Virus record (IMG/VR): IMGVR_UViG_2623620497_000001
Location: 1-5,745 of that record
Strand: one strand, 5' to 3'
From: a virus
Taxonomy: Duplodnaviria > Heunggongvirae > Uroviricota > Caudoviricetes
Length of the DNA stretch: 5,745 bases
Shown here: in pieces, positions 1 to 5,745 of the stretch
Layout: the number at the start of each line of letters is the position of its first letter
Numbering within the stretch: position 1 is the first letter of the stretch
The notes under the pieces: model-generated
The model's input: the letters and a program-made list of their open reading frames with translations, nothing else
What the model was told of the DNA's origin: nothing
Databases searched by the model: none
Made by a program: the position numbers and the translations under genes

Positions 1-266
1 ATCCCGTTTTTCCCCACCACCCGTTCTTCCAGCTTGTCAAATACACCAATGACCAGATCGTGGTTGTTATCAAGGTAACGGGCCTGCTCACGTAACGACA
101 CGGCCCCGTACTGGCTTAACTGGTCGGCAGTTCGGTTCTCCCGTCGGGCTTTGTGTGTCCGCGTCGTTTTTACGGCCTCATAAGCCTGAATCACCGCACG
201 GGAACGCAGCCTTGCCGCTTTCCATCCTGGTGAAAAAACGCCAATCACATCATCAAGAATTGCCAT
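1..266 (-). CDS. Phage portal protein (lambda-family), N-terminal 88 codons; gene continues past the window start
   Basis: Minus-strand ATG at 266-264 shares the A of the upstream gene's TGA stop (268-266). The frame stays open to position 1 (MAILDDVIGVFSPGWKAARLRSRAVIQAYEAVKTTRTHKARRENRTADQLSQYGAVSLREQARYLDNNHDLVIGVFDKLEERVVGKNG...). It occupies the slot after the terminase and gpW genes, which is where lambda-like phages place the portal gene. The call rests on gene order; the family was not recognised from sequence. Confidence 0.55.
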   Translation of the reverse strand, partial: MAILDDVIGVFSPGWKAARLRSRAVIQAYEAVKTTRTHKARRENRTADQLSQYGAVSLREQARYLDNNHDLVIGVFDKLEERVVGKNG

Positions 267-484
267 CAGAACCTCGCCAGCCGGTACCCGGGATGCCCCC
301 GTCGTCGTGTAATCAGAGCCGCAAGGCGGCGCTCCCACTCCTGCCGTCCCTGCCGGATCTCAGATAAGTTTTCCATGGTCATCTGCTGACCATTAAAAGT
401 GACGGATTTTCCGTCCAGCACCGCCATTTCAGCTTCCGTATAACGCTGAATCATGGCTTCAATATCATTCTGATTCATAACCAT
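266..484 (-). CDS. gpW-like head-tail joining / head completion protein
   Basis: 72-aa ORF immediately after the large terminase, overlapping its 3' end by 10 nt. Its size and the C-terminal RRRGHPGY motif resemble what I recall of lambda gpW (about 68 aa, C-terminal RRRGPAGF). Confidence 0.65.
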   Translation of the reverse strand: MVMNQNDIEAMIQRYTEAEMAVLDGKSVTFNGQQMTMENLSEIRQGRQEWERRLAALITRRRGHPGYRLARF

Positions 485-2577
485 CCTCCGGAAGTCAGCC
501 AGGGGTTAACATCGTCAGTTACTGTTTTCTTCCGTTTTTGTTTTTTAACAGGCGTGGATACCGGCTCCGGTGAGGGTGACGGTTCGGTACTGTCCGGGAC
601 ACACTCCAGCCAGGTTTCCCGGCTCGCCCACTCCGGTGCATCCGGCCAGCGGATCTTTTCGTATCCATGCAGAATGACCAGCGCCTCGGCATACACCATC
701 AGGTCAAAAGCTTCGTTGGCACCGCGACCCGGCTTACTCCATTTCCCGTCACTGCTCCGCTCTTCATACGTCAGTTCGTCGTAAAACCAGCTCCCCAGCC
801 AGTCAGGGAAATGCACATAGCCTGGACCTGGCGAGTCACGCCATAACGCGTTATTCACCCGGTCTTTCAGGGCATCCGTCTGAAGAAGCCAGAGCGGCAC
901 ATCACCTGCGGCCTGCGCCCGGCGGCCCGTTCGTCCGGTGTTATCAGGGAATGTACGGCTGATCAGTTTTGCGCGCCGGATGCTGTCGCCCTTAAACAGG
1001 TAAATACGTTTACCAAGGCCATCACGACGGCAACGACGCCAGAATTTATAGGCATTATCAGTGACCCCGTCTTCACCGCCGGAATCCACCGCCATTGCCA
1101 TCAGTCGCATTTGTTGAGAAGGATCGGAGGCCAGCGGCCAGCTTTTATGAAAAACATCCGTCAGCAGGACATCCCAGTCTTCCGGATAGCTGGCCGGATC
1201 AATTCGCTGGCTCTCCCCGTCGCTGTCACCGCGCAATGACTGCGTGATGTTGTAACGATCAATAATCCAGCGTTCGCCACGGCTGCCATAGCCCGTTACC
1301 TGAACCACAAAACGGCGATGACGTCCCGCCTGCACATCAACTGTCGCCACCAGGAAATTAACGCCATCCGGCACACTGCGGGAAGGAACTGGCTCTGCCC
1401 GCTGCTCAAGCAGTTCACTTTTTCGTTGCTCCATGCTGGCACGGGGAAGATAAGGTAATCCCCAGTCGGTATTGATAACCGTCTTGAGTGTTTCTTCACT
1501 TCCGGTTGTCTCGTATTCCTGTTCTGCAGTAAGCAGTTTGTAAACGAGTTGCGAGAGTGTCTGGTAAGCAGCTGCCGGACCCTCCATCCAGAATGACGCA
1601 ATACGTGAGCGTCGGGGATCACCATAACGACTGCCATCCGCATTGATGGATTCACCATCCCGCAACCAGACCCCACGTCCGTTCAGCTCACGTTTTTGTT
1701 CAGGCATAATCCGTCCTGAACAGGAAGGACACTGAATATAAGCCGCCTCACTTGCCAGCACGGGATCGGCAATATCACGGAAACCAGCAACCACATCGCC
1801 GCAGGGCTGAAAATACTCACCACAGTGTGGACAGGGCCAGTACCAGCGACGGCGATCGCCACGGTTATAGAGCGACAGTATCCCCGTGGTTGGTGGAGCC
1901 TCATGCGGTGAAGTCCGTCGCCATTTCACATCCTTCACATCCCTGCCGGGGGAACTCTCCACCAGCGTCATACCACTGGACATAAATGTGGTGGTACGTT
2001 TTGAGGCAAGAGAGAAGGCATCCCCCTCGCCATCAATATCTTCCGGAAAACGGTCATAATCCGTCAGCGCCACGCATTTATAATCTGATGAGGACATGAT
2101 ATTGACTGACGGCCAGCCGATTTTCAGGTAGTTGCCAGCAAGGAATGTTCTGTCATAAACGTTGTTGTCATTTTTGTTCGGACTCAGGCGACTGACCACT
2201 TCCGGGCTGACGCGAAACGTTCTGGCAAGTCGTTTTTTGGAGTGTTCGCGGGCTTTTTCCTCCGTCATCTGAATGATCAGCATATCAGCAGGATCGCAAA
2301 TCACATTGTAAATCACCCAGCCGTCAATCAGGCCGATAGTCTTGCCAGTTCGTGCCGGGCCAACAAATATCACTGCGTCGTATTCACGCGAGGCCAGGCA
2401 GTTCATCGGCTCAATAACATACGGTGCCACCAGCGGATCCCACGGGACTGAATTCCCGGCCCCCATGGGCACCCGCATATACTGAGCAACGGCATCAGCA
2501 ACCAGCATTCGTCTCGGTGCGCGAAGGATATAACCTGAATCGGTTCGTGCTGCCTTTGCGGTTTCCTGATTCAGCAT
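475..2577 (-). CDS. Terminase large subunit, lambda GpA family
   Basis: 700-aa ORF with a Walker A-like P-loop VGPARTGKT near the N-terminus and a CPHCGEYF motif resembling CPHCGEEQ of lambda gpA. Its ATG shares a base with the stop of the upstream small-subunit gene (TAATG at 2575-2579). Confidence 0.9.
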   Translation of the reverse strand: MLNQETAKAARTDSGYILRAPRRMLVADAVAQYMRVPMGAGNSVPWDPLVAPYVIEPMNCLASREYDAVIFVGPARTGKTIGLIDGWVIYNVICDPADMLIIQMTEEKAREHSKKRLARTFRVSPEVVSRLSPNKNDNNVYDRTFLAGNYLKIGWPSVNIMSSSDYKCVALTDYDRFPEDIDGEGDAFSLASKRTTTFMSSGMTLVESSPGRDVKDVKWRRTSPHEAPPTTGILSLYNRGDRRRWYWPCPHCGEYFQPCGDVVAGFRDIADPVLASEAAYIQCPSCSGRIMPEQKRELNGRGVWLRDGESINADGSRYGDPRRSRIASFWMEGPAAAYQTLSQLVYKLLTAEQEYETTGSEETLKTVINTDWGLPYLPRASMEQRKSELLEQRAEPVPSRSVPDGVNFLVATVDVQAGRHRRFVVQVTGYGSRGERWIIDRYNITQSLRGDSDGESQRIDPASYPEDWDVLLTDVFHKSWPLASDPSQQMRLMAMAVDSGGEDGVTDNAYKFWRRCRRDGLGKRIYLFKGDSIRRAKLISRTFPDNTGRTGRRAQAAGDVPLWLLQTDALKDRVNNALWRDSPGPGYVHFPDWLGSWFYDELTYEERSSDGKWSKPGRGANEAFDLMVYAEALVILHGYEKIRWPDAPEWASRETWLECVPDSTEPSPSPEPVSTPVKKQKRKKTVTDDVNPWLTSGGWL

Positions 2578-3068
2578 TACTCCTCCTGCTGTAATTCCTC
2601 CTCATCATCCGCACCTGCTTCGGTCACCCGCAGGGCTATCTGATCGCGCAGATCATCAATAATGGACTGAACACGGCTCACAGCGGCAGGCTGCAGGCCG
2701 CAGTCACGTTCCAGAATATCCGGTAATGTCTCCAGCACCTGCACGACCGCTTTTGCCCAGATGGCAAACTCCCGTCTGACATCACTGGCCGGAATGAGTT
2801 GTGCCGTTTCCTGTTCGAACTTAAGACGCTCACGTTCAGACTGATACCAGGCTTTGCGTTCATGTGGATCCATTTCGCCCTCAGCAACCGGCGGTGGTAA
2901 CCCCATAAATTCAGTCAGAATATCGGTCAACCGATATAGCTTGAGTTTGTCATGTCCACCAGCGGGACGAATGTTTTTCAGTCTTGCCACGACAGTCTGG
3001 CGGTGCAGACCAGATAAAGCCGCCAGTTGATTAATATTCAGCACCAAGTTTTTCAACTCATGATCCAT
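2577..3068 (-). CDS. Terminase small subunit, Nu1-like (N-terminal helix-turn-helix)
   Basis: 163-aa ORF directly upstream of and coupled to the large terminase. The N-terminus (LVLNINQLAALSGLHRQTVVARLKNI) has an HTH-like pattern as in lambda Nu1, and the C-terminus is acidic. A GGAGG Shine-Dalgarno lies 4 nt upstream of the ATG at 3068. Confidence 0.8.
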   Translation of the reverse strand: MDHELKNLVLNINQLAALSGLHRQTVVARLKNIRPAGGHDKLKLYRLTDILTEFMGLPPPVAEGEMDPHERKAWYQSERERLKFEQETAQLIPASDVRREFAIWAKAVVQVLETLPDILERDCGLQPAAVSRVQSIIDDLRDQIALRVTEAGADDEEELQQEE

Positions 3069-3123
3069 ATTTCCTCCGGAGAGCTTTAAACATGCATCGT
3101 GCGAACAACTTTAAGAAAACGCG

Positions 3124-3157
3124 TTCGATGTCGAACAAAAACCGCTCAATTCGACAT
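3124..3157. promoter_or_regulatory. Putative cosB-type terminase/IHF binding repeats
   Basis: ATGTCGAA (3128-3135) and TTCGACAT (3150-3157) form a perfect 8-bp inverted repeat with a 14-bp spacer. A third TTCGA half-site is at 3124-3128 and A-tracts follow. It lies between the putative cosN and the small terminase start, where lambda has its R elements and IHF site. Confidence 0.3.
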
Positions 3158-3230
3158 ACAAAAAACAAATAACCATTAATAATCAATAAGATGCAAAGAT
3201 GATGGTGGCCGATAAAAATGCAAAAACTAG

Positions 3231-3262
3231 CCTTTTTCCGCGACGCTCCCGCCCCGTGGTAG
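3231..3262 (-). other. Putative cosN (cohesive-end nicking site)
   Basis: Minus-strand 5'-CACGGGGCGGGAGCGTCGCGGAAAAAGG-3' resembles, from memory, the lambda cos junction ...ACG|GGGCGGCGACCTCGCGGG... . The presumed nick is about 186 nt upstream of the small terminase ATG, close to the roughly 190 nt I recall for lambda Nu1. Confidence 0.35.
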
Positions 3263-3362
3263 GCAACCCCGCCGGGAGGACCCATAAGAAAACACAGGTC
3301 CGACCGCCGTTTTGAATTCTCTTCTAAACGACTCTAGTTTGATTTGAGTATGCAATACGCGT

Positions 3363-3387
3363 AAAAAAGCCCCGCATAGGCGAGGCT
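3363..3387 (-). terminator. Rho-independent terminator downstream of the peptidase gene
   Basis: Minus-strand 5'-AGCCUCGC CUAU GCGGGGCU UUUUUU-3': an 8-bp GC-rich stem with one G-U wobble, a 4-nt loop and a run of six U. It starts 18 nt after the TAA stop at 3408-3406. Confidence 0.6.
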
Positions 3388-3405
3388 GGAATCAGACAGG
3401 GGGGA

Positions 3406-4308
3406 TTAAGACTGGATATTCCAAATCATTGCGTTACCGTTATGATTTTCAATGATTTTTGCCAGTGGTGCTCCACCAAAAGAATGCATGTAGCTGTGAT
3501 GTATAGTCAAAACCAAATCTTGAAGTACTTGATCACTTTCAAGTTCGGTAACATTCAACCCAATTTTCTGCGCCTTATCAAAATGAATATGACGCGAGTG
3601 GGTATAGGTTGTGTGATGGTTGTTTAACTCTGAACAAACATGTGTTGCTTTTGATTCTGCCTCAGGATCATTATCAAACATGCCTGTCATAAGCCAATGC
3701 TTAACAATCTCATTTGCCCATTTGATTGCTTTCTCACACTCGCCGATGATCGTCGGGTTTAGCTTTTGAAGAATGAACTGCCACATCTGAACAGCTGCGG
3801 GATTTTGAAAAATTTCCGTCTGCGCACGATTCCATTCTTCAATGATGGCATGGGTGGAGAAACCGTTGAACTGAGGATCAATTGGGCCAATGTTGGACTG
3901 TTTACCCATGATGATTTCATTGGCACAACATGCAAGCATAGTTCCGCAGGACATTGAAATCATAGGAACAATTGCTCTGATGTTAGTTCCAAACTTCGAC
4001 CTTAAGTAATGCCCGATTGATTCCAAAGCGGCAATATCACCACCTGGAGTATGAAGTATCAAATCCAACCCTTTTGATACATCTAAACCATTGATGGCTG
4101 TCATCAACCCGTTCTTATCATCATCAGTCATCTGAGTAAGATGGCGTACTTCTGCACCACCATGCTGTAACCACCCTGAGTAATATGTGATTACATTTCT
4201 TCCAGTATGATTCGAAAGTTGAGATAAGTATTTACGGCGAACCTCATCCATAGGACTTTTATGGGCGAGAGCCGTTATCTCGCCCAGTACGTCGCTCCAA
4301 TTAGGCAT
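3406..4308 (-). CDS. ClpP/crotonase-fold serine peptidase, SDH (serine dehydrogenase proteinase)-like
   Basis: 300-aa ORF. The segment DLILHTPGGDIAALESIGHYLRSKFGTNIRAIVPMISMSCGTMLACCANEIIMGK aligns by eye with the ClpP core (..[48 protein letters not shown]..), placing a Ser at the nucleophile position. The gene sits in an AT-rich block unlike the flanking phage genes. Its ATG (4308-4306) is 3 nt after the stop of the upstream small ORF and has no Shine-Dalgarno of its own, implying translational coupling. Confidence 0.7.
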   Translation of the reverse strand: MPNWSDVLGEITALAHKSPMDEVRRKYLSQLSNHTGRNVITYYSGWLQHGGAEVRHLTQMTDDDKNGLMTAINGLDVSKGLDLILHTPGGDIAALESIGHYLRSKFGTNIRAIVPMISMSCGTMLACCANEIIMGKQSNIGPIDPQFNGFSTHAIIEEWNRAQTEIFQNPAAVQMWQFILQKLNPTIIGECEKAIKWANEIVKHWLMTGMFDNDPEAESKATHVCSELNNHHTTYTHSRHIHFDKAQKIGLNVTELESDQVLQDLVLTIHHSYMHSFGGAPLAKIIENHNGNAMIWNIQS

Positions 4309-4311
4309 AAA

Positions 4312-4512
4312 TCAGTACGTGTAAAGTTGATGACTTGTAGTTTGGTTTTGCTTCGATTGTGTAGCGGTACCTTGTGAGTACCAAACACCTGTGTTTCCAC
4401 TCGTACTAGTTTGCTGTGCCATTACACGAGAAGCGAAGTTGTTAACAGTTTCACCAGTCAACATTTCTGCCGGTTTGATATTGTAAACATCGTAGAACTC
4501 AGCTGGGGTCAT
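4312..4512 (-). CDS. Small hypothetical protein (66 aa) with polar low-complexity C-terminal tail; first gene of the moron operon
   Basis: ATG at 4512-4510 is preceded by AAGGAG with an 8-nt spacer. The C-terminal half is rich in Q/T/S/N (QQTSTSGNTGVWYSQGTATQSKQNQTTSHQLYTY). It is tightly linked to the peptidase gene. No family was recognised. Confidence 0.55.
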   Translation of the reverse strand: MTPAEFYDVYNIKPAEMLTGETVNNFASRVMAQQTSTSGNTGVWYSQGTATQSKQNQTTSHQLYTY

Positions 4513-4520
4513 AATGATAG

Positions 4521-4600
4521 CTCCTTTTATAGCGCTACATATAGTGCCTGTGCTAAGGGGGACATACTATATGTGCCATTGTTGTCATATTTAAATGTGC
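4521..4600 (-). promoter_or_regulatory. Putative promoter/operator region of the moron operon
   Basis: AT-rich leader immediately upstream of the small ORF. A candidate -10 TATAGT (minus strand) has a weak -35-like TTAAAT 17 nt upstream. A perfect 9-bp inverted repeat ACATATAGT (4537-4545) / ACTATATGT (4566-4574) overlaps the region. Promoter assignment is tentative. Confidence 0.3.
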
Positions 4601-4621
4601 AAAAAGCCTCAAAAGAGGCTT
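4598..4621 (-). terminator. Hairpin with U-tract (weak intrinsic terminator or insulator) upstream of the moron
   Basis: Minus-strand 5'-AAGCCUC UUUU GAGGCUU UUUG-3': a 7-bp stem, 4-nt loop and five U counting the last two stem bases. The plus-strand version is followed by GAAAAAG, so it would act only on the minus strand. Confidence 0.35.
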
Positions 4622-4882
4622 GAAAAAGATGCAAAAATACTATCTATGACGTGACTATAGCTACTTACCCACAGTTTATACAAGCCAAAAATGCTAAATT
4701 CAGATAATCCTATTCGCTGAAAAACTACACAAAAGCTACGTTCATCTTGTCATTAGATAACGTCAGTAACTTTCACTAGATCTAAGCCATTGGTGAAAAA
4801 GCTAATTGCATGATGAAGCACTGTAATGTAGCAGTTGAGGTTGTTAAATGAGAATCACCCTAACAATGTCAACGGACATTAT

Positions 4883-5419
4883 TCATTTTCGTAACTTCTC
4901 AATCTCTCGTATACCCGCCAGGTTATTGTTGCCCTTCTCAATAACAGCCAGCAAAGGTTCAATCCAGAGGACGGCCTGGCAATACGTCATTGAGCTGGCG
5001 GCAGCGGTACTATCATCGGTTGCGTTAGTGTTCCCGGTATCGGGGTGCATTGCGCTGGCACGTAAACGGTACGCGTATTTGAGCAGCCCACCAGCGACAT
5101 CAGCAGGAACAGGCAGATCACAGGTCTTTTCACGTCGGAGAATCTCCCGGTATTCGATGACAGTTTTCTCAGTACCGGCATCGATCAGCGAGTTAAGGCG
5201 GTTGGCGTTCTCTGCTATCTGGTTAAACCGATTGAAGTTGAAAGCCTGTGTAGTTATCACCGTCGCCTGCAGCGCGTTATCATTACGTAATACCCGATTC
5301 TCACTCTGTTCTGTTTCAAGAGCTGAGCGGCTACGAACCAGTAATACGCTAAGCACTGCAATAATGATTACGACAGCCACCAGCAGAACCGCAACAATCG
5401 TAATTTTTCTGGGTTTCAT
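4883..5419 (-). CDS. Rz: Rz-like i-spanin (type II inner-membrane lysis protein)
   Basis: 178-aa ORF whose ATG shares a base with the endolysin TGA stop (TGATG at 5417-5421). It has an N-terminal transmembrane segment (ITIVAVLLVAVVIIIAVLSVLLV) followed by a charged periplasmic domain, and it contains an embedded out-of-frame lipoprotein ORF. Confidence 0.75.
   Translation of the reverse strand: MKPRKITIVAVLLVAVVIIIAVLSVLLVRSRSALETEQSENRVLRNDNALQATVITTQAFNFNRFNQIAENANRLNSLIDAGTEKTVIEYREILRREKTCDLPVPADVAGGLLKYAYRLRASAMHPDTGNTNATDDSTAAASSMTYCQAVLWIEPLLAVIEKGNNNLAGIREIEKLRK
4987..5181 (-). CDS. Rz1: Rz1-like o-spanin lipoprotein embedded in Rz in another frame; true start probably the internal GTG near 5133
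   Basis: The ORF lies entirely inside Rz in a different frame. It has a lipoprotein signal with lipobox (VKRPVICLFLLMSLVG|C) followed by a short proline-rich mature part (CSNTRTVYVPAQCTPIPGTLTQPMIVPLPPAQ), which is the classic Rz1 signature. Confidence 0.6.
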   Translation of the reverse strand: MPVLRKLSSNTGRFSDVKRPVICLFLLMSLVGCSNTRTVYVPAQCTPIPGTLTQPMIVPLPPAQ

Positions 5420-5745
5420 CAGAATACCCCCGGAACTGATACCGGAATGCCTGGGTTAAGCGGCCCGAGCCCATCACCAAGAACCTGAGGTTTTTCTGCC
5501 CACAGGCAAACTTCACGCTCAATCTCACGACGAGTCATCAGGCCTTTCCATTGCTTACCGCCAGCGTATATCCAGCGACGTAGCTGGTCACATGCGCCTT
5601 TGATATCGCCCTGGTTTATTTTGCGAAGAAGCGTCGATGTTCTGAAATTGCCAGCACCCACGTTGTAGACGAACGAGTAAAGAGCGCCGCGCGTTGTTTC
5701 CGGTATATCGACTTTGATGTACGGGTTAATTTGTCTGGCAACCGT
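5419..5745 (-). CDS. Phage endolysin (lysozyme, GH24 T4/P22-type), C-terminal part; gene continues past the window end
   Basis: The minus-strand frame is open from the window edge: [58 protein letters not shown]..., which matches what I recall of enterobacterial prophage lysozymes. It is immediately followed by Rz/Rz1. The Met at 5661 in the ORF track is an internal GTG, not the start. Confidence 0.8.

Follow-up and report, generated by a model that had tools for sequence, protein, structure and literature searches.

A predicted lambda-like cos region beside a DUF1441-type small terminase gene in an Escherichia coli prophage family

Phages are regarded as lambda-like with respect to their cohesive ends if they possess 12-base 5' extensions similar to those of lambda (Feiss et al. 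2015, PMC4669245). A stretch of 5,745 nucleotides from a phage of the Caudoviricetes (IMG/VR record IMGVR_UViG_2623620497_000001, positions 1 to 5,745; referred to here as the window) carries on its minus strand, upstream of a small terminase gene, a sequence which combines the flanks of the lambda cohesive-end site with a different centre. This raises the question whether the locus represents a cos site, which cohesive end it would generate and whether such an end is peculiar to this phage.

cosN and its genetic environment

Reading of the window together with an index check places the sequence ACG-GGGCGGGAGCGT-CGCGG (hyphens on either side of a 12-mer indicate the predicted nicks) on the minus strand at 3238..3257, exactly in the form given by a preliminary description of the locus. 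The ACG flank occupies 3257..3255, the central 12-mer 3254..3243 and the CGCGG flank 3242..3238. In a wider reading the site runs 5'-ACC ACG-GGGCGGGAGCGT-CGCGG AAAAAGG-3', and it can likewise be given as ...TATGGGTCCTCCCGGCGGGGTTGCCTACCACG-GGGCGGGAGCGT-CGCGGAAAAAGGCTAGTTTTTGC.... The lambda sequence given in the preliminary description agrees with the deposited one: in J02459 the site reads ACG-GGGCGGCGACCT-CGCGG, with the record ending in ...GGGTCCTTTCCGGTGATCCGACAGGTTACG, that is in ...GGTTACG, and starting with GGGCGGCGACCTCGCGG. Both flanks are identical to those of lambda, whereas the 12-mers differ at bp 7, 8, 9 and 11. The predicted extension is identical to that of lambda at 8 of 12 positions, comprising all six of bp 1-6 as well as bp 10 and 12. 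Moreover, CG is kept at both predicted nicks (CCACG-GGG...CGT-CGCGG), the symmetry axis lies between bp 6 and 7, and the two-fold symmetry of cosN extends over 12 of 22 positions in the window compared to 10 of 22 in lambda. A shuffled window would be expected to contain 0.07 copies of the pattern ACGGGGCGGN6CGCGG when up to 2 mismatches are tolerated; the real one has a single copy, with 0 mismatches. The match is beyond chance, and it is found in the expected gene context with a cosQ at the expected distance.

On the minus strand the order of genes is lysozyme fragment, Rz-like spanin, 66-aa ORF, protease ORF, cos, small terminase subunit (TerS), large terminase subunit (TerL) and adaptor, an arrangement which equals the lysis-cos-Nu1-A-W order of lambda. 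The TerS gene (2577..3068, minus strand, 163 aa) starts with an ATG at 3068, corresponding to +187 if the first overhang base is counted as +1. The distance of about 186 nt to the small terminase gene, previously described as matching lambda, is hereby borne out to within 4 nt, since Nu1 starts at +191. TerS belongs to DUF1441 (Pfam, E 4.6e-44) and to PHROG 141, 'terminase small subunit' (E 2.7e-77), and has a predicted N-terminal helix-turn-helix, with a weak match to HTH_30 at residues 11-40. BLASTP yielded no alignment between TerS and lambda Nu1, a profile-profile comparison (hhalign) of five DUF1441 TerS with two Nu1 sequences gave a probability of 8.8%, and a sequence search of the PDB with TerS returned nothing meaningful. 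A single-sequence AlphaFold model was unusable, its mean pLDDT being 52 and its first 64 residues staying below 50. PHROG 141 and the position of the gene suggest that TerS is functionally analogous to Nu1, although the profile comparison does not place it in the Nu1 family.

TerL (475..2577, minus strand, 700 aa) is a member of the gpA family with an ATPase domain (GpA_ATPase, PF05876, E 8.5e-72) and an endonuclease domain (GpA_nuclease, PF20454, E 1.2e-85), both full length. Its identity amounts to 25% with lambda gpA (BLASTP, E 2e-19), 88% with the TerL of phage cdtI and 80% with that of phage LLS. At the position of lambda gpW a head-tail adaptor of 72 aa is encoded (266..484, minus strand; PHROG 118, E 1.4e-37).

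Upstream of cos, the Rz-like spanin gene (5419..4883, minus strand) contains, out of frame, a 64-aa ORF with a lipobox-like LVGC motif (4987-5181, minus strand), which is the usual Rz/Rz1 arrangement. Situated between the lysis cassette and cosQ is the gene for a 300-aa SDH-type ClpP-like serine protease (4308..3406, minus strand; PF01972, E 8e-23; PHROG 11747, unknown function), which is followed by a terminator-like hairpin of its own (3387..3368, minus strand). The protease gene has the appearance of a moron that entered immediately upstream of cos, and cosQ (3283) is the exact point from which homology with phage PhiR40_1 and its relatives extends.

The same gene context bears on whether the resemblance to lambda cosN could be that of a fortuitous G+C-rich sequence, devoid of any packaging role, in a phage which packages by the headful (pac) mechanism. 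The exact 20-mer does occur in high-G+C Streptomyces and Sphingomonas genomes outside of any phage context; these matches, together with one in Treponema, lack cosQ as well and were discarded as chance matches. However, the 0.07 occurrences expected in the window even with 2 mismatches, a cosQ at the right distance, the adjacent terminase genes, a gpA-family TerL, which is a cos-type enzyme, and phage genome records which terminate at the site leave a headful phage with a chance match barely conceivable, and the context effectively refutes it.

cosQ, spacer and candidate cosB

The heptamer GGGTCCT, the packaging-termination signal cosQ, is located at 3277..3283 on the minus strand, with its first base 29 bp upstream of the first overhang base. 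Previous work has described the 7-bp cosQ as highly conserved, without apparent natural variation (PMC4669245). In lambda, N15 and Gifsy-1 the heptamer starts at -30, in the window, LLS and cdtI at -29; among 123 related cos copies, 116 have cosQ at -29, although the bases around it vary. The cosQ-cosN spacer (window 3258-3276) displays a consistent 1-bp difference between the clade with DUF1441-type TerS (-29) and lambda, N15 and Gifsy-1 (-30). Alignment with the cos regions of lambda and N15, a check named in the preliminary description, reveals the same cosQ heptamer in addition to the identical lambda flanks. The cosQ at -29, bp 1-6 of the cohesive end, the CG pairs at the nicks, the symmetry and the position between lysis and terminase genes all fit the initial reading as a cos site.

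On the other side of cosN, a conserved spacer at +13..+34 (CGCGGAAAAAGGCTAGTTTTTG; 3221..3242, minus strand) takes the position of I2 in lambda, between cosN and cosB. Comparison of 124 cos copies in the loci collected revealed identity from +1 to +34, followed by three sequence classes from +35 on. The spacer +13..+34 is identical in all three cosB/TerS classes which have the cosN of the window, the search pattern for cosN copies having left +18..+34 free. By analogy with lambda I2 (PMC4669245), this spacer may participate in the termination of packaging.

The candidate cosB, the putative small-terminase binding region, extends from +35 to +140 (3115..3220, minus strand). Each of the three cosB classes, termed window type, mEp460 type and cdtI type, is tied to its own class of TerS, and the ATG of TerS is fixed at +185..+187 in all three without indels. 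Between window and mEp460 class, identity drops from 100% in +1..+34 to 54% in +35..+95 and 53% in +96..+140 and rises again to 78% in +141..+186, likewise without indels. Such class-wise divergence of +35..+140 is the pattern that would be expected of a cosB specificity module, comparable to lambda versus phage 21 (PMC4669245).

Within the candidate cosB, an IHF-like core with 1 mismatch to the consensus is positioned at 3193..3181 (+62..+74, minus strand), where the other two cosB classes have a perfect core. A scan with the IHF consensus gave 3 matches versus 5.4 expected, so the core of the window is not significant alone and constitutes a positional candidate only. Further downstream, an inverted repeat is formed by ATGTCGAA and TTCGACAT (3157..3150 and 3135..3128, minus strand; +98..+105 and +120..+127), to which AGTGTCGAA-N15-TTCGACACT corresponds at the equivalent place in Gifsy-2. 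The mEp460-type sister class shows TCATCAC-type repeats at about +47 and about +121 next to its perfect IHF core. In a comparison with the complex cosB layout R3-I1-R2-R1, where TerS binds three related repeats, R2 being inverted, and an IHF site (I1) separates R3 from R2, no convincing copy of an R3-like third repeat was detected in the candidate cosB of the window. Folding of ATGTCGAA and TTCGACAT into a DNA hairpin is not significant (z = -1.14), and a protein-binding site is the more likely function of the repeat. A weak terminator-like match which overlaps it (3137..3122, minus strand) was regarded as incidental.

A 75-aa ORF spans cosQ, cosN and cosB (window 3058-3285, minus strand), and a 'hypothetical protein' is annotated at this place in PhiR40_1 (locus L133, 1421-1726). 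Most likely this ORF is not a gene, as packaging would split it in every genome.

Termini of related phages and the predicted cohesive end

By homology, the phage of the window is predicted to carry a 12-nt 5' cohesive end formed by 3243..3254 (minus strand), which would appear as 5'-GGGCGGGAGCGT at the left and as 5'-ACGCTCCCGCCC at the right end of the genome. The nicks would fall between 3255 and 3254 in the top strand and between 3243 and 3242 in the bottom strand, as judged from lambda, N15 and the deposited ends of cdtI and Tritos.

A megablast search against GenBank phages revealed that the records of cdtI (AB285204 / NC_009514) and Tritos (OV696610) begin at the base which aligns with window position 3254. 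Both start with GGGCGGGAGCGTCGCGGAAAAAGG, likewise written GGGCGGGAGCGTCGCGGAAAAAGGCTAGTTTTT, where the first 12 bases are the 12-mer of the window, and end in ...GGGTCC(T/C)(T/C)CCGGTGGGG...CCTGCCACG, i.e. in ...CCACG. Thus, the predicted cohesive end and both predicted nicks already define the termini of deposited genomes. Both phages share cosQ, cosN and the spacer +13..+34 with the window, and their TerL is 88% identical. In contrast, their cosB differs from +35 on and their TerS is of another class with 42% identity, which predicts a different specificity of packaging initiation.

The paper on Tritos makes no mention of cos or termini. An experimental end determination for exactly the cos of the window was not located in the literature covered, outside of which lie Asakura 2007 (cdtI) and Vahanian 2017. 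A search for GGGCGGGAGCGT, its reverse complement and related 12-mers detected GGGCGGGAGCGT in none of the phage papers covered, and a 12-mer of a clade relative in the LLS paper alone. In LLS / mEp213 (PQ299149), the annotation places a 12-nt 5' cohesive site, GGGCGGCGCGCT, at the homologous position. This site had been inferred by recourse to Vahanian et al. 2017 and M. Feiss, and the reads from virion DNA did not cross cos. LLS resembles the window in TerL (80% identity), TerS (about 63%), the cosQ at -29 and the flanks CCACG-...-CGCGG, but its overhang differs at bp 7-11 and its TerS starts at +130, implying a shorter cosB.

A close match in the cos region is provided by the phages PhiR40_1, PhiR47_1, PhiR55_1 and vB_EcoS-606R10, whose DNA is 98% identical between cosQ and the end of TerS and whose TerS proteins are 100% identical; PhiR40_1 agrees with the window completely or almost completely in cosQ, cosN and cosB. 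These phages differ from the window in the sequence upstream of cosQ, where the window has the SDH-type protease, and their records are not opened at cos. A study on phage defence has employed PhiR40.1, PhiR47.1 and PhiR55.1 as infectious phages (bioRxiv 10.1101/2025.11.03.685801).

The record of mEp460_4F5 (LR595868.1, L126/L127) starts with CCACGGGGCGGGAGCG-CGGAAAAAGG, 5 nt before the predicted nick and with 3 nt missing inside cosN, and ends in ...GGGGTGGCCTG. This start probably reflects faulty assembly at the cohesive ends and is neutral with regard to the nick positions.

A real cos site could nevertheless be nicked away from the lambda-equivalent positions and yield an end other than the 12-mer GGGCGGGAGCGT, of different length or offset. 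Such a shift might be accommodated by a TerL that shares only a quarter of its residues with gpA and by a cosQ-cosN spacing 1 bp shorter than in lambda, and submitters may have placed the ends of public records by analogy. Against it speak the CG at both lambda nick positions, the preserved symmetry axis between bp 6 and 7, the confinement of variation in the clade to bp 7-12 of the predicted overhang and the fact that three independent submitters (cdtI, Tritos, LLS) have put the ends here. Taken together, displaced nicks are very improbable.

A related possibility concerns the enzyme, namely that the terminase clade of cdtI, mEp460 and LLS recognises cosN differently from lambda, either by a specificity at the level of cosN and cosQ beside that of cosB or by offset nicks. 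The features behind it are the low identity of TerL to gpA, the DUF1441-type TerS, the cosQ placed 1 bp closer and, within the dyad, a G instead of C at bp 7. This is held to be improbable; if it applied, one would have to explain which constraint keeps cosQ and bp 1-6 nearly identical in spite of the distance between the enzymes.

With the lambda-equivalent nicks retained as the preferred assignment, the four substitutions in the overhang can be compared with natural variation. According to a published analysis, selection does not act on bp 7-12, and conservation is seen in cosQ, in bp 1-6 and in the CG pairs flanking the nicks; differences in bp 7-12 are common, as seen at bp 9 and 12 in N15 and at bp 8, 9 and 11 in Gifsy-1, which is cited there as a lambda-like cos variant (PMC4669245). 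The differences of N15 and Gifsy-1 re-extracted in the present analysis equal the published ones, which validates the cosN comparison. In lambda the substitution C11G has no phenotype, and mutations in the right half are without phenotype because TerL, anchored by cosB, nicks there with little sequence dependence (PMC4669245). The overhang of the window obeys this published rule of free variation in bp 7-12 (PMC4669245).

Gifsy-1, a Salmonella phage, has the end GGGCGGCAGCGT, which differs from that of the window only at bp 7, and shares the cosQ GGGTCCT. It differs in its Nu1-type TerS, its lambda/21-like head genes, its cosQ at -30 and its 3' flank CGCAG. Compared to lambda, the window shares the cosQ heptamer, the flanks, the CG at both nicks, the two-fold symmetry and the order cos-TerS-TerL(gpA)-adaptor with TerS starting about 190 bp downstream; apart from the overhang and the 1-bp shift of cosQ from -30 to -29, it differs in an unrelated cosB sequence and in having a DUF1441-type TerS where lambda has Nu1.

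Gifsy-2 (NC_010393, L128 1010-1060) encodes a DUF1441 TerS 48% identical to that of the window, with a more diverged cos region. Its cos reads GGTACTCCCGGGCAGGGGGCGCCACG GGTGGCTTCGGGCT CGCGGG, with 14 nt between the ACG and CGCGG flanks, and an exact GGGTCCT is absent from the Gifsy-2 cos region. The cohesive end of Gifsy-2 can not be read by simple analogy.

Distribution and proposed packaging mechanism

The exact 20-mer is present in at least 119 IMG/VR contigs, and with the 91-nt cos core as query, 2132 of 5426 complete E. coli genomes (about 39%) gave matches to similar sequence, at up to 7 places per genome. Among contigs representing one genome per species, the site in a phage context is confined to Escherichia and two contigs of metagenome-assembled genomes (MAGs) labelled Veillonella and Bacillota. 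The latter two are probably mis-binned, as they contain the cosQ and the +13..+34 spacer of Escherichia phages. Minor overhang variants occur within the same flanks (GGGCGGCAGCGG, GGGCGGGCGGTT and GGGCGGGAGCGG), and all of their variation falls within bp 7-12. Within a large clade of E. coli prophages, GGGCGGGAGCGT represents the cos type of the majority; it is ordinary, already known and widespread. The overhang had been presented as distinct; this holds with respect to lambda, from which it differs at 4 bp, but it is neither novel nor unique to the phage of the window.

The abundance of the site bears on whether the copy in the window is still in use. It could be a relic in a defective prophage, or a site used only with the terminase of a co-resident helper. 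Only 5.7 kb of the phage are visible, the closest complete genome has a TerL truncated after 331 aa and replaced head genes, and many of the up to 7 related cos cores per E. coli genome are likely to reside in decayed prophages. However, the window has intact ORFs for TerS (163 aa), the adaptor and TerL (700 aa, with both Pfam domains in full length), and its cosQ, cosN and cosB match those of the plaque-forming phage PhiR40.1 completely or almost completely. A relic therefore appears unlikely here.

The closest complete genome is that of E. coli UK_Dog_Liverpool (NZ_CP031653), the sole complete genome with a 100% match, which covers window 5745..1579. In this strain TerL ends after 331 aa, and a satellite-like element takes the place of the head genes. 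This element of about 10 kb following the truncated TerL (L132 20754-32061) encodes an integrase, a primase, an SSB, a fusion of prohead protease and major capsid protein, and a DUF1441 TerS of its own. It contains two further cos copies (L132 28686 and 31222), the second of which has a G at bp 12 (GGGCGGGAGCGG). The same layout recurs in another IMG/VR contig (L011, 2574179916_000005). The element resembles a capsid-forming phage satellite which carries the cosN of its helper.

On the basis of the observed sequence, context, conservation, co-variation with the terminase genes and identity to the ends of deposited genomes, window 3283..3115 (minus strand) very probably represents the cosQ-cosN-cosB region of a lambdoid E. 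coli prophage with a packaging module of the cdtI / mEp460 / Gifsy-2-like clade. Nick positions, overhang polarity and protein-DNA contacts are adopted from lambda. Because TerL is only 25% identical to gpA and TerS is without detectable homology to Nu1, the lambda mechanism is transferred here by analogy.

According to this scheme, the DUF1441 TerS, with its predicted N-terminal helix-turn-helix, would bind to the class-specific cosB at about +35..+140, probably assisted by an IHF-induced bend near +62..+74. Binding of TerS would position a symmetric pair of endonuclease centres of the gpA-family TerL on cosN, and TerL would introduce nicks 12 bp apart at the conserved CG steps, at 3255/3254 in the top and 3243/3242 in the bottom strand. 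Subsequent strand separation would generate the 5' overhangs GGGCGGGAGCGT at the left and ACGCTCCCGCCC at the right end. Translocation into the prohead would proceed from the end with the terminase genes, towards lower window coordinates, and would stop at the next cos, where the terminal cut is expected to need both cosQ (GGGTCCT at -29) and cosN. The four differences to the overhang of lambda all reside in bp 7-12, the half next to cosB, and should be tolerated as substitutions are in this half of the lambda site.

For the annotation of these phages, the position of cos and the predicted overhang allow the prophage family to be opened and oriented correctly, with little consequence beyond annotation. 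The predicted overhang further aids the reading of read-start pile-ups in viromes and predicts which co-resident prophages and satellites have compatible sticky ends. What is added to the published picture is the combination, within one clade, of a single dominant overhang (GGGCGGGAGCGT) with at least three cosB/TerS specificity modules, a modularity which follows the same logic as that of lambda versus phage 21.

What the first reader, a model, noticed from the sequence alone, without database searches (positions are those of the whole stretch)
3363..4625. AT-rich two-gene moron (small protein + ClpP-fold SDH-type serine peptidase) inserted at the Rz-cos junction: candidate anti-phage or accessory system
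Three things mark this block as acquired cargo. (1) Composition: hand counts of sample 60-mers give about 40% GC at 3961-4020 against about 65% at 601-660 in the terminase gene. (2) It is a self-contained unit with its own strong Shine-Dalgarno, two coupled ORFs and a clean intrinsic terminator. (3) It sits between the spanin gene and cos, where lambda carries the bor moron. From memory, a candidate defence system made of a hypothetical protein plus an SDH_sah-domain protein was recovered by functional selection in E. coli and is listed in DefenseFinder as FS_HP_SDH_sah; I cannot verify homology here and its mechanism is, as far as I know, uncharacterised. A peptidase paired with a tiny low-complexity partner suggests a protease-triggered or abortive-infection mechanism.
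Basis: partly seen in the sequence, partly recalled or inferred. Interest (0 to 1): 0.85.

Follow-up and report, generated by a model that had tools for sequence, protein, structure and literature searches.

The report
Prophage moron: small protein plus SDH protease
A self-contained, AT-rich two-gene unit (a 66-residue protein coupled to a ClpP-fold serine protease) sits as acquired cargo at the right end of an E. coli lambdoid prophage; the same pair occurs all over Bacteria, probably as a protease-based defence or accessory module whose mechanism is unknown.

Summary
The block has 41% GC against 54% in the packaging genes. It has a strong Shine-Dalgarno, two coupled ORFs and a clean terminator, and it lies between the spanin genes and cos. 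Close phage relatives keep both flanks but lack it. Comparison with other prophages puts the mobile unit at 3363-4773, about 150 bp further upstream than reported. That extra stretch holds a conserved sigma-70-like promoter and a structured leader.

The 300-aa protein matches PF01972 and models as a ClpP/SppA fold. Ser120 aligns with the ClpP nucleophile. The 66-aa ORF is a real gene (dN/dS about 0.1), yet RefSeq leaves it unannotated in the identical E. coli copies.

The main new result is that a 55-80-aa ORF abuts or overlaps the protease gene in 76 of 80 loci from very diverse bacterial phyla. No third gene is conserved. In Enterobacterales the pair moves between three prophage cargo slots.

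I read it as an autonomous protease module whose small partner is the protease's substrate or inhibitor, most likely used for anti-phage defence. Neither defence nor DefenseFinder FS_HP_SDH_sah membership could be tested here. Overall it is a new member of a known but uncharacterised kind, of moderate interest.

The parts
3363..4773 (-). Whole mobile cassette (moron): promoter, structured leader, small gene, SDH protease gene, terminator
   Evidence: blastn shows that prophages with different lysis and packaging modules share exactly window 4773..3363 (94% identity; L008-L015) or 4732..3362 (80%; L005-L007). GC is 0.41 against 0.54 in the flank.
4654..4683 (-). Cassette promoter P1: -35 TTGTAT (4683-4678), 18-nt spacer, -10 TATAGT (4659-4654)
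   Evidence: The -35 and -10 blocks are conserved while the spacer varies in 9 cassettes from E. coli, Mangrovibacter, Enterobacter, Proteus, Klebsiella and Yersinia. Activity was not tested. The scan missed it because the -35 matches only 3 of 6 positions.
4599..4621 (-). Leader hairpin HP1: AAGCCTC-TTTT-GAGGCTT followed by a U run, terminator-like, downstream of P1
Evidence: 7 pairs, 4 of them with compensatory changes, 95% of cells paired.
4534..4577 (-). Leader hairpin HP2 / inverted repeat (CACATATAGT ... ACTATATGTAG), just upstream of the Shine-Dalgarno
   Evidence: 9 pairs, 3 of them compensatory, 95% paired. RNA structure versus DNA operator is not resolved. A weaker promoter-like site (TTTAAA-18-TATAGT, 4595-4566) overlaps its first arm.
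4521..4526 (-). Shine-Dalgarno AAGGAG of the small gene
   Evidence: Read directly from the sequence; 8 nt before the ATG at 4512.
4312..4512 (-). Small partner gene, 66 aa (MTPAEFYDVYNIK...QLYTY)
   Evidence: dN/dS is 0.09-0.15 against orthologues. It matches phrog_25714 at 4e-44. It always lies directly upstream of the SDH gene. AF2 gives two N-terminal helices (pLDDT about 75) and a disordered stretch at residues 38-66 that still contains invariant Y45, S46, Y64 and Y66.
3406..4308 (-). SDH-type ClpP-fold serine peptidase, 300 aa, no transmembrane segment or signal peptide apparent on reading the sequence (no predictor was run)
3949..3951 (-). Codon of Ser120, the predicted nucleophile (M-S-C-G-T)
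   Evidence: The profile alignment places it on the catalytic Ser of ClpP (GMAASMGT) and of 1510-N. It is invariant in 21 diverse homologues.
3363..3387 (-). Intrinsic terminator that closes the cassette
   Evidence: 8-bp stem, 6 GC pairs, 4-nt loop, T-run. Cassette homology ends here.
4883..5419 (-). Context: Rz i-spanin gene with embedded Rz1 (5181-4987), the upstream border of the slot
   Evidence: ORF list. Annotated Rz/endopeptidase in related phages.
3244..3255 (-). Context: cosN-like GGGCGGGAGCGT, the downstream border of the slot
   Evidence: Phage records mEp460_4F5 and cdtI begin at window 3259 and 3254. The similarity to lambda cosN is from my memory.

Best explanation
This is an autonomous two-gene protease module carried as a moron by temperate phages. 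It is probably transcribed from its own promoter through a structured, terminator-containing leader. A strong Shine-Dalgarno drives the 66-aa protein, and the SDH protease is made by translational coupling, so the small protein should be in excess.

I propose that the small protein is the protease's dedicated partner. Its folded N-terminal half would dock on the enzyme. Its conserved but disordered C-terminal half (GVxYSxGT ... LY(S/T)Y-COOH) would occupy the substrate groove as a substrate or pseudosubstrate and keep the chambered ClpP-fold enzyme occupied or shut. Infection by another phage would disturb this pair, for example by shutting off synthesis of the small protein or by titrating or modifying it. 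The very conserved protease would then be free to cleave a conserved cellular or phage target, which blocks phage production in a toxin-antitoxin-like, abortive-infection manner.

Shown here: the anatomy, the gene coupling, the fold and nucleophile, purifying selection on both genes, conservation of the pair across phyla, mobility between prophage slots, and dispensability for the phage. Inferred: expression in the lysogen, physical interaction of the two proteins, the inhibitor or substrate role, the trigger, the target, and the defence phenotype.
For: - The pair is the unit. In 76 of 80 loci from very diverse bacterial phyla an ORF (median about 68 aa; true length about 55-80 aa once the 5' over-extension of the naive ORF caller is allowed for) abuts the SDH start, and 68 of those 76 overlap it or lie within 15 nt. 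A sense ORF of at least 50 aa is present in 78 of 80 loci, against 25 of 80 on the antisense strand.
- No third gene is conserved.
- The rates are asymmetric. SDH keeps 50-55% identity across phyla with dN/dS 0.01-0.03. The small partner evolves 3-5 times faster and is barely recognisable outside Enterobacterales. This is the usual pattern for a conserved effector paired with a fast-evolving sensor or antitoxin.
- The small protein has a folded N-terminus and a disordered C-terminus that nonetheless holds invariant residues.
- The protease looks competent: ClpP fold, and Ser120 aligns with the ClpP nucleophile.
- The unit is autonomous. It has a conserved promoter and terminator. It sits in three different prophage slots, including one opposite in strand to the tail genes in Proteus.
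- It is dispensable. Sequenced relatives deposited as phage genomes lack it.
- Outside phages, the immediate neighbours include type I and type ISP restriction enzymes, BrxL, DruE, HEPN, PLD nucleases, integrases and IS elements.
- From memory only: DefenseFinder lists an HP + SDH_sah pair as experimentally protective.
Against: - There is no functional data of any kind here.
- PADLOC has no hit, and DefenseFinder membership could not be run.
- The neighbour enrichment for defence genes is only rough (about 10% of 126 neighbours) and has no formal background.
- In the same prophage slot the neighbouring genes are sometimes counter-defence genes (Acb2/Tad1-like).
- In the window the cassette lies inside the late transcription unit, so late lytic expression is equally possible.
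- A terminator-like hairpin between promoter and genes would limit expression in the lysogen.
- 4 of 80 SDH genes have no adjacent small ORF. That argues against strong toxicity of the protease on its own.
- Homology of the Enterobacterales small protein to the distant partners is weak (hhalign P 0.0025, probability 12%).
- No complex model could be made.
Confidence: 0.5

Rival explanations
1. Counter-defence. The cassette is a late-expressed phage protease that destroys a host immunity protein or signalling component. The small protein would act as its chaperone, adaptor or temporary inhibitor.
For: - In the window and in most Enterobacterales copies it lies in the late operon, downstream of Q or of the lysis genes and on the same strand.
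- Acb2/Tad1-hairpin anti-CBASS-like genes are neighbours in the same slot.
- A leader terminator (HP1) would be read through by Q-modified polymerase. This follows from established lambda biology and is an inference here.
Against: - The pair is widespread outside recognisable phages and lies next to restriction, BREX and Druantia genes.
- It has its own conserved promoter.
- In Proteus it is on the opposite strand to the tail operon, at the prophage end.
- An enzyme this conserved across phyla is unexpected for a protein aimed at fast-evolving defence proteins.
Confidence: 0.15
2. A selfish toxin-antitoxin-like or lysogen-fitness module with no role in phage defence. The protease and its labile small partner would simply stabilise the element, or would adjust host physiology in the way bor and lom do.
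For: - The layout is that of a small upstream gene coupled to a downstream enzyme, with the upstream partner evolving faster.
- It occupies the slot used by the serum-resistance gene bor.
- Its distribution is sporadic and points to horizontal transfer.
Against: - The small protein is acidic and shows no sign of a DNA-binding antitoxin domain (sequence).
- Orphan SDH genes exist.
- Many TA-like modules on prophages turn out to be defence systems, so this rival overlaps the main explanation.
Confidence: 0.15
3. Peptide maturation. The small protein is a precursor that SDH cleaves to release a bioactive or signalling fragment, for example one that regulates lysis-lysogeny or acts as a toxin.
For: - The C-terminal half is disordered and carries invariant short motifs that could be cleavage sites.
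- A ClpP-fold protease without an unfoldase partner is expected to act only on unstructured peptides (established knowledge of ClpP and SppA).
- The solved SppA structure has C-terminal peptides bound in its active sites (PDB 4kwb title).
Against: - The small protein has no signal peptide or hydrophobic segment.
- No exporter or receptor gene is conserved nearby.
- The small protein's sequence is poorly conserved between lineages.
Confidence: 0.08
4. A morphogenetic protease of the phage itself, acting in head maturation or scaffold removal. This is the outcome the reader named as refuting.
For: There are weak similarities to head-maturation protease families: phrog_53 at 6e-5 and NF045542 at 20.9 bits against a cut-off of 120.
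Against: - Close relatives with the same packaging and head genes lack the cassette, and those relatives encode their own C/Nu3 head protease.
- The cassette lies outside the morphogenesis module.
- It occurs next to four different terminase types.
- It also occurs in non-phage loci.
Confidence: 0.02

Closest known systems
DefenseFinder candidate system FS_HP_SDH_sah (hypothetical protein + SDH_sah-domain protein; from memory, taken from Fillol-Salom et al. 2022, Cell 185:3248, on defence systems carried by phage-inducible chromosomal islands)
   Same: The architecture is the same: a small hypothetical protein next to a PF01972 (formerly SDH_sah) protease. Both are carried on mobile elements of Enterobacteria. 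A 2026 paper reports DefenseFinder SDH_sah hits in oral phage contigs, and Porphyromonas phages do carry 45%-identical homologues of this protease.
   Different: This copy is on a lambdoid prophage, not on a satellite island. Matches to the DefenseFinder profiles and the protection phenotype could not be tested. To my knowledge no mechanism has been described for that system either.
ClpP, SppA (MEROPS S49) and NfeD/1510-N self-compartmentalising serine peptidases
   Different: Sequence identity is only 10-17%. There is an extra C-terminal helical half (about residues 150-300) with no solved counterpart. There is no membrane anchor and no AAA+ partner gene. The proposed catalytic order is Ser-Asp-His (Pfam description, from memory) rather than the Ser-His-Asp of ClpP or the Ser-Lys of SppA and 1510-N. 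The NCBIfam SDH equivalog cut-off is not reached (96 bits against 250).
Lambda bor and other morons of lambdoid phages (Hendrix/Juhala concept)
   Same: It occupies the same Rz-cos slot (in EC14 next to bor itself). It has its own promoter and terminator, a deviating GC content, and a presence/absence pattern among relatives.
   Different: The cargo is a cytoplasmic protease pair, not a lipoprotein. It is transcribed in the same direction as the late operon, whereas bor is opposite. It carries a structured leader.
Protease-based abortive infection, e.g. Lit of prophage e14 (cleaves EF-Tu when triggered by the T4 Gol peptide), and type II toxin-antitoxin modules
   Same: It is prophage-borne, with a protease as the likely effector. 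A small, faster-evolving upstream partner with a disordered C-terminus recalls an antitoxin.
   Different: The protease is unrelated in fold (Lit is a zinc metalloprotease; from memory). No trigger or target is known. The small protein shows no DNA-binding features.

Membership tests
DefenseFinder FS_HP_SDH_sah | A protein carrying the SDH_sah / PF01972 domain | tested here: met
   PF01972.22 at E 8.4e-23, 81.2 bits against a gathering cut-off of 31.3, covering residues 22-255.
DefenseFinder FS_HP_SDH_sah | A small hypothetical-protein gene adjacent to the protease gene on the same strand | tested here: met
   The 66-aa ORF ends 3 nt before the SDH start. This holds in all Enterobacterales copies examined and in 76 of 80 distant loci.
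DefenseFinder FS_HP_SDH_sah | Both proteins score above threshold against DefenseFinder's own HP and SDH_sah profiles | not testable with these tools
   DefenseFinder models are not among the libraries. PADLOC-DB 2.0 gives no hit for either protein at E up to 1.
DefenseFinder FS_HP_SDH_sah | Protects cells against phage when expressed | not testable with these tools
   This needs an experiment. The source paper is not held in the library.
SDH-type ClpP-fold serine peptidase (PF01972 / NCBIfam NF047768) | ClpP/crotonase fold | tested here: met
SDH-type ClpP-fold serine peptidase (PF01972 / NCBIfam NF047768) | Nucleophile Ser at the position of the ClpP catalytic Ser | tested here: met
   S120 aligns with the Ser of ClpP GMAASMGT and of 1510-N AASAGT. 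It is invariant in 21 homologues.
SDH-type ClpP-fold serine peptidase (PF01972 / NCBIfam NF047768) | Asp and His completing a Ser-Asp-His triad | tested here: inconclusive
   Invariant D144, H237, H240, H270 and H271 (and K136) exist.
SDH-type ClpP-fold serine peptidase (PF01972 / NCBIfam NF047768) | Reaches the NCBIfam equivalog cut-off | tested here: not met
   NF047768 scores 95.9 bits against a cut-off of 250. It is therefore a divergent subfamily, even though RefSeq names it 'SDH family Clp fold serine proteinase'.
Moron of a lambdoid phage | Present or absent among otherwise collinear relatives, at a boundary between modules | tested here: met
   Relatives share window 1-3283 and 5499-5745 but carry a different, shorter insert. 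The same cassette sits in unrelated prophages.
Moron of a lambdoid phage | Own terminator and deviating base composition | tested here: met
   Terminator at 3387-3363. GC is 0.41 against 0.54.
Moron of a lambdoid phage | Own promoter, active in the lysogen | tested here: inconclusive
   The TTGTAT-N18-TATAGT element is conserved in 9 divergent cassettes. Activity was not measured, and a terminator-like hairpin follows it.
Phage head-maturation protease | Conserved, syntenic member of the morphogenesis module in relatives | tested here: not met
   It is absent from close relatives, and those relatives encode their own C/Nu3 protease. The hits to phrog_53 and NF045542 are far below family level.
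Type II toxin-antitoxin module | Small labile upstream antitoxin that neutralises a downstream toxic enzyme and autoregulates through an operator | not tested
   Only the layout, the rate asymmetry and the disordered C-terminus fit. Toxicity, binding and lability need experiments. The inverted repeat at 4577-4534 could be an operator or an RNA hairpin.

The most novel reading that the evidence does not exclude
The small protein and the SDH protease form a previously undescribed, pan-bacterial two-component protease switch. In this reading a rapidly evolving, intrinsically disordered 'bait' peptide plugs a ClpP-fold chamber that has no unfoldase partner, and phage infection releases the protease. 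That would be a new mechanistic class of protease-based abortive infection. In Enterobacterales it would be further gated by a conserved leader (promoter, terminator-like hairpin, second hairpin) acting as a transcriptional attenuator.
Probability: 0.2. Interest if true: 0.7.

Novelty: new member of a known kind. Interest (0 to 1): 0.45.

Why it matters
If the pair is a defence system, it is one of the few whose effector is a ClpP-fold protease, and nothing is known about how it works. This analysis gives the experiments a sharper starting point in five ways:
- the true unit boundaries (3363-4773, including a conserved promoter and leader);
- the real nucleophile (S120);
- an unannotated but selected partner gene;
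- the finding that the small partner is near-universal across phyla while evolving fast, which points to it as the regulatory or sensing half;
- invariant motifs (GVxYSxGT and the C-terminal LY(S/T)Y) to mutate.

It also documents one cassette moving between the Q-holin, Rz-cos and tail-end cargo slots of prophages. About 1.5% of complete E. coli genomes carry a variant, including the probiotic strain Nissle 1917.

Tried and rejected
- PADLOC scan of both proteins gave no hit.
- Literature searches on 'SDH_sah', 'PF01972', SDH with anti-phage or antiphage, PICI with serine dehydrogenase, the FS_* system names and 'Clp fold serine' returned nothing relevant. One paper merely lists a DefenseFinder hit.
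- The Fillol-Salom 2022 paper is not held. A PubMed id I recalled was wrong.
- Sequence search of the PDB with the single protein found nothing. Only the profile gave weak ClpP and 1510-N matches.
- An HMM of the Enterobacterales small proteins did not significantly retrieve the distant upstream ORFs (best E 0.087 in 76 sequences). hhalign was only suggestive.
- A simple motif, [YFW][ST]x[STGN][ST], is enriched (14 of 76 against about 2 expected) but is a subfamily feature, not universal.
- Rfam has no family for the leader.
- I considered a leader peptide in the 5' region and rejected it, because the short ORF is not conserved in L004.
- I considered stop-codon read-through fusing the two ORFs, which are in the same frame in the window, and rejected it because the frames differ in relatives.
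- I considered P1 being the phage's own late promoter pR' and rejected it, because the same element follows three different Q families and also occurs away from any Q gene.
- I considered DNA binding by the small protein unlikely, because it is acidic.
Full report
**1. What is in the window**

All genes run on the minus strand, in this order:
- an endolysin fragment;
- Rz (5419-4883) with embedded Rz1 (5181-4987), which has a lipobox;
- an AT-rich gap;
- a 66-aa ORF (4512-4312);
- a 300-aa ORF (4308-3406);
- a terminator (3387-3363);
- the cos region;
- a DUF1441 small terminase (3068-2577);
- a gpA-type large terminase (2577-475).

The phage is mEp460-like. Two phage records begin at window 3259 and 3254. 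A sequence like lambda cosN, GGGCGGGAGCGT, lies at 3255-3244; the comparison with lambda is from my memory.

**2. Checking the observation**

- Composition. A sliding window confirms a plateau of 0.37-0.45 from about 3300 to 4900, against 0.50-0.60 elsewhere. The cassette is 0.41 GC, and no window of the same size in the packaging region falls below 0.507.
- Translation signals. AAGGAG lies 8 nt before the first ATG. The second ORF starts 3 nt after the first one's TGA and has no Shine-Dalgarno of its own.
- Terminator. It has an 8-bp stem with 6 GC pairs and a T-run.

**3. It is cargo**

Phages vB_EcoS-569R4, phi458, PhiR47_1 and mEp460 share window 1-3283 at 96-99% identity. Some also share the endolysin end. 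Between those flanks they carry about 0.6 kb of unrelated small ORFs instead of this block.

Conversely, prophages with different holins, endolysins, spanins and four different terminase types carry the same block. They match exactly over window 4773-3363 at 94% identity, or 4732-3362 at 80%. The mobile unit is therefore 3363-4773. The upper boundary should move about 150 bp further upstream.

Forty-two of 5426 complete E. coli genomes carry the cassette at 99% identity or more, and 80 carry some variant. All copies are chromosomal.

More divergent copies (70-82% nucleotide identity) sit in three places:
- the same Rz-cos slot, next to bor in strain EC14;
- between the antiterminator Q and the holin, in Enterobacter, Yersinia and E. 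coli Nissle 1917;
- at the prophage end past the tail fibre, on the opposite strand, in Proteus.

This is the behaviour of a moron, not of a morphogenesis gene.

**4. The two proteins**

*The protease.*
- It matches PF01972 (81 bits against a cut-off of 31) and phrog_11747.
- It stays below the NCBIfam SDH equivalog cut-off (96 bits against 250), so it belongs to a divergent subfamily.
- A profile alignment places HTPGG on the ClpP oxyanion motif, and places S120 of M-S-C-G-T on the catalytic Ser of ClpP and 1510-N.
- S120 is invariant.
- D144, K136 and several His residues are also invariant. I could not inspect coordinates to assign the rest of the catalytic site.
- I see no transmembrane segment or signal peptide on reading the sequence; no predictor was run.

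*The small protein.*
- The ORF is a real gene. Its dN/dS is 0.09-0.15 against orthologues whose synonymous sites are near saturation.
- It has its own PHROG family.
- RefSeq nevertheless leaves it unannotated in all the listed identical E. coli copies.
- AlphaFold2 predicts two short N-terminal helices (pLDDT about 75) and a disordered stretch at residues 38-66.
- That disordered half contains most of the invariant residues of the Enterobacterales family: V43, Y45, S46, G48 and T49, and the extreme C-terminus LY(S/T)Y. Conserved residues in a disordered segment usually mark a binding or cleavage motif. This last point is an inference.

**5. The pair is ancient and general**

The protease family is very large. 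More than 8000 database clusters match, with 50-58% identity to homologues from very diverse bacterial lineages, including Bacillota, Nitrospirota, Planctomycetota, Actinomycetota, Bacteroidota and Patescibacteria.

I fetched 80 loci from different species and looked upstream of each protease gene.
- In 76 of them an ORF on the same strand ends at the protease start. The median length is about 68 aa, and the true length is about 55-80 aa once the 5' over-extension of my simple ORF caller is allowed for.
- 33 of these overlap the protease gene, 35 lie 0-15 nt away and 8 lie further away.
- As a control, a sense ORF of at least 50 aa is present in 78 of 80 loci, against 25 of 80 on the antisense strand.
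- No other gene family recurs beside the pair beyond small groups of closely related loci (at most 4 of 80).

The small partners diverge quickly.
- BLAST groups them into clusters of 14, 8 and smaller.
- Iterated HMM searches join 20 of them.
- The Enterobacterales type links to that group only weakly. The hhalign P-value is 0.0025 and the probability 12%, although the alignment is collinear over 47 columns.
- A profile search of 1.84 billion representative proteins finds only about 10 true relatives.
- A motif of an aromatic residue followed by Ser/Thr-rich positions recurs near the C-terminus: VWYSQGT in the window, ISYSNTT in Nitrospirota, and VRYSTSAT in an unannotated ORF of Gordonia phage BeeGee. 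It is enriched but not universal.

Seven sequenced temperate phages of Shewanella, Porphyromonas and Gordonia also carry the protease in accessory positions.

Outside phages the immediate neighbours are heterogeneous. They include type I and type ISP restriction enzymes, BrxL, DruE, HEPN and PLD nucleases, integrases and IS elements. This is suggestive of defence islands. I could not compute a proper background.

**6. Expression signals**

The 260 bp upstream of the small gene belong to the cassette and are conserved in architecture across nine divergent copies. From 5' to 3' they contain:
- a promoter, TTGTAT-N18-TATAGT (4683-4654), with conserved hexamers and a variable spacer;
- about 30 nt further on, a hairpin followed by a U run that looks like a terminator (HP1, 4621-4599);
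- a longer hairpin or inverted repeat (HP2, 4577-4534);
- the Shine-Dalgarno.

Ninety-five percent of cells pair, and 7 of 16 pairs show compensatory changes. This exceeds the shuffled controls (at most 1 of 500 for four of the five measures, 9 of 500 for the fifth) and every slid control. With nine sequences this is moderate evidence. A DNA operator would give a similar signal for HP2. Rfam has no matching family.

The same leader follows three different Q families and also occurs away from any Q gene. It therefore belongs to the cassette, not to the host phage's late promoter. I cannot say whether the leader attenuates expression in the lysogen or has another role.

**7. How it most likely works**

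The data support a self-sufficient module of two proteins. One is a very conserved enzyme. The other is a rapidly evolving, partly disordered small partner that should be made in excess. ClpP-fold peptidases without an unfoldase act on unstructured peptides; this is established for ClpP and SppA. The partner's disordered, motif-bearing tail is thus the obvious ligand of the protease, whether as substrate, pseudosubstrate or plug.

I also weigh the mobility between prophage cargo slots, the defence-like neighbourhoods elsewhere, and my recollection that DefenseFinder lists an experimentally protective HP + SDH_sah pair. Taken together, the most likely function is anti-phage defence by a toxin-antitoxin-like or abortive-infection route (confidence 0.5 for the overall reading, much lower for the individual steps).

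The rivals, with confidences, are:
- a late-expressed counter-defence protease (0.15). It is supported by the position in the late operon and by Acb2/Tad1-like neighbours;
- a selfish toxin-antitoxin or lysogen-fitness module without a defence role (0.15);
- maturation of a bioactive peptide (0.08);
- a morphogenetic protease (0.02), which the comparative data contradict.

**8. Comparison with what is known, and verdict**

The closest known entity is the DefenseFinder candidate FS_HP_SDH_sah. The domain and the two-gene layout match. Profile-level membership and the phenotype could not be tested, PADLOC has nothing, and the source paper is not held. I believe 'FS' refers to Fillol-Salom et al. 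2022 and not to 'functional selection', but that too is from memory.

The finding is real and correctly located. It is best classed as a new, prophage-borne member of a catalogued but mechanistically unknown kind. The useful additions from this analysis are:
- the corrected boundaries;
- the nucleophile assignment;
- proof that the small gene is real;
- the near-universal pairing across phyla;
- the partner's conserved motifs;
- the conserved leader.

Interest is moderate, 0.45.

Noticed in passing
L001 (NZ_CP031653.1) 8,100-18,300; breakpoint corresponds to window 1579: In E. coli UK_Dog_Liverpool the same prophage has its large terminase gene interrupted by a satellite-like island. The island encodes an integrase, an HTH protein, BRO-N, an Icd-like protein, a primase, SSB and a prohead-protease/capsid fusion. 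It also has its own DUF1441 small terminase, and that terS-plus-cos region is 73.5% identical to window 3292-2638. It looks like a cos-type satellite integrated into its likely helper's packaging gene.
   Followed up: partly
window 4534-4683 (minus strand): The cassette has a conserved 5' leader: a promoter (4683-4654), a terminator-like hairpin (4621-4599) and a second hairpin or inverted repeat (4577-4534). Both hairpins are supported by compensatory changes in 9 divergent cassettes. There is no Rfam family. Attenuator, short RNA or operator remain unresolved.
   Followed up: partly
window 4312-4512 (minus strand); NZ_CP025916 and other E. coli records: The 66-aa gene is under purifying selection (dN/dS about 0.1). 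RefSeq leaves it unannotated in all the listed 100%-identical E. coli copies, but the 70-82% variants have it annotated as a hypothetical protein.
   Followed up: yes
L005 6993-7274, L006 6882-7274, L011 9322-9558, L101 13573-13917: Genes with the Acb2/Tad1 hairpin domain (anti-CBASS/Thoeris sponge family) lie in the lysis-to-terminase cargo region of these prophages: beside the SDH cassette in L005, L006 and L011, but about 2.7 kb downstream of it, beyond the lysis genes, in L101. Putative defence and counter-defence cargo can therefore sit side by side there.
   Followed up: no
L112 (Gordonia phage BeeGee MW601219) about 3330-3503: An unannotated small ORF (...ALRLFNSVIKLAPAPTMAPRSHVRYSTSATR*) abuts gene 31, the SDH homologue. 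It carries the same aromatic-Ser/Thr motif as the E. coli partner.
   Followed up: partly
window 3244-3255 (minus strand): A cosN-like GGGCGGGAGCGT lies here, and two related phage genome records start within 5 nt of it. Homology to cassette-free relatives ends at 3283. The 79 bp from 3284 to 3362 belong neither to the cassette nor to the shared packaging module.
   Followed up: partly
L108 (E. coli Nissle 1917, NZ_CP022686) 8994-10112: The probiotic strain Nissle 1917 and its engineered derivatives carry a 70%-identical small-protein/SDH pair between Q and the holin of a lambdoid prophage.
   Followed up: no
window 4309-4314: In the window the small ORF and the SDH ORF are in the same reading frame, separated only by TGA TTT. 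Relatives use other frames or overlaps, so read-through fusion is unlikely to matter.
   Followed up: yes

What the first reader, a model, noticed from the sequence alone, without database searches (positions are those of the whole stretch)
3406..4308. Peptidase has a ClpP-like nucleophile region but apparently not the ClpP His position
Aligned by eye, HTPGGD...PMISMSCG matches the ClpP SPGG...AASMG region, so a nucleophilic Ser is likely. Where ClpP has the catalytic His (MIHQP), this protein reads IDPQ. That suggests a different catalytic arrangement, such as a Ser/Lys dyad as in S49 SppA or a His supplied from the C-terminal region (for example THSRHIHFD). The roughly 130-aa C-terminal extension has no ClpP counterpart and could be a regulatory or target-recognition domain.
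Basis: partly seen in the sequence, partly recalled or inferred. Interest (0 to 1): 0.5.

Follow-up and report, generated by a model that had tools for sequence, protein, structure and literature searches.

The report
Phage-carried ClpP-fold protease, reordered Ser-Asp-His triad
This prophage cargo gene encodes a ClpP-shaped serine protease whose His and Asp sit in swapped sequence order, which is the known hallmark of the uncharacterised "SDH" family; the less ordinary point is that it travels with a conserved, unannotated small partner gene.

Summary
ORF 3406-4308 (minus strand, 300 aa) aligns to ClpP and to the archaeal 1510-N protease across TPGG and the nucleophile Ser120. It has no His where ClpP has one.

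This is the defining trait of Pfam PF01972, "ClpP-like SDH-type serine proteinase" (81 bits, cutoff 31). RefSeq already gives the protein that name.

Across 271 homologues and 10 distant members (24-46% identity), the only catalytic-type residues that persist are Ser120, Asp144 (GP-I-D-PQ) and His237 (T-H-S-R). Lys136, the position of the 1510-N lysine, His86, His240 and His270/271 all vary. A Ser/Lys dyad is therefore not supported.

The gene is a low-GC cassette sitting between the lysis and terminase genes. A conserved 66-aa ORF (4312-4512), unannotated in RefSeq, lies directly upstream. The same pair recurs across many bacterial phyla, and this is the more interesting lead. Triad geometry and function were not tested.

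The parts
3406..4308 (-). CDS for a 300-aa SDH-type ClpP-fold serine protease (the finding)
4039..4044 (-). Codons for Gly89-Gly90 of TPGG, the counterpart of the ClpP oxyanion-hole loop
   Evidence: 261/263 homologues and 10/10 distant members keep GG. The motif aligns to S/TPGG of ClpP and 1510-N.
3949..3951 (-). Codon for Ser120, the proposed nucleophile (M-S-C-G-T)
   Evidence: Conserved in 270/271 homologues and 10/10 distant members. Aligned to the ClpP Ser and to 1510-N Ser97. It sits at the N-terminus of helix 121-127, after a strand.
3877..3879 (-). Codon for Asp144 (G-P-I-D-P-Q), the proposed triad acid, at or next to the sequence position of the ClpP His
   Evidence: Conserved in 263/269 homologues and 10/10 distant members. 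Its spacing from the Ser is 24 residues, against 25 in ClpP.
3598..3600 (-). Codon for His237 (T-H-S-R), the proposed general base
   Evidence: Conserved in 252/256 homologues and 10/10 distant members. A low-confidence hhalign tail places it one residue before the ClpP catalytic Asp (precursor D185), anchored on the shared A-x-x-x-G-L motif.
3619..3855 (-). Helical insertion (aa 152-230, four helices) at the position of the ClpP handle
   Evidence: DSSP assigns helices 152-168, 170-180, 187-210 and 217-228. ClpP chains of about 180 aa align over only 173 of the 300 residues. The placement relative to ClpP is inferred.
3409..3531 (-). C-terminal helix plus beta-hairpin (aa 260-300), beyond the ClpP core and specific to this subfamily
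   Evidence: DSSP assigns H260-279, E282-288 and E293-297. K284 and N288 are conserved within the subfamily, but the region is absent or unalignable in the Shinella, Thermus and E. coli phage-plasmid members.
4312..4512 (-). Conserved 66-aa partner ORF that stops 3 nt before the protease ATG (TGA TTT ATG)
   Evidence: ORF; RBS 'aaaggag' and the junction. Matches phrog_25714 at 4e-44. An equivalent ORF was found in 76 of 85 loci; 47 of these form one phmmer cluster, and most stop 29 nt inside to 15 nt before the protease start. Motif-wise conservation is seen in 8 close homologues. It is not annotated in the RefSeq record.
3368..3387 (-). Intrinsic terminator directly after the protease gene
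   Evidence: 8-bp stem with 6 GC pairs, followed by a T-run.
4566..4595 (-). Sigma-70-like promoter candidate upstream of the small ORF (weak evidence)
   Evidence: TTTAAA-18-TATAGT matches 9 of 12 positions. The number of such sites in the region is no higher than in shuffled sequence.

Best explanation
The gene encodes a soluble serine protease with the ClpP fold that does not depend on ATP. It belongs to the PF01972 'SDH' family. Its catalytic residues come in the order Ser120, Asp144, His237, whereas ClpP has Ser, His, Asp. Ser120 sits at the conserved nucleophile position, with the TPGG loop opposite it. Asp144 occupies roughly the sequence slot of the ClpP His. His237 comes from the segment that supplies the Asp in ClpP.

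The gene is not part of the phage's head-assembly machinery. It is the second gene of a self-contained, low-GC, two-gene cargo cassette (a 'moron') inserted between the lysis genes and the terminase genes of a lambdoid E. coli prophage.

The first gene encodes a fast-evolving 66-aa protein with two short helices. Its C-terminal half is predicted to be disordered yet carries conserved motifs (GVWYSQGTA and C-terminal QLYTY).

I infer that the small protein is the protease's dedicated substrate or a pseudo-substrate regulator, binding as an extended strand in the active-site groove. I also infer that the pair acts as an autonomous conflict module (toxin-antitoxin-like or anti-phage) expressed from the lysogen.

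Shown here: family membership, fold, residue conservation, cassette structure, and pairing across phyla.

Inferred: triad geometry, the physical link between the two proteins, and the biological role.
For: Family and fold:
- PF01972 scores above its cutoff.
- The AF2 model has pLDDT 95.4 and pTM 0.92.

Triad:
- S120, D144 and H237, plus G89-G90, are the only catalytic-type columns kept in both the 271 homologues and the 10 members at 24-46% identity from plasmids and phages.
- S120 aligns to the ClpP and 1510-N nucleophile.
- H237 lies next to the ClpP Asp column.

Cassette:
- GC is 0.40-0.43, against 0.53-0.58 in the terminase genes.
- A strong terminator follows the protease.
- The closely related phage PhiR40_1 has the same terminase genes but lacks the cassette.
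- In other Enterobacterales, the same two genes sit between the Q antiterminator and the holin.
- The pair also occurs in a Mu-like Shewanella phage and in Porphyromonas phages; a Gordonia phage carries the protease, with no upstream ORF annotated.
- It occurs next to integrases or a resolvase.

Pairing:
- 76 of 85 loci from many phyla have a small same-strand ORF ending near the protease start (most stop 29 nt inside to 15 nt before it); 47 of these form one sequence cluster.
- The partner diverges faster than the protease: 47% against 74% identity, and 32% against 67%.
- Its substitutions avoid the motifs.
- The C-terminal half is predicted to be disordered.

Autonomy and conflict role:
- The immediate neighbours are otherwise unconserved. 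Integrase is the commonest family at 5 of 110.
- Roughly 8 of 110 neighbours match defence proteins strongly, including retron RT-protease, PD-T4-6, type I and IIG restriction-modification components, PDC-S33 and PDC-M24B.

Precedent (from my own knowledge, not checked here): the 1510-N/NfeD protease cleaves its operon partner, stomatin.
Against: - No coordinates were available from the model, so the distances between Ser, His and Asp were never measured. A simple positional swap of His and Asp in the ClpP geometry would not by itself give a working relay.
- The ClpP alignment is confident only for aa 73-129.
- PADLOC has no model for either protein, and no paper on this family's function was found.
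- Nine of 85 loci show no small upstream ORF.
- The defence-neighbour count has no matched background.
- The promoter call is no better than chance, so expression in the lysogen is assumed.
- The protein scores far below the NCBIfam SDH equivalog cutoff (95.9 against 250), so it is a separate subfamily whose activity has never been tested.
Confidence: 0.6

Rival explanations
1. It is an S49-type (SppA / 1510-N-like) peptidase that uses a Ser/Lys dyad, with Lys136 or another lysine as the general base.
Against: K136 falls to 208/270 in the wider set and is K in only 1 of 7 distant members. The column matching 1510-N Lys138 is variable. The SppA_dom score of 16 bits is far below its cutoff of 155. 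K284 is conserved only within the subfamily and lies in a tail that other PF01972 members lack. By contrast, D144 and H237 are kept family-wide.
Confidence: 0.1
2. It is the phage's own head-maturation (prohead) protease, like lambda gpC or other ClpP-related prohead proteases, because it lies beside the terminase genes.
For: There are weak matches to head-maturation protease models (NF045542 E=3e-4; phrog_53 E=6e-5). The gene is close to the packaging genes.
Against: The scores are far below cutoff (20.9 against 120). The gene lies upstream of the small terminase subunit in a low-GC unit with its own terminator. It is absent from phage PhiR40_1, whose small-terminase start and upstream region (window 3000-3283) are 97.5% identical and which has the same terminase gene order. 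The same cassette sits at a different site (between Q and holin) in other prophages. It also sits next to housekeeping genes in chromosomes of many phyla. The near-identical E. coli locus shows a separate prohead protease/capsid fusion gene, which lies in an adjacent integrase-bearing insertion rather than in the prophage's own head genes.
Confidence: 0.04
3. It is a catalytically inert ClpP/crotonase-fold scaffold, or a CoA-type enzyme rather than a peptidase.
Against: All the top structural matches are peptidases, and they outrank the crotonases. The Ser sits exactly on the peptidase nucleophile column. Ser, Asp and His are near-invariant across very distant members, which fits catalysis better than a scaffold role.
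Confidence: 0.06
4. The small upstream ORF is not a protein partner. It is a leader or regulatory ORF, or a gene-calling artefact, and the protease acts alone on host or phage targets.
For: RefSeq does not annotate it. It has no Pfam or NCBIfam family. Only 10 homologues were found by single-sequence search. Nine of 85 loci lack it.
Against: Protein-level similarity links 47 upstream ORFs from different phyla. A seed HMM built from 11 of these ORFs scores the seed members at E 1e-18 to 1e-27 and recovers further loci outside the seed (L016, L013, L008 at about 1e-21 to 1e-23; L021 at 2e-16). Substitutions among close homologues spare three motifs and pile up in the linkers. It has its own PHROG family. 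Distant PF01972 members also carry an adjacent small Ser/Thr-rich ORF with a similar aromatic-Tyr-Ser/Thr motif, but downstream.
Confidence: 0.15

Closest known systems
Pfam PF01972 / NCBIfam NF047768 'SDH family Clp fold serine proteinase' (formerly DUF114, 'serine dehydrogenase proteinase')
   Same: It scores above the Pfam gathering cutoff and has the ClpP fold. It has the Ser, Asp, His order with the family motifs x-S-[AG]-G-T, G-P-[IV]-D-P-Q and [ST]-H-x-[RY]. RefSeq uses this name for the protein.
   Different: It scores 95.9 bits against the 250-bit cutoff of the NCBIfam equivalog, so it forms a distinct subfamily of about 300 aa. That subfamily has an invariant MP[NS]W N-terminus, a longer helical insertion, an extra C-terminal helix-hairpin, and a conserved small upstream partner gene. 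The family's triad is a sequence-based prediction. I found no solved structure and no biochemistry.
ClpP (MEROPS S14)
   Different: There is no His at the ClpP His position, and a His lies next to the ClpP Asp position. The ClpP handle is replaced by a helical bundle of about 80 aa. No ClpX/ClpA-type partner gene is present. Sequence identity is about 11-16%.
1510-N / NfeD membrane protease (PH1510) and SppA (MEROPS S49)
   Different: Those enzymes use a Ser/Lys dyad, and the equivalent Lys column is not conserved here. This protein has no membrane segment and no SPFH/stomatin partner, and its SppA model score is far below cutoff.
Prophage 'morons' such as lambda bor or stx
   Same: It is a low-GC unit with its own terminator, inserted at the two classic cargo sites of lambdoid late regions: Rz to terminase here, and Q to holin in relatives.
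   Different: The cargo is an uncharacterised protease plus a small protein, not a known virulence or exclusion gene.

Membership tests
PF01972 SDH-type ClpP-like serine proteinase | Score above the curated Pfam gathering threshold | tested here: met
   81.2 bits against 31.3; aa 22-255 match profile positions 35-246 of 286
PF01972 SDH-type ClpP-like serine proteinase | ClpP/crotonase fold | tested here: met
PF01972 SDH-type ClpP-like serine proteinase | Conserved Ser, Asp and His in that sequence order | tested here: met
   S120 270/271, D144 263/269, H237 252/256, and each 10/10 in distant members
PF01972 SDH-type ClpP-like serine proteinase | Ser, His and Asp within hydrogen-bonding geometry; peptidase activity | not testable with these tools
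   Model coordinates are not exposed. No solved structure of the family was found.
NCBIfam NF047768 Clp_like_SDH (equivalog) | Score above the equivalog cutoff of 250 bits | tested here: not met
   95.9 bits. It is related but a different subfamily.
ClpP, MEROPS S14 | Catalytic His about 25 residues after the Ser, and Asp in the C-terminal segment (Ser-His-Asp order) | tested here: not met
   No His occurs between aa 121 and 152. D144/P145 occupy that spacing. His237 falls next to the ClpP Asp column. PF00574 is not among the Pfam hits.
SppA / 1510-N, MEROPS S49 | Ser/Lys catalytic dyad with a conserved Lys | tested here: not met
   The column equivalent to 1510-N Lys138 is variable. K136 is 208/270 and is K in only 1 of 7 distant members. 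SppA_dom scores 16 bits against a cutoff of 155.
ClpP-related phage head-maturation protease | Model score above cutoff, and position within the head-gene module after the portal gene | tested here: not met
   NF045542 scores 20.9 against 120. The gene lies upstream of the small terminase subunit in a separable cassette.
Known anti-phage defence systems (PADLOC-DB 2.0) | Match to any defence-protein model | tested here: not met
   No hit at E<=0.1 for the protease or the small protein

The most novel reading that the evidence does not exclude
The 66-aa protein and the SDH protease form a previously undescribed, self-contained two-gene conflict module (toxin-antitoxin-like or abortive-infection). 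It would be spread by horizontal transfer through many bacterial phyla and carried as cargo by temperate phages. In this reading the disordered small protein acts as a pseudo-substrate lock or sensor, and its loss releases an ATP-independent ClpP-fold protease that has a reordered triad.
Probability: 0.25. Interest if true: 0.7.

Novelty: new member of a known kind. Interest (0 to 1): 0.4.

Why it matters
The catalytic oddity that prompted the finding is already captured in the family's name, so on that point the result is ordinary.

Three things are still open:

1. The PF01972 family is large. A profile search found 6,666 representatives at 50% clustering with E<=0.001. Yet I found no solved structure and no biochemistry, so the Ser-Asp-His relay on a ClpP scaffold remains a prediction worth testing.
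2. This subfamily stays about 50% identical from Enterobacteria to Nitrospinae, Bacteroidales, Actinomycetota and a methanogen bin. It sits in prophage cargo sites or next to integrases, which is the signature of a mobile, selfish or defensive module.
3. It is nearly always paired with a small gene. That gene is missing from the RefSeq annotation examined here, and it is a natural candidate for the protease's substrate or regulator.

A short cloning experiment could show whether this is a new protease-based toxin-antitoxin or anti-phage system.

Tried and rejected
- Measuring the Ser, His and Asp distances directly was not possible. The model is kept remotely and no coordinates appear in /data.
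- hhalign of the family against a single ClpP sequence gave only a 34-column match. An 81-sequence ClpP profile, built from viral-contig hits, raised this to 70% probability, but still only over aa 73-129. Forced global or low-MAC alignments disagree in the middle region. One of them puts K136 on the ClpP His, which I rejected because it needs a 9-residue gap through a strand that the 1510-N alignment places differently, and because K136 is not conserved.
- The sequence search of the PDB found no family member.
- The AFDB Foldseek library was unavailable.
- Eight literature searches (PF01972, DUF114, 'serine dehydrogenase proteinase', 'SDH family Clp fold', S49 with anti-phage, ClpP-like with defence, and others) found nothing on function.
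- There are no tRNA or Rfam elements in the window.
- I considered and rejected H86, H240 and H270/271 as the catalytic His, because they are not kept in distant members.
- I considered and rejected a third conserved partner gene, because the neighbours are heterogeneous.

Full report
**1. What is in the window**

All genes run on the minus strand. In order of transcription they are:
- the C-terminal part of a lysozyme gene (to 5419);
- a 178-aa spanin-like gene (4883-5419);
- a 66-aa ORF (4312-4512);
- the 300-aa ORF of the finding (3406-4308);
- a DUF1441 small-terminase-like gene (2577-3068);
- a gpA-type large terminase (475-2577);
- a small head-tail-type ORF (266-484).

GC content is 0.40-0.43 across 3250-4750, against 0.53-0.58 in the terminase genes. 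A 99.9%-identical stretch lies in a lambdoid prophage of E. coli UK_Dog_Liverpool. There RefSeq names the protein 'SDH family Clp fold serine proteinase' (WP_001568787.1) and annotates nothing at the position of the 66-aa ORF. Only 42 of 5,426 complete E. coli genomes carry at least 80% of the 1.9-kb region.

**2. Checking the observation**

A profile of 28 homologues hits S. pneumoniae ClpP (E=5.5e-5) and the P. horikoshii 1510-N protease (E=0.014). TPGG falls on S/TPGG, and the Ser of M-S-x-G-T falls on the catalytic Ser. In the 1510-N S97A mutant entry, the changed residue lies in exactly that column.

hhalign against an 81-sequence ClpP profile gives 70% probability over aa 73-129 and pairs S120 with E. 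coli ClpP precursor Ser111. No confident ClpP alignment extends to the His. By spacing, however, the ClpP His corresponds to D144/P145 (25 residues from the Ser in ClpP, 24/25 here).

**3. Fold**

The protein is therefore a ClpP-fold peptidase, not a crotonase. No solved structure of its own family turned up in either the sequence search or the fold search.

**4. Which residues are catalytic**

I aligned 271 homologues to the family HMM. I added ten members taken from plasmids and phages at 24-46% identity. One search gives these counts:

| Residue | Homologues | Distant members |
|---|---|---|
| S120 | 270/271 | 10/10 |
| D144 | 263/269 | 10/10 |
| H237 | 252/256 | 10/10 |
| G89-G90 | 261/263 | 10/10 |

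The other candidates do not hold up:
- K136 is K in 208/270 homologues and in 1 of the 7 most distant members (elsewhere E, D, Y or P).
- The column that matches the 1510-N catalytic Lys (around aa 161) reads R/K/Q/E/M/N.
- H86 becomes E, Y or I in distant members.
- H240, H270 and H271 are not kept.
- K284 lies in a tail that many members lack.

The family-wide motifs are x-S-[AG]-G-T, L-G-P-[IV]-D-P-Q and [ST]-H-x-[RY], with the last followed about 12 residues later by G-L. That is a Ser, Asp, His order, which is what the Pfam and NCBIfam names 'SDH-type' and 'SDH family' refer to. The meaning of the acronym is from my memory of the Pfam description.

A low-confidence extension of the profile alignment, anchored on the shared A-x-x-x-G-L motif, pairs H237 with ClpP R184 and S238 with the catalytic D185. 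In sequence terms, the His and Asp have exchanged places relative to ClpP.

I could not measure the geometry, because the model coordinates are not exposed. The triad is therefore well supported by conservation but not demonstrated.

**5. The 'C-terminal extension'**

PF01972 covers aa 22-255. The secondary-structure string has three parts:
- a ClpP-like alpha/beta core up to about aa 151;
- four helices (152-168, 170-180, 187-210, 217-228) where ClpP has its handle, followed by the His loop, a strand, a helix and a strand (241-255) that match the last ClpP elements;
- an extra helix and beta-hairpin (260-297).

About 127 residues are indeed unmatched by ClpP. However, they form an internal insertion plus a tail of about 40 aa, not one C-terminal domain. 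This partition is inferred.

**6. Context: a two-gene cargo cassette**

The 66-aa ORF has a good ribosome-binding site. It stops 3 nt before the protease ATG. A strong intrinsic terminator follows the protease at 3387-3368. A promoter-like site lies at 4595-4566, though such sites are no commoner here than in shuffled sequence.

Phage PhiR40_1 is 97.5% identical to the window over the small-terminase start and the region just upstream of it (window 3000-3283). It has the same terminase gene order but carries unrelated small ORFs in place of the cassette.

The same pair occurs elsewhere:
- In Enterobacter, Yersinia and Klebsiella prophages, a 64-67-aa ORF plus the protease (62-74% identical) sits between the Q antiterminator and the holin.
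- In a Mu-like Shewanella phage and in Porphyromonas phages the protease follows a small annotated gene; a Gordonia phage carries the protease with no upstream ORF annotated.
- The protease also occurs next to an integrase in Pseudomonas and a resolvase in Methylomonas.

**7. The partner is conserved far beyond E. coli**

A scan of one genome per species returned 80 loci with proteases 49-55% identical to the query. They come from Nitrospinae, Paenibacillus, Bacteroidales, Planctomycetes, Actinomycetota, Chloroflexota, Saccharibacteria, a methanogen bin and many others.

In 76 of 85 loci, a 40-130-aa same-strand ORF ends near the protease start; most stop between 29 nt inside it and 15 nt before it. 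Of these, 47 fall into one phmmer cluster. Smaller clusters share the same layout.

The common features are:
- an N-terminal helix (E-I-x-x-[VI]-F-x-x-L-G-[IL]);
- a middle F-A-x-x-F-K-x-C-type segment;
- a hydrophobic-Tyr-Ser/Thr motif followed by a Ser/Thr/Asn-rich tail.

The enterobacterial versions end in L-Y-[ST]-Y. Among eight close homologues the substitutions avoid AEFY..Y.I.PA, NFA.RV, GVWYS.GTA and QLYTY, and they pile up in the linkers. The partner diverges much faster than the protease: 47% against 74%, and 32% against 67%. AlphaFold predicts two short helices and a low-confidence C-terminal half. Conserved motifs in a disordered region suggest that the region folds on binding.

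Distant PF01972 members carry an adjacent small ORF downstream instead, with a similar aromatic-Tyr-Ser/Thr motif:
- E. coli phage-plasmid, FVVYTNRHTTT;
- Leptospira, SIRYSRIS;
- Chlorohelix, AFDYGNT.

**8. Neighbours**

I took the nearest large ORF on each side in the genome loci and scanned 110 of them. No third conserved partner appears. Integrase is the commonest family (5), followed by HEPN (2) and PLD-like (2). Restriction enzymes are also present, and the rest are housekeeping genes.

Against PADLOC, roughly eight neighbours match defence proteins strongly: retron RT-protease (two neighbours), PD-T4-6, a type I specificity subunit, a type IIG restriction-modification enzyme, PDC-S33, PDC-M24B and mad6. 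This is suggestive, but I have no matched background. Neither cassette protein matches any PADLOC model.

**9. Interpretation**

The protein is an SDH-type ClpP-fold serine protease. The most likely active site is S120, H237 and D144, with the TPGG loop contributing the oxyanion hole as in ClpP.

The 'His from the C-terminal region' idea passes and points to H237.

Functionally, the gene is prophage cargo rather than head-assembly machinery. The tight, phylum-spanning pairing with a fast-evolving, partly disordered small protein argues for a dedicated protease-substrate or protease-inhibitor pair. So does the precedent of 1510-N cleaving its operon neighbour (my own knowledge). The patchy, mobile distribution fits a toxin-antitoxin-like or anti-phage role. 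Those last steps are inference only.

**10. Novelty**

The catalytic arrangement is already known as a prediction and is embedded in the family name. The window protein is a new, uncharacterised subfamily member: it falls below the NCBIfam equivalog cutoff. The conserved partner ORF, missing from the RefSeq annotation examined here, and the cassette behaviour are not described in anything I could find.

Noticed in passing
window 4312-4512 (-): A 66-aa ORF lies directly upstream of the protease and is unannotated in the RefSeq copy. Equivalent small ORFs were found upstream of the protease in 76 of 85 loci from many phyla, most of them abutting or overlapping its start. The C-terminal half is predicted to be disordered but carries conserved motifs (GVWYSQGTA and C-terminal QLYTY).
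   Followed up: yes
window 4309-4314 (-): The small ORF's stop codon and the protease start are in the same reading frame, separated by a single codon (TGA TTT ATG). Read-through of the TGA would fuse the two proteins. In other loci the junction ranges from a 29-nt overlap to a 15-nt gap, so this is probably incidental.
   Followed up: no
window 4987-5181 (-) inside 4883-5419 (-): A 64-aa ORF with a lipobox-like 'LVGC' after a hydrophobic stretch is embedded out of frame in the 178-aa membrane-anchored ORF that follows the lysozyme gene. This looks like an Rz1-type o-spanin nested in an Rz-type i-spanin. Neither ORF has a significant Pfam hit.
   Followed up: no
window 3185-3226 and 4622-4638: 16-nt direct repeats (AAxAAGATGCAAAxAT, 88% identical) bracket the cassette. 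Homology to genomes that carry the cassette with a different neighbour starts at about 3222. Homology to phages that lack the cassette ends at about 3283. These may be the recombination joints of the moron, or the repeats may be a chance match.
   Followed up: partly
window about 4600-4627 (-): A hairpin (AAGCCTC-TTTT-GAGGCTT followed by TTTT) lies between the end of the lysis genes and the promoter-like site of the cassette. It looks like a terminator, but the scanner did not call it because the T-run is too short.
   Followed up: no
L001 (NZ_CP031653.1) 1-8578: In the E. coli strain whose cassette is 99.9% identical, the large terminase gene is truncated by an inserted element that carries an integrase. 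That element also carries a primase, an Icd-like inhibitor, an SSB and a ClpP-like prohead protease/capsid fusion, so it looks like a phage satellite. The window itself has the intact 700-aa terminase.
   Followed up: no
L093 (Methylocystis bryophila plasmid NZ_AP027150.1) 1-3202: A distant SDH-family protease (S, D and H all kept) is the last gene of an operon. The genes before it are a multiubiquitin-domain protein, an E2/UBC, a ThiF-type E1 and DUF6527. Here the SDH protease may process or remove the ubiquitin-like protein.
   Followed up: no
L090 3489-3668; L094 3550-3735; L096 3660-3884: Distant PF01972 members (E. coli phage-plasmid, Leptospira plasmid, Chlorohelix plasmid) each have a 59-74-aa Ser/Thr/Asn-rich ORF immediately downstream of the protease. 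These ORFs carry aromatic-Tyr-Ser/Thr motifs like that of the upstream partner in this window.
   Followed up: partly
window 4297-4308 (-), aa 1-4 of the protease: The N-terminus M-P-[NS]-W is almost invariant across phyla (alignment A1). Such conservation is unusual for an N-terminus and hints at a functional role, such as gating, oligomer contact or processing.
   Followed up: no
L091 (Shinella plasmid) 1557-3142: Another distant SDH-type protease overlaps the stop of a rhomboid-family intramembrane protease gene by 10 nt. This is a different, possibly membrane-associated, pairing.
   Followed up: no

Follow-up and report, generated by a model that had tools for sequence, protein, structure and literature searches.

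The window, i.e., the whole stretch of 5,745 nucleotides analyzed here, represents the late region of an Escherichia coli lambdoid prophage, with all its genes on the minus strand. Read along that strand, these encode: the C-terminus of an endolysin with a Phage_lysozyme domain (5745-5419); an Rz-like spanin (5419-4883), in whose gene an Rz1/LysC-like ORF is embedded (5181-4987); a protein of 66 aa (4312..4512, with 198 nt of coding sequence at 4512-4315 and a TGA stop codon at 4314-4312); a 300-aa SDH-type serine peptidase of the ClpP fold (3406..4308; PF01972); and the small (DUF1441; 3068-2577) and large (gpA-type; 2577-475) terminase subunits. A 1.6-kb segment around the 66-aa ORF recurs at ≥99% identity in 42 of 5,426 complete E. 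coli genomes, chromosomal every time, and is without a match at ≥99% identity among 50,697 deposited phage genomes.

The 66-aa ORF (4512..4312, minus strand; protein MTPAEFYDVYNIKPAEMLTGETVNNFASRVMAQQTSTSGNTGVWYSQGTATQSKQNQTTSHQLYTY) displays multiple signatures of a functional gene. Its dN/dS is 0.05-0.09 in comparisons with cassettes at dS 1.2-1.4 and ~0.13 at dS ~3.2 (overall 0.05-0.15 at dS >1); 25-29 of the 35-45 nucleotide differences from other prophage cassettes fall at third codon positions; an AGGAG Shine-Dalgarno (SD) element (4521..4525, minus strand), invariant in six cassettes, lies 8 nt 5' of the ATG, the best anti-SD duplex of -7.9 kcal/mol marking it as a strong one; and the product matches phrog_25714 (E 3.9e-44) with residues 1-66 falling on profile positions 1-66. 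Hence, on this sequence evidence, it is a real, translated gene under purifying selection, in agreement with a preliminary description of the locus, which had recognized a 66-aa ORF with a Q/T/S/N-rich tail and left its strand, namely minus, unstated. The overlapping ORFs at 4275-4400 (minus strand) and 4411-4623 (plus strand) lie in other frames and lack comparable support. A chance ORF is ruled out by the dN/dS, by motifs shared across phyla and by the occurrence of the gene downstream of the peptidase in two loci (L093 and L095). The peptidase is under tighter constraint (dN/dS 0.01-0.03), the dN of the small gene being 3-4 times that of the peptidase.

In the RefSeq records of the window allele the small gene is unannotated in 42 out of 42 cases, and in the 80%-identical allele and that of E. 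coli Nissle 1917 it is annotated as a 'hypothetical protein'; annotation pipelines often overlook the partner gene. Searches with six variants of the protein recovered no domain in Pfam or NCBIfam, and specifically no DNA-binding domain; the best matches in the PDB (E 0.09-0.47; a kainate receptor and the HhH region of ERCC1) are not significant. Neither a signal peptide nor a transmembrane segment is present in its sequence or in that of the peptidase. No family in PADLOC-DB v2 matches either protein at E up to 1, on which account a known anti-phage defence system was dropped as a candidate.

Structure prediction with AlphaFold2 (AF2), using 18 homologues, divides the small protein into two parts. 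Codons 1-36 (4405..4512, minus strand) specify an acidic N-terminal part with two predicted helices (residues 3-9 and 23-36; pLDDT 78-86), residues 1-32 having a pI of 4.4. Codons 37-66 (4315..4404, minus strand) specify a polar tail that is predicted to be disordered (pLDDT 55-62, with no secondary structure), such that the C-terminal half, which had been described as resembling a flexible peptide more than a folded domain, is indeed non-globular as far as prediction goes. Its composition is extreme for this locus: Q, T, S and N account for 22 of the 34 residues at positions 33-66 (65%, or 74% with G included), with a single charged residue, while among 1,248 windows of 34 residues from five neighbouring proteins the maximum is 15 and 22 is never reached. 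Embedded in this tail is a V-x-Y-S motif (G-V-W-Y-S-Q-G-T, codons 42-49; 4366..4389, minus strand) that is conserved across phyla and would probably form a beta-strand. Among 32 distinct enterobacterial sequences, M1, Y7, I12, V43, Y45, Y64 and Y66 are invariant, and E21, R29, G42 and S46 are kept in at least 90%. The terminal L-Y-T-Y-COOH (codons 63-66; 4315..4326, minus strand) instantiates a clade motif, [LM]-Y-[ST]-Y. The ...HQLYTY end singled out in the preliminary description is therefore present, but it is limited to the enterobacterial clade, in all members of which Y64 and Y66 are invariant; partners of other types end in K-K/K-R and others, and the element that crosses phyla is the mid-tail V-x-Y-S.

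The neighbouring peptidase is readily recognized as a member of the SDH_protease family (PF01972; 81.2 bits against a gathering score of 31.3, E 8.4e-23), and it falls into a divergent subfamily thereof, as its score against the NCBIfam equivalog NF047768 (95.9) is below the cut-off of 250. It also matches phrog_11747 over its full length (E 2.1e-138). These full-length PHROG matches indicate that both genes have been seen in phage genomes before, and both entries are labelled 'unknown function'. Sequence searches with the peptidase detect no solved structure; its AF2 model (pLDDT 90.7) shows the ClpP/crotonase fold, with structural similarity to solved ClpP, SppA or NfeD. Across 103 peptidase sequences, H86-TPGG, S120, D144, H237, H240 and H271 are invariant, presenting candidates for a catalytic Ser-Asp-His in that order along the sequence. 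Given the invariance of Ser120 and HTPGG, the enzyme is probably active. The N-terminal MPNWxxVLxE hardly varies but has a pLDDT of 45-56 in the model, and is a candidate docking or gating segment. The family is vast, with relatives in at least 8,000 (>8,000) database clusters at E 1e-5 and on 228 IMG/VR contigs. Sequences from Proteobacteria to Firmicutes and Bacteroidota are 45-57% identical, with 37% identity to an actinobacteriophage. The peptidase is also found in E. coli Nissle 1917, and one locus comes from Mangrovibacter.

To define the association between the two genes we collected 105 peptidase loci, which contain 8,779 ORFs; 98 of the loci retain sequence upstream of the peptidase. 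In 62 of these 98, a partner of the enterobacterial type lies 2-14 nt upstream of the peptidase. Another 21 code for a partner of a second type, with the consensus ...F..L.IP....Y..A..FA..FKKCSIL....V.YS..., which is placed 11-72 nt upstream in 19 loci and downstream in the remaining two (L093 and L095); the other 15 possess other small same-strand ORFs adjoining the peptidase. The converse was seen as well. The preliminary description had proposed a dedicated partner of the peptidase, and a search for homologues lacking an adjacent peptidase sustains this: all 83 matches to the partner profiles among the 8,779 ORFs adjoin one, and a scan of IMG/VR with the small protein returned 19 contigs, the very same 19 that were found by way of the peptidase. 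The homologues of the small protein from Phytobacter and metagenomes likewise precede a peptidase. The two genes also segregate together in E. coli, where the small ORF occurs in 49 of the 5,426 complete genomes (42 at 100% identity and 7 at ~80%) and the two allele classes so formed (42 + 7) are also those of the peptidase matches, with the genes adjacent in every record whose coordinates were compared. We are hence highly confident that the 66-aa protein is a real, dedicated and co-inherited partner of the SDH-type peptidase. Since L093 and L095 have it on the downstream side of the peptidase, it is to be seen as a trans-acting protein rather than a leader. No fusion of partner and peptidase was found among the longer homologues, which owe their extra length to added Q/P-rich sequence at the C-terminus or to a wrongly called start.

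One metagenomic variant, seen in two samples, has a 19-bp deletion by which the partner is put out of frame beyond residue 30, with the first 193 codons of the peptidase intact. This speaks against a strict requirement for the partner; however, the frameshift also destroys the stop/start coupling between the genes, and the peptidase may not be made at all. Natural partner knock-outs (P0006 and P0010) were considered as a test of an antitoxin role and set aside, both being short contigs, one with a homopolymer indel that is probably a sequencing error and the other with the ambiguous 19-bp deletion.

The junction between the genes in the window reads TGA-ttt-ATG (TAC TGA ttt ATG; 4306..4314, minus strand), i.e., the stop codon of the partner, a 3-nt spacer and the start codon of the peptidase in the same reading frame. 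The 20 nt 5' of the peptidase ATG offer no SD, with a duplex energy of +0.6 kcal/mol against the anti-SD; sequence and duplex energies alike thus uphold the earlier observation that the partner stops 3 nt before a peptidase start devoid of an SD. This arrangement is kept throughout the enterobacterial clade, where the two genes are 2-14 nt apart at each of the 62 loci and 26 of 28 distinct junctions are without an SD. Further, RNA folding predicts partial local pairing around the start of the peptidase (z = -2.6). The SD-less start, the short gap and the paired start region together imply that, in Enterobacterales, peptidase synthesis should depend on ribosomes that have just finished translating the partner. 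The accompanying proposal that the two proteins are made in a fixed ratio finds no support in the comparison with other clades. The Pseudomonas-type cassettes have a perfect intrinsic terminator (AGCCCGG-tattc-CCGGGCT-TTTTTT) between the partner and peptidase genes, and the two cassettes with reversed order (L093 and L095) have the partner 2-6 nt downstream of a peptidase with its own SD. Indeed, the peptidase has an SD of its own in several second-type and swapped-order cassettes (e.g., L086, L093 and L105), and the partner is retained nonetheless. What these layouts suggest as a common theme is that no peptidase is made without partner and that the partner is at least equal to it in amount, as against 1:1 coupling.

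The pair is part of a larger unit. Between ~3100 and ~4900 the GC content drops to 0.36-0.45, as against 0.50-0.58 in the flanks, and similarity to cassettes in prophages with other lysis and packaging genes extends from ~3320-3406 to ~4700-4730. The block common to these different backbones takes in a leader of ~200 nt and a terminator. The latter, an intrinsic terminator of the form AGCCTCGC-CTAT-GCGGGGCT followed by TTTTT (3368..3387, minus strand), is placed 19 nt after the peptidase stop and forms the 3' end of the cassette. The conserved leader (4513..4730, minus strand), which contains a promoter-like site and is similar to those in other backbones, displays on the same strand two -10-like TATAGT boxes (4659-4654 and 4571-4566), a -35-like TTTAAA (4595-4590), a hairpin with a T-run (4621-4601) and an inverted repeat, CACATATAGT / ACTATATGT (4575-4566 / 4545-4537), that overlaps the second -10-like box. 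Both TATAGT boxes, the hairpin with its T-run and the inverted repeat are invariant in six cassettes that are ~80% identical overall. No Rfam family accounts for the leader, the best matches (E 0.35-0.5) being far below gathering scores.

The cassette is inserted at widely different positions: between the Rz and terminase genes (the window, L003 and L004/5); between the antiterminator Q and a holin or methylase (L006-11, L002 and Nissle 1917); beside an integrase (Pseudomonas, L014-16); beside HicAB in phages of Porphyromonas; behind the tail genes, both in a prophage of Dehalobacter and in the Gordonia phage BeeGee; and, with no prophage around it, alongside YafQ-like and Fic genes (L103). 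Such insertion sites are the usual places of accessory genes expressed in the lysogen, known from work on HK97 and HK022 as 'morons'. The leader, partner, peptidase and terminator are, then, a low-GC cargo cassette, or moron, that moves between unrelated temperate phages and sometimes stands alone in chromosomes, and the pair is carried by temperate phages of at least four phyla, namely Proteobacteria, Firmicutes, Bacteroidota and Actinobacteria.

The breadth of this distribution leads to the question of whether the partners of the various peptidases constitute one divergent family. Sequence searches with the small protein return ~10 clusters at 76-98% identity, and a profile search adds ~11 further representatives among 1.84 billion proteins. 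By direct search alone, the partner is a narrow enterobacterial family. With hmmsearch, the enterobacterial-type profile recovers no other partner type at E 1e-3; below that threshold, other-type partners take ranks 1, 2, 4, 6, 7, 9 and 13 among ~7,900 unrelated ORFs. An hhalign comparison of 32 enterobacterial with 16 second-type sequences gives a probability of 68% and E 4.9e-5 over 48 columns, matching helix 1, the G-I-x-P turn, the [FY]-A of helix 2 and the V-x-Y-S; with small alignments, hhalign of the enterobacterial against another type is not significant. V-x-Y-S further appears in the partners from Pseudomonas, Firmicutes, Methylomonas and a Gordonia phage, and its Tyr (Y45) is the sole residue that is invariant in both partner types. 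From these sequence comparisons, common ancestry of the partner types is probable. While the peptidase is well conserved across phyla, the partners are barely alignable. The partner ORF of Gordonia phage BeeGee ends in ...HVRYSTSATR, overlaps the start of gp31 as TAATG and is unannotated; in Methylomonas, the gene caller picked a minus-strand ORF and missed the partner.

As to what the partner does, we propose, with a probability of roughly 0.4, that it is an antitoxin-like inhibitory lid on the peptidase, acting as a pseudosubstrate or slow substrate. Briefly, the acidic two-helix N-terminal part would anchor the partner, while the disordered polar tail would occupy the substrate groove or active site of the peptidase and keep the enzyme shut; the gene layout would ensure that the amount of partner always equals or exceeds that of the peptidase. 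Were the partner lost or displaced, the peptidase would be released to cleave its real targets; candidate triggers are degradation of the disordered partner, a halt in host expression or some phage protein. A lysogen might in consequence show exclusion or abortive infection, or become addicted to the cassette. We favour this reading because of the partner-excess layouts, the asymmetry in evolutionary rates, the neighbours of the cassette and the precedent offered by SppA; a partner dN 3-4 times that of the enzyme is typical of regulator/enzyme or antitoxin/toxin pairs. Several observations weigh against it. Canonical type II antitoxins differ from the partner, in which no DNA-binding domain was recognized and the N-terminal part has an acidic pI of 4.4; neither protein has a PADLOC model match; the 19-bp deletion variant has a frameshifted partner; and the closest operon precedent within the fold, the NfeD 1510-N/stomatin pair, is one of enzyme and substrate, not of enzyme and inhibitor. 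The more ambitious claim, that the pair constitutes a widespread two-component protease system and a new toxin-antitoxin or abortive-infection class, with the protease shut by a pseudosubstrate tail, is offered tentatively and may well prove wrong.

The NfeD/stomatin precedent brings up an alternative in which the partner is a substrate or pro-peptide: the peptidase would exist to cut it, e.g., at or near V-x-Y-S, and would thereby release or destroy an active fragment (...QLYTY), in the manner of the archaeal NfeD 1510-N cutting the stomatin encoded next to it, or of the processing of signalling-peptide precursors. Obligate adjacency of the two genes is what such a relationship predicts; the combination of a disordered tail and a conserved short motif resembles a cleavage site, and SppA does bind and self-process a C-terminal peptide (4kwb). 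Yet, apart from V-x-Y-S, hardly any of the partner is conserved from clade to clade, and Y-x-Y is absent from the non-enterobacterial partners, such that no fragment resembles a conserved effector, while the peptidase remains 45-57% identical across phyla. Moreover, the pair comes with neither a signal peptide, a transmembrane segment nor a receptor-like gene, and an enzyme of 300 aa solely for processing a variable peptide of 66 aa would be uneconomical. We therefore deem a substrate role unlikely, if worth pursuing. The same rate asymmetry that we count in favour of an inhibitory lid can be turned around if the partner is a positive cofactor, i.e., an adaptor, assembly factor or sensor subunit for oligomerisation, gate opening or target recognition, as its fast evolution against a nearly frozen enzyme would then mirror an arms race with phage or host targets. 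ClpP-fold enzymes commonly need partners for gating, and the near-invariant MPNWxxVLxE at pLDDT 45-56 is as expected of a segment that becomes ordered only upon binding; obligate co-inheritance in both gene orders is likewise compatible with such a subunit. However, layouts that would yield an excess of partner, be it by an internal terminator or by SD-less reinitiation, are seen more typically with neutralisers than with stoichiometric subunits, and we consider a cofactor slightly less likely than a substrate.

In the remaining alternative the peptide itself is functionless and only its translation matters, the ORF being a cis-acting leader that brings ribosomes to the SD-less start of the peptidase. 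The position of that start 3 nt after the stop and its partial pairing in the predicted RNA fold (z = -2.6) speak for such a device. This reading sits badly with the strong purifying selection on the amino-acid sequence and with residues and motifs conserved across phyla; it fails to explain why the partner should lie downstream of the peptidase in two loci (L093 and L095), or be kept where the peptidase has its own SD (L086, L093 and L105). With the dN/dS, the cross-phylum motifs and the downstream partners taken together, a leader ORF is effectively excluded.

Whichever of these roles obtains, recognition of the partner makes a defined system of two genes out of what was an orphan 'hypothetical protease'. 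This is of some consequence as the peptidase family is very large and almost every member has a small partner, which is often missed, as in the 42 RefSeq records, BeeGee and Methylomonas. A protease-based toxin-antitoxin or exclusion module, if that is what the pair is, would extend prophage-encoded immunity by a new type of effector; were the partner a substrate, the pair would represent a new phage-carried pathway for intracellular peptide processing. In either case, V-x-Y-S and the C-terminal Y-x-Y provide ready targets for mutagenesis, and the 66-aa gene merits annotation. We found no description of the family, the pair or the partner in the literature searched, including a defence screen, and no Pfam, NCBIfam or PADLOC model describes the partner. 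The PHROG entries (phrog_25714 and phrog_11747) cover the two proteins but do not include their pairing, the wider partner family or the motifs.

In comparison with known systems, the pair differs in instructive ways from several phage-borne or peptide-based counterparts. It shares with the ClpP-related or S49 prohead proteases a phage-encoded enzyme of the ClpP fold, to which weak matches are seen (phrog_53, E 6e-5; NF045542, E 2.8e-4); however, the peptidase described here lies outside the head module; its cargo position varies, as do the packaging genes of the phages that carry it, it comes with a leader and a terminator of its own, and it is also found outside prophages. Unlike AimP-like arbitrium peptides or RiPP precursors, the partner has an acidic and helical N-terminus rather than a signal peptide, is not accompanied by a receptor or modification gene, and has a C-terminus that is conserved, rather than variable, within the enterobacterial clade. 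The NfeD 1510-N protease and stomatin of Pyrococcus horikoshii (PDB 2deo) are an operon-encoded enzyme-substrate pair. Like it, the present system places a ClpP-fold serine protease beside a gene whose product it may act on, with a weak NfeD1b_N match in the peptidase; in contrast, this match reaches only 25 bits against a gathering score of 40, the partner is a soluble protein of 66 aa lacking an SPFH/Band_7 domain, neither protein has a membrane segment, and the genes are found in prophage cargo rather than in a membrane-scaffold operon.

The likeness to type II toxin-antitoxin systems is of a more architectural kind. As in these, a small gene and, downstream of it, that of a larger enzyme are adjacent and co-oriented, with tight or overlapping junctions (here a 3-nt gap, together with a shared leader and terminator); the small protein combines a folded N-terminal with a disordered C-terminal part and evolves faster than the enzyme; and the whole is a mobile cassette, here found beside HicAB, YafQ and Fic genes. 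Against this, the small protein has no detectable DNA-binding fold and an acidic N-terminal part, the conserved palindrome overlaps a -10-like box with nothing linking it to the partner, and the gene order is reversed in some members. To our knowledge, no established toxin is a ClpP-fold peptidase. For the proposed placement of the tail as a regulatory element, the precedent is the signal peptide peptidase SppA, whose crystal structure (PDB 4kwb) has its own C-terminal peptide in the active sites, just as the partner's tail is envisaged in the substrate groove. SppA differs in being a membrane-anchored Ser/Lys enzyme with marginal sequence similarity to the peptidase (TIGR00706, E 0.007), and its tail acts in cis, whereas that of the 66-aa partner would do so in trans.

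A perfect intrinsic terminator separates the partner from the peptidase gene in Pseudomonas-type cassettes (4963-4991 in locus L014; likewise in L015-17 and L071-83), and hence expression of the peptidase in these would depend on read-through of this intergenic element. Moreover, the order of the two genes is itself variable: instead of preceding the peptidase, the partner gene follows it at a distance of 2-6 nt in two contigs from IMG/VR (L093, 4931-5095; L095, 2482-2652). The partner family also extends to actinobacteriophages, as indicated by an ORF of 58 aa (MANPASHLEQ...HVRYSTSATR) in Gordonia phage BeeGee (L100, MW601219; ~2825-3001), which is absent from the annotation of that genome. 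It overlaps the start of gp31, a homologue of the SDH peptidase, in the form TAATG, and preserves the V-x-Y-S motif of the partner tail.

An unrelated protein of 330 aa recovered by profile search (P0133) contains six copies of a repeat, GDTGLWISNGTATGS, to which the tail motif GNTGVWYSQGTA of the window's partner (4366-4395, minus strand) is similar; this likeness in sequence suggests that the motif forms a beta-hairpin. In some distant peptidase homologues (P0075, P0078, P0106 and P0127, along with BeeGee gp31) the C-terminus is prolonged by 20-45 residues rich in Q and P, whose composition resembles that of the partner's tail; a separate partner is still present beside at least one of these extended versions (P0075, from locus L105). 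A further variant, from a metagenome scaffold found in two samples (L107), has a 19-bp deletion in the partner gene (~4404-4422 in window equivalents), which shifts the frame past residue 30 while leaving peptidase codons 1-193 intact. It could represent a natural knock-out of the partner, although the contig stops short of the peptidase end.

The leader of the cassette (window 4537-4730, minus strand) shows block-wise conservation despite an overall identity of only ~80% among cassettes. The conserved blocks, all on the minus strand, comprise two TATAGT boxes (4659-4654 and 4571-4566) and a hairpin followed by a T-run (4621-4601), together with an inverted repeat whose arms are CACATATAGT (4575-4566) and ACTATATGT (4545-4537), the first of them overlapping the second -10-like box. 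The repeat could serve as an operator, for either autoregulation or phage control. A search of Rfam with the leader matched no family.

Elsewhere in the window, an Rz-like spanin gene (4883-5419, minus strand) harbors in another frame an Rz1/LysC-like lipoprotein ORF (4987-5181, minus strand), whose match to LysC is weak (E 0.03). In RefSeq the outer gene alone is annotated, as a 'hypothetical protein', and the embedded ORF is omitted. The terminator of the cassette is separated from the small terminase gene by ~300 nt of non-coding DNA of lower GC (3069-3367), which include a second terminator-like hairpin (3137-3122) and presumably the cos site.

In an E. coli UK_Dog_Liverpool prophage otherwise identical to that of the window (L001, NZ_CP031653; 4883-7278), an element truncates the large terminase gene, whereas this gene is intact in the window. 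The element resembles a P4-type satellite or island and codes for a tyrosine integrase, an HTH regulator, BRO-N, an Icd-like protein, DUF4222 and a primase. E. coli Nissle 1917 (L101, NZ_CP058217; 3782-4900) has a cassette variant with ~70% DNA identity, in which a 68-aa partner (WP_001704134.1) and the peptidase are flanked by the antiterminator Q and a DNA methyltransferase; RefSeq misplaces the start of this peptidase by 30 nt, as the conserved MPNW start lies upstream, at 4001. This probiotic strain offers a handy background for experiments. Finally, in one prophage backbone (L004/L005, 4882-5515), the cassette directly follows a gene with an Acb2/Tad1-hairpin domain, of the anti-CBASS/anti-Thoeris sponge family, pointing to a position common to defence-related and counter-defence cargo.

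Follow-up and report, generated by a model that had tools for sequence, protein, structure and literature searches.

What does the perfect inverted repeat upstream of a small open reading frame in the late region of a lambdoid prophage do, and does it do so as DNA or as RNA? The stretch of DNA that we analysed (the window, 5,745 nucleotides, positions 1 to 5,745 of IMG/VR record IMGVR_UViG_2623620497_000001) is such a late region. All of its genes lie on the minus strand, in the order lysozyme, an Rz-like gene with a nested Rz1-like ORF, an AT-rich gap, a 66-aa ORF, an SDH protease gene, a terminator, a DUF1441 small terminase gene and the large terminase gene. A preliminary description of the sequence had noted the repeat in the leader of the 66-aa ORF and had proposed it to be the binding site of a repressor or activator. 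At the upstream end, the Rz-like ORF (4883-5419, minus strand) encodes 178 aa with an N-terminal transmembrane segment and is entered in RefSeq as hypothetical only; the out-of-frame ORF nested inside it (4987-5181, minus strand, 64 aa) resembles the spanin partner Rz1.

To define the unit to which the repeat belongs, the window was compared by blastn with 11 homologous loci in different phage backbones. The shared segment begins at 3318-3406 and ends at 4694-4773, with 74-94% identity, and its GC content is 0.36-0.44 versus 0.51-0.58 in the flanking terminase genes. The coordinates of this module and of the elements within it are collected in Table 1.

Table 1. Features of the module and of its leader (identities are mean pairwise values).
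Feature	Coordinates	Strand	Basis and remarks
Mobile moron module	~3320..4730	-	Contains candidate promoter, leader, 66-aa ORF, SDH protease, terminator
P1 candidate -35, TTGTAT	4678..4683	-	TTGT invariant in 13 variants; identity 0.90; 18 nt upstream of TATAGT
P1 candidate -10, TATAGT	4654..4659	-	Identity 1.00
Terminator-like hairpin, AAGCCUC-UUUU-GAGGCUU then UUUGCA	4598..4621 (stem-loop 4621-4604)	-	RNAalifold, 7 pairs
Full predicted stem-loop	4534..4577	-	9-bp core + C4575-G4535 + G4576-C4534, A4536 bulged; RNAalifold consensus
Sense-RNA 5' arm, ACAUAUAGU (second arm of the preliminary description)	4566..4574	-	Identity 0.90; contains a -10-like TATAGT, non-conserved
Loop/spacer	4546..4565	-	20 nt here, 19-21 nt in homologues; identity 0.39
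Sense-RNA 3' arm, ACUAUAUGU (first arm of the preliminary description)	4537..4545	-	Identity 0.98
Shine-Dalgarno sequence of the 66-aa ORF, AAGGAG	4521..4526	-	8 nt before ATG, 7 nt after stem; read from sequence
Conserved small protein, 66 aa	4312..4512	-	ORF list; ATG 4512-4510
SDH-type ClpP-fold serine proteinase, 300 aa	3406..4308	-	Pfam PF01972, E=8.4e-23; phrog_11747
Intrinsic terminator ending the cassette	3368..3387	-	Terminator scan: 8-bp stem, 6 GC pairs, T-run

The 66-aa protein is represented by 10 clusters at 76-98% identity, plus homologues at 52-53%, and matches phrog_25714 (E=3.9e-44), a PHROG of unknown function; it has no Pfam or NCBIfam match. Its AlphaFold model (pLDDT 59.7) shows two short helices with a disordered tail. 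In RefSeq, the E. coli copies of this ORF are mostly left unannotated, the feature under the match being either 'none' or the protease only. The protease itself is named SDH family Clp fold serine proteinase in RefSeq. Its ATG lies 3 nt past the stop codon of the 66-aa ORF and it has no Shine-Dalgarno sequence of its own, while that of the 66-aa ORF is strong, with an AGGAG that is invariant among the leader variants; translation of the 66-aa ORF appears to be coupled to that of the protease. Neither cassette protein matches the defence-system library PADLOC, and our search of the literature on the SDH/ClpP-like protease family found nothing relevant. Phages of Shewanella (Mu-like), Porphyromonas and Gordonia encode proteases that are 37-46% identical to the SDH-type protease. 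The protease family is thus far wider than its 66-aa partner, which was found only in Enterobacteriaceae-like contexts.

Homologous cassettes were sought at the level of DNA and of protein. In 42 of 5426 complete E. coli genomes we found a copy at least 99% identical to that of the window, and a 77.5% variant is present in 7 others; the 42 copies are uninformative for comparison because they are at least 99% identical. Megablast of the window against a phage collection gave no match, and a protein-based scan of species-representative genomes gave no homologue. A DNA pattern that combines the upstream promoter-like element (P1) with the hairpin recovered one true homologue, the cassette of Mangrovibacter yixingensis (L082); its other matches, in Corynebacterium and others, are unrelated to the cassette. 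The resulting leader set comprises 13 distinct variants, taken from the contigs of the protein clusters, from viral and metagenome contigs and from M. yixingensis, and the identities that we quote for leader segments are mean pairwise values over nine distinct close lineages. The most diverged cassettes are L082 and L079, from a metagenome contig, in which the small protein is 52-53% identical.

The module occurs with three terminase types, at several insertion points and in different host genera. It is found at the Rz/terminase junction with DUF1441- or Nu1-type terminases, upstream of a metallopeptidase and a DUF2280 gene (L007, Phytobacter), and between a Q-like gene and a DNA methylase gene (L082 3443-4552, M. 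yixingensis). The varied insertion sites suggest an accessory or conflict-gene hotspot, and in L009 and L010 an Acb2/Tad1-like gene lies just upstream of the cassette. At another locus (L001 1-4278, E. coli UK_Dog_Liverpool) the large terminase gene beside the cassette is truncated and abuts a block encoding a tyrosine integrase, an HTH regulator, a BRO-N protein and an Icd-like protein, which resembles a satellite or integrative element inserted in the prophage terminase gene.

The presence of the cassette and its position vary, it has a promoter-like element and a terminator of its own, and its GC content is deviant; by these sequence features it is a classical moron. Lambdoid phage morons are promoter-gene-terminator modules, such as bor and lom of lambda and the morons of HK97, and the moron concept reportedly goes back to Juhala et al. 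in 2000. The cassette resembles them in being autonomous, in its own promoter-like element and flanking terminator, in its lower GC content and in its position between conserved late genes at variable sites. It differs from them in its cargo, since the 66-aa protein and the SDH/ClpP-like protease are uncharacterised, and in its unusually elaborate leader, in which a terminator-like hairpin is followed by a second conserved hairpin.

This second hairpin corresponds to the inverted repeat. Its arms, ACATATAGT (4537-4545) and ACTATATGT (4566-4574), are 100% reverse-complementary over 9 bp and 20 nt apart, with GCC directly after each of them, which confirms the preliminary description to the base, and the repeat sits 25-62 nt upstream of the ATG of the 66-aa ORF. 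That description had also pointed to a GTGCC after each arm. Both copies are present in the window (4544-4548 and 4573-4577), but of the second one, which on the minus strand reads GGCAC and closes the spacer on its 3' side, homologues keep only CAC or TAC; this copy is not conserved and is coincidental.

From the single sequence the repeat is not significant, and its reality rests on conservation. The window holds 4 perfect 9-bp inverted repeats with spacers of 3-40 nt versus a mean of 0.85 in dinucleotide shuffles; at least one such repeat arises in 48% of the window shuffles, and in 6% of shuffles of the 370-nt intergenic gap. These counts, together with the occurrence of TATAGT also in P1, would be in line with a chance palindrome or with a functionless relic of duplicated -10-like TATAGT elements. 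Comparison of the homologues makes either origin extremely improbable. The repeat is present in every homologous cassette that we retrieved, neither absent nor scrambled in any of them, its 5' and 3' arms are 0.90 and 0.98 identical beside a spacer at 0.39, and in the most diverged cassettes double substitutions rebuild perfect complementarity. The linkers before and after the repeat are 0.54 and 0.65 identical.

Inspection of the substitutions revealed which property of the arms is kept. In L079 and L082 the arms (ATATGTAGT/ACTACATAT) have four bases changed, which make up two compensatory pairs (C-G to U-A and A-U to G-C). The result is again a perfect 9-bp stem, which reaches 11 bp with a C-G and a U-G pair below, around a 19-nt spacer. 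L008 has the same A-U to G-C change as well, and a U·U mismatch in addition. In L011 and in the pair L022/L026 one A of the 5' arm is replaced by G, which yields a G·U pair on the minus-strand RNA but would yield C·A on the other strand. Every single-sided change is in the 5' arm: three are A to G and one is A to U. In the hand-checked alignment 97.7% of the pair cells are standard, and pairing falls to 4-11% when the partner is slid by one column; both sides are changed at 2 of the 11 pairs (3 cells), and 3 cells are G·U. The covariation score is 0.135 versus 0.104 in shuffles and was reached by 1 of 500 of these, a significance that is overstated by the relatedness of the sequences. Covariation is thin: it concerns two positions and probably only 2-3 independent events among related sequences.

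In our interpretation, the repeat probably encodes an RNA stem-loop that forms in the 5' untranslated leader of the two-gene moron operon. As predicted from the alignment, the stem would have 11 bp and a loop of ~20 nt and would end just before the Shine-Dalgarno sequence of the 66-aa ORF; we infer that it folds in vivo. RNAalifold recovered the repeat helix unconstrained, along with the upstream terminator helix, and when the entire leader of the window or of L082 is folded, the stem-loop is seen in both the MFE and the centroid structure. Fold z-scores of the single hairpin range from -0.4 to -4.2, the window and L007 being unremarkable at -0.4. The ~20-nt loop is large for a functional hairpin, and this counts against the stem-loop reading. 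The loop does not pair internally more than shuffled spacers do (Fisher p=0.24), and on the same spacer-only shuffles, which show no overall excess, we rejected an extended inner helix that can be drawn in the spacers of L002, L003 and L008.

We also compared the hairpin with known classes of RNA element. Rfam 15 gave no match at the gathering threshold, and at E up to 10 only chance-level matches. With intrinsic terminators it shares a hairpin on the sense strand; unlike them its stem is AU-rich and no T-run, and hence no U-tract, follows it (the downstream sequence is GCGCUAUAAAAGGAG), and a terminator identity was rejected. A canonical RNase III site comprises ~20 bp, about two helical turns, of largely continuous double-stranded RNA. 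The conserved stem of 11 bp is short of this length, with an extension only in L002, L003 and L008, and this identity was likewise discarded. An ATG-initiated ORF that runs across the 5' arm (4588-4553) was dismissed as a leader peptide, as it is without a Shine-Dalgarno sequence and its ATG is missing in L004, L007, L009 and L011.

An RNA stem-loop implies a transcript that contains it. The repeat is oriented with late-operon transcription and lies downstream of the conserved P1, whose consensus TTGTnT-18-TATAGT (4683-4654) is found ~85 nt upstream of the repeat and within the module boundary. GCTATAGT is invariant in 13 of 13 variants, the 53%-identity cassettes included, and a P1-based pattern returned exactly the 19 viral contigs that were also found by the small-ORF and repeat searches. 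This conservation suggests that P1 is an active promoter. Transcription is predicted to start at ~4647, the A of a conserved CATAGA; counted from there, the repeat would occupy about +74 to +111 and the full stem-loop ~+72 to +114.

Three further observations concern the surroundings of P1. The P1 spacer, TGTGGnTAAnTnGC (4660-4677, minus strand), is 0.81 identical, which is unusual for a sigma70 spacer. In L079 and L082 a 9-bp inverted repeat, TGTGGATAA/TTATCCACA, flanks the P1 -10 (L082 4683-4721, minus strand; L079 258-296) and is a better operator candidate than the repeat studied here. RNAalifold also pairs the predicted 5' end, CAUAG (4644-4648), with the start-codon region, YUAUG (4510-4514), occluding the AUG; its support consists of G-C/G-U variation only, and the pairing is not kept in L079.

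The preliminary description had instead placed the repeat on the -10 element of a promoter, as an operator. On this account the half-sites would bind a dimeric or tetrameric host or prophage factor that represses or activates a secondary promoter, P2 (TTTAAA-18-TATAGT, 4595-4566, minus strand), a sigma70-like sequence that matches the consensus at 9 of 12 and whose -10 falls within one arm. The perfect dyad would be explained, as would the conservation of the arm sequence and not of pairing alone. The promoter is less constant than the dyad: TATAGT with a -35-like hexamer 18 nt upstream is present in most variants, but the arm reads TGTTGT in L008 and TGTAGT in L011/L078 and in L079/L082, with loss of the essential A at -11, the P2 -35 is poorly kept, and the promoter-like P1 85 nt upstream is invariant. 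Since this A is lost while complementarity is kept, what selection maintains appears to be pairing or symmetry, not a -10. The overlap with a -10 thus holds for the window, where TATAGT lies inside the arm, and fails in the four lineages that do not conserve the hexamer.

The geometry of the repeat can be read in a similar manner. Spacing stays at 19-21 nt with a free spacer sequence, as an operator might require, but the spacer varies between 19, 20 and 21 nt about as often as other, unconstrained linkers do, so that its near-fixed length is no evidence for a protein dimer, and the centre-to-centre distance of 29 bp does not correspond to whole helical turns. The identical change of both arms in L079/L082 is what a co-evolving dimeric DNA-binding protein would leave, whereas all single-arm changes but one are wobble-compatible on the sense strand.

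A cognate regulator or further sites would also be expected for an operator. No DNA-binding domain was detected in either cassette protein, the protease having the SDH domain alone, and we concur with the preliminary description that the cassette has no regulator gene; a role of the 66-aa protein as an autoregulator has no support, since no domain matched it and its model, two helices with a disordered tail, is of low confidence. With at most 1 mismatch, the half-site occurs 4 times in a complete 41-kb prophage, both arms included, versus 5.8 expected. Outside the cassette the dyad is found in ~22 viral-contig contexts with unrelated flanks, which by our own estimate is about the chance number. 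Since the module has moved among unrelated phage backbones, insertion points and host genera, it is less likely to depend on any one prophage repressor. Compared by eye with the consensus sequences of sigma54 (TGGCAC-N5-TTGCA), LexA, CRP and Fur, the repeat matched none of them.

Palindromic repressor operators that overlap promoters are exemplified by lambda OR/OL and by LexA boxes. The repeat has in common with these its dyad symmetry, its conserved arms and, in most variants, the overlap with a -10-like hexamer. It differs from them in being a single site with a 20-bp spacer, in the lack of a conserved overlap with the core promoter, and in having neither a cognate regulator nor extra copies in the prophage. 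Taken together, we consider a DNA operator unlikely. What stands of the earlier proposal is a conserved, selected cis-element in a moron leader; its placement as an operator on a -10 is unsupported.

The RNA stem-loop is not the only conserved hairpin of the leader. Between P1 and the repeat, ~25 nt downstream of the predicted start and at about +27 to +44, lies the terminator-like hairpin, in which, as in the repeat, the stem is kept and the loop is freer: each arm is 0.97 identical and the loop 0.79. It has compensatory changes of its own, A-U to G-C in L011 and GAGCCUC/GGGGCUC in L079/L082, and could be an attenuator. Acting together, the two hairpins might then control the read-through of P1 transcripts into the operon, whether as a regulated attenuator, as an antitermination leader or as an RNA switch that binds a protein. 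The whole-leader fold (z=-2.48) and the constant company of P1, hairpin, repeat and ORF, which always occur together, fit such a device, but we found no alternative structure in which the repeat arms pair with the terminator stem as an anti-terminator, and no leader peptide. The linker between the hairpins is also poorly conserved at 0.54, the U-tract is weak in L011 and in L079/L082, and Rfam has no match. We judge a gated leader of this kind to be quite unlikely.

Returning to the stem-loop in the leader of the operon, a course of expression can be proposed. In a lysogen, transcription would start at the sigma70-like P1 (TTGTAT-18-TATAGT), and in lytic growth transcripts would arrive from the Q-modified phage late operon. 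The transcripts would then pass the promoter-proximal terminator-like hairpin (4621-4604), and those that read through would form the 11-bp stem with its sequence-free ~20-nt loop, 7 nt before the Shine-Dalgarno sequence. The 66-aa ORF would be translated, coupled to the SDH/ClpP-like protease. For the hairpin itself the options are that it stabilises the message, defines a processed 5' end or tunes initiation at the small ORF, and it could act alone or as the binding or cleavage site of an RNA-binding factor such as RNase III. As a tentative suggestion, its function may be post-transcriptional, the hairpin giving a protected or processed 5' end or setting the translation rate of the small ORF.

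Stem-loops in 5' untranslated regions are known from phages and from E. coli, among them the RNase III-sensitive hairpin of the lambda N leader, the R-site hairpins of T7 and the 5' stabiliser of ompA. The predicted stem-loop is like these in its conserved stem just ahead of a ribosome-binding site, in its compensatory and wobble changes and in its free loop sequence. It is unlike them in that its 11-bp stem, with a ~20-nt loop, is shorter than canonical RNase III substrates, in that the predicted P1 transcript would begin some distance before it, and in that it has no Rfam family. A stronger proposal would treat P1, the terminator-like hairpin and the repeat stem-loop as parts of one cis-regulatory RNA leader of a kind not described before, an attenuator or a protein- or RNA-binding switch, which silences the module in the lysogen and releases it on a specific signal such as superinfection or induction, with the repeat as the sensor or recognition hairpin of a new prophage conflict system. 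We regard this as very unlikely.

The repeat belongs to a common type of element; the finding helps annotation and comes as no surprise. If the stem-loop reading is true, the moron would bring its own regulation with it, at the post-transcriptional level, and would not receive it from a repressor of the host or of a prophage; this would explain how the cassette still works after moves among unrelated lambdoid backbones, insertion points and host genera. The analysis also provides a map for an unstudied cargo, running from the promoter through the attenuator-like hairpin and the stem-loop to the 66-aa gene, the coupled protease and the terminator, for a cargo that is located in prophage accessory-gene hotspots and once beside an Acb2/Tad1-like gene.
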